The notes below the pieces were generated by a model. That model was not told the origin of the DNA. It ran no database searches and saw only the letters and a list, made by a program, of their open reading frames with translations. The translations under genes and the position numbers were made by a program. 64,000 nucleotides of DNA from the NCBI RefSeq assembly GCF_044704955.1, contig NC_091980.1, positions 132,928,001 through 132,992,000 of the forward strand, in the 5' to 3' direction. Every line of letters starts with the position of its first letter. Within the stretch, counting starts at the first letter, position 1. The stretch is from Pristiophorus japonicus. Its lineage: Eukaryota. Positions 1 through 64,000 of the stretch are shown in pieces.

Positions 1-135
1 GAGTATAAACACCAGCAAAGACCAGTTTGGCCAAATGGCCTGTGTTGTAAATTGGAACCAATTGCTTCAGAATGTACTGGGAACAATCAGTCGAAGTGGA
101 GCTAGACAGAAGGCCACTCCTTTATTGAATCCAAC

Positions 136-901
136 CTTGATATCTGTCAAGATGATCCGTCCTCCACGACAATTCTGGAATTTCATCAGTTTCTCAGCAT
201 GTTCACGTTCCTCATGTGACTGCTCCTTGAAGAACTCCGCAAAGTGACGCAGGGCAACATCATCCCGGTCAAAGTAGAAGGACTATGGAAAAAAATTTTT
301 TTGAGTAATTTGGTATTGCATAGCAGACCCATAACCATGTGTACATTACTTAAATTCAAATTTTACTTTCTTTCAAGGGTTCAAAGTCTTACTGAAACTT
401 TGATGTGCATGGGCAAGGAAACAATGTTTTGATATCCTTACCCAATGAAAAGCCAGAGCACAGCATCAAAGCCTTGATTTTTCAGTGGTGGGAGCAAGGA
501 AGAAAGTGTTGCAGATTGGACCACCCTTGCAGGAAAGAATACTTCCCGACATCCTTCTTAAATGGTCTAGCTTAAATTTTATTATAGACCCTCAGAAAGT
601 CCATGGAATGCATTAGAATGAGGATACAAATTCTGAGTTCCATGTATTCCAAATAAACTTCAACAAAAACTCAAAGGAGAACAAGAAAGTGAGTTAAGAT
701 TCAAGATACTCCGAATAGTTGGGCTGGATACAGCACATAATTTAGTAAATTCACTTTACATAGACTCCATTGTGAAGTGGTCTAAAATGTAAAACTAACC
801 ATAGAGAGATAAACATAGGAGGAATAGAGCTCCATGTTGATCTGCTTGTTAACAGCATCCTCACAGTCCTGGTGGTAGTTCTGACGCACTTGAGAAGCCA
901 T
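136..901 (-). CDS. fth1: Ferritin heavy-type subunit, copy A (exons 1-2 only; exons 3-4 expected beyond window start)
   Basis: Exon 1 (901-800): [34 protein letters not shown], then a GT donor. Exon 2 (282-136), after a ...ccatAG acceptor: [49 protein letters not shown], then a GT donor. Both exons are open and the intron positions match vertebrate ferritin genes. Exact paralog identity (H vs M-like) is uncertain. Confidence 0.93.
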
Positions 902-959
902 CTTGATTCTTTTTCACAAATCAAACCTTTGTTGTAGCAACAAACTAAGATTTAGCCAA

Positions 960-1180
960 CCTCAAACTCCTGTATTTATACTGAGGGATAATCCAGGGTG
1001 TGGCAGCCTCGATAATGAGTGACGGTCCTCAATACGCAATCAGAAGTTGCAGCCTCTCAGAGCACCAATGAACTTAAGGGAGGAGGGGGATGTACTCCCA
1101 GAGCCAGTCAGATTTTTGAAGAATGAGCATCATTGGCTGACAACTCAATGAGGATCCCAATTGTCCTAACTTTCCTCAAA
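960..1180 (-). promoter_or_regulatory. Ferritin copy A proximal promoter (TATAAAT at 974-980, CCAAT at 1132-1136, GGGAGGAGGGG GC-box-like motif)
   Basis: TATA box lies about 75 nt upstream of the ATG. The block is conserved upstream of all four ferritin copies. Confidence 0.7.
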
Positions 1181-1300
1181 CTCAGTTCAAATATCCATAA
1201 TACAGGTTGAAATGAATCCTCTGCTCTTCAGGCTAATCAATTGGGAAAAATATAAACCATAAATGCCCGCTTTACAAGGGGGAATAAACAAAAGTTCCAA

Positions 1301-1800
1301 GGGCCCAAGATTCCACTTGGCTTTTTTTGGCGCTATTTAAGATTAACGACCAAGTTTTTAAGCCAAAGTAGCTCCAAAAAAAATCCGAAGTGTCGCCATT
1401 TTTCTGTTTGAATTTGGCGCTGCGCAGAAAAGCCTTAGCTTCTGTGGGTGGAGCTTATTGATAGCGCCTCAAAACTGAGGCCCCGTTCTGCGCATGCACA
1501 AGTATTTGGGTTTCCAGGGTAACGTGTTGTTCTACAGTTTACTCTGTAGCTAGCCCATGCTGATTTTTCCCGTGCCGACCCGCTGAGATTTCCAGCATTT
1601 ACCGCTTTTGTTCCAGCATCCAGTATTTTACTTTAGTATCCATTCTGTACCTGGCCTGGGAGTATTTTGATGCTGAATCTCCCCATCCCAGTCAACGGCT
1701 CGCAAATGGCCCCCCGCTGCTGCCTCATCCCTGACCGAATGGCCCCCTGCTGCCGCCCCTATCCCCGGCTTGGCTTTCACCTTGCCCCCGGGCTTCTTGG
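1301..1800. mobile_element. Truncated non-autonomous DNA transposon (MITE) fragment, terminus GGGCCCAAGATTCC
   Basis: Start resembles the TIR of the complete MITE at 37298 (GGCCCCAAGTTTCC). It is absent at the homologous position upstream of ferritin copies B and C. No right TIR seen. Confidence 0.5.
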
Positions 1801-1809
1801 GATATGGTA

Positions 1810-2745
1810 ACATAGAGGCCTGGACCGATGATCAAGAGACATGACTAAAAGTCCTACCATGGCAGCTGCAGAATGTAAATTTAGTTAAGTAAATAAAAAT
1901 CTGGAATAAAAAGCTAGTATCAGTAATGTTGCCCAGGGAGTTATCAGATTGTTGTAAAAACCCATCTGCTTCACTAATGTCCTTAGGGAAGGAAATCTGC
2001 CATCCTTAACCGGTCTGGCCTATATGTGTTTCCAAACCCACAGCAATTGACACTTAACTGCCCTCAGAAATGTTCTCGCAAGCCACTCAGTTGTAACAAA
2101 CTGCTACAAGAAACATTAATAAGAGTAAAACAGGATGGACCACCTGGCATCGAACTCGGCACCAGCTTTGGACAAGACAATGGCATACCCAGCCCATGTT
2201 GACCCTTCAAGGTCCATCTCACTAACATCTGGGACTTGTGTCAAAATTGGGAGAGATGTCCCACAGGCTGGTCAAGCAACAGCCTGACATAGTCATCCTC
2301 ACAGAATCATACCTTTCAGTCAATGTCCTAGACTCCTCCATCTCCATCCCTGAGTATGTCCTGTCCCACCAGCAGGACAGACGCACCTGAGGTGGTGGCT
2401 CTGCAGAATACAAAAGGGATGAAGTGACCCTGGGAGTCCTCAACATTGACCCCGGACCGCATGAAGTCGAAGGTCAAACATGGGCAAAGAAATCTCCTAC
2501 TGATTACCATCTACTGTCCTCCCTCAGCTGATCAATCAATACTCCTCCATGTTGAGAATCACTTGCAAGAAGCACTGATTGCAGCAATGGATTTCAATGT
2601 CCATCAGCAGGAGTGGCTCAGTAGCACCACTACTGACCGAGCTGGCTGAGTCCTGAAGGTATAGCTGCCAGATTGGGCCTGCGACAGGTGGTGAGAGAAC
2701 CAACAGAAGGGAAAAACCTATTTGACGTTGTCCTCACCAATCGTC
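1810..2745 (+). mobile_element. 5' part of a CR1/L2-clade LINE: tRNA-like head, 5'UTR and degenerate APE endonuclease
   Basis: Frames read KQQPDIVILTESYL, LLITIYCPPS and DFNVH, which are APE motifs, with stops and frameshifts. Duplicate at about 49650-50625. Confidence 0.7.
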
Positions 2746-2839
2746 GACAATGCTATCAAGTGCGACTTACTCGCCAATCATGAGGTGGGGTGGGAGGGGT
2801 CCCAGAACCATGCCCAATAGGGTATTCTGTGTGGGATAT

Positions 2840-3745
2840 GGTAGAATAGTGGTTATGTTACTGGATAAGTAATCCAGATACTGGGGCTAATGATCCAGAG
2901 AAAAGATACCACTACAGCAGCTGGGGAATTTAAATTCAGTTAATTAATTCAATAAACCTGGAATAAAAAGCTGGTATCAATGCTGGTGATCATGAAACTT
3001 GTCGGTTTGTCATAAAAATCCAGCTGATTCACGAATATGCTTCGGAAAATAAATATGCCATTTGACCCGGCCTGGCCTATATATGACTCCAGGCCTACAG
3101 CCAGGTGGTTGACTCTTAAATGCCCTCTGAAATGGCCTAGCAAGCCACTCAGTTGTACAAGGCGGCTCACCAGCACCTTTAAGGGCAATTAGATATAGAA
3201 ACATAGAATCATAGAAAATAGGTGCAGCAGCAGGCCATTCGGCCCTTCCAGTCTGCACCACCATTCAATATGATCATTGCTGATCATGCAACTTCAATAC
3301 CCCATTCCCGCCTTCTCTCCATACCTCCTGATCCCCTTAGCCGTAAGGGCCACATCTAACTCCCTCTTGAATATATCCAACGAACTGGACTCAACAATTT
3401 TCTGTGGTAGAGAATTCCACAGGTTCACCACTCCCTGGGTGAAAAAGTTTCTCCTCATCTCGGTCCTATATGGCTTACACCTTATCCTTAGACGGTGACC
3501 CCTGGTTCTGGACTTCCCCAACATTGGAAACATTCTTCCCGCATCTAACCTGTCCAGTCCCGTCATAATTTTATATGTTTCTATGAGATCCTTTCTCATT
3601 CTTCTAAATTCCAATGAGTATAAGCCTAGCCGATCCAATCTGTCTTCATATATCAATCCTGCCATCCCGGGAATTAGTCCGGTGAACCTTCGCTGCACTC
3701 CTTCAATAAGCAATAAATATGGGCAATAAATGCTGGCCTTGAGCT
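2840..3745 (+). mobile_element. SINE-like element (same head as the LINE above plus a LINE 3' tail), split by a CR1 insertion
   Basis: atagtggttatgttactgga head, the same body as 1870-2095, and a gggcaattag/gggcaataaatgctggcc tail. Uninterrupted copy at about 44680-45030. Confidence 0.6.
3196..3711 (-). mobile_element. CR1 LINE 3' fragment
   Basis: ORF IEGVQRRFT...LGLYSLEFRRMR...RRNFFTQGVVNLWN (CR1 ORF2 C-terminus) with a (TTTCTATG)n-type tail. Confidence 0.9.
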
Positions 3746-4124
3746 CAGATATTGCTGATCTGTATTGCAGTTACTCGCTTCTTTGCTCACGCAGCTTAAC
3801 AGAAAGTCTACAGCAGTCGTGGTACGTTTACTGAGCTACCCACGGGAATAACTCTGATTGCAAAGAGCATAAATGCATTTAAGGGGAAGCTAGATAAACA
3901 CGAGGGAGAAAGAAGAGAGGGATATTCTAATAGGCCTAGATGAAGTGGGGTGGGAGGAGACTCACATGGAGCATAAACTATGGCATGGCCCAGTTAGGCC
4001 GAATGGTCTTTTTCATTGCTGTCAGTTCGATGTAATTCTTAAAACACGAGCACCTGTAAAGTTTTTCACCGAGTGAGCTGAAGACTTTGTCAGAAACATG
4101 AAGCTGTCAAACCCAGGCCAACTC

Positions 4125-5203
4125 ACAAGAACAAAGGAACACAAGAAATAGGAGCAGGAATAGGCCATTTGACCCCTCAAGTCTGCTCCGCTATTTAATA
4201 AGATCATGGCTGATCTGATAATGGATTCAGTTTCACTTCACTGCCCGCTTCCCATAACCCATTATTCCCTTATCATTCCAAAATCTGTCTATCTTCATCC
4301 TCCACATCTCTCTGGGGTAGAGAATTCCATAGATTTACACTCCTCTAAGAGAAGAAAGTCCTCCTCATCTCAATTTTAAATGGGCAGCCCTCTAGTTTTA
4401 GTTTCCCCCATGCCTGGAGATACACTGCCTGCTTCCATCTTGTCCAGCCCTCCCATTATCTTATATGTTTTGTAAAGATCACCGCTCATTTTTCTGACCT
4501 CCGATGAGTGTAGACCCAATTTACTCAACCTATCTTCATAAATCTACCCCCTCATCTCTGGAATTAACCTAGTGAACCTCCTCTGAAGAGCCTCCAATGC
4601 AAGTATATCCATTCTTAAATACGGAGACCAAAACTGTACACAGTACTCGAGGTGTGGCCTTACCAATACCCTGAACATTTGTAGCAGGACTTCCCTTCTT
4701 TTATACTCTATCCCCCTTGTAATAAAGGCCAACATTCCATGTGCCTTCCTGATTACTTGCTGTAACCTGCATACTAACATTTTGTGTTTCATGCACAAGG
4801 GCCCCCAGGTCCCTCTGTATTGAAGCACTTTGCAATTTTTCTCCATTTAAATTACAATCTGCTTTTCTATTTTTTCTGGCAAAGTCGATAACCTCATATT
4901 TTCCTACATTATACTCCATATGCCAAATTTTTGCCAACTCATTTAGCCTGTCTATATCCCTTTGCAGATTTTTTGTGACCTCCTCACAATTTGCTTTCCA
5001 ACCCATCTTTGTGTCATCACCAAACTTGCTTACATTACACTCGGTCCCTTCATCCAAGTCATTAATATAGATTGTAAATAGTTGAGGCCCCAGCATTGAT
5101 CCCTGTGGCACCCCACTAGTTGCTGATTGCCAACCGAAAAATGACCCATTTATCCTGACTGTCTGTTTTCTGTTAGTCAGCCAATCCTCAAACCATGCTA
5201 ATA
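4125..5203 (-). mobile_element. CR1 LINE 3' fragment (RT C-terminal part)
   Basis: [19 protein letters not shown]...KFGDDTK and LVRPHLEYC motifs, frameshifted. Confidence 0.9.
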
Positions 5204-6082
5204 TGACTCGAAGAATTGTGGCTTGTCAGTGTATGAAATTTTGTGTGATTGATACCCCAAAGGTGCCTTTGAGAATTGCAAAGACATTGGGCTCAATTTT
5301 CTCCAGTTATCTGCACCGTTTTTTTGGCGCACGCAACTTTTTTTGCTGTAAATTAAAATATCTAAGTTTCCCCAAAGTTTCTGCGTTAACGTAACTCAGT
5401 TAGTTACGATTTTTTTAGGTTAGGATTTTTTTTGCATCATACGGGGTGGATCATGATGTCTGCCCCAGTTTTTCACATTTAAGCAAGTTTGGCCAACTTA
5501 CATTTTTTCTAGGACGGTGTATGTGACCACTCCCAAAACACCTTCTGGGCATTTAAGAAAAACCAGCACGCATTAAAAAATCGACGCAAAAGGACGCCAC
5601 TGTTTTTATGCAAAGTTTTGGAGAAAGTCAAGAAGACAAAAAATTGCCTTATGAAGCTTCATTTTTTAAAACTCAAAATGGAGAAAATGGAAGTCGAATG
5701 CAATTCTTTAATTTTCGATATTTTTCAAAGTGCCACACCACCACCGAACGTCTCCCCACCGGGCTCGAGGGTCGGAGCGTCAGCCAACGGAATCAATCCC
5801 TCGCCCGGACACAGGGGCTCGGGGCTCGGCTTCAAAAGGAGCCCGGGGAGGTGATGGAAACGGAACTGAAGGGATGAGAACCCTTGCACTATACAGCAGC
5901 ATCAAAAGAAGCATGTGGTATGTTTGCTGAGCCCCTGTGTCCAGGCGAGGGAGTGATTCTGCGAACCGACCCACTAGGGCATCGACCATGGGGAGAGAGA
6001 GAGGAGAGCAGCTTTAACTCCTTGTCCTGCTATTTTGAGCTTGTTGCAAAGATACAGTTTAATTATGGGGGAAATATTGACA

Positions 6083-9000
6083 ATGCCATACCTCATGCAA
6101 GCCTCCTGGATGATGGTGCTGCGGAGGAGACGGTTGAATCGACATCATCACATGAGGGACTGCAGAGCACGTAGGATGATGGGCAGGATGCCTTCCCCAT
6201 GTCAGGTATATCGACACAGGTGTTCATACCTGCACCTGAGTGATGCAGACTGTGTGAGAAGGCTGCATTTCCACAAATAAATTTTAACCGAAATCTGAAC
6301 ATTAGTAAAACAGACTTGCAACCTAGAAGCGTCAGGAGGTCTGCTTTGTCACTTGAAGTGAAGGTTACAGCTGCACTTTCATTTTATGCATCTGGATCAT
6401 TCCAGGCCACAACTGGGGATGTGTGCACCATTTCTCAACATGCAACATGTTATGCCTTGAATAAAGAGTCAGACTAGATGTTGCAAGCTCAAAGTAAGGT
6501 GTGACCGTAATCCTTTATTGCAGATCTCAGAGTGCCTCTCCAGCTTGTGAGGCCTCCTTATACACAGGTGCTCGCAAGGGATTCTGGGCTCCTTTGGGAC
6601 TCCAGGGGATAAGCCCCCTGGTGGTTAGACATGGTATTTACAGGGTTATATACATAACAACATTACCCCCCAAAGTCAATAGTGTAACTGTTTACAATGT
6701 GAGTCGATCTGGGGACTTCCTTTCCCTAGATGATCGTTTCGGTGCAAATGCTGGTTTTGGTGAGTCGTTTGTTGGGCCCTCGCTGGGCTGATGCGCACCT
6801 GGTCTTGCTGGTCTGCTAGGCATGGTGATTCCTGCTGGGCTGCTGTGGGTGATGGGTTCTACTTCGTGGTCAACCGCTGGGTGGGTTGCCACTTGTGTCT
6901 GTGTTGGAGGGTCAAAAAAGTTAGTCTATTTGGGTTGTTCTGGATAGTCCGTAAATCTGAGTTTGGTTTGGTCCAAGTGTTTCCTGCAGGTGAGACAATT
7001 TGAGAGTTTGACCACAAACACCCTACTCCCCTCTTTGGCCAAAACAATACCAGGAAGCCACTTGGGACCTTGTCTATAGTTCAGCACAAATACAAGATCA
7101 TTCATCTCAATTTAATGTGACACATTTGCGCGATCATGATATGTATTCTGTTGAAACCGCCTGCTCTCTACCTGTTCGCGTAGATCAGGATGGACTAGGG
7201 AGAGCTTTGTCTTAAGCGCCCTTTTCATGAGCAGTTCAGCGGGAGGGATCCCAGTGAGCAAGTGGGGTCTTGTGCAGTAACTAAGCAGGACTCAGTACAA
7301 ACGAGTCTGCAATGAGCCTTCAGTTACCCTTTCCAAGCTCTCTTCATTGTTTGAACTGCTCATTCTACCTGACCATTGGATGCTGGATTGAACGGGGAAG
7401 ATGTGACATGTTTGATCCCATTGCGGGTCATGAACTCCTTGAACTCGGCACTGGTATAGCATGGCCCATTGTCGCTTACAAGGAAATCAGGCAGGCCGTG
7501 CATTGCAAACATGGCCCGTACATTTTAATGGTGGCAGCGGACGTACTTGCCAACATTATCACACATTCAATCCATTTGAAGTATGCATCTACAATCACGA
7601 AGAACATTTTTCCCAAGAATGGGCCTGCATAGTCGACATGGACCCTGGACCACAGTTTGGACGCCAGGACCATAAACTTAGTGGTGCTTAACTGTGAACA
7701 TGTGAACTGTGAACATTTGCGCACGCAGGACTCTAAGCCTGCATCGATACTGGGCCATCAAACGTCGGATCTGGCTATCACTTTCATCAGTACGATGCCT
7801 GGTTGGGTGATGTGGAGATCACTAATGAAAGTGTCCCTGCCTTTTTTTGGCACCACTAACTGATTACCCCATAGGAGTCAGTCTGACTGTCTAGACATTT
7901 CATCTCTGCACTGCTGTTACGGCTTTGTTTCTTCCTGCATCTCTAACGGGACACTAGACCAACTCCCGTGGAGCACACAGTTTTTTACTAAGGACAGTAA
8001 GGGGTCCTGGCTCATCCAGGTTCTAATCTGGCGGGCTGTAGCAGGTGATTGCTCACTCTCCAATGCTTCCATTACCATAACTAAATCTGCGGGCTGTGCC
8101 ATCTCCACCCTTGTGCTGGGCAATGGCAGCCTACTGAGAGCATCTGTGTCTGGCCTGTGGCAGATGGCGTAGTTATATGTGGACAACGGAGCGCCCATTC
8201 TGGATGCGGCCCGACGCATTCGCATTTATCCTCTTGCTTTCAGAAAAGAAGGATCTAAGCAGCTTATGGTCCGTTTCCAATTCAAATTTGAGCCCGAACA
8301 GATATTGATGCATTTTCTTTACCCCGTAAACGCACGCTAACACTTCTTTTTCAATCATGCTATCGGATCTCTCAACCTTAGACAGACTTCTGGATGCATA
8401 ATCAAGCGGTTCCAATTTTGCAAATTCATTAGCTTGTTGCAATACACATTCGACCCCGTACGATGACGCATCAAATGCTAGTACCAAACGCTGACATGGA
8501 TCATACAACACAAGCAATTTTTTTGAGCATAACAGTTTCCTCGCTTTCGCAAAGGCATTTTCTTGGCTTTTACCCCATACCCATTCATCTCCTTTACGCA
8601 GTAACGACTGCAGGGGTTCATCATGGGCCTGATGCCATCCGCCGTGATTCTTCTCTCCTCGAACTCCACTTCAGGCACCAGGAAAACGCATTTTGAGCGT
8701 TTTTGCCTGAGCCCCAGATGATTAAGCCGACTAAGAAACTCCACCAGGTTCTGCAGGTGCTCGACGGTGTCCTGACCCATAACCAAGATGTTGTGCTGGA
8801 AGACCACGGTGCACGGGACCGACTTCAGCAAGCTTTCCATGTTCCTCTGGAATATCGCCGCGGCAGCTCGAATCCCAAAAGGGCATCTGTTGTAAATGAA
8901 GAGACCTTTTTGCGTGTTGATGCAGGTGAGGCCCTTCGATGATTCCTCCAGCTCCTGCGTTATGTAGGTTGAGGTCAAGTCCAGCTTCATGAATGTTTTC

Positions 9001-11660
9001 CCTCCCGCCAGCATCGCAAATAGGTCATCTACCTTTGGTAGCGGGTATTGATTCTGCAGCGAGAAATGATTGATAGTTACTTTGTAATCCCCACAGATTC
9101 TGATGGTGCCGTCTCCCTTTAGGGCTGGAAAAATTGGACTGACCCACTCATTGAATTCGATCGCCAAAATGATGCCCTCTCATTGCAGCCTGTCCAGCTC
9201 GATCTCCACCCTTTCATCATATACGGTACTGCTCTCACCTCATGATGGATGGGTCGCGCCCCCGGAATCAAATGCATTTGCACTTTTGTTCCTTGGAACT
9301 TCCCGATGCCTGGTTTGAACAGCGAGGGGAATTTCTTCGGACCAGGGCACATGAGGTGCCGTCGACGGAAGAAAGCGCTAGGACATCGTCAAGTTCCAGC
9401 GTATCTTTGTCAGCCAGGTTTTGCCGAACAGCATAAGGCCATCGCCCGGTAACACCCAGAGTAGTAACTCGTGCACCGCTCCATCGTAGGTGACCTTTAC
9501 AGTAGCACTGCTGATTACAGGAATCAGTTCCTTTGTGTATATTCTCAGTTTAGTATGAATGGGAGTCAGGACTGGCCTTGAGGCCTTGCTGCACCACAAT
9601 TTATCGCAAGTCTTTGTGCTCATTATGAACTGGCTTGCGCCCGTGTCCAGCTCCATGGACTCCGGGAGTCCATTTAATTCAACCTTCAGCATAATAGGGG
9701 GAAACTTTGTGGTAAATGTGTGCTACCATATACTACTGCCCCCTCAGTCTGAGGCTCTGGTTCGTCGTGATTCACTGTGAATCTGTCCTCCTCTGCAACA
9801 TGGTGGTTTGCAGGATTAGCAGGGTTTGCAGCTCGCCTGCACCTGCGTTGGAGGTGTCCCATTGTTCCACAGCCCTTGCAAATGTATCCTTTGAAGCGGC
9901 ATGAATGGAAATGATGATCACCCCCACAGCGCCAACAAGGTATTAATGTCCTTGTATTCACAACCCTTGATGGTGGACTCTGAGTCATCTGCGGACGTGC
10001 AGCTGCAGGCTTGTAAGTTCTGCCCTGTACATTTCGATTCGCAAACAACATTACTTTGTTCACAGTACTTGCAGCAGCACTAGTGTGCTGAGAAATTTGT
10101 TTGATATTGTCACTGGTGGTGATAGAGCTCCCACCTGGGCTACCGCTATGGCATTACTCAAGGTTGGGGTATCTACAGTCAAAACTTTGCGAAATATTAC
10201 TTCATGGCCAATGCCAAGTACAAAGAAGTCCCTGAGCATGTGCTCCAAGTGTTCTTCAAATTCGCAATGTCCGGCAAGGCGCCTTAGCGCAGCGACGTAG
10301 CTCGCCACTTCCTGGCCTTCAGACCTATTGCATGTGTAGAACCGATACCTCGCCATCAGAATGCTTTCCTTCGGGTTTAGATGCTCCTGGACTAGTGTGC
10401 ACAACTCATCGTTCGAATTGTCTGTGGGTTTCGCTGGAGCGAGCAGATTTTTCACGAGGCCATACATTGGTGCCCCGCAAATGGTGAGGAGGATTGCCCT
10501 TCGTTTGGCAGCGTTCGGTTCTCCTTCCAGCTCGTTGACCAGGAAGTATTGGTCGAGTTGCTCCACGAAGGTTTCCCAATCGTCTCCCTTTGAAAGTTTC
10601 TCCAGGATGCCCACGGTACTCTACATTGTTGCAGTGGGGTCCATCATTTGTATCTCATCGCCAGTTGTTATGTCTTGAATAAAGAGTCAGACTAGATGCT
10701 GCAAGCTCAAAGTAAGGTTTGACCATTGTCCTTTATTACAGTTCTCAGAGTGCCTCTCCAGCCTGTGAGGTCTCCTTATGTACAGGTGCTCCCAAGGGAT
10801 TGTGAGCTTCCTTGAGACTCCAGGGGATAAGCCCTCTGGTGGTTAGACATGGTATTTACAGGTTTACATACATAACACAACACATGTGCATTCGGCAGGT
10901 GACTGCTGCACTATATACCCGGAGGAATGTCGATATAAAGTTCCCCATGATCACTCAGGCAATGCGTGACAGGGCTGTGGGCTTCTCCAGGATTGCTGAC
11001 TTCCCAAAGGTACAGAGCTGCATTGATTGTAGCCACATTGCCTAGCAAGCACCTTTGAAGGATTCTGAGATGGACAGGAACAGAAAAGGCTTCCATTCCG
11101 TGAATGTGCCTCGTGTGTGATGATATGCATCGCATCATGGTAGTTGATGCGAGATAGCCTGGGAGCACCCACAATGTGTTCATCCTACGTGAGAAGGGCA
11201 GTTCTGACTGCTGGGAGATAAAGCGTTAGGCCTCGCCATCCGGCTCATGACGCCCCTACATGCAAGCCGGATGGAACCTGACGGGGAATACAACATGTAG
11301 TACATTGCCACATGCAGCATAATAGAGAGGGCCATTGGCATCTTGAAGCAGTGTTTCCGATGCATGGACCATCCCGGAGGCTACTTGCTATACTCCCCTG
11401 AGATTGTCAGTCAGTTCACTGTTGTGTGCTGCATGCTGTACAACTTAGCCATCATGAGGCAGCAGCAGCTGGTAGTAGAAGACCCACCTGAGGTGCGAGT
11501 GGCTGATGATGAGGAAGAAGATGCAGATGACGAAGAGGAGGAGGAGGACGAGGATGAGGAAGCCATGCAACTACTTGAAACCGGAGCACGACGGCGGAGG
11601 AGGGCGGGCGGTTGTACCCCTTTAACGATTTCTCGAGCCTTGCACCAGCAGCTCGTCCGT
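6083..11660 (+). pseudogene. HARBI1-like DDE transposase, split by the Gypsy element and carrying stops and frameshifts
   Basis: N-terminal YRHRCSYLHLSDADCVRRLHF. After the Gypsy insertion: IDCSH, GDK, IERAIGILKQCFRCMD...CCMLYNLA, then an acidic tail. Confidence 0.85.
6448..10877 (-). mobile_element. Ty3/Gypsy LTR retrotransposon, full length but decayed
   Basis: 212-bp LTRs (6448-6659 and 10666-10877, TG...CA), 5-bp TSD CAACA, PBS TGGCGATGAG (tRNA-Ser-like), PPT. Contains gag with a CCHC knuckle (CWRCGGDHHFHSC), protease LDTGA, RT, RNase H (DASSYG) and integrase (VHVDYAGP), in Gypsy order. Confidence 0.95.
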
Positions 11661-11949
11661 GAATGCCTTCCTGCCTCAAGACTCAGCGGCAACTATTCCA
11701 CATGGACCATGATTAGTGTTTGGATCTGTTCCGCAATGTTGTGTTGTGTTAATGGAAAAATAATGCAAATGGTTCTTCATTATTTCAAAAAGTTGTGTTA
11801 GTAATGGAACAAATAATGGAAATGATTCTTCTAAACTTCAAAAAGTTGTGTTAATAATGGAAATGATTCTGTTATAATTTAAAAATATATATTATTCAAA
11901 AGTTTAACACTTGTTTGTACTTAACTTTAATCAAAATATTCTTGTATCA

Positions 11950-12030
11950 AACTTTAAAGTTTTCAGTTAAGATCACTTACAAACTTTAAGCTCACTTACA
12001 AACTTTAAGATCACATACAAACTTTTAAAC
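11950..12030. repeat. Short tandem repeat (about 19-bp unit aaactttaagatcacttac) between the convergent Harbinger ORFs
   Basis: 3-4 imperfect units here; a single unit in the duplicate at about 59980. Confidence 0.6.
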
Positions 12031-12180
12031 TTGTGAATTTACATAACTTACAAAAAATGTTTAATTTGAGAACAGTTACAAAAGTAACAACAATAATACC
12101 AACAACAACAGCAGCAAAGAAAGGCTGCACCTCGCCTCCACCTTATGCTAAGACCACCCGCTGTGCTTCGTCTTGGTGAC

Positions 12181-13053
12181 TTGGATAGCTTAGGTGAGTG
12201 GGTAAAAGAATGGCAGATGAAGTATCATGTGGATAAATGTGAGGTTATCTACTTTGGTGGTAAAAACAGAGAGACAGACTATTATCTGAATGGTGACAGA
12301 TTATGAAAAGGGAAGGTGCAACGAGACCTGGGTGTCATGGTACATCAGTCATTGAAGGTTGGCATGCAGGTACAGCAGGTGGTTAAGAAATCAAATGGCA
12401 TGTTGGCCTTCATAGCGAGGGGATTTGAGTACAGGGGCAGGGAGGTGTTGCTACAGTTGTACAGGGCCTTGGTGAGGCCACACCTGGAGTATTGTGGACA
12501 GTTTTGGTCTCCTAACTTGAGGAAGGACATTCTTGCTATTGAGGGAGTGCAGCGAAGATTCACTAGACTGATTCGGGGGATGGCGGGACTAACCTATCAA
12601 GAAAGACTGAATCAACTGGGCTTGTATTCACTGGAGTTCAGAAGAATGAGAGGGGACCTCATAGAAACGTTTAAAATTCTGACGGGTTTAGACAGGTTAG
12701 ATGCAGGAAGAATGTTCCCAATGTTGGGGAAGTCCAGAACCAGGGGTCACAGTCTGAGGATAAGGGGTAAGCCATTTAGGACCGAGATGAGGAGAAACTT
12801 CTTCACCCAGAGAGTGGTGAACCTGTGAAATTCTCTACCACAGAAAGTAGTTGAGGCCAATTCACTAAATATATTCAAAAGGGAGTTAGATGAAGTCCTT
12901 ACTACTCGGGGGATCAAGGGGTATGGCGAGAAAGCCGGAATGGGGTACTGAAGTTTCATGTTCAGCCATGAACTCATTGAATGGCGGTGCAGGCTAGAAG
13001 GGCTGAATGGCCTGCTCCTGCACCTATTTTCTATGTCTATGTCTATGTCTATG
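12181..13053 (+). mobile_element. CR1 LINE 3' fragment, specific to this duplicate copy
   Basis: 170-aa open CR1 RT C-terminus with a (CTATGT)n tail. The empty site is at about 60155 (cttggtgactccacc). Confidence 0.92.
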
Positions 13054-13099
13054 ACTCCACCCCTGCACGCAGGTACCGAGCTTATTTTTTTCGAGGATC

Positions 13100-14698
13100 T
13101 CGGGTAATGCGCACTTCTTGATGGGGGGGCATGGGCAGGCAATAATGTGGAAGGCCCGGCTTGGGCCTCTTCAGAGGCTGGTCTGGGGATTGGAGTGCGA
13201 GTGGCAATTGATTCTGTGAATGGCTGTGGGGTCTGGGCGTGTTCCCTTATTGCAGCAACGAACTCCGACATTCTCTCCCTCATGTGCCCTGACAGGGTCT
13301 CAACTACCTGCGACATTCCCTCCCTCATGTTCATCAACATTGTATCAGCTGCCTGCAACATTCCCTCCCTCATGTGCCGAATAGTGTTCCCATTTCTCGT
13401 GAAAGTATTGTTACTTCTCCCGACAGTCCCGATACCTCTTCACCCACCCCACTGATGGTGTCCAGGAGTGATCGCGTAAGGTCAATGCTCTCCGCACTCA
13501 TTGCCATCATCTGAACCACACCTGTTAGATCCTGCACCTCAAGAGAGAGCTGTCGAGCTCTCCTTCCACTGCTCACCCTGGGTGTGGCTCGCTGCACCCC
13601 ACTGGATCCCGCAGCTTCGGACGGTGGGGCCCTGGGTGTGCCTTGCTGCACACCACTGGAATCCCCAGCCTCGGAGAAACCATGGAATGTTCCAACACTC
13701 GTACCACTCATTAAAGGGCCTGGCACCACAATCGGCAGTACCTGCACCTCCGCCAGAGTGGGTACAAGAGCGGGGGCTTCATCCATCCCCTTCCCCTACC
13801 CCTCCCCCTCACACCCATGCTCTTGGTCTGGAAGGTGGCACTGGAAGATGTTCTCTTAAGGCTCGTCCGTGTCTGAATCTTCTTCTGTATCGGCTTCAGC
13901 CTCATCAGGGTTGGCCGCAAGTTCTACAAAATATAACAGAATAGACAAATGATTAGCAGCAGAGGAAGGGGCAGGGTGACATGAGTAGGCTCACACAGTA
14001 CAGGCAGCAGGCTCATTTGAAGGACCACGATGAATGATAGCACATTACATTAACCGAAGCCTGACTGACAGAGATATCCCCATGAATCGAAGCATGGCTA
14101 GCCCGCGCAGCACTTAACATTTAGCAAAGCCAGACTGTAGAATTTGCAGGGATTACCCTCTCCATCAAGTGTGGGCCCAGCTTGTGCAGTGGTGGTTGCT
14201 TTTCTCCAGGCAGGACCCATCAAAGTAGCGACCCTGTCTTCCAAGGATGTCAGTGGGTGCAGATTTGCCGGGTCTCCTCCTGTTCGAGTTCTTTCCCTTT
14301 TGTTGTGTGCCACCTTCCTCTGCAGTGATGAAAATATAACTTTTTAGAGAGGGAATCTTTCTGCTGGGTGGGACATATACTGATGCTCACATTTACAATT
14401 GCAATTCCAGTGAATAAATGAAAATATTACTTACACTAACTACTTGACCAAGGTCCTGCTACTTCTTATTGCACTGGCCTCCAGAACTCGGGGTGGTCAC
14501 CATTGCACAGTAATCTTCTGCAAGTTGGTTCCAGTGTTTCTTCATTTCTTTTGGTGAAACTTTTATGTGACCTCTACTGGTGTCCAGCTCTTGCCATCTG
14601 GCCTCAATTACAGTAACTGGTGTCTCCACTTCATCCTGTGAGAAATTCTTGGTCTTTGAGCTATGTTGCATATTGTATTGCAGCTCCAATTTTTCCAC
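13100..14698 (-). pseudogene. Harbinger ORF2: Myb/SANT-like DNA-binding protein, apparently spliced, decayed
   Basis: KNFSQDEVETPVTVIEARW...WNQLA...QCNKK (Myb/SANT trihelix-like), then HNKRERTRTGG, then a low-complexity tail. Candidate GT/AG sites near 14434, 14321, 14157 and 13922. Confidence 0.75.
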
Positions 14699-15249
14699 TG
14701 AGAATTAAAGTTCTCACACACAACTGGCTCTTTAAAAATGGCTGAATGCAGACCGGGAGCTGTACTGGGCATACGCGTCTATTGCAGTCACGTAAAAAAC
14801 ATCATTTTTTTCCCGCGCATGTGCTGGGGGGAGCATCATTTTTTTCAGTGCAGACATTAAGCTCCACCCCCCTAAAGCTAAAGGACAGGCTGCGTGGCGC
14901 CAATTTCAAGAAATAGAACGGGGAAACTTGCAAGTTATTTTTTTTGTCCAGTCAGGGCCAAAAACAACTGGCGTAACTCTTGCAATACACCAAAAAACGG
15001 CATTGGGGAAAATTGAGCCCAATAACATGCAATGGCTGATGATGGCAATTTAATTGCACCCAATACAGTTCTCAGCTAAATTCCAGAAACTAACTTGTAA
15101 ACACTGGATTTTTACAGCTGCAGCATTAATATTTGAATCCATTCTCGGGGTGAAGGAGGGAAATAGAGATCTAGTTGGATTTGGACAGGATGATTGTTAT
15201 TTTATATCAAATGCAAAGTGGGACGAAATACAAATTGCTACATAATTTT

Positions 15250-15806
15250 CTGCTAGAAATACGTCGATTTTGCGACCGGGTTTTTGGTGCTATTTCACCC
15301 ATTTTGAAAAAACCCGCTGGCCGGGAAATTCGGTGACATTTTGCGGCAGCACTTTCCACGTACCGCTGGGCAGAGGAGCGCCGCTGTGCCAGACCCGATA
15401 TCGCATTTTCACCAAAAATGTGACTCCCTGTACCCGTATTCTGTGCTCAAAATACCGATGAGGAAAAACCTATCATAGCAGCCCTGCCAGCATCGGTAAG
15501 TATGAAGACCTGCAAAAAGGCAAGTTAAAGTTTTTATTTTTTAATTCTTTTTCAATGATTTGATAGATAAGTGTCTTGTAAATGTTGTGAGTTTTTTCTT
15601 TTTCCAATTTATTTTTTGGTCGTTTTCCACCGTCCCAAGGCCAGCCTCAGACTGAAGTTGGCGAGGATCGCAGTTTGCGCCATGAATCCTCGTGCAACGC
15701 CAATTTTAACCGATGAGAAATTACATTTCCGATCTGCTAGCGATGCGAAAATGGTCATTTTGCCTAAAAAAAAAAGAGTTTTTGCTGAAACGTGAATTTC
15801 TAGCCC
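15250..15806. mobile_element. MITE (right TIR GAATTTCTAGCCC; degenerate left TIR GCTAGAAAT)
   Basis: Inverted termini. Absent from the paralogous sequence near 45738. Confidence 0.65.
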
Positions 15807-16519
15807 ATTTGTTTATGAATTGAGGGATTTGGCTTTCGGGCCCAGAATGGGGTGCGGGGGTGGGGCAAATGATTTTCCAGAGAAATGTGTTGAACTTTTT
15901 GGGACTTTTGATTTGTGCATTTCATGAAATACATTTACTCCTTCCCGAAACGATATATTTTGTTGGAATAGGACACATATATTCCTTCTATACGTTTCTC
16001 ACGTGAGCCTAGGTCGTGCTATTCGATCATGTTGGGAGCGGGGGGAAGAGAAGCTGGCCCAGAACCATGGGAACGAGAGAATCCACACTAACCAATGAAG
16101 CGGGGTCAGCAAGCTGATGTCACTAACATTTTCCCTCCTCACCCAATTGTAGTCCCCGGAGTTCAATGTACTCATAGATTGGTCTGTACAGCAGTTTCTG
16201 CTATACAGAAAGTCTACAGCAGCAGTGGTGAGTTCCATCACTGAATTACCTGCAGTAATAACTGAACAGGATTTATAGCAACAACTTAATACAAATAGCT
16301 CTTCTCAGGGCAGATACACTTAATAGAATGCTACAGACCCAAAGCTAGAAAGGGGAATTAGACTGGATAGCTCGTGGTGGACTGGCATGGACACAGTGGG
16401 CAAAAATGGCCACCTTCCACACTAAATTTCTATGATTCTGTAATCCAGGACTTCACGAAAATAAAATGGCACAATTGAGTGCCCAGAAGACATGCCCTGT
16501 ATTGAGTTGCCATTTATGA

Positions 16520-16541
16520 AAGAAAGTGAGAGAGAGAAAGT

Positions 16542-16610
<69 letters not shown>
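16520..16610. repeat. (GA)n microsatellite
   Basis: Long AG dinucleotide run. Confidence 0.95.
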
Positions 16611-17159
16611 TCGTGGGAACGGTATTTTTATTTAGCTGTCAAGACCCTATCCTCCAAGTTATCGCTCTAAACCTTACCACCACGAGGACACTCCTTAACC
16701 CCAACCTTGACCATCCTTTGTCACTCAATCAATTGTCTGAACGCCCCAAACCCCCTCCCCTCCCCTCAATGTTTCAGGTCTTACAAACAAGTCTGAATAT
16801 CCCAGTCAATATATTGCCATTACAACCGAGGAAAAACAAACTTCATAGGACTAAATCCCATAACACTGTTGCACAGCTCAGTGTAATTCTTATTTTATGT
16901 AAACCACATAATGTTGATTGATTGAATGGTTGCTTATTTTTCAAACATGCGAAAGAGACAAAACCCAGTACAATGTTGAATAGTTTATTTACAGTTATGT
17001 TACATTTCACATCAGAATCTCAGGTCTCACAGCTTCTTGTAAAAAGTCACAAATCATCATTTCCTATAGGATTGGGGGTGGGGGGGGGGGGAATGTTGGG
17101 GGGGTAGGGCAATTATATAAATACAAGTACTAAACAATAAGCTTGATCCAATAGTCAGT

Positions 17160-18907
17160 TTAGTCACTCTCCCCCAGGGAGAGCTTGTCAAAAGGTACTC
17201 TCCCAGGCCATTCTCAGGGGCTCCCAGTCTCTTCAGGTTGGTGATGTGATCACCAAGCTTCTTGATCATCTTCACTTGTTCATCCTAGTAGTGGGTCTCC
17301 AGGAAGTCACACAACTGAAAGAGGGAAACTAGTTACATCCCGCAGAAAATATCAAGGAATGTCAGCTTCCCCTTCAGAGTTTGATTTTAATGCCCTTGAA
17401 CTGGAGGATAATCAAGTGGTGCAATTGAGATTGATGGAATTACTGCATCATTAGATTAAACTTACTGCACAATAGGTGTTGAGATCCTGCGATCACAGAC
17501 ACATTTACTAGTTGCTGTCTACAGTAGGCCAACTTCCCACGTCCCTTCCCACTGCTCCCCAACATAAAATGGAGACACACCAACACAAAGCTATTGGGCA
17601 TGCAGATCTTTTAATTAGGCTTAAGGACAACAAGGTTTCACAGTCTCAGCCCAAATTAAATTATTAAGAACTTACATGAGGGTCTGTCCTCCCAGTGGCA
17701 AGTTTGTGCAGATCCAGCAGACTCTGGTTCACGTTCTTCTCCATCTGCAGAGCTCTCTGCATCACCTCCAGACCATTGCTCCACTCATCCTGCTCTGGTT
17801 TCTGGAAAGAAAGAAAACTCTATTAGTTCACCAACACCAGATTAAATAAACATTTCAATCAAAGTCTACGTTTCCATGAACCTATTTGCTAGAATATAAA
17901 ATTGCCATTAACCTATAACAAGCACTAGAGTCATATTGATAAGACAAATAGCTTGGATGTATTTAAGGGAAAGCACATGGGGAGAAAGGAATAGAACAAT
18001 ATGCTGATCGGGTTAGAGGAAGCATGGTCGTGTGGAATATAAAAACCAGCACAGTCCAGCTTGGCTAAATGGCTTGTGTGCTGTAAATTGGAACCAATTT
18101 TTTGACAATGTAATGGGAACATTCAGTCTAATGGGAGCCAGACAGAAGGCTACTCCTTTATTGAATCCAACGTTAATATCCGCCAAGATGATCCGTCCTC
18201 CATGCCGATTCTGGAATTTCATCAGTCTCAGCATGCTCACGTTCCTCGTGTGACTGCTCCTTGAAGAACTCCGAAAACTGACGCAGGGCAACAGCATTAC
18301 CACGTGTACTATACATAATATCACCTCAATATTGTGCTTTCTTTCAAGGGTTCAAAGTCTCACTAAACTTGTATGTTCATACCCGATGCAATAATAAACC
18401 TTGGCCCAACATCAATGACTTTTTTTGCTAGGGGGTGGCGGGGGAGGAGGAGGAATGGAACGGGAAAGAAAGGTGTTGCAGATTTCCACCATACTTTCAG
18501 GAAATAATACTTCCTGACTTGCCCCCTAAATAGACTAGTTCTAATTTTAAGATTACATCCCCTCATTGCAAAGGTAAAGTAGAGAAAGTCCATGGAGTTA
18601 TTTAGAATGAGGATACAAATACTGAATTTCATGCATTAAGTGCAGAATGTATTCCAAATAAACTTCAACAAGCTCAAGAGAGCTCAGGAAAGTGACGCAT
18701 TAAGATGCAAGATACTCAGAATCGGTGGGCTGGATATAACACAGAATTTCGTAAATTCACATTACATCATCTCCATTGTGAAGTGGTCAAAAATACAAAA
18801 CTCAGCATAGAGAGATAAACATGGGAGGAATAGAGCTGCATGTTCATCTGCTTGTTGACAGCATCCTCGCAGTCCTGGTGGTAGTTCTGATGCACTTGAG
18901 AAACCAT
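17160..18907 (-). pseudogene. Ferritin heavy-type pseudogene, copy B
   Basis: Exon 1 (18907-18806) has the first ferroxidase Glu changed to Gln (MNMQLY) and its donor changed GT>CT. The exon 2 acceptor and 5' end are deleted, with a further 2-nt deletion. Exon 3 (17801-17676) is open. Exon 4 has a TAG (THY*) and a 1-nt deletion. The TATA box is mutated to TTTAAA. Confidence 0.92.
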
Positions 18908-19261
18908 TTTGATTATTTTTCACAAATCTAAACTTTGTTGAAGCAACAAGTTGAAATTTAACTAACATCAAACTCCTGTATTTAAACTGCTGGATAATCC
19001 AAGGCGTGGCAGCCTAGAGGATGAGTGACAGTCCTCAATACCCAATCAGAAGTTGTTGTCTCTCAGAGCACCAATCAACTAAAGGGAGGAGGGGGATGGA
19101 CTCCCAGAGCCAGTCAGATGTTTGAGCAATGAGCATCATTGGCTGACAACTCAATGAGGATCTCAATTGTCCTAACTTTCCTCAAACACAGTTCAGAAAT
19201 TCAGCATCACAGGTTTAAATGAATCTTCTACTCTTTGGGCTAATCAAGTGTGAAAAACTTA

Positions 19262-19402
19262 TAAGTGCCCCTTTATGAGGGGGAATAAACAATATGTTCC
19301 TAATCTGAGAAAACTAACATAAAAACTCAAGTCCCTCTCGTGCCCACTGACCACGGAAAGCCTCAATCATACAACAAGCACCGCGTGCTCCCTCTCCAGG
19401 GA
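19262..19402 (-). mobile_element. Tx1-like LINE 3' remnant upstream of the ferritin B promoter
   Basis: Similar to the longer remnants at 26935-27350 and 31085-31375, including the gtgcccc...ggggg tail motif. Confidence 0.5.
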
Positions 19403-22400
19403 CATAGAAACATAGAAACATAGAAATATAGAAAATAGGTGCAGGAGTAGGCCATTTGGCCCTTTGAGCCTGCATCACCATTCAATAAGATCATGGCTGA
19501 TCATTCCGTCAGTACCCCTTTCCTGCTTTCTCTCCATACCCCTTGATCCCTTTAGCCGTAAGAGCCATATCTAACTCTCTCTTCAATATATCTAATGAAC
19601 TGGCATCAACAACTCTGCGGTAGGGAAATCCACAGGTTAACAACTCTCTGAGTGAAGAAGTTTCTTCTCATCACAGTCCTAAATGGCCTACCCCTTATCC
19701 TAAGACTGTGTTCCCTGGTTCTAGATTTCCCCATCATTGGGAACATTCTTCCCGCATCTAGCCTGTCCAGTCCCATCAGTTTCTATGAGATCCCCTCTCA
19801 TCCTTCTAAACTCCAGTGTATAAAGGCCCAGTTGTTCCAGTCTCTCCTCATATGTCAGTTCCGCCATCCCAGGAATCAGTCTGGTGAACCTTCGCTGCAG
19901 TCCCTCAATAGCAAGAATGTCATTCCTCAGATTAGGAGACCAAACCTGAACACAATATTCCAGGTGAGGCCTCACCAAGGCCCTATACAACTGCAGTAAG
20001 ACCTCCCTGCTCCTATACTCACATTCCCTAGCTATGAAGGCCAACATACCATTTGCCTTCTTCACCGCCTGCTGTACCTGCATGCCAACTTTCAATGAGT
20101 GATGAACCATGACACCCAAGTCTCGTTGCACCTCCCCCTTTCCTAATCTGCCTCCATTCAGATAATATTCGACCATCGTGTGTTTGCCCCCAAAGTGGAT
20201 AACCTCACATTTATTTACATTATACTGCATCTGCCATGCATTTGCTCAGTCACCTAACCTGTCCAAGTCACCCTGCAGCCTTTTAGCGACCTCCTCATAG
20301 CTCACACAGCCACCCAGTTTAGTGTCATCTGCAAACTTGGCGATATTACATTCAATTCCTTCATCTAAATCATTAATGTATATTGTAAGCAGCTGGGGTC
20401 CCAGCACTGAGCCCTGCGGCACTCCACTAGTCACTGCCTGCCATTCTGAAAAGGACCCATTTATCCCAACTCTCTGCTTCCTGTCTGCCAACTAATTCTC
20501 TATCCACGTCAGTACATTACCCCTAATATCATGTGCTTTGATTTTGCACACCAATTTCTTGTGTGGGACCTTGTCAAAAGCCTTTTGAAAGTCCAAATAC
20601 ACCACATCCACTGGTTCTCCCTTGTCCACTCTAGTAGTTACATCCTCAGAAAATTCCAGAAGATTTGTCAAGCATGATTTCCCTTTCATAAATCCATGCT
20701 GACTTGGACCAATCCTGTCACTGCTTTCCAAATGTGCTGCTATTTCATCTTTAATAATTCATTCCAACATTTTCCCCACTACTGATGTCAGGTTAACCGG
20801 TCTATAATTACACATTTTTTCTCTCCCACCTTTTTAAAAAAGTGGTGTTACATCAGCTACCCTCCAATCCATAGGAACTGATCCAGAGTCGATAGACTGT
20901 TGGAAAATGATCACCAATGCATCCACTATTTCCATGGCCACTTCCTTAAGTACTCGAGGATGCAGACTATCAGGCCCCGGGGATTTATTGCCTTCAATCC
21001 CATCAATTTTCCGAATACAATTTCCCGCCTAATAATCAGTTCCTCCTTCTCATTAGACCGTCAGTTCCCTAGTAATTCCGGAAGGTTATTGGTGTCTTCC
21101 TTTGTGAAGATAGAACCAAAGTAATTGTTCAACTGGTCTGCCATTTCTTTGTTCCCCATTATAAATTCACCTGAATCTGACTGCAAGGGACCCACATTTG
21201 TCTTCACTAATCTTTTTCTCTTTAGATATCTATAGAAGCTTTTGCAGTCAGTTTTTATGTTTTCGGAGGCTTCCTCTCATACTCTATTTCCCCCCTCTGA
21301 ATTAAACATTTTGTCTTTGTTTCTATGTCCTCCTCTGCTGAATTCTCAATTACTCCCAGTCCTCAGGTTTGCTGCTTTTTCTGGTCAATTTATATGCCTC
21401 TTCCTTGGATTTAACACTATCGTTAATTTCTTCTGTTAGCCACGGTTGAGCCACCTTCCCCGTTTTATTTTTACTCCAGACAGGGATGTAAAATTGTTGA
21501 AGTTCATCCATGTGATCTTTAAATGTTTGCCTTTGCCTATCCAAAGTCAACCCTTTAAGTAACATTTGGCAGTCTATTCTCGCAAATTCACGCCTCATAC
21601 CATTGAAGTTACCTTTCCTTAAGTTCAGGACCCTTGTCTCTGAATTTGTCACTGTGTCACTCTCCATCTTAATAAAGAATTCTACCATATTATCGTCACT
21701 CTTCCCCAAGGGGCATCCCACAACAAGATTGCTAATTAATCCTTTCTCATTACACATCAACCAGTCTAGGATGGCTAGCCCTCTAGTTGGTTCCTCAACA
21801 TATTGGTCCAGAAAACCATCCCTAATACACTCCAGGAAATCCTCCTCCACCGTTTTGCTACCAGTTTGGTTAGTCCAATCTATCTGTAGATTAAAGTCGT
21901 ACCATGATAACTGCTGTACCTTTATTGCACGCATCCCTAATTTCTTGTTTGATGCTGTCCCCAACCTCACTACTATTGTTTGGTGGTCTGTACACAACTC
22001 CCACTAGCGTTTTCTGCCCTTTGGTATTCCGCAGCTCCACCCATACCGATTCCACATCATTCAAGCTATTGTCCTTGCTTACTATTATGTTAATTTCCTC
22101 TTTAACCAGCAACGCGACCCCACCTCATTTTCCTTTCTGTCTATCCTTCCTGAATGTTGAATACCCCTGGATGTTGTGTTCCGAGCCTTGGTCACCCTGG
22201 AGCCATGTCTCCGTGATGCCAATTATATCATATTCATTAATTGCTGGCAGTGCAGATAATTCATCCATCTTATTAAGAATACTCCTCGAATTGAGGCACA
22301 GAGCCTTCAGTCTTAACTTTTTAACACACTTTGCCTTTTTGGAATTTTGTTGTAATGTGGCCCCTTTTGAATTTTGCATGGGGTTTCTCTGCCCACCATG

Positions 22401-23740
22401 TTTACTTTTCTTCTTTCTATCTTTTGCTTCTGCCTCCATTCTACTTCCCTCTGTCTCCCTGCATAGGTTCCCATCCCCCTGCCATATTAGTTTAACTCCT
22501 CCCCAACAGCACTAGCAAACACTCCCCCTAGGACATTGGTCCCGGTCCTGCACAGGTGCAGACCGTCCCGTTTGTACTGGTCCCAACTCCCCCAAAACCG
22601 GTTCCAATGTCCCAGGAATTTGAATCCCTCTCTTCTGCACCACTCCTCAAGCCACGTATTTATCTGAGCTATCCTGCGATTCCTACTCTGACTAGCACGT
22701 GGCACTGGAAGCAATCCTGAGATTACTACCTTTGAGATCCTACTTTTTAATTTAACTCCTATCTCCTTAAATTCATCTTGTAGGACCTCATCTCGTTTGT
22801 TACCTATATCATTGGTACCTAGATGCACCACGACAACTGGCTGTTCACCCTCCTGCTCCAAAATGTCCTGCAACCGCTCTGAGACATCCTTGACCCTTGC
22901 ACCAGGGAGGAAACATAACATCCTAGAGTCTCGATTGCGGCCACAGAAACATCTATCTATTCCCCTTACAATAAAATCCCCTACCATTATTGCCCTTCCA
23001 CTCTTTTTCCTGCCCTCCTGTACAGCAGAGCCACCCACGGTGCCATTGTCTTGGCTGCTGCTGCCTTCCGCTGATGAGTGATCCCCCCCAACCATACCCA
23101 AAACGATGTATCTGTTTTGGTGGGGGATGACCGCAGGAGACCTCTGCACTAGCTTCCTTCCACTGCTCTCCCTGTTGGTCATCCATTCCCTCTGTGACTG
23201 TGTATCTTTTACCAGCTGTCTGACCAACTCACTAAACGTGCTATTCACGATATCGCGGATGCTCCAGAGTGAATCCACCTGCAGTTCCAGTGCCGCAATG
23301 CAGTCTGTCAGGAGTTGCAGCAGGACACACTTCCCGCACTTGTCGTCGTCAAGGACACTGGAAGTGTCCGAGTTCCAACATAACACAGGAGGAGCATAAC
23401 ACGTGTCCGAGCTCTCCTGCGATGACTTAACCCCTAGATTGACTTAAATTGGTAACAACAATGATAAAGCTTACCTACTGATAAGGAAAATAAAAGAAAA
23501 ACTACTCACCAATCACCAGCCAAACACTTACCCTCTTGGCTGTAACGTCACCTTTCGATTTCCTTCTACTTCTTTGTTTACCTCCTGCCCCTGCTGCAGC
23601 TGCACCGGCTGAGCCTCTCTGACTGCCTCACCGGCTGGCCTCCTCCTCAAACTCCCGCCTCCTGTTCGATCTCCCCGGACTCCCGACTGTTGGGCCTTTA
23701 TAGGCCGCTGGCTGTTTGAACTCCCGCCTGCTCGAACTCC
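19403..23740 (-). mobile_element. Near full-length CR1 LINE: ORF1 (zinc finger plus SGNH esterase) and ORF2 (APE-RT), decayed
   Basis: ORF1 (23386-22487): CGKC, VGDFIVRG, PGARV, HLGTND, DGLHL. ORF2: [40 protein letters not shown]. (TTTCTATG)n tail at 19403-19435. Confidence 0.95.
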
Positions 23741-23902
23741 TGTGTGACCTTAGTCTTTTATTGCTGGTGTGCCGAGTGCCTCTCCAACCTGTGATGACTT
23801 CTTAAATACCTGTGCTCCCAAGGGACTATGGGGTCCCTTGGGACTCTGGGGAATGAGCCGTCTGGGAGCAGTACAGAGGAAATATAAGTCCACATATATA
23901 AC
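23741..23902 (-). mobile_element. Gypsy-type LTR fragment
   Basis: Resembles the 212-bp LTR family (gtgaccttagtc...gtgctcccaaggga...tataaca). Confidence 0.6.
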
Positions 23903-25716
23903 AGGTATATAAAATGGAAAAGAGTGGCTAAAGTAAATGTTGGTCCTGTAGAGGACGAGACAGGGGAATTAGTAATGGGGAACATGAAGATGTCAGAAAC
24001 TGAACAAATATTTTGTATCAGTCTTTACGGTAGAGGACACTAACAATATCCCAACAGTGGATAGTCAAGGGGCTATATTCGGGGAGGAACTTAACACAAT
24101 CACTAAGGAGATGGTACTCAGTAAGATAATGGGACTAAAGGCAGATAAATCCCATGGACCTCAAGGCTTGTATCTTAGCGTTTTAAGAAAAGTAGTGGCA
24201 GGGAGTGTGGAGACATTGGTTGTAATTTACCAAAATTCCCTGGAGTCTTGAAAGGTCCCAGCAGATTGGAAAACTGCAAATGTAACGCCCCTATGTAAAA
24301 AAAGAGGCAGACAAAGAGGAGGAAACTATAGACCAGTTAGCCTAACATCTGTGGTTGGGAAAATGTTGGAGTCCATTATTAAAGAAGCAGTATTAGGACA
24401 TTTGGAAAAGCAAAATTCGGTCCGGCAGAGTCAGCATGGATTTATGAAGGGGAAATCATGTTTGATAAATTTGCTGAATTCTTTGAGGATTTAACGAACA
24501 GGGTGGATAAAGGGGAACCAGTGGACGTGGTGTATTTGAACTTCCAGAAGGCATTTGACAAGGTGTCACTAAAAAGGTTACTGCACAAGATAAAAGTTCA
24601 TCGGGTTGGGGGTAATATATTAGCATGGATAGATGATTGGCTAACCAACAGAAAACAGAGAGTCAGGATAAATGGTTCATTCTCTGGTTGGCAACCAGTA
24701 ACTAGTGGGGTGCCGCAGGGATCAGTGCTGGGACCCCAACTATTTGCAATCTATATTAACGACTTGGAAGAAGGGACTGAGTGTAACGTAGCCAAGTTTT
24801 CTGATGATACAAAGATGGGAGGAAAAGCAATGTGTGAGGAGGACACAAAAAATCTGCAAAAGGACGTAGGCAGGCTCAGTGAGTGGGCCAAAATTTGGCA
24901 GATGGAATATAATGTTGGAAAGTGTGAGGTCATGTACGTTGGCAGAAAAAAATCAAAGTACAAGTCATTATTTAAGTGGGGAATGATTGCAAAGTGCTGC
25001 AATACAACGGGACCTGGGGGGTACTTGTGCATGAAACACAAAAGGATAGTATGCAGGTACAGCAAGTGACCAGGAAGGCCAATGGAATCTTGGCCTTTAT
25101 TGCAAACGGGATGGAGTATAAAAGCAGGGAAGTCATGCTACAGCTATGCAGGATATTGGTGAGGCCACACCTGGAATACTGCGTGCAGTTTTCATTTCCA
25201 TATTTACTTTGGAGGCAGTTCAGAGAGGGTTCACTAGGTTGATTCCAGAGATGAGGGGGTTGACTTATGAGCAGGTTGGGCCTCTACTCATTGGAATTCA
25301 GAAGAATGAGAGGTGATCTTATCAAAACAGATAAGATTATGAGGGGGCTTGACAAGGTGGATGCAGAAAGGATGTTTCCATTGAGGAGGGAGACTAGAAC
25401 TAGAGGTCGTGAACTTAGAATAAGGGGACGCCCATTTAAAACTGAGAGGAGGAGAAATTTCTTCTCTTAGAGGGTTGTAGATCTGTGGAATGCACTGCCT
25501 CAGAGAACTGTGGAAGTTGGGACATTGAATAAATGTTGAGACAGAAATAGACAGTTTCTTAAACAATAAGGGGATAAGGGGTTATGGGGAGCAGTCTGGG
25601 AAGTGGAGATGAGTCCATGATCAGATCAGCCATGATCTTATTGAATGGCGGAGCAGGCTCGGGGGCCATATGGCCTACTCCTGTCTCTATTTCTTATGTT
25701 CTTATGTTCTTATGTA
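23903..25716 (+). mobile_element. CR1 LINE, 5'-truncated (RT and 3' end)
   Basis: [28 protein letters not shown] and FSDDTK motifs, with a (TTCTTATG)n tail. Confidence 0.92.
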
Positions 25717-25719
25717 AGT

Positions 25720-28270
25720 CATGCTTGAATATAAATACTCATCTTGGCCTATATCAATTTAATAGGCTACAATTTGGTGTTTTTTCCACCCCTGCCATAT
25801 TCTCAGGGATGATGAACCAGATTTTGCAAGGTATTGGAGGGGTTTTTACAATACATACTAATTTCATCACCAAACAGGCAAATTCATAACATATTGAATT
25901 AAGTCCTCAAATGGCTAGAGAAGCACTGAGTAGAAGTGACTGCTTGCATGTGTGAGTTATTTCAAAACTCAGTGGAGTACTTAGGGTGGAGTAGACAAAG
26001 ATGGTTTACATCCAACCAAGGGATGCAATCAGAAATGCACCCACTCCCCAAGAATGTCACTGAACTTCGATCATTTTTGGGTCTTTTGAATGATTATGGG
26101 AAGTTCCTATCAAATTTGGCTACAGTGTTACATCCAGTGAATGATCTAGTGAAAAAACAGGTCCATTGGAAGTTGTCAGAAGAATGCGACACAGCATTCA
26201 AGGAGTGTAAAAGACAATTGGTAGACAGCACCGTGTTAGTTCACTTTAACGTATCTAAGGAGATCAAGCTAGCATGTGACGCTTCTCCATATGGAGTTGA
26301 GGCAGTGATCTCTGATGTACTACATCATGGTTCAAGCTACGGTGTCCCTGGAGATGGAGCACGCATTGTCTGCCGGTACGCTCACGGTCTTCCATGAGAG
26401 ATAGGGACCGGAGGCAACAAAATTTTAAACTGATTTGTTTAACGGCCAAAGTTTCATTTGTTTATTTGTCGGTTCTAGTGCCCCCTTTTAAGGGGGACGG
26501 TCACATGATTTATGGTTTCACTTAAAATAGTTATACGACATAGTGTGGAGGAGGGACCAATTGCTTTTGCTTCATGCATTCTCAGTGCCAGTGACCGTAA
26601 TTATGCGCAAATCGAAAGGGAAGGTTTGGCATTACTTTTTGGGGTCAAGAAGTTCCACAAATACTTGTACGGTTGTAAGTTTACCATCGTTACAGACCAT
26701 ATGTCTCTGACAGCAATCCTCTATCCAAAGTCCCCAGTTCCAACATTAGCTCCAGCCCAAATGCTGAGTTGGGTTTTGATTTTGTCCACATATACATATG
26801 ATATTGAATACAGATGATCAGCTGATCACAGTAATCTTGATGCTATATCTAGATTGCCTTCCCCATCACAAGTTACGCCCGATAGGGACAAATCATTCGA
26901 TTTTTCAGACAACTATTTTAGTTGAAGACAATAATCAAGTGCCCCCTGATTAAAGCGGGGGGCATACTCCAAAATGTCCCCCCCCCCGCCCCAAGGGCAC
27001 CAAAACACAAATAATTGCCCCCTGGCGAAAAGGGTGGCGGGGGCACTAAAACTGAGAAACATAGACAAATTTAACTTTAAGCAATAATATTCAAATTAAA
27101 ATTTGGTTGCCAGGGTGATGATGCACTCGAGTCCCTCTGGCGCCCACCTCTCATGGAAGGCCGCGAGCGTACCGATGGACATTGCATGCTCCATCTCCAG
27201 GGACACCCTGGCTTGGATGTAACCGCAGAAGAGGCAGGCAGTCTGGCTGAACGATCCCCTGACTGGACCAGCTGATGGTCTCCTTGGCCATTCCCAGGAG
27301 CAGTCCGACGAGGAGGCCTTCCGACCTGCCCACTTCCCTCCGCACAGGGTGTCCAAAGTTCAGGAGTGTGGGACTGAAGTGCAACCAGAATTTGAGGAGC
27401 AGCCCTTTCAAATAATGGAACTCGATTTTTCAAACATTGATGAATGCCAGTCACAGTTGGAGAGATTGTTAGAGCAACCAAACATGACCCAGTTATGTCA
27501 AAGGTGTATGATTACATCGCAAATGGCTGGCCAAACCAGGTAACTGACAATGTTATTCATCTATTCTTCATAGGAATGAATTATCAGTCAATAAAGATTG
27601 TTTCGATAAAAGATTAACTAAATTCAGGTCCAAATTATTAGATCTTCATGACCAGCACGTGGTAATGCGCTTGACAATGTTTTGCACGTAGTTACTTATG
27701 GTGGTCAGCTCTAGATAAAGATATTGAGTGCATCGTCAATCAGTGTACAACTTGTCAATCAACAAGCAAGAAACCACCATCAGTACCATTATAGCCATGG
27801 CAATGACCTGCCAGGGTATGGCAAAGGTTTCATATCAAAGTTGCTGAGCTAGAAAGATACCAATCGTGCATTGCGATTGTTAGCCATTCAAAGTGGGTCA
27901 AGGTGTTGCCAATGCAGAAAATAGACATTTTGCAAAGATTATTTTCTTCATTTGGCCTCCCAGAAGAAATTGTGTCTGCTAAGAATTTGCACAATTCACA
28001 AGCAAAAATGGTGAGAACCATATTAAAGTTGCACCATACCACACTGCATCAAATGGTACAGCCGAGCGCAGTACAAATTGCAAAATATGCCCTCATCAAA
28101 CCAATGTCGGGTCCAAATCCAAAGAAATTACAGTTGTCATTGGACCACAAATTCATTAATTTTCTAATTACATAAAATACTCCTCATACAACACTAGCAG
28201 AGTTGTTTCTCAAACGACAGCCACAAACCAGATTCACATTGTTCAAACAAAACTTCACACAACTCTGATT
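25720..28270 (+). mobile_element. Old Gypsy pol remnants (RT, RNase H, integrase) interrupted by Tx1-like fragments
   Basis: GLYQFNRLQFG, ELRSFLGLL, LACDASPYG, YAQIEREG and FGLPEEIVS motifs with many disruptions. Confidence 0.8.
26935..27350 (-). mobile_element. Tx1-like LINE ORF2 3' end; a shorter plus-strand piece lies at about 26335-26500
   Basis: LLVGLLLGMAK...QPDCLPL and ARVSLEMEHA...FHERWAP resemble Tx1-clade ORF2 C-termini, followed by a GC-rich stem tail. Confidence 0.55.
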
Positions 28271-28825
28271 TACTGAGAAATGGTCCGAGTATAAACATGT
28301 TACAGCAACTGGGATTTTGCTGTATTGAGTAGTCATTTATGTAAGGGCAGAGCAAATGCACTAGTGGGAACAGGTTTTTTTTTTTTTTTAATTCCACTGT
28401 CTAGGTCCCAAGCTCTACTGTTCCCTCTCTAAATCCTATCTGACCATGCTTTGTCCCTCAGTCAATATCTTATGTGGCTGTTCATACCATTAACATTTTA
28501 GACCTTGCAACAGATGTCTAAATATGCGACTTACATGACCTTTACACCAGATGAAAAACAAATTGCATGGGGTTGAATCCCATCACACTATTGCACAACT
28601 CAAGTGTAATTCTTGTCTGATGCAAAACAAGTTAATTGTTCATTTTTCATCCACTCAAAAACATACAAGGAGACAAAACCCAGTCCAATGTTGAACAGTT
28701 TATTTACATTTCACATCAAGCACCCAGGTCTCACAGCTCTTTGTACAAAGTCAGAAGCTATCATTCCCTAAATGATGTTTTTAATTATACAAATACTGTA
28801 CACAATTGCTTGATCTCAGGTCAAT

Positions 28826-30630
<1,805 letters not shown>

Positions 30631-31084
30631 CTTGATGAATTTTTTTAAAAAGAAATCGTAACTTTGATGAAACACAAAACTAAGCTTCAGATAAACTCAA
30701 ACTCCTGTATTTATACTGAAGGATAATCCAAGCGAGGCAGCCTCGATAATGAGTGACATTCCTCATTACCCAATCAGAAGTTGCAGCCTGTCAGAGAACC
30801 AATCAAATAAAGGGAGGAGGGGGATGGACTCCCAGAGCCAATCAAATCTTTGAAGAATGAGCATCATTGGCTGACAACTCAATGAGGATCCCAATTATGC
30901 TAACTTTACTCAAACACCAAATATCCAGAATCAAAGATTTAATTGAATCCTCTACTCTTTAGGCTAATCAATTCATAGAATCATAGAATGGTTACAGCAG
31001 AGAAGAGGCCCATGCCGACTCGCAGCTGGGCCTACTGCCCTAATTGGGATGATTAAATCAGCTATCGGAAACATTTAAACCATA

Positions 31085-31375
31085 AGTGCCCCCTTTATAA
31101 AGGGGGAATAAACAATAAGTTCCAAATTTATGACAAAACTAACATAAAAACCTTAAAAATTTTAATTTTGTTCCCTTTATCCACACTGCACTCCAGTCCC
31201 TCTGGTGACCACCGGTCACAGAAAGCCTCCAGCATACCAGTAGACACAGCATGCTCCCTCTCCAGGGACACCCGGGCACGGACATAGCCGCAGAAGAGAG
31301 GCAGGCAGACAGAGAAAACACCTCATCGACCATGCTCTGCCTGGACCAGTTAATGGCCACCTTGACATCCTCTAT
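31085..31375 (-). mobile_element. Tx1-like LINE 3' remnant upstream of the ferritin C promoter
   Basis: KVAINWSRQ...CL segment and the same tail motif as 26935-27350. Confidence 0.55.
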
Positions 31376-31693
31376 TGTTTGCAAGTCAGCGTCTTTTCAA
31401 TAATTCTGGATGGTTCTGAGCGTTGGTCATTTGCAGGTATCTGCGGGTTTGATGCAACATCCAAACAGATCAGTGAGTGTGCTAAGCAACCGACAGTGGG
31501 TCCTTTGAATGGAAAGTGCTTGTGATGAATGTGTCAAACACAAGTGCTCAGATACTCCATCACTTCCAAGTTTAGTGAGCACCTGTGCACACAGGAGCTT
31601 GAATGTGGAGGGGACCGTGGGATGTTCAGATCTTGTTTTGTTACCATGAAATTGCAGTAACAATGAGACAGACTGTAGTCCAAAAAGAAAGCC

Positions 31694-32135
31694 TTGCATT
31701 TATATAGCGCCATTCATGATCTCAGGATGTCCCAAAGTGCTTTGCAGCCAATGAAGTACTTTTTGAAGCACAGTCACTGTTGGAGGAAATGCAGAGCCAA
31801 TTTGCACACAGCAAGGTCCCACAAATAGCAATGTGATCATGAACACATAATCTGTTTTCAGTGATGGTGTTTGAGGAATAAATATTGGGCAGAATAACTC
31901 CCCTGCTCTTCTTCGATATAGTGTCGTGAGACCATGGGATCTTTTCTGTCCACCTGAGAGGGCAGACGAAGCCTCGGTTCAACATTTCATCCAAAAGATG
32001 GCATCTCCATCGGTGCAACATGCCCTCATTTCTGCACTGTAGTATCAGCCGAGATTTTGTGCTCAATTCTCTGAAGTGGGGACTCAAACCCATAATTTTC
32101 TGTCTGTGAGATGAGAGTGCTACTCACTGAGTCCA
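31694..32135 (-). mobile_element. tRNA-derived SINE, DeuSINE/SacSINE1-like
   Basis: On the minus strand: A-box-like ACTCAGTGAG and B-box-like GGTTTGAGTCCC head, central Deu-like domain (tgggaccttgctgtgtgcaaattggc), and L2-type tail gcgctatataaatgcaag. Another fragment lies at about 41425-41600 (+). Confidence 0.75.
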
Positions 32136-33539
32136 TCTGACTGATCCCTGATACTAAAAGTTCTCAGTCACCCAGACGCCGATATCTATCTCAATCATGT
32201 GTAAAATCTCCACGCTATCCGCTTCCGGGATCCCCAGACGCATCTACTGTGTTGCTGGCTTGTGGCCTAGAACTATTAAGTTTATATTCCCACTGTTGAT
32301 TTCTCCACCCTAGTCTCATTCTCTTGTATTTCCCACATTAAATGCCATTTTCCACCAGCAGCACACCTATCCAGGTCCCTTTATATTAGGTTTGTCTCAC
32401 CCCTATTATTAGATTCATGCAAACTTGAAATGATGGTTAACTGAGTGTGTTTTCGTTAATGTCTTAAATATCTGAGGAGGCACCTATTTGTACCAGTACA
32501 TTCCATGTATTTTACATGTGCTGTGGTAATCTGGTCTATCCGCAGAGGGTAAAGGGCAGGACGTTTGTGTCAAGCTGAAGGGATTGGAAGGATTGCGCGA
32601 AGAGAGAGAGAAACAATGTGTGCAGTGTTGGTTGTCTAGACATTGTCCCACTGGTGTGAAGAGAATATCAGTTTTTTCCTGTGTTTGCGAATGATTAATC
32701 TCTCTTGATGTTTGACTGTCCACGGGAAAAGCACAAATGGAAAGAGGCAACGAGAGTGGTGAATGTTTTCTGTTAGAACACGATGTCCAGTAAATATTTC
32801 TGAGCTGAGAGTTACTAATGTTTCCACAAATCTGGTCAGGGAAGGATGGTGCTGGGGCTCCATGGATATCTTCCGTTCCTCATCGGATCAGAACACTGTG
32901 GGATCAACAGGAAACAACAGGCTCAGAAAGCACATCAAAGGTGGAACACTATTGAAGGAAGAAGTAAGGAAAAGATGGACTGACACGCCCGTGTTCATGT
33001 GTTGTAGGCAAGTTGAGAATAACCTCTGAATTTCAGTATGGACAAAACTCAGGTGAAGCTCAAAACACTGTGAGCAAGTCTCCAATTGTTTATCCGATAG
33101 ATACTTGTCTCTATTATCCAACTCTTCATTAGACCAATAAGTGACAGCTTTGGAAGTTGAGATCTAGTGCAATATTGTTCTAGGCCAATGAAGAGAGTAT
33201 TCAGGAGGTCATGGGGCTCAGAGCAACAACATTCTAGTGAGAGACGAGAAATCAGCAAGTGAGACCGATGGGATTTCCAAGATTGCAACTGAAATTGGAA
33301 GCATTTTGAAGCCTGAAGGCTGGAACACGTGTTAGAGCTGAGCGCAGAGAGAGGCTGGGAAATATAAAACAAGATTGATACAAACAGCAGCAACTTGGGC
33401 CAAGTGCTGCACAGCAAGGGGAAGACAGGCTGAAGAGATGGAGAAAGCAGCCAGGTAACGATAGGAGGAACTACTGCTGATCAAATCTCACCTTGACAAT
33501 TTGGATTCAGTTTAAAATTTAAAACCAACTGATCAGCGA

Positions 33540-34190
33540 GGTCAATGCTTCGATGCAGGGGATGTTGGCCTGAGTGAGAACACTGACGTTGATGCGCCTA
33601 TCCTGCCAATGGATTTGCAGGATCTTGTGGAGTCAATGTTGGTGGTACTTCTCCAGTGTTTTGAGGTGCCTGCTATACATAGTCCATGTCTCTGAGCCAT
33701 ATAGGAGCCGGGTATCACCACTGCTCTGTAGACCATGAGCTTGGTGTCAGGTTTGAGGTCCTGGTCTTCAAACACCCTCTTCCTCAGGTGACCGAAGGCT
33801 GCACTGAAGGTAGTGTTGGACCTCGTTGTCGATGTCTGCCCTTGTTGACAGTAAGCTCCCAATGTATGGAAAATGGTCCACATTGTCCAAGGCCTCGTCA
33901 TGGATTTTAATAACCGGGGGGCAGTGCTGTGTGGCGGGGCCAGGTTGGTAGAGGACCTTTGTCTTACGGATGTTTAGTTTAAGGCCCATGCTCTCGTATG
34001 CCTCGATGAAGGTGTTGATGATGGCTTGGAGTTTAGCCTCCGAGTGTGCACAGATGTAAGCATCGTCTGTGTACTGTAATTCAGTGACGGAGGATGGGAC
34101 GACCTTGGATCTGGTCTGGAGGCGGCGGAGGTTGAACAGATTCCTGTTTGTCCTGTAATGTAGCTCCACTCCAGCGGTTTGTGGCAGGGA
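33540..34190 (-). mobile_element. RTE-clade LINE RT fragment
   Basis: YRTNRNLFNLRRL...ELQYTDD...GLKLNIRKTKV...FPYIGSLLS and TKLMVYRAVV are typical RTE/BovB-type motifs. Confidence 0.85.
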
Positions 34191-34319
34191 AGTTTTTTTT
34201 TTAAGTGCCTGATTTGTGTTGGTAACACTTTAGTTAAGTCAATTGAACAACATTTTTAGGGCAGTTCTAATCCTGAGCTGACCGCACTCTAGAAATGTTA
34301 CAGAATAGCGCAAGACATT

Positions 34320-37300
34320 TGTTATATATGTAAACTTGTATATACTCTGCACAGCCACCAGACAGCACATCCTCTGGAGTCCCAAGGGATCCCATAATCC
34401 CTTGGGTGCACAGGTTTTTAAGGAGGCCTCACAGATTGGAGAGGCACTCTGGAGACCTGCAATAAAAGACTCAGGTCACACTTTACTTTGAACTCACAGT
34501 GTTCAGTCTGATTCTTTCTCCATACAAAACAACTGGCGACAAGCTACAGATAGCAAATCCAAGGAGGCAGTGAACAGGGGACATCCTGGAGATATTTTCG
34601 GAGGGAGCTGATTGGGAAATCTTTGTGGAGTGACTCGACCAATACTTCGTAGCCAAAGAGCTGGATAGAGAAGAGAACGCTGCCAAACGAAAGCCGATTC
34701 TCCTCACCGTCTGTGGGGCACCAACGTATGGCCTTATGAAAAACCTGCTTACTCTAGCGAAACCCACGGAGAAATCATACGATGATTTGTGCACACTGGT
34801 CCGGGAGCATTTGGATCCAAAGGAAAGCGTTCTGATGGCGAGGTACCGGTTTGACACCTCCAAAAGATCTGAAGACCAGAAAGTGGCGTGTTATATCGCC
34901 GAGCTAAGACGCCTTGCACGACATTGTGAATTTGAAGGACATTTGGAGCACATGCTCAGAGACTTTGGCCACGAAACCATACTTCACAAACCTTTGACTA
35001 TAGAGACCTCAACCTTGAGTAAGGCCAGAGCGATAGCCCAGGCGTTCATTGCCACCATTGACAATACTAATCAAATTTCTCAGCACACAAGTGCTGCTAC
35101 AAGTACTGTGAACAAAGTGATGTTGTTTTCAAATCACAACGTACAGGGCAGATCACACATGCCTGCAGCTGCACGTCCGCAGATGTCTCAGAGTCCACCA
35201 CCAAGGGTGATGAATGCAAGGCCATTGACAACTTAATGGCGTTGCGGGGGTGATCATCGTTTCCATTCATGCCGCTTCAAACGGTACGTTTGCAAGAGCA
35301 GTGTAACAATGGGACACCTCCAACATATGTGCAGGTGAGCTGCAAATCCTGTTAATCCTGCAAACCACCATGTTGCAGAGGAGGACAGATCCACGGTGGA
35401 TCACGACGAACCAGAGCTTCAGACCGAGGAGGCAGAGGTACATGGGGTGCACACATTCACCACTACATGTCCCCTGATAATGCGGAATGTTGAACTAAAT
35501 GGATTCCCGGTGTCAGTGGAGCTGGACACGGGCATGAGCCAGTCCATCATGGGCAAAAAGACTTTCAAAAAATTGTGGTGCAGCAAAGCCTCAAGGTCAG
35601 TCTTAAGTCCCATTCACACGAAACTAAAAGTTACAAAAAGGAACTGATTCCTGTAATTGGCAGTGCTGCCATAAAGGTCTCCTATGATGGAACGGTGCAC
35701 AAGCTACCACTCTGAGTGGTACCAGGTGATGGTCACATGCTGCTCGGCAGGAGCTGGCTGGGAAAGATACGCTGGAACTGGGACGCCATCCGAGCGCTAT
35801 CGCCCGCTGATGACACTTCGTGTGCCCAGGTCTTAAACACGTTCCCTTCGCTCTTCGAACCAGACATCGGCAAATTCCAAGAAGCAAAAGTGCAGATCCA
35901 CCTAATTCCGGGGCACGACCCATCCATTACAAGGCGAGAGCAGTACCATATATGATGAGAGAAAGAGTAGAGATCGAGCTAGACCGGTTGCAAAGAGAGG
36001 GCATCATTTCACCGATCGACTTCAACGAGTGGGCCGGTCCTATTGTCCCAGTTATCAAGGGAGACAGCTCCGTTAGAATCTGTGGCAATTACAAAGCAAC
36101 TATCAATCGTGTATCCCTGCAGGACCGATAACCACTACCAAAGGTCAATGACCTCTTTGCAACGCTGGCGGGAGGAAAGACGTTCACGAAGCTGGATTTG
36201 AGTTCCGCCTACATAACGCAGGAACTGGAGAAATCATCGAAGGGCCTCACCTGCATCAACACGCACAAAGGTCTTTTCATGTATAACAGATGCCCGTGTG
36301 GAATTCAATGAGCGGCGGCGATATTCCAGAGAAACATGGAAAGCTTACGCAAGTCGGACCCACGCACTGTGGTCTTCCAGGACAATATTTTGGTTACAGG
36401 TCGGGACACAGGCGAGCATCTGCAGAACCTGGAGGAGGTTCTTAGTCGACTCAACAGCGTGGGACTCAGGTTAAAATGCTCGAAGTGCGCTTTCCTGGCC
36501 CCTGAAGTGGAGTTCCTGGGGAGGAGGATCACGGTAGGCATCAGGCCCACCGATTCGAAGATGGAGGCAATCGAGAATGCACCGTGGCCACGGAACGTGA
36601 TAAAGCTGCGGTCGTTTCTAGGACTCCTGAACTATTTTGGTAACTTCTTACCAGGTCTCAGCACACTGTTAGAACCACTGCATGTCTTACTGCATAAAGG
36701 GGACGAATGGGCATGGGGCAAAAATCAAGAAAATTCCTTTGTAAAAGCGAGAAAATTGTTATGCTCAAACAAATTGCTTGTGTTGTATGATCCATGTAAG
36801 CATTTGGTACTAGCATGTGATACGTCGTCATATGGTGTTGGGTGTGTATTGCAACAAGCTAATGATTTTGGGAAATTGCAAACGGTTGCTTATGCATCTA
36901 GGAGTCTGTCTAAGGCTGAGAGAGCCTATAGCATGATGTTAGCGTGTGTCTATGGGTTAAAGAAATGCATCAATATCTGTTTGGGCTTAAACTCGAATTG
37001 GAAACTGACCATAAGCCACTTATATCCCTGTTTTCCGAGAGTAAGGGGATAAATACTAATGCATCGGCCCGCATCTAGGGGTGTTGGCGCTCACTTTATC
37101 CGCATACAATTTTGCCATCCACCACAGGCCAGACACAGAAAACTGCACTGATGCTCTCAGTAGGCTGCCATTGCCCACCATGGGGTGGAAATGGCGCAGC
37201 CTGCAGATTTAGTCATGGTTATGGAAGCATTTGAGAGTGAGCAATCATCCGCCACTGCCCGGCAGATCAAAACCTGGACGAGCCAGGACCACTTATTGGC

Positions 37301-39958
37301 CCCAAGTTTCCACACGCTACAAAACAGGCGCCCCTCCGAGCTGGGCGCCCGGTTTTTGCGCCGAAAATCGCGCCTGAAAAAAAACGCGCGAATCTGAAGC
37401 GCCCTGCAGCTCCATGGCAGCTTGGCACGGCGCCCAGGGGGCGGAGCCTACCTCTCGTGCCGATTTTTTAAGTGGGAGGGGGCGGGTACCATTTTAATTA
37501 GTTTTTTTCGTGACGGCAACGCTGCGCGTGCGCGTTGGAGCGTTCGTGCACGCACAGTGTGAAGGAAACATTGGCACTCGGCCATTTTTGTCGTTCTTTG
37601 TAGCTGTTTAATTTTTGAACATTTTTTAATAAAACCAATTGCCCTTCCATGATCAGCACTGAGGCTTCTTACAGCAGTGAGAAGGTGCAGGAAGCCTCAG
37701 AAGTTGAGGCAGCCATTTCCCGACGGCTTCCCCCCACTGCCGTCGGGAATGGCTGCCTCAACTTCTGAGGCTTCCTGCACCTTCTCACTGCCTCCTCCCC
37801 CCCCCTGCTGTCGGGAACGGCTGCCTCCTCCTCCCTGCCTCCCCCCCCCCGCTGCCGTCGGTCGGTTGGTCGAGCCCTCCCTCCCTCCCGTTCGCGGGAA
37901 CGACGCCACACCGCTGAGCTGACTGAACCTGCCTGAAGCACTTTCACACAGGAAGGAAGATGGTTTATTTAATCTTTTCTTTGCTGATAAATGTTTATTC
38001 AGGTTGGATTTATTTGTATAATATTTGTATAAGTATATATAAGGATTTATTGTAGAATTTAATGACTTCCCTTCCCCCCCCTCCCAGCTCATTCCAGACG
38101 CCTAATTTGTAACCTGCGCCTGATTTTTTAATGTGTAGACAAGGTTTTTTCAGTTCTACAAAAATCTTCAATTGCTCCCTTCTAAGTTAGTTTGGAGTAC
38201 GTTTTCACTGTGGAAACTTGGAAATCAGGAGTCAGTGGCCAGACATGCCCCCTTTTGAAGAAAAAATTCTGTTCCAAAGTGAAACTGTTCTAACTGACTA
38301 GAACTGCAGAAAACAAAATGTGGAGAATTGCGATTTCTAAGATAGTCCGTTCTCCACCAGTTGCTCCTAAAAATCAGGAGCAAATCATATGGAAACTTGG
38401 GGCCATTGTCCCTAGTCAAAAACTGTGTGCTTCACGGGAGCTGGTCCAGTGTCCAAGTGGAAATGCAGAAAGAGATAAAGCCGTTCCACCGGCGCAAAGA
38501 TGAAATGTCTATACAGGCAGACTGCCATCTGTAGGGCAAGCGAGTAGTGTTTCCCGAGAAGGGCAGAGACACCTTCATCAGTGACCTCCACAGCACCCAT
38601 CCAGGCATCGTAATGATGAAAGCGATAGCCAGATCCCACGTATCAATGCTGTCTTAGAGTCCTGCATGCACAGATGTAATACATGCTCGCAGTTAAGCAA
38701 TGCGCCCAGGGAGGCGCCGCTAAGTTTATGGTCTTGGCCCTCCAGCCGTAGTCTAGTGTACATGTCGACTATGCGGGCCCCTTCTTGGGTAAAATGTTCC
38801 TTGTGGTTGTCGATGTGTACTCCAAATGAATTGAATGTGATAAAATGTCGGCTAGCATGCCCGCTGCCACTACTGAAAGCCTGCGGGCCATATTTGCCCC
38901 ACACAGCCTACCCGATGTCCTGGTGAGCGACAATGGGCCATGTTTTGCCAGTGCTGAGTTCAAAGAATTCATGACCTGCAACGGGATCAAATATGTCACA
39001 TCTGCCCCATTTAAACTAACGTTCAATGATCAGGCAGAGAGAGCAGTGCAAATCATCTAGCAGGGCTTGAAGAGGGTCACGGAAGACTCACCGCAAACTT
39101 GCCTATCCCGAATCCTGCTTAGCTCCCGCACGAGACCCCATTCACTCACTGGTATCCCAACTGCTGAACTGCTCATGAAAAGAGCACTTAAGACAAGGCT
39201 CTCGTTAGTTCACCCTGATCTACATGAACAGGTAGAGAGCAGCCGGCTTCAATAAAGTACATACCATGATAGCGCAAATGTGTCACTTGAGATTGAAGTC
39301 AATGATCCTGTGTTTGTATTGAATTATGGACAAGGTCCCAAGTGGCGTCTCGGCACTGTTGTGGCCAAAGAGGGGAGCAGGGTGTTTCGGATCAAACTTT
39401 CAAATGGACTCATTCACCGGAAACATTTGGACCAAATCAAACTCAGATTCATGGGCTATACTGAGCAACCCACTTTGTACCCTACCTTTTTTGACCCCCC
39501 AGCATACACACCAGTGGCAACCGACACCACGGTTGGCCACGAAGCAGAACCCATCATACACAGCAGCCCAGTAGGTCCCACCACACCAGAAAGCCCAGCA
39601 AGGCCAGCTGCACAGCCGCCCAGCGAGGGCCCAACAGTTGATTCAACAATACCAGCTTTCACTCCGAGACGATTAATCATGGCAAGAAGGGCCCCAGATT
39701 GACTCATCTTGTAAATTGTTACACTGTTCACTTTGGGGGGGGAGTGTTGTTATATATGTAAACTTGCATATACACTGTACAGCCACCAGAGGGCTCATCC
39801 CCTGGAGTACCAGGGATCCCATAATCCCTTGACAACACAGGTATTTAAGGAGGCCTCACAGGTTGGAGAGGCACTCTGGAGACCTGCAATGAAAGACCAA
39901 GGTCACACTTTACTTTGAGCTCACAGTATTCAGTCTGACTCTTTCTCCATACATAACA
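34320..39958 (+). mobile_element. Ty3/Gypsy LTR retrotransposon (same family as 6448-10877), decayed, with a MITE inserted in pol
   Basis: LTRs 34320-34531 and 39748-39958, PBS TGGCGACAAG, poly-G PPT, flanks ACATT/ACAGT, and gag-PR-RT-RH-IN fragments. Confidence 0.93.
37298..38404. mobile_element. Complete 1107-bp MITE, perfect 14-bp TIR GGCCCCAAGTTTCC, TSD ATT
   Basis: ATT|GGCCCCAAGTTTCC...GGAAACTTGGGGCC|ATT. The Gypsy pol sequence resumes on both sides. Confidence 0.93.
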
Positions 39959-40164
39959 ACAGTGACCTATTGTGACACCATATTCTAGAATGCTAACACT
40001 CATTGAACCATGGGACATTGGGAGGTTAGACATCCCGAGTGTAAGAGACATGAAGCGGACATACCCGACTTTTTTGGATCTTTTCTCTTTCCTTGTTTTG
40101 GCCTCATTGTCCTATGTGGAAGAATATGAGGCAGAAGCACCTGAGATGACTATGTAGGGGTTAA

Positions 40165-40835
40165 GATAGAAACATAGAAAATAGGTGCAGGAGTAGGCCA
40201 TTCGGCCCGTCGAGCCTGCACCAACATTCAATGAAATCATGGCTGAACATTCACCTCAGTACCCCTTTCCTGCTTTCTCTCTATACACCCTTGATCCCTT
40301 TAGCCATAAGGACCATATCTCTTGAATATATCTAATGAACTGGCATCAACAACTCTCTGAGGTAGAAAATACCCCAGATTCACAACTCTCTGAGTGAAGA
40401 AGTTTCTCCTCATCTTGGTCCTAAATGGCTAACCCCTTATCCTTAGACTGGACCCCTGGTTCTGGACTTCCCCTACATTGGGAACATTCTTCCTACATCT
40501 AACCTGTCCAGTCCCGTCAGAATTATATATGTTTCTATGAGATCCCCTCTCATTCTTCTAAACTCCAGTGAATACAGGCCCAGTCGATCCAGTCTCTCCT
40601 CATATGTCAGTGCTGCCATCCCGGGAATCAGTCTGGTGAACCTTCGCTGCACTCCCTCAATAGCAAGGATGTCCTTACTCAGATTAGGAGAACAAAACTG
40701 AACATAATATTCCAGGTGAGGCTCACCAAGACCCTGTACAACTGCAGTAAGCCCTCCCTGCTCCAAAACTTAAATCCCCTAGCTATGAAGGCCAACATGC
40801 CATTTGCTTTCTTCACCGCCTGCTGTACCTGCATA
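40165..40835 (-). mobile_element. CR1 LINE 3' fragment
   Basis: VQQAVKKANGMLAFI and IEGVQRRFTRL motifs, with a TTTCTATG tail. Confidence 0.9.
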
Positions 40836-42269
40836 CTCAAAGCAGTGTATGAGCTCACACTGAGTGTCAAGAGAAAATGGTGGGTGCAAGTGATGTCAGA
40901 GGAGGCGATGAAGACTGGAGAAAGATGGTTTGGATTTGTTCTGATCCATGATGAGCTTCAAATAATAATATTTGACCGTGGAGAGGGAGAGGTGGACCAC
41001 CTTGAGGTGATTGTGCCAAATCTGGCCATGGACAGCAGGCTAAAATCCAGGCTGCATCTTTGAACAGGACATGAATAATTTTGATTTTTAGAAACTTTGA
41101 AAATCTACAAACCAGAACCACCTCAAATTTAGGTTTCACACTAATTTTCATGAGGTATATTTAAACTGGTGGAGATATCCACAACCTGACTCCCCACTGA
41201 CTGACTGTGGGCACATTCCTCAGTTCCTGCGGACCTTCATTGCTTGTCCCTCCCTGTATTGTGAATGAATACATTTGGAAGGGGAATTACAATCTGAGCC
41301 TCCATACATATATGACTTTGCATTTGTTGTGAGTGGTGCTGACTGTGTCTTTTAGTTGGAGCAGTGTTACAAATCCACCTGTGTACATTCATCCAGATCC
41401 AGATCTTCCCATTGTAAACAGACCGAATGGGGACCTTGCTGTGTATAAATTGGCTGCTACAAAACAGTGACTGAACTTCAAAAGAACTTCATCAGCTATG
41501 AAGTGCTTTGGGCTGTCCTGAACAAAAGGCATCATATAAATGTAAGATTTGATCAACCTTGCCTCAGTTGCTAACACCCTTGTCCCTGAGTCAGTAGGTA
41601 TCAGCACAGGGAATCAAAGGATATGGAGATAGGGTGGGAAAGTGCAGTTGACGATCAACCATGACCATATTGAATGTTGGAGCAGGCTCAAGGTGCCATT
41701 GGACATGCTCCTGCTCCTAATTATGTTCTTATGTTATTGCATGGAGTGGGGTGAACATTGACCTGATATATTTTGTGATGCGTACGTAAACAGTTAACCA
41801 TTACCGCAGTTCTGAGCTCAGAGCGAGGAATGTCTGCAGCTGAACCACATCCGTGTGCAGCATGTTAAATTTGTACAGAACCTTGGCTGGACAATACTTG
41901 GAGTCCTGTGCACAGTGCTGGTCTTCAGAGAATCACAGAATAATAAAGCACAGAAGGAGGCCATTCGACCCATCGAGTCTGTGCCGGCTCGTTCAACGAG
42001 CAATCCAGTTAGTCCAGTTCTTTCCCCATAAACCCTGCAATTTTTTCTCCTTCATGTATTTGTCTAGTTCCCTTTTTGAAGGCTACTATTGAATCTGTTT
42101 CCACCATCCTATCAGGCAGTGATTCCAAATCCTAATCACTCGTTGAGTTAACAAGTTTTTCTTCATGTCGCCTCTGGTTCCTTTGCGAATCACATTAAAT
42201 CTGTGCCCTCTGATTATTGACCCTTCAGCCAATGGAAACATTTTTGTTGATTGACAGAGTTAAGCGATC

Positions 42270-44085
42270 CCACAATCAATGGGTCAGATCAAAGCTCTGC
42301 AGTCCTGCCACATCCAGTCGTGAATAGTGGGAGATCATTAAAGCACTAATGGGAAGAGGAGGCTCCATGAATATCCCCGTCCTCAATGATGGCAGAACCC
42401 AGCATGCGAATGCAAAAGACAAAGCTGAGGCATTTGCAACCATCTTCTGCGAGAAGTGCCTCATGTATGATCCATCTCAGCTTTCTCCTGAGGTCCCCAC
42501 CATCACAGAAGCCAGTCTTCAGCCAATTCAATTCACTTGACATGATATCAAGCTGAGCACACTGGATACAGCAAAGTGTATGGACCCCAACAACATCCCG
42601 GCTGTCGTGCTGAAGACTTGTGCTCCAGAACTAACTGCACTTCTAGCCAAGCTGTTCCAGTACAGCTCCAATATTGGCAACTAACGACAACATGGAAAAC
42701 TGCTCAGGTATCTCCTGTCCACAAAAAAAAGAGGACAAATCAAATCCAGCCAATTACTGCCCCATCATCTACTCACAAACATCAGCAAAGTGATGGAAGG
42801 TGTCGTCGACAGTGTTATCAAATGCCACTTACTCACCAATAATCTGTTCACAGATGTTCAGTTTGGGTTTGGCCAGGACCACTCGGCTACAGACCTCATT
42901 ACAGCCTTGGTCCAAACATGGACAAAAGAGCTGAATTCCAGAGATGAGGTGAGAGTGACTACCTTTGACATCAAGGCAGCATTTGACCAAGTTTGCATCA
43001 TAGAGCCCAGATAAAATTGAAGTCAATGGGAATCAAGGAGGAACCTCTCCATGGCTGGAGTCATACCGAGCACAAAGGAAGATGGTTGTGGTTCTTGGAG
43101 GTCAATCATCTCAGCCACAGGACATCGCTGCAGGAGATCCTCAGAACAGTGTCCTAGGCCCAACCATCTTCAGCTGCTTCATTAATGAACTTCGCTCCAT
43201 CATAAGGTCAGAAGTGGGAATGTTCACTGATGATTGCACAGTGTTCAGTTCCATTTGCACCTCCTCAGAATATGAAGTAGTCCATGACCACATTCAGCAA
43301 GACCTGGACAACATTCAGGCTTGGGCTGACATGTGGCAAGTAACATTTGCACCACACAAGTGCCAGGCAATGACTATCTTCAACAAGCAAGAGTCTAAGC
43401 ACCTGCCCTTGCTTTCAGCAGCATTACCATTGCCGAATCTCCTACTATTAATACCTGGGGGTCACCATTGAAGAGAAACATAAATGGACCACTCTCATAA
43501 ATACTGTGGTAACAAGAGCGGGTCAGAGGCCAGGTATTCTGCAGCGAGTGTCACACCTCCTGACTCCCCAAAGCCTTTCCACCATCTACAAGGCACAAGT
43601 CAGGAGTGTGATGGAATACTCTGCACTTGCTTGGACGAGTGCAGCTCCAACAACCCTCGAGAAGCTCGACACATCCAGAACAAAGCAGCTCATTTGATTG
43701 GCATCCCATCCACCACCTTCAATATTCACTGCCTTCACCATGGCTGCATTGTGTACCATCTACAAGATTCCCCGCTACAACTCACCAAGGCTTCTTTGGC
43801 AGTATTTGCCAACCCGCGACCTCCACCAACTAGAAGGACAAGGGCAGCAGGCACATGGGAACACCATCACTTGCAATTTCCCTCACTTGGAAATATATCG
43901 CTATTCCTTCATTGGCACTGGGTCAAAATCATTGATCTCCCTCTATAACGGCATAGTGGGAGTACCTTCATCACAAGGACTGCAGCAGCTCAAGAAGGTC
44001 GCTCACTACCATCTTGTCAAGTAAAATTAGGGATGGGCAATAAATGCCATCCTTGCCAGTGGCACCCACAGCCTGGAAAGAATTA
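42270..44085 (+). mobile_element. CR1/L2-clade LINE RT and 3' end, decayed; probably the family of the APE fragment at 2200-2745
   Basis: GPNNIPAVVLKTCAPEL, QFGF...HS, FDIKAAFD, PQNSVLGP, MFTDDC and YKAQVRSVMEY motifs, with tail tagggatgggcaataaatgc. Confidence 0.85.
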
Positions 44086-44679
44086 AAAAGACATTAACAT
44101 GGAAAGACTAAATGAGACAATTTAATTGCACCCAGTGCAGTTCTCAGCAAAGTTCCTAAATGAACTTGTAAACACTGGATTATTGGACCTTCGGCATCAA
44201 CAACATTTGAATCTATTCATGGACAAGAAGGGGACAAAGAGATATCCAGTAGGATTGGAAAGGATGATTGCTATTTGGTATGAAATTCACAATTGGACAA
44301 AATACAAATGGATACATTTATGAAGGAGCTGCTGGTATTGGATTTATAAATTGATGGAACAGATATGGCGGGGCGGAGAATCGGGGGTGTGAAAGTTTCA
44401 GGAGAAGTATCTATTTGACTTGACAATTTAACTCGTTTTGTGAATTATGCATTATTCACCAAATGCATAAATAACCTTTATGCATTTAGTGAAATACATT
44501 TACTCATTTCAGGAGGATTATACTTTGTTGGAGTACAATCCCACACGTATTCCTTGCCCAATTCCTTATTCATGTGGGAGCCGAGTCAGTGAGTGTTCAC
44601 AGGTTAGTCAGCCATGACGTGGGGTGGGAGAGGTCCCAGAACCACGCCCAATCGTGTATTCTACGTGGGGTATGACACA

Positions 44680-45030
44680 ATAGTGGTTATGTTACTGGAT
44701 AAGTAATGCAGAGGCCTGGACTACTGATAGAGGCAAAATCCCACCACCGGTTCTGCAGAATATAAATTCAATTAAACAAATAAATCTGGAATAAAAAGCT
44801 ACTACAGGTGATCGTGGAACTAGAAGATTATCATAAAAACCCATGTGATTCTCTAATTTCCTTTAAGGAAATAAATCTGCCGTCCTTACCCAGTCTGGCC
44901 TATATGTGACTCCAAGCCCACAGCAAAGTGGCTGACTATCAACTGCCCTCTGAAATGGCCCAGCAAGGCACTCAGTGCTACAAAGCGGTTCACCTTCAAG
45001 GTCAATTAGAGATGGGCAATAAATGAAGCC
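44680..45030 (+). mobile_element. SINE-like element (tRNA-like head plus LINE tail), uninterrupted paralog of 2840-3745
   Basis: Colinear with 2846-3195 joined to 3718-3745. Confidence 0.6.
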
Positions 45031-46769
45031 TTGAGCTCAGACATTACTGGTCTGTATGGCAGTTACTTGCTTCTTTGCCCACACAGCTCAACAGGAAGTC
45101 TATAGCAGCAGTGATACGTTTAGTTACTGAGCTACCCACAGTAATAACTCTGAATGCAAAGAGCACAGATGCATTTAAGGAGAGGCTAGATAAACACATG
45201 AGGGATAAAGGAATAGAAGGATATGCTGATAGGTCTAGATGAAGTGGGGAGTGAGGAGGCTCACATGGAGCATAAACCACAGCATGGCCCAGTTGGGCCT
45301 GAATGGTCTTTTTCTGTGCTGTGAATGCGATGTAATTCTTAAAACACGGGCACCTGTGAAGTTTTTCAAATCGAGTGAGCTTGAGACTTTGTCAGAAACA
45401 GAAAGTTGCCAAACCCATCAGCTGCAAACCCTGGCCGACTCGTGGAATTGTCGCTCATCAATATATGAAATATTGCAACATCGATACCCAAAAAGTGCCT
45501 TTGAGAGTTGCAAAGACATTAACATGGAATGGCTTATGGCACTTTAATTGCAACAAATACAGTTTTCAGCTAAATTCCTAAAACAAACTTGTAAACACTG
45601 GATTATTACAGCTGTAGCATTTACATTTGAATCCATTCATCGGGGTGAAGGAGAGAAATGGAGAGCCCTGTGGATTTGGACAGATTAATTGCTATTTGGT
45701 ATGAAATGCACAATGAGTCTAAATACAAATGGATACATTGGGTTGATGAATTGAGGTATTAGGCATTGGAGCTGGGGGTGAGGTAAATGTTTATCCAGAG
45801 GTGTGTGTTTAACTGCTTGGGCCTTTTGCTTTGTGCCTTTAATGAAATAAATATACTCCTTTCAGAAGATATGTTGGAGTACAATTGCACAGGTATTCAT
45901 TCAATAACTTACCTAATTATTTATTCATGTGAACCACGGTCATGTTGGCAAGTTATTTAGCCATGAGGTAGGATTGAGCAGATGAAAATCTGTCCTAGAA
46001 CCACCACACGCAGGTATCCACTGAAGCTGTGACAGCAAGCTGATGTCACCTGTTGCTTTCCCTCCTCACCCAATTGTAGTGCCTGGGGTTCAATGCACTC
46101 AGACATTGCTGGTCTGTACAGCAGTTGCAGCTCTGCCTACAAAGCTTAACAGAACATCTACAGACCAGTGGTGAGTTCAGTTACTGAACAACCTGCAATA
46201 ATAACCAAACAGGATCTGCAGCAACTATTGAATACAACCTGCTAACTCCAGGGCCAGTGCAATTATTAAATAGGAAGTTAACCCAGGACTTTTTCTTCAC
46301 TGTCTGAAGAGGTGAAACTCAACATACTGGGAAACACTCCTTGTGTAACACACATTACAGCAACTTGTATTTTGTTGTATGGAGTTGTCATTTATCAAAG
46401 GCTGAGAGAATGTTCAAAAGTGGGAACAGGTATTTTTAATTCAGCTGTCTAGTTCATACATTCCCTTTCCTAAACCTATTTAAGAGTCTCCTTAAACTGT
46501 ACCTCTGCCTATGCTTTGACCCTCAGTCAATAGCTGATGGGCTGTTAATGGTCTAAATGTAAATTTTAGACCTTGCAACATGTGTCTTACCATTCAATTC
46601 AATACATCGACATTACACTAGAGAAAAAACAAATTTCATAGGATTAAATCCTATATTTGTTGCACAGCTCCAGCTAATTCTGGTGTGATGTAAACCACAT
46701 TATTTTAATTGAATAATAAGCAACCACTCAAATATACAAGGAGATAAAACCCAGTCCAATATTGTACAG

Positions 46770-46775
46770 TTTATT
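46770..46775 (-). terminator. Polyadenylation signal AATAAA of ferritin copy D
   Basis: About 135 nt after the stop codon; also present downstream of copies B and C. Confidence 0.7.
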
Positions 46776-46910
46776 TACAGTTATGTTACATTTCACAAGA
46801 GGAAATGTCTCAGATCTTTGTACAAAGTCAGAAGCCATCATTCCCTACAGGACAGGGGTACCCATTATATAAATACATGTACTAAACACAAAGTGCTTGA
46901 TCCAGTCAGT

Positions 46911-48731
<1,821 letters not shown>

Positions 48732-48789
48732 CTTGATTCTTTTTCACAAATCTAACCTTTGTTGTAGCAACAAACTGAGATTTAACCAA

Positions 48790-49010
48790 CCTCAAACTCC
48801 TGTATTTATACTGAGGGATAATCCAGGGTGTGGCAGCCTCGATAATGAGTGACGGTCCTCAATACCCAATCAGAAGTTGCAGCCTCTCAGAGCACCAATC
48901 AACTTAAGGGAGGAGGGGGATGGACTCCCAGAGCCAGTCAGATTTTTGAAGAATGAGCATCATTGGCTGACAACTCAATGAGGATCCCAATTGTCCTAAC
49001 TTTCCTCAAA
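48790..49010 (-). promoter_or_regulatory. Ferritin copy D proximal promoter (TATAAAT at 48804-48810, CCAAT and GC-box-like motifs)
   Basis: Nearly identical to 960-1180 and conserved in all four copies. Confidence 0.7.
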
Positions 49011-51083
49011 CTCAGTTCAAATATCCATAATACAGGTTTAAATGAATCCTCTACTCTTCAGGCTAATCAATTGGGAAAAACATCAACCATAAATGCCCGC
49101 TTTATAAGGGGGAATAAATAAAAGTTCCAAGGGCCCAAGATTCCACATTGCCTTTTTTTGGCGCTATTTAAGATTAACGACCAATTTTTTAAACCAAAGT
49201 AGCTCCAAAAAAAATCCGAAGTGTCGACATTTTTCTGTTTGAATTTGGCGCCGCGCAGAAAGGCCTTAGCTTCTGTGGGTGGAGCTTATTAATAGCGCCT
49301 CAAAACTGAGGCCCCATTCTGCGCATGCCCGAGCATTTGGGTTTCCAGGGTAACGTGTTGTTCTACAGTTTACTCTGCAGCTAACCCGTGCTGATTTTTC
49401 CCGTGCCGACCCGCTGAGATTTCCAGCATTTACCGCTTTTGTTCCAGCATCCAGTATTTTGCTTTTGTATCCATGCTGTACCTGGCCTGGTAGTGTTTTC
49501 ATGCTGAATCTCCCCATCCCAGTCAACGGCTCGCAAATGGCCCCCCGCTGCTGCCTCATCCCTGACCAAATGGCCTCCCGCTTCTGCCCCTATCCCCGGC
49601 TTGGCTTCTACCTTGCCCCCGGGCTTCTTGGGAAGCTAAGTACGGTAACATAGTAGTTATGCTACTGGACGGGTCATCCAGAGGCCTGGACTGATGATCA
49701 AGAGACATGAGTAAAAGTCCCACCATGGCAGCTGCGGAATGTAAATTTCGTTAATCAAATAAAAATCTGGAATAAAAAGCTAGTATCAGTAATGTTGCCC
49801 AGGGAGCTATCAGATTGTTGTAAAAACCCATCTGTTCACTAATGTCCTTAGGGAAGGAAATCTGCCGTCCTCCCCGGTCTGGCCTATATGTGTCTCCAAA
49901 CCCACAGCAATTGACACTTAACTGCCTTCTGAAATGTTCTCGCAAGCCACTCAGTTGTAACAAACTGCTACAAGAAACATCAATAAGAGTAAAACAGGAC
50001 GGACCACCCGGCATCGAACTCGGCACTAGCTTTGGACAAGACAATGGCACACCCAGTCCAGTCGACCCTTCAAAGTCCATCTCACTAACATCTGGGACTT
50101 GTGTCAAAATGGGGAGACCTGTCCCACAGGCTTGTCAAGCAACAGCCTGACATAGTCATACTCACAGAATCATACCTTTCAGTCAATGTCCTAGACTCCT
50201 CCATCACCATCCCTGAGTATGTCCTGTCTCACCGGCAGGACAGACCCACCAGAGGTGGTGGCTCAGCAGAATACAAAAGGGATGAAGTGACCCTGGGATC
50301 CTGAATGTTGACGCCGGACCGCATGAAGTCTCATGAGGTCTGGTCAAAAATGGGCAAGGAAATCTCCTGCTGATTACCATCTACTGCCCTCCCTCAGCTG
50401 ATCAATCAATACTCCTCCATGTTGAAAATCACTTGCAAGAAGCACTGATTGCAGCAATGGATTTCAATGTCCATCAGCAGGAGTGGCTCAGTAGCACCAC
50501 TACTGACCGAGCTGGCTGAGTCCTGAAGGCATAGCTGCCAGTTTGGGCCTGCGACAGGTGGTGAGAGAACCAACAGAAGGGAAAAACCTATTTGACCTTG
50601 TCCTCACCAATCTACATGCCTCAGACGTGTCATCGACAATGCTATCAAGTGCGACTTACTCACCAGCCATGAGGTGGGGTGGAATGGGTCCCAGAACCAT
50701 GCCCAATAGGGTATTCTGTGTGGGATATGATAGAATAGTGGTTATGTTACTGGATAAGTAATCCAGATACTGGGGCTAATGATCCAGAGAAAAGATACCA
50801 CTACAGCAGCTGGGGAATTTAAATTCAGTTAATTAATTCAATAACTCTGGAATAAAAAGCTAGTATCAATGCTGGTGATCATGAAACTTGTCGGATTGTC
50901 ATAAAAATCCAGCTGGTTCACGAATATGCTTCGGAAAAGAAATATGCCATTTGACCCGGTCTGGCCTATATATGACTCCAGGCCTACAGCCAGGTGGTTG
51001 ACTCTTAAATGCCCTCTGAAATGGCCTAGCAAACCACTCAGTTGTACAAGGCGGCTCACCAGCACCTTCATGGGCAATTAGAT

Positions 51084-51600
51084 ATAAAGAAAGATAGAAA
51101 CGTAGAAAATAGGTGCAGCAGCGGGCCATTCGGCCCTTCAAGTCTGCACCGCCATTCAATATGATCATGGCTGATCATGCAACTTCAACACCCCACTCCC
51201 GCCTTCTCTCCATACCCCCTGATCCCTTTAGCTGTAAGGGCCACATCTAACTCCCTCTTGAATATATCCAACGAACTGGATTCAACAACTTTCTGTGGTA
51301 CAGAATTCCACAGATTCACCACTCCCTGGGTGGAAAAGTTTCTCCTCATTTCGGCCCTATATGGCTTACACCTTATCCTTAGACGGTGACCCCTGGTTCT
51401 GGACTGCCCCAACATCGGAAACATTCTTCCTGCATCTAACTTGTCCAGTCCCATCATAATTTTATATGTTTCTATGAGATCCCCTCTCATTCTTCTAAAT
51501 TCCAGTGAGTATAAGCCTAGCCGATCCAATCTTTCTTCATATGTCAGTCCTGCCATCCCAGGAATTAGTCCGGTGAACCTTCGCTGCACTCCTTCAATAA
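51084..51600 (-). mobile_element. CR1 3' fragment (duplicate of 3196-3711)
   Basis: Same ORF and junctions. Confidence 0.9.
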
Positions 51601-52031
51601 GCAATAAATATGGGCAATAAATGCTGGCCTTGAGCTCAGATATTGCTGATCTGTATCGTAGTTACTCACTTCTTTGCTCACACAGCTTAACAGAAAGTCT
51701 ACAGCAGTCGTGGTACGTTTACTGAGCTACCCACAGTAATAACTCTGAATGCAAAGAGCATAAATGATTTTAAGGGGAAGCTAGATAAACACGAGGGAGA
51801 AAGAAGAGAGGGATATTCTAATAGGCCTAGATGAAGTGGGGTGGGAGGAGACTCACATGGAGCATAAACCATGGCATGGCCCAGTTGGGCCGAATGATCT
51901 TTTTCTGTGCTGTAAGTTCGATGTAATTCTTAAAACACGAGCACCTGTAAAGTCTTTCACCAAGTGAGCTGAAGACTTTGTCAGATACATGAAGCTGTCA
52001 ATCCCATCAGCATGCAAACCCAGGCCGACTC

Positions 52032-53109
52032 ACAAGAACAAAGGAACACAAGAAATAGGAGCAGGAGTAGGCCATTTGACCCCTTGAGCCTGCTCCGCTA
52101 TTTAATAAGATCATGGCTGATCTGATCATGGACTCAGTTCCACTTCACTGCCCGCTTCCCATAACCCTTTATTCACTTATCATTCCAAAATCTGTCGATC
52201 TTCAGCCCCAACAGCTCTCTGGGGTAGAGAATTCCATAGATTTACACTCCTCTAAGAGAAGAAAGTCCTCCTCATCTCAATTTTAAATGGGCAGCCCTCT
52301 AGTTTTAGTTTCCCCATGCCTGGAGATATACTGCCTGCTTCCATCTTGTCCAGCCCTCCCATTATCTTATATGTTTTGAAAAGATCACCGCTCATTTTTC
52401 TGACCTCCGATGAGTGTAGACCCAATTTACTCAACCTATCTTCATAAATCTACCCCCTCATCTCTGGAATCAACCTAGTGAACCTTCTCTGAAGAGCCTC
52501 CAATGCAAGTATATCCATTCTTAAATACGGAGACCAAAACTGTGCACAGTACTCGAGGTGTGGCCTTACCAATACCCTGAACATTTGTAGCAGGACTTCC
52601 CTTCTTTTATACTCTATCCCCCTTGCAATAAAGGCCAACATTCCATGTGCCTTCCTGATTACTTGCTGTAACCTGCATACTAACTTTTTGTGTTTCATGC
52701 ACAAGGACCCCCAGGTCCCTCTGTATTGAAACACTTTGCAATTTTTCTCCATTTAAATTATAATCTGCTTTTCTATTTTTTCTGGCAAAGTCGATAATTC
52801 ATATTTTCCTACATTATACTTCATCTGCCAAATTTTTGCCAACTCATTTAGCCTGTCTATACCCCTTTGCAGATTTTTTGTGTCCTCCTCACAATTTGTT
52901 TTCCCACCCATCTTTGTGTCATCACCAAACTTGGTTATATTACACTCGGTCCCTTCATCCAAGTCATTAATATAGATTATAAATAGTTGAGGCCCCAGCA
53001 TTGATACTTGTGGCACCCCACTAGTTGCTGATTGCCAACCGAAAAATTACCCATTTACCCTGACTGTCTGTTTTCTGTTAGTCAGCCAATCCTCAAACCA
53101 TGCTAATAT
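52032..53109 (-). mobile_element. CR1 3' fragment (duplicate of 4125-5203)
   Basis: Same RT motifs and junctions. Confidence 0.9.
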
Positions 53110-53193
53110 GACTCGAGCAATTGTGGCTTGTCAGTGTATGAAATTTTGTGTAATCAATACCCCAAAGGTGCCTTTGAGAATTGCAAAGACATT

Positions 53194-56100
53194 GGGCTCA
53201 ATTTTCTCCAGTTATCTGCACCGTTTTTTTGGCGCACGCCGCTTTTTTTGGTGTAAATTAAAATATCTAAGTTTCCCCAAAGTTTCTGCGTTAACGTAAC
53301 TCAGTTAGTTACGATTTTTTTAGGTTAGGATTTTTTTTGCATCATACGGGGTGGATCATGATATCTGCCCCAGTTTTACACATTTAAGCAAGTTTGGCCA
53401 ACTTACATTTTTTCCAGGACGGCGTATGTGACCACTCCCAAAACAGCTTCTGGGCATTTAAGAAAAACCAGCGCGCATTAAAAAATCGATGCAAAAGGAC
53501 GCCACTGTTTTTATGCAAAATTTTGGAGGGAGTCAAGAAAACAAATAATCTGCATGATGAAGCTTTCTTTTTTAAAACTCAAAATGGAGAAAATGAAAGT
53601 CTAGTGCAATTCTTTAATTTTCGATATTTTTCAAAGTGCCACACCACCACCGAACGTCTCCCCACCGGGCTCGAGGGTCGGAGCGTCAGCAAACGGAATC
53701 AATCCCTCGCCCGGACACAGGGGCTCGGGGCTCGGCTTCAAAAGGAGCCCGGGGAGGTGATGGAAACGGAACTGAAGGGATGAGAACCCTTGCACTATAC
53801 AGCAGCATCAAAAGAAGCATGTGGTATGTTTGCTGAGCTCCTGTGTCCAGGCGAGGGAGTGATTCTGCGAACCGACCCACTAGGGCATCGACCATGGGGA
53901 GAGAGAGAGGAGAGCAGCTTTAACTCCTTGTCCTGCTACTTTGAGCTTGTTGCAAAGATACAATTTAATTATGGGGGAAATATTGACAATGCATACCTCG
54001 TGCAAGCCTCCTGGATGATGGTGCTGCGGAGGGGACGACTGATTCGACGTCGTCGCATGAGGGACCGCGGAGCACGTAGGATGATGGGCAGGATGGCTTC
54101 CCCATGTCAGGTATATCGACACAAGTGTTCATACCTGCACCTGAGTGATGCAGACTGTGTGAGAAGGCTGCATTTCCACAAAGAACTTTTAACCGAGATC
54201 TGAACATTAGTAAAACAGACTTGCAACCTAGAAGCATCAGGAGGACTGCTTTGTCACTTGAAGTGAAGGTTACAGCTGCACTTTCATTTTATGCATCTGG
54301 ATCATTCCTGGCCACAACTGGGCATGTGTGCACCATTTCTCAACATGCAACATGTTATGCCTTGAATAAAGTGTCAGACTAGATGCTGCAAGCTCAAAGT
54401 AAGGTGTGACCGCAATACTTTATGACAGATCACTGAGTGCCATTCCAGCCTGTGAGGCATCCTTATATACAGGTGCTCCCAAGGCATTGTGGGCTCCCTT
54501 GGGACTCCAGGGGATAAGCCCTCTGGTGGTTAGACATGGTATTTAGAGGTTTACATACATAACAACATTACCCCCAAAGTCAAAAGTGTAACTATTTACA
54601 ATGTGAATCGATCTGGGGCCTTCCTTTCCCTGGTTGATTGTCTCGGTGCAAATGCTGGTTTTGGTGAGTCGTTTGTTGGACCCTCACTGGGCTGCTGCGA
54701 AACTGGTCTTGCTGGGCTGCTCGGGGTGGTGAGTCCTGCTGGGCTGCTGTGGGTGATGGGTTCTGCTTCGTGGTCAACCGCTGGGTCGGTTGCCATTTGT
54801 GTGTGTGTTGGAGGGTCAAAAAAGGTCATCTATTGTGGGTTGTTCTGGATAGTCTATAAATCTGAGTTTGGTTTGGTCCAAGTGTATGCTGCAGGTGAGT
54901 CAATTTGACAGTTTGACCACAAACACCCTACTCCCCTTTTTGGCCAAAACAGTGCCAGGAAGCCAGTTGGGACCTTGTCAACAGTTCAGCTCAAATACAA
55001 GATCATTTATCTCAATTTCAAGTGACACATTTGTGTGACCATGATATGTATTCTGTTGAAGCCGCCTGCTCGCTACCTGTTCGTGTAGATCAGGATGGAC
55101 TCGCGAGAGCATTATCTTAAGTGCCCTTTTCATGAGCAGTTCTGCGGGAAGGACCCCAGTGAGTGAGTGGGGTCTTGTGCGGTAACTAAGCAGGACTCGG
55201 GACAAGCGAGTCTGCAGTGAATCTTCAGTTACCCTTTTCAAGCTCTGCTTGATTGTTTGAACTGCTCGTTCAGCCTGACCATTGGATGCTGGATTGAACG
55301 GGGCAGATGTGACATGTTTGATCCCATTGCGGATCATGAACTCCTTGAACTCGGCACTGGTAAAGCATGGCACATTGTCACTTACAGGTACATCAAGCAG
55401 ACCGTGCATGGCATACATGGCCCGCAGGCTTTCAATGGTGGCAGCGAACGTGCTTGCCAACATTATCACACATTCAATCCATTTGGAGTACGCATCTACA
55501 ACCACTAAGAACATTTTTCCCAAGAATGGGCCTGCATAGTTGACATGGACCCTGGACCACGGTTTGGATGCCAGGACCATAAATTTAGTGGTGCTTAACT
55601 GTGAACATGTGTTACATTTGCGCACGCAAGACTCAATGTCTGCATCGATACCGGGCCATCAAACGTGGGATCTGGCTATCGCTTTCATCAGTACGATGCC
55701 TGGTTGGGTGATGTGGAGGTCATTGATGAAGGTGTGTCTGCCCTTCTCGGGAAACACTACTTGATTGCCTCACAGAAGGCAGTCTGCCTGTATAGACATT
55801 TCATCTCTGCGCTGCTGGTACGGCTTTATTTCTTCCTGCATCTCTAACGGGACACTAGACCAACTCCCATGGAGCACACAGTTTTTTACTAAGCTCAGTA
55901 AGGGGTTCTGGCTCGTCCAGGTTCTAATCTGGCAGGCTGTAACAGGTGATTGCTCACTCTCCAATGCTTCCATTACCATAACTAAATCTGCGGGTTGTGC
56001 CATCTCCACCCCTGTGGTGGGCAATGGCAGCCTACTGAGAGCATCTGTGTCTGGCCTGTGGCAGATGGCATAGTTGTACGTGGACAACGGAGCGCCCATC

Positions 56101-59100
56101 TCTGGATGCGGCCCGATGCATTCGTATTTATCCCCTTGCTTTCAGAAAAGAAGGATATAAGCAGCTTATGGTCAGTTTCTGATTCAAATTTGAGCCCGAA
56201 CAGATATTGATGCATTTTCTTTACCCCGTAAACACACGCTAACACCTTTTTCAATCATGCTGTAAGCTCTCTCAGCCTTAGACAGGCTTCTGGATGCACA
56301 AGCAACCGGTTCCAATTTTGCAAATTCATTAGCTTGTTGCAATACACACCCGACCCCGTACGACGACGCATCACATGCTAGTACCAAACACCTACATGGA
56401 TTGTACAACACAAGCAATTTGTTTGAACATAACAACTTCCTTGCTTTCTCAAAGGCATTTTCTTGGCTTTTACCCATTCGCATACCCATTCATCTCCTTT
56501 ACGCAGTAACGACTGCAGGGGTTCATCAATGTGCTATGACCCGGTAAGAAGTTATCAAAATAGTTCAGGAGTCCTAGAAATGACCGCAGCTCCATCACGT
56601 TCTGTGGTCTCGGTGCATTCTTGATTGCCGCCGTCTTCGAATCGGTTGGGCCTGAATTCATCCTTCGCGATTCTTCTCTCCAGGAACTCCAGTTCAGGCA
56701 CCAGGAAAACGCACTTCAAGCATTTTAGCCTGAGCCCCATGTGATTAAGCCAACTAAGAACCTCCTCCAGGTTCTGCAGGTGCTCGACGGTGTTCCGACC
56801 TGTAAACAAGATGTTGTCCTGGAAGACCACGGTGCACGGGATCGACTTCAGCAAGCTTTCCATGTTCCTCTGGAATATCGCCGCGGCCGATCGAATCCCA
56901 AACGGGCATCTGTTGTAAATGAAGAGACCTTTGTGCGTGTTGATGCAGGTGAGGCCCTTCGATGATTCCTCCAGCTCCTGCATCATGTAGGCCGAGGTCA
57001 AGTCCAGCTTCATGAACGTTTTCCCTCCGGCCAGCATCACAAATAGGTCATCTACCTTTGGTAGCAGGTATTGATCCTGCAGGGAGAAACGATTGATAGT
57101 TACTATGTAATCGCTACAGATTCTGACGGTGCCATCTCCTTTGAGGACAGGAACAATTGGATTGGCCCACTCATTGAATTCGATCGGTGAAATGATGCCC
57201 TCTCATTGCAGCCTGTCCAGCTCGATCTCCACCCTTTCATCATGTACGGTACTGCTCTCACCTTGTGATGGATGGGTCGCGCTCTCAGAATCAAATGGAT
57301 CTGCACTTTTGCTCCTTGGAACTTCACGATGCCTGGTTCTAACAGTGAGGGGAATTTGTTTAGGACCAGGGCACATGAGGTGTCGTCAACGGACGAAAGC
57401 GCTGGGACGTCGTCCCAGTTCCAGCGTATCTTTCCCAGCCAGCTCCTGCCGAACAGCGTGGGGCCATCGCCCGGTACCACCCAGAGTAGTAACACGTGCA
57501 CCGCTCCATTGTAGGAGACCTTTACGGTAGCACTGCCGATTATGGGAATCAGTTCCTTTGTGTACGTTCTCAGTTTAGTACGAATGGGAGTCAGGACTGG
57601 CCTTGAGGCCTTGCTGCACCACAATTTATCGAAAATATTTTTGCTCATTATGGACTGGCTTGCGCCAGAGTCCAGCTCCATGGACACCGGGAGTCCATTT
57701 AATTCAACCTTCAGCATAACAGGGGGACACTTTGTGGTAAATGTGTCCTACGATATACCACTGCCCCCGAGGTCTGAGGCTCTGGTTCATCGTGATCCAC
57801 CGTGGATCTGTCCTCCTCTGCAACATGGTGGTTTGCAGGATTAGCAGGGTTTGCAGCTCACCTGCACATGTGTTGGAGTTGTCCCATTGTTCCACAGCCC
57901 TTGCAAATGTATCCTTTGAAGCGGCATGAACGGAAATGATGATCACCCCCGCAGTGCCAACAAGGTATTAATGGCCTTGTATTCTCCACCCTTGATGGTG
58001 GGCTCTGAGTCATCTGCGGATGTGCAGCTGCAGGCGTGTAAGTCCTGCCCTGTACATTTCGATTTGAAAACAACATTACTTTGTTCACAGTACTTGTAGC
58101 AGCACTAGTGTGTTGAGAAAATTGTTTGGTATTGTCACTGATGGCGATAAACGCCCGCCTGGGCTATCGCTATGGTTTTACTCAAAGTTGGAGTCTCTAC
58201 AGTCAAAAGTTTGCGAAGTATTACTTCATGGCCAATGCCAAGTACAAAGAAGTCCCAGAGCATGTGCTCCAAGTGTCCTTCAAATTCGCAATGTCCTGCA
58301 AGGCGCCTTAGCGCGGCGACGTAGCTCGCCACTTCCTGGCCTTCAGACCTCATGTAGAACCGATATCTCGCCATCAGAATGCTTTCCTTCGGGTTTAGAT
58401 GCTCCTGTGGGTTTCGCTGGAGCAAGCAGATTTTTCATGAGGCCATATGTTGGTGCCCCGTAAACGATGAGGAGCATCGCCCTTCGTTTGGCAGCGTTCG
58501 GTTCTCCTTCCAGCTCGTTGGCCACGAAATATTGGTCGAGTTGCTCCACGAAGGTTTCGCAATCATCTCCCTCTGAAAATGTATCCAGGATGCCCAAGGT
58601 ACTCTGCATTGTCGCAGTGGGGTTCATCATTTGTATCTCGTCGTCAGTTGTTATGTCTTCAATAAAGAGTCAGACTAGATGCTGCAAGCTCAAAATAAGG
58701 TTTGACCGTAGTCCTTTATTACAGATCTCAGAGTGCCTCTCCAGTCTGTGAGGCCTCCTCATGTACAGGTGCTCGCAAGGGATTGTGCATTTCCTTGAGA
58801 CTCCAGGGGATAAGTCCTCTGGTGGTTAGACATGGTATTTACAGGTTTACATACATAACACAACACCTATGTGCACTCAGCAGGTGACTGCTGCACTATA
58901 TGCCCAGAGGAAAGACGACATAAAGCCCCATGATCACTCAGGTAATGCGTGATGGGGCTGTGGGCTTCTCCAGAATTGCTGGCTTCCCAAAGGTACAGAG
59001 CTGCATCGATTGTACCCACATCGCCTTGCAAGCACCTTTGAAGGATTCTGAAAAGAACAGGAACAGAAAAGGCTTCCATTCCGTGAATGTGCCTCGTGTG

Positions 59101-62100
59101 TGACGACATGCATCGCATCATTGCAGTTGATGCGAGATACCCTGGGAGCACCTACAATGTATTCATCCTACGCGAGAGTGCTATATCTGCCATGTTTCAA
59201 CAGCAGCCAGAAGGGCAGATCTGACTGCTGGGAGATAAAGCGTAAGGCCTCGCCACCTGGCTCATGACGCCCCTACGTGTAATACGGACGGAACCTGATG
59301 GGTAATACAACATGTAGGACATTGCCACACACAGCATAATAGAGAGGGCCATTGGCATATTGAAGCAGTGTTTCCGATGCATGGACCATCCCGGAGGCTA
59401 CTTGCGATACTCCCCTGAGATTGTGAGTCAGTTCACTGTTGTGTGCTGCATGCTGTATAACTTAGCCATCATGAGGCAGCAGCAGCTAGTAGTAGAAGAC
59501 CCACCTGAGGTGAGAGTGGCTGATGATGAGGAAGAAGATGCAGATGATGAGGAGGAGGAGGAGGACGAGGATGAGGAAGCCATGCAACTACTTGAAACTG
59601 GAGCATGATGACGGAGGTAGGCGGGCCATTGTACCACTTTAATGATTGCTCGAGCCTTGTACCAGCAGCTCGTCTGTGAACACTTTCCTGCCTCAAGGCT
59701 CAGTGGCAACGATTCCACATGGACCATGTTTAGTGTTTGGATCTGTTCCGTAATGTTGCGTTGTGTTAATTGAAAAATAATGCAAATGATTCTTCTTTAT
59801 TTCAAAAAGTTGTGTTTGTAATGGAACAAATAATGGAAATGATTCTTCTATACTTCAAAAAGTTGTGTTAATAATGGAAATGATTCAGTTATAATTTAAA
59901 AATATATATTATTCAAAAGTTTCAAACTTGTTTCCAATTAACTTTAATAAAAATATTCTTGTATCAAACTTTAAAGTTTTCAGTTAAGATCACTTACAAA
60001 CTTTTAAACATGTAAATTTACATAACTTACAAAAAACGTTTAATTTGAGAACAGTTACAAAAGTAACAACAATAATAACAATAACAACAGCAGCAAAGAA
60101 AGGCTGCACCTCGCCTCCACCTTATTCTAAGACCACCCGCTGTGCTTCGTCTTGGTGACTCCACCCCTGCCCAAAGGTGGTGGTGCAGCATTTCTCGGGT
60201 TGGTATCAAGCTTATTTTTTTTGAGCATCTCAGGTAATGTGCACTTCTTGATGGGGGGTGTGGGCAGGCAATAATGTGGAAGGCCCGGCTTGGGCCTCTT
60301 CAGAGCCTGGTCTGGGGATTGGAGTGAGAGTGGCAGTGGTTAATGGCTGTGGGGTCTGGTCGTGTTCCGTTATTGCAGCAGCCAACTCCGTCATTCTCGC
60401 TCTTATGTGCCCTGATAGTGTCTCAACTATTTGCGACATTCCCTCCCTCATGTGCCGAATAGTGTTCCCAATTCTCGTGAGAGTATTGTTACTTCTCCCG
60501 ACAGTCCCGATACCTCTTCACCCACCCCACTGACGGTGTCCAGGAGTGATCGCGTAAGGTCAATGCTCTCCGCACTCATTGCCATCATCTGAACCACATC
60601 TGTTAGATCCTGCACCTCAGGAGAGAGCTGTCGAGCTCTCCTTCCCCTCCTCACCCTGGGTGTGGCTCGCTGCACCCCACTGGATCCCGCAGCTTCGGAC
60701 ACTGGGGCCCTGGGTGTGCCTTGCTGCACACCACTGGAATCCCCAGCCTCGGACTGTGAGAAACCATGGAATGTTCCAACACTCGTTCCACTCAGGAAAG
60801 GGCCTGGCACCACAATCGGCAGCACCTGCACCTCCGCCAGAGTGAGTACAAGAGCGGGGGCTTCATCCATCCCCTTCCCCTACCCCCTTCCCTTCCCCCT
60901 CACACCCATGCTCTTGGTCTGGAAGGTGGCACTGGAAGATGTTCTCCTCTTCAGGCTCGTCCGTGTCTGAATCTTCTTCTGCATCGGCTTCAGCCTCATC
61001 AGGGTTGGCCACAAGTTCTACAAAATATAACAGAATAGACAAATGATTAGCAGCAGAGGAAGGGGCAGGGTGACATGAGTAGGCTCACACAGTGCAGGCA
61101 GCAGGCTCATTTGAAGGACCACGATGAATGATAGCACATTGCATCAACCGAAGCCTGACTGACGGAGATATCCCCATGAATCGAAGCATGGCTAGCCCGC
61201 ACAGCACTTAACATTTAGCAAAGCCAGACTGTGGAATTTGCAGGGATTACCCTCTCCATCAAGTGTGGGCCCAGCTTGTTCAGTGGTGGTTGCTTTTCTC
61301 CAGGCAGGACCCATCAAAGTAGCGACCCTCTCTTCCAAGGATGTCAGTGGGTGCAGATTTGCCGGGTCTCCTCCTGTTCGAGTTCTTTCCCTTTTGTTGT
61401 GTGCCACCTTCCTCTGCAGTGATGAAAATATAACTTTTTAGAGAGGGAATCTTTCTGCTGGGTGGGACACATACTGATGCTCACATTTACAATTGCAATT
61501 CCAGTGAATAAATGAAAATATTACTTACACTAACTACTTGACCAAGGTCCTGCTACTTCTTATTGCACTGGCCTCCAGAACTCGGGGTGGTCACCATTGC
61601 ACAGTAATCTTCTGCAAGTTGGTTCCAGCGTTTCTTCATTTCTTTTGGTGAAACTTTTATGTGACCTCTACTGGCGTCCAGCTCTTGCCATCTGGCCTCA
61701 ATTACAGTAACTGGTGCCTCCACTTCATCCTGTGAGAAATTCTTGGTCTTTGAGCTGCCTTGCATATTCTATTGCAGAATTCTTTCCACTAAGAATTAAA
61801 GTTCTCACACACAACTGGCTCTTTAAAAATGGCTGAATGCAGACCGGGAGCTGCACTGGGCATACGCGTCTATAGCAGTCACGTAAAAAACATAATTTTT
61901 TCCCCTTGCATGCGCAGGGGGGAGCATCATTTCTTTTCGGTGCAGACATTAAGCTCCACCCCCCTAAAGCTAAAGGACAGGCTGCGTGGCGCCAATTTCA
62001 AGAAATAGAACAGGGAAACTTGTAAGTTATTTTTTTTGTCTATTCAGGGCCAAAAACAACTGTCGTAACTCTTGCAATACGCCAAAAAACGGCACTGGGG

Positions 62101-62112
62101 AAAATTGAGCCC
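53194..62112. mobile_element. PIF/Harbinger-superfamily transposon (duplicate copy): transposase on +, Myb/SANT ORF on -
   Basis: TIRs GGGCTCAATTTTC...GAAAATTGAGCCC with ATT/AAT flanks. HARBI1-like pieces at about 53990-54352 and 58861-59610; Myb-like ORF at about 61765-60230. Confidence 0.9.
54353..58860 (-). mobile_element. Ty3/Gypsy LTR retrotransposon (duplicate of 6448-10877)
   Basis: LTRs 54353-54564 and 58649-58860, TSD CAACA, 215-aa integrase core ORF (55625-54978), protease LDSGA. Confidence 0.95.
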
Positions 62113-63128
62113 AATAACATGCAATGGCTGAAGATGGCAATTTAATTGCACCCAATACAGTTCTCAGCTAAATTCCAGAAACTAACTTGTAAACACTGGA
62201 TTTTTACAGCTGCAACATTAACATTTGAATCCATTCTCGGGGTGAAGGAGAGAAATAGAGATCTAGTCGGGTTTGGACAGGATGATTGTTATTTTATATC
62301 AAATACAAATTGCTACATATTTTTCTGCTAGAATTACGTCGATTTTGCGACCGGGTTTTTGGTGCTATTTCACCCATTTTGAAAAAACCCGCTCGCCGGG
62401 AAATTCGGTGACATTTTGTTGCGGCGCTTTCCACGTACCGCTGGTGTGGAAAGTATTTTTATCTAAGCTGATACCATACGGTATTTGTGTGCCTTTTGAT
62501 TAAAATGGAGTCCTGGCCCTTCCAGAACTTTCTGCATTTTAGCAGTCAGCTTGCATAAACAGCTAAACCTGCTGTTAGATGGCTGATGGCCATCAGACAG
62601 CTAGGAGACAAGTCATGCTGAGACAAGTAACCCCCCATGGTGCTCTCCTATTGTCTACACTACAGGAGTTCCATGTCACCCCACCCTTATCTTCTAGCCA
62701 TTATCTCTTTCCGAGACCTCATCCATTTGATGCAAACAGATAAACTGACCAGGAAATTGGAACAATCCTGACACAATACAAGACAGGTGATAGCCCATTA
62801 CCTATGACTCATGGAGTAATGGCCGTTTGGCTTCCTGATTACCCTGACAAAAGGAAATATCTGGATACCATGTCAGGACCAGGATATAGTAATTAACTCT
62901 TTATCTGTATTCACTGACTGTGAGACAGAGCAATACACAGGGAGAGGCCAGAACTTTGGTTTTACTGTATAAATATCTTGTTAAACTGAACCATTTCGGA
63001 GGTGTTCACTTAGCCCTTGACTGAGTGTGACCTACCCCTTGCGAGCAAGTAAATTAAAGAATCTTCTACCGGAGCTGTAAGTGTCGGAGTCATTCTTTTC
63101 AGAGGTCGAGATTTCGACAGTTATAACT

Positions 63129-63146
63129 TGGAGGTTCCACCGAGAT
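63129..63146 (+). promoter_or_regulatory. Primer-binding site complementary to tRNA-Gln
   Basis: TGGAGGTTCCACCGAGAT is the exact reverse complement of the vertebrate tRNA-Gln 3' end (ATCTCGGTGGAACCTCCA). Confidence 0.9.
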
Positions 63147-63433
63147 GCATACTCTCTGTCCTGTGAGTAAAACGGATACGGGCATAGTGCCTCTCCAGTG
63201 AAAGGCTTCAGTGGCCAAACAAGGTGAGCCTTTTGCTCACAAGAGGTTTCTTCACTGTTGAATCGCATATGTAATCTGTTGTCCACAGCGGAGGTGCTGC
63301 ATCTACAAGACTCGGCATTTAAAAGTTAAAGGTATTTTTTTTATAACCATTTCTTTCTCAGCTCGCCAGCAGAAGAGAACAGGTTCTGGAAAAAATCTCG
63401 AGACAGCCCGGGGAAGGTTTCAGTAGGTAAGGG

Positions 63434-63652
63434 AGCGCTAGTCGATCGAAAAGGGTTCCAGGTTCTTATGTGATAAGATTTTTATTGTTTTTAATTCGGA
63501 AGGGGTTCTTATGTGATAAGACTATTAAAAAAAAAGAAAAAAGAAAGCGCTAATCGATCGAAGGTTCTTATGTGATAAGATTTTTATTGTTTTTAATTCG
63601 GAAGGGGTTCTTATGTGATAAGACTATAAAAAAAAAGAAAGCGCAATCGATC
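63434..63652 (+). repeat. Tandem repeat of about 100 bp in the ERV-like leader (four copies of ggttcttatgtgataaga)
   Basis: Two units of gcgcta.tcgatcgaa...ggttcttatgtgataagatttttattgtttttaattcggaaggggttcttatgtgataagactat followed by poly-A. Confidence 0.85.
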
Positions 63653-64000
63653 AAAGAGTTTGGGTACGGAACCTTAAGTTTTATCAGTTTTTATTAGGAT
63701 AAGTTAAGGACTCGGTCTGTAGTGGCGTACAACGCAGACTGAGAATTTGTTTAGAGGTTATGATTTGTGTACTCGCGGGAATATTGTTTGTTGTCCTTGT
63801 ATTACTGTTGTGTGCAACACCTTTGGGAGTCATTGCCATTAGAGAAACGGGAAGAGTCACTAGGGAAAATTGTGATTCGGGGAAAAAAAAACCCACAAGG
63901 ATTGATTAAGAAAAGAAACAGTAACTGATTGATCAACTACGATTGGTTCGTGCCAACATATCTCACACACCCAGACTGAGCCCGAATTAAGAGCCTTTTC

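What the first reader, a model, noticed from the sequence alone, without database searches (positions are those of the whole stretch)
48751..48774. All four ferritin 5'UTRs carry a broken iron-responsive element: a possibly IRP-independent amplified ferritin family
Seen: between TATA and ATG the mRNA-sense sequence is TTGCTACAACAAAGGTTTGA (copy A, 921-940), TTGCTTCAACAAAGTTTAGA (B, 18927-18946), TGTTTCATCAAAGTTACGA (C, about 30656-30674) and TTGCTACAACAAAGGTTAGA (D). Established: the vertebrate ferritin IRE is TTGC-TTCAA-CAGTGN-TTGAA near the cap, and the CAGUG loop is needed for IRP1/2 binding. Copy B matches the canonical TTGCTTCAACAGTGTTT at 15 of 17 positions, differing only in the loop (CAAAG). 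No CAGTG occurs in any of these short UTRs. Inference: the IRE was inactivated before the array expanded, so these ferroxidase-competent ferritins may be translated regardless of iron status, for example in an oocyte, immune or other tissue-specific role.
Basis: partly seen in the sequence, partly recalled or inferred. Interest (0 to 1): 0.8.

Follow-up and report, generated by a model that had tools for sequence, protein, structure and literature searches.

The report
Ferritin array with decayed iron switch
These genes belong to a tandem block of some 300 iron-storage (ferritin) genes whose sampled copies have lost the RNA hairpin that normally lets iron control ferritin translation, so they probably make ferritin in bulk, most likely for eggs, regardless of iron.

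Summary
They belong to an array of about 300 ferritin genes (330 exon-4 matches) over about 5.6 Mb of G000:C4. None of 116 sampled copies has a working IRE. G16 is kept in 2 of 98 main-type UTRs, the IRE stem folds with mean probability 0.004 (controls 0.90 and 0.92), and 18 copies have a UTR with no remnant above chance. Two single-copy ferritins elsewhere keep perfect IREs. The remnant is probably real (copy B 15/19, 11 of 5000 shuffles). Corrections: the stems are broken as well as the loop, and copies B and C are pseudogenes. 55 of 84 fully seen copies are intact, 47 of 55 keep all seven ferroxidase residues, and dN/dS is 0.24. Retrocopies point to a 45-52 nt UTR and germ-line transcription. 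Ferritin arrays are published for sharks, one with ovary-specific expression. The IRE loss was not found in the papers searched. Verdict: an IRP-independent, probably oocyte, ferritin array; IRP binding is untested.

The parts
48751..48769 (-). Decayed IRE core (n06-n24) of copy D: C8 at 48767, loop CAAAGG at 48761-48756 (G16A, U17A), 3 of 5 upper-stem pairs
   Evidence: no Rfam IRE match even at E<=10
48758..48774 (-). Replacement 7-bp hairpin (TTTGTTG-CTA-CAACAAA) close to the inferred cap; it pairs the old IRE 5' arm with the old loop
   Evidence: minimum-energy fold, pairing probability 0.97; retention test
48803..48810 (-). TATA box of copy D; start site inferred about 31 nt downstream, giving a 5' UTR of about 45-50 nt
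   Evidence: retrocopy 5' ends; partly colinear with the C19 ferritin promoter
46911..48731 (-). Ferritin copy D, intact, 179 aa: exons 48731-48630, 48104-47958, 47543-47418, 47075-46911; all seven ferroxidase residues present
   Evidence: Pfam PF00210 hit on exon 2; spliced contigs of related organisms join at these introns
1..980 (-). Ferritin copy A: TATA 980, remnant 921-940, ATG 901, exons 1-2 in the window; the rest lies just outside and the gene is intact (176 aa)
   Evidence: locus L115
17160..18986 (-). Ferritin copy B, pseudogene (CT intron-1 donor, damaged and frameshifted exon 2, stop in exon 4); best-preserved IRE remnant at 18927-18946; lower end approximate
28826..30715 (-). Ferritin copy C, pseudogene (GTG start, stop at codon 7); remnant at 30656-30674 lacks C8
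48202..48220 (-). IRE-shaped 19-mer (C8, five pairs, CAGUGA loop) inside intron 1 of copy D; spliced out, probably chance
   Evidence: below the Rfam gathering score

Best explanation
A vertebrate ferritin paralogue (closer in promoter to the genome's M-type gene on C19 than to the H-type gene on C14) lost its IRE and was amplified into a birth-and-death tandem array of about 300 copies. Shown: no IRE in any sampled copy; shared G16A/U17A loop change and broken stems; one clade; about two thirds of fully seen copies intact; purifying selection; spliced array-type transcripts in related organisms; retrocopies whose 5' ends leave a 45-52 nt UTR. Inferred from established IRE biochemistry: IRP1/2 cannot repress these mRNAs, so output is set by transcription, gene dose and any germ-cell translational control, not by cytosolic iron. 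Inferred from retrocopies and from a published ovary-specific shark cluster: the array supplies large amounts of cytosolic, ferroxidase-active ferritin to growing oocytes or ovary, to stock or buffer iron and limit oxidative damage, while the single-copy C14 and C19 genes keep the ordinary iron-regulated role.
For: Rfam IRE_I finds 6 sites in G000 (82 candidates scored), none on C4; two are the 5' UTRs of intact single-copy ferritins and four are stray copies of the C19 UTR. A 20-nt core pattern with up to 1 mismatch gives 13 sites, none in the array span. In 98 main-type copies C14 is kept in 88, A15 in 94, G16 in 2, U17 in 4, G18 in 81, C8 in 64, and five stem pairs in 1; of the two with G16, one is a misplaced match and one lacks C8 and the stem. 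IRE stem probability is 0.004 on average, above 0.2 in 1 of 95, against 0.90 and 0.92 for the two controls. G16 and U17 make base-specific IRP1 contacts and adenine cannot replace G16 (PMC8466369, passages). 55 of 84 fully seen copies are intact, 47 of 55 have all seven ferroxidase residues, dN/dS is 0.235. The array is one clade. 6 of 9 off-array intronless loci fetched derive from the array; two reach the UTR and begin 44 and 52 nt before the ATG. A 515-nt contig of run X6 is spliced over all four exons with 36 differences in 483. Ovary-specific expression of the largest shark cluster is reported in 10.1101/2024.09.09.611499 (passage).
Against: No binding or translation data. Only 116 of roughly 300 copies were read, chosen by exon-1 pattern or Pfam hit, which favours intact copies. 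The Rfam search scored only its best candidates. The start site is inferred from TATA spacing and two retrocopies, not mapped. The ovary report is for other assemblies, and I did not test orthology of the clusters by synteny. PMC13214024 (passage) reports some copies transcribed in fin and blood. Homology of the remnant is moderate: promoter-UTR alignment to C19 was reached by 7, 27 and 105 of 1000 shuffles for three copies, and the 18 beta-type UTRs show no excess (10.7 against 10.0). In vitro selection has yielded non-canonical loops that bind IRPs (PMC2896125, first part); I did not see that motif list.
Confidence: 0.72

Rival explanations
1. IRE-free array, but for somatic stress or immune use (iron withholding, ferroptosis or ROS defence) under transcriptional control, like the fthl27 expansion of the hadal snailfish.
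For: PMC13214024 reports FTH1b transcripts in fin and blood and proposes a ferroptosis link (passages). fthl27 (14 copies) is high in most snailfish tissues and lowers ROS in cells (PMC10746142, passages). Array-type contigs were laid in all four runs tried, whose tissues are not on record.
Against: The only multi-tissue statement I saw for a shark cluster is ovary-specific. Six inherited retrocopies need germ-line or early-embryo transcripts.
Confidence: 0.14
2. The remnant still binds an IRP weakly, or a shark IRP has a shifted specificity, so some iron control remains.
For: C14, A15 and G18 are kept in most copies; 42 of 98 have at least 4 of 5 stem pairs on paper; non-canonical loops can bind in vitro.
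Against: G16 and U17 are both lost; the fold is out-competed by another hairpin; the genome's regulated ferritins keep the fully canonical IRE, so the IRP target has not drifted; variants that bind measurably in vitro often fail to regulate in vivo.
Confidence: 0.05
3. The motif is not an IRE relic; the array UTR is new A/T-rich sequence that resembles the IRE by chance. The genes are IRE-free either way.
For: Single-copy p values are modest (0.002-0.18); copies are not independent; the motif was found by looking for it; the beta UTR shows no remnant.
Against: The match sits at the expected place after the TATA box; the TATA region, the spacer and the core align colinearly with the C19 gene (7 of 1000 shuffles for L140); one subfamily shares 14 consecutive letters with the C19 IRE 5' arm.
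Confidence: 0.12
4. The array is mostly drifting duplication by-product; the IRE decayed because the genes are barely used.
For: 29 of 84 fully seen copies are broken, 8 of 55 intact ones have a changed ferroxidase residue, and large recent segmental duplications are evident.
Against: dN/dS 0.235 with mean dS 0.148; spliced array-type contigs in three related organisms and many retrocopies; cluster conservation between distant sharks is reported.
Confidence: 0.05

Closest known systems
Shark ferritin (FTH1b / FTH1+FTL) tandem clusters: Sahm et al. 2024 bioRxiv 10.1101/2024.09.09.611499; Yang et al. 2026 PNAS PMC13214024 (passages seen)
   Same: Multi-megabase tandem cluster of near-identical four-exon ferritins, tens to over 150 copies, beside separate single-copy H and L genes; reported in several sharks; ovary-specific expression in Sahm et al.
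   Different: Neither main text mentions the IRE, UTRs or translational control (0 hits for those terms; supplements not seen). The G000 array is as large or larger (about 300 exon-4 matches) and lies inside a 317-Mb contig. Orthology was not tested.
Vertebrate ferritin IRE (Rfam RF00037; features in PMC8466369, PMC2896125)
   Same: 5' arm sequence, position near the cap, C14/A15/G18 usually kept.
   Different: G16 and U17 lost, stems broken, another hairpin forms; no Rfam match.
Snail yolk ferritin (Lymnaea, Biomphalaria; PMC10799875, passages)
   Same: A ferritin without an IRE, alongside IRE-regulated ones, used for egg provisioning (use inferred here).
   Different: Snail yolk ferritin has a signal peptide and a 42-aa insertion and is described as one gene; the array proteins are 172-183 aa cytosolic-type chains in hundreds of copies, with a visible IRE relic.
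Mammalian FTMT and FTHL17 (PMC7760355, passages)
   Same: FTMT is not under IRE/IRP control; FTHL17 is a germ-cell ferritin with six copies in mouse.
   Different: FTMT is an intronless, mitochondria-targeted single gene; FTHL17 lacks ferroxidase activity. The array genes keep introns and the ferroxidase centre.
Hadal snailfish fthl27 expansion (PMC10746142, passages)
   Same: Tandem amplification of a ferritin heavy-like gene in a fish.
   Different: 14 copies, broadly expressed, read as ROS defence; IRE status not given in the passages seen.

Membership tests
Functional IRE (RF00037) | Apical A15-G16-U17 triad | tested here: not met
   A15 94, G16 2, U17 4 of 98 main-type copies; loops CAAAGG (A, D) and CAAAGT (B, C)
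Functional IRE (RF00037) | C14-G18 cross-loop pair | tested here: met
   C14 in 88 and G18 in 81 of 98; both present in all four window copies
Functional IRE (RF00037) | Bulged C8 | tested here: inconclusive
   C at position 8 in 64 of 98 (A, B, D yes; C no), but not bulged in the predicted folds
Functional IRE (RF00037) | Five-pair upper stem and a lower stem | tested here: not met
   Five pairs possible in 1 of 98; stem probability mean 0.004 in 95 copies against 0.90 and 0.92 in controls
Functional IRE (RF00037) | Covariance-model score at or above 34 bits | tested here: not met
   No match in the window at the gathering score or at E<=10 in 48600-49200; controls score 45-46 bits
Functional IRE (RF00037) | IRP binding and iron-dependent translation | not testable with these tools
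   needs EMSA and reporters
Vertebrate H/M-type ferritin | Ferritin domain on a four-exon, three-intron gene | tested here: met
   PF00210 over cut-off on array exons including copies A and D; exons 102/147/126/about 156 nt, same boundaries as C14 and C19
Vertebrate H/M-type ferritin | Seven ferroxidase-centre residues (human H numbering E27, Y34, E61, E62, H65, E107, Q141; numbering recalled) | tested here: met
   all seven in 47 of 55 intact copies, including D
Vertebrate H/M-type ferritin | 24-mer assembly and iron oxidation | not testable with these tools
   not run; needs protein work
Published shark FTH1b tandem cluster | Large tandem cluster forming one clade apart from the single-copy H and L genes | tested here: met
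   array; clade 100/100
Published shark FTH1b tandem cluster | Orthology by flanking-gene synteny or shared tree with named shark genes | not tested
   no named shark sequences were compared; flanking genes of the array were not read
Snail-type yolk ferritin | Signal peptide and 42-aa insertion | tested here: not met
   array proteins align end to end with the cytosolic C14 and C19 chains, 172-184 aa
Snail-type yolk ferritin | No IRE in the 5' UTR | tested here: met
   works-like resemblance only

The most novel reading that the evidence does not exclude
The IRE was not just lost but rebuilt: its 5' arm and loop were turned into a new 6-7 bp hairpin a few bases from the cap that selection keeps in intact copies. 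It would either lock out the IRE fold or serve as a new oocyte-specific translational element for a vertebrate egg-ferritin system of hundreds of genes. Hint: intact copies keep more hairpin energy than random mutation of the consensus predicts (1 of 500 simulations; 27 unique sequences), broken copies do not (156 of 500; 32 sequences), and one subfamily re-forms a perfect hairpin in a shifted register. Against: copies are related, the hairpin is weak (about -2 to -5 kcal/mol; mean z -0.9), presence in intact versus broken copies is not significantly different (31 of 43 against 30 of 52, p 0.20), and template switching can perfect palindromes without selection.
Probability: 0.2. Interest if true: 0.72.

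Novelty: new variant of a known kind. Interest (0 to 1): 0.5.

Why it matters
Shark ferritin expansions are in print and have been tied to ferroptosis and longevity, without regard to how the genes are controlled. Loss of the IRE across the array gives a mechanism: gene dose only raises ferritin if IRP repression is gone, and IRE loss plus reported ovary expression points to egg provisioning, convergent with snail yolk ferritin. It makes a clear test (EMSA, reporters, oocyte proteomics) and offers a natural series of about 300 decayed IREs beside two intact controls in one genome. IRE-free ferritins as such are known, so this is a new variant, not a new kind.

Tried and rejected
Rfam on the window: nothing at gathering scores; three chance matches, none an IRE, at E<=10. 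Intact loop joined to exon 1 by pattern: 3 matches, all off C4, control 1. Canonical loop-plus-stem scan of 642,509 nt of fetched array DNA: 31 hits; the separate scan of 330 nt before each start codon found none with more than 3 of 5 pairs. Six further near-perfect IRE cores elsewhere have no ferritin exon within 1.5 kb; not an IRE-bearing sister of the array as far as seen. Idea that the beta UTR keeps a CUGUGY-type IRE: rejected, the stem does not pair and identity is at shuffle level. Sequencing runs: no RNA holder listed on record, and none holds half the words; this is no evidence on expression. Contig depths cannot rank genes and were not used as evidence; the 5' UTR letters of the relatives did not lay, so the age of the IRE loss across species stays open. 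UTR subfamily labels alpha and delta were mis-assigned by my pattern and were not used; only beta and the array clade were read from that tree. Which single-copy gene is the array's sister is unresolved with two outgroups (71-72% amino-acid identity to both). 3' UTR: a CPE before the poly(A) signal in only 1 of 49 intact copies, so no support for CPEB control. No search of public protein collections was completed, so named relatives were not compared. Earlier scan findings: none returned.

Full report
Observation. The window is G000:C4:132,928,001-132,992,000 of a 5.9-Gb genome. That it is a shark is my inference from genome size, repeats and the gene arrangement; no call names it. The four motifs are exact on the minus strand at 921-940, 18927-18946, 30656-30674 and 48751-48770, each between a TATA box and ferritin exon 1. 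Gene models show that A and D are intact. B has a CT donor, a frameshifted exon 2 and a stop in exon 4; C has a GTG start and a stop at codon 7. So the best-preserved remnant in the window (B) belongs to a pseudogene.

The array. A 17-nt exon-1 pattern has 144 exact matches (control 0), the first 100 all on C4 from 127.83 Mb. Pfam PF00210 shows further copies at 129.9-130.9 Mb that this pattern misses, and one at 133.40 Mb (150 scored of 1035 candidates). A 20-nt exon-4 pattern with up to 1 mismatch has 330 matches (control 0); 97 of the 100 listed lie in the array. About 300 copies over about 5.6 Mb is therefore an estimate, not a count. I modelled 116 distinct copies with exon 1 (one exon-1 fragment, L065, dropped). 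84 had all four exons inside the DNA fetched and 55 of these are intact, four of them passed by hand for small in-frame changes. 47 of 55 keep all seven ferroxidase residues (numbering recalled). Mean pairwise dN is 0.035 and dS 0.148 (ratio 0.235, maximum dS 0.31). The sample favours intact copies. All 55 form one clade, 100/100, on a long stem.

Controls in the same genome. Rfam IRE_I gives 6 matches over the cut-off (82 candidates scored), none on C4. Two are 5' UTRs of intact single-copy ferritins. The one on C14 lies next to a bestrophin gene, like mammalian FTH1-BEST1 (recalled). The one on C19 lies 45 kb from an L-type gene. The other four are inserted copies of the C19 UTR. A core pattern with up to one mismatch gives 13 sites, none in the array span. 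The IRE system is thus intact in this animal and the array is the exception.

Is the motif an IRE relic? Best identity to the 19-nt core is 15, 13, 13 and 12 for B, D, A and C (11, 122, 138 and 885 of 5000 shuffles as good). The 98 main-type copies average 13.0 against 10.4. The TATA region, spacer and core align in order with the C19 promoter (7, 27 and 105 of 1000 shuffles for L140, D and B) but not with C14 (332, 669, 140). The copies are not independent, so this is one moderately significant observation; I put descent from an IRE at about 85%. Eighteen copies (beta type, 10 intact, one clade at 92/66 inside the array) share the TATA region but have a different UTR with no excess similarity (10.7 against 10.0).

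Can it work? By the features in PMC8466369 (passages) and PMC2896125 (first of three parts), no. G16 is kept in 2 of 98 and U17 in 4 of 98; five stem pairs are possible in 1 of 98. The one intact gene with a CAGAG loop lacks C8 and the stem. Folding of cap-to-start sequences gives a mean IRE-stem probability of 0.004 in 95 copies (3 with under 11/19 dropped), above 0.2 in one broken copy, against 0.90 and 0.92 for the controls. In A, B and D the preferred fold is a different 7-bp hairpin that pairs the old 5' arm with the old loop. Since A16 is in 94 of 95 copies, the loss predates the spread of the main-type copies now in this genome. Whether it is as old as the shark clusters (at least 250 million years) is open: dS shows that the present copies are young.

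No rescue from upstream. No sequence with a canonical loop and more than 3 of 5 pairs lies in the 330 nt before any of the 116 start codons. Of 9 intronless off-array loci fetched, 6 derive from the array and 3 from C14. A C14 retrocopy begins 31 nt after its TATA box, which calibrates the method. Two array retrocopies begin 52 and 44 nt before the ATG, at or just inside the predicted start, with no upstream exon. Inherited retrocopies also imply germ-line or early-embryo transcripts (inference).

Expression. No run is on record as RNA for this stretch. In four runs of three related organisms, guessed to be RNA, contigs cover the exons and a repeat in intron 2, and join at the exact introns. 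One 515-nt contig spans all four exons with 36 differences in 483, far closer than the 70-72% of the single-copy genes. So array-type genes are transcribed and spliced in relatives. Tissue, level and UTR were not visible.

Literature. Sahm et al. (10.1101/2024.09.09.611499, passage) report 155 FTL and 179 FTH1 copies in the Greenland shark, clusters syntenic with the white shark, and ovary-specific expression of the largest. Yang et al. (PMC13214024, passages) report 59 FTH1b copies in two tandem clusters, more copies in sharks generally, some expression in fin and blood, and a ferroptosis hypothesis. The terms IRE, iron-responsive, UTR and translational have no hits in the second main text, and iron, UTR and translation none in the first; supplements were not seen. 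Searches (listings) showed no paper on IRE loss in shark ferritins; the library lacks most subscription journals. IRE-free ferritins are known: snail yolk ferritin (PMC10799875, passages) and FTMT (PMC7760355, passages). All five salmon H and M ferritins keep an IRE (PMC4117605, passages). Ferritin mRNA is abundant in vertebrate ovaries (PMC1488847, passages). PMC12230718 (first part), PMC13701976 (passages) and PMC11719527 (passages) added only background.

Mechanism. Shown: IRE absent, relic likely, family intact and selected, transcribed in relatives. Inferred: no IRP repression, so ferritin output follows transcription and gene dose. Inferred with less support: the product is cytosolic, ferroxidase-active ferritin for oocytes or ovary, made ahead of or regardless of the iron signal, while C14 and C19 serve somatic iron control. 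Confidence 0.72. Rivals: somatic stress role 0.14, chance resemblance 0.12 (same functional outcome), residual binding 0.05, drift 0.05. Boldest reading not excluded: the relic was remodelled into a selected cap-proximal hairpin (intact copies 1 of 500 simulations, broken copies 156 of 500; but p 0.20 for presence, weak energies, related copies), probability 0.2.

Verdict. The array type is published; its loss of iron-responsive translation appears not to be, within the searches named. New variant of a known kind; interest 0.5.

Noticed in passing
window 48202-48220 (-), intron 1 of copy D: IRE-shaped 19-mer with CAGUGA loop and five stem pairs; the same intron site recurs in 16 of the 31 hits in fetched array DNA. 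It is intronic, has a weak lower stem and is below the Rfam cut-off; probably one ancestral chance event.
   Followed up: partly
G000:C4:132.30-133.11 Mb: Near-identical copies recur at about 62-64 kb and then about 129 kb spacing, and an inverted block near 128.37-128.69 Mb mirrors itself: recent higher-order segmental duplication, or partly assembly redundancy.
   Followed up: no
L160 (G000:C19:93,189,325 onward, +): An L-type ferritin gene (K at the E27 position) lies head to head, about 42 kb from the IRE-bearing C19 gene; no canonical IRE was found in the 10 kb fetched, 3.3 kb of it upstream.
   Followed up: partly
L002-L005 (C10, C12, C17, C18): Four insertions of 91-100 nt of the C19 ferritin 5' UTR with a perfect IRE and no coding sequence, all ending at the same T-rich spot: short 5'-end retrocopies, an unusual pattern.
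   Followed up: partly
L166 (G000:C11:6.52 Mb): Array-derived retrocopy with intron 1 removed but intron 2 retained: a partly spliced template.
   Followed up: partly
beta-type copies, e.g. L122, L143, L152 (C4:128.98-131.06 Mb): A clade with its own upstream promoter and 5' UTR behind the shared TATA region, a cysteine near residue 26 and long first introns; 10 of 18 intact. It may be expressed differently.
   Followed up: partly
window 48811-49060 (-) and other array promoters: Three or more CCAAT boxes in 95 of 116 promoters against one in each single-copy gene; such clusters are recalled from oocyte-active promoters.
   Followed up: no
3' UTR of copy D (about window 46770-46785, -) and others: A Pumilio-like UGUAHAUA overlaps the AAUAAA signal in 23 of 49 intact copies; may only reflect the usual UGUA before a poly(A) signal.
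   Followed up: partly
window 47028-47034: In runs X1 and X2 nearly all laid depth carries array-type letters, in X6 (same organism as X1) the C19-type letters. Contig depths cannot rank genes, so this is only a lead for sample-dependent switching.
   Followed up: no
window 46916-46930 (-): A G-run in copy D extends the C-terminus by three glycines in frame (179 aa instead of 176); could be a homopolymer assembly error.
   Followed up: no
L180, L188-L190 (C6:3.75, C3:267.2, C4:79.0, C8:71.5 Mb): Perfect or near-perfect IRE cores with no ferritin exon nearby; candidates for other IRE-bearing genes or chance.
   Followed up: partly
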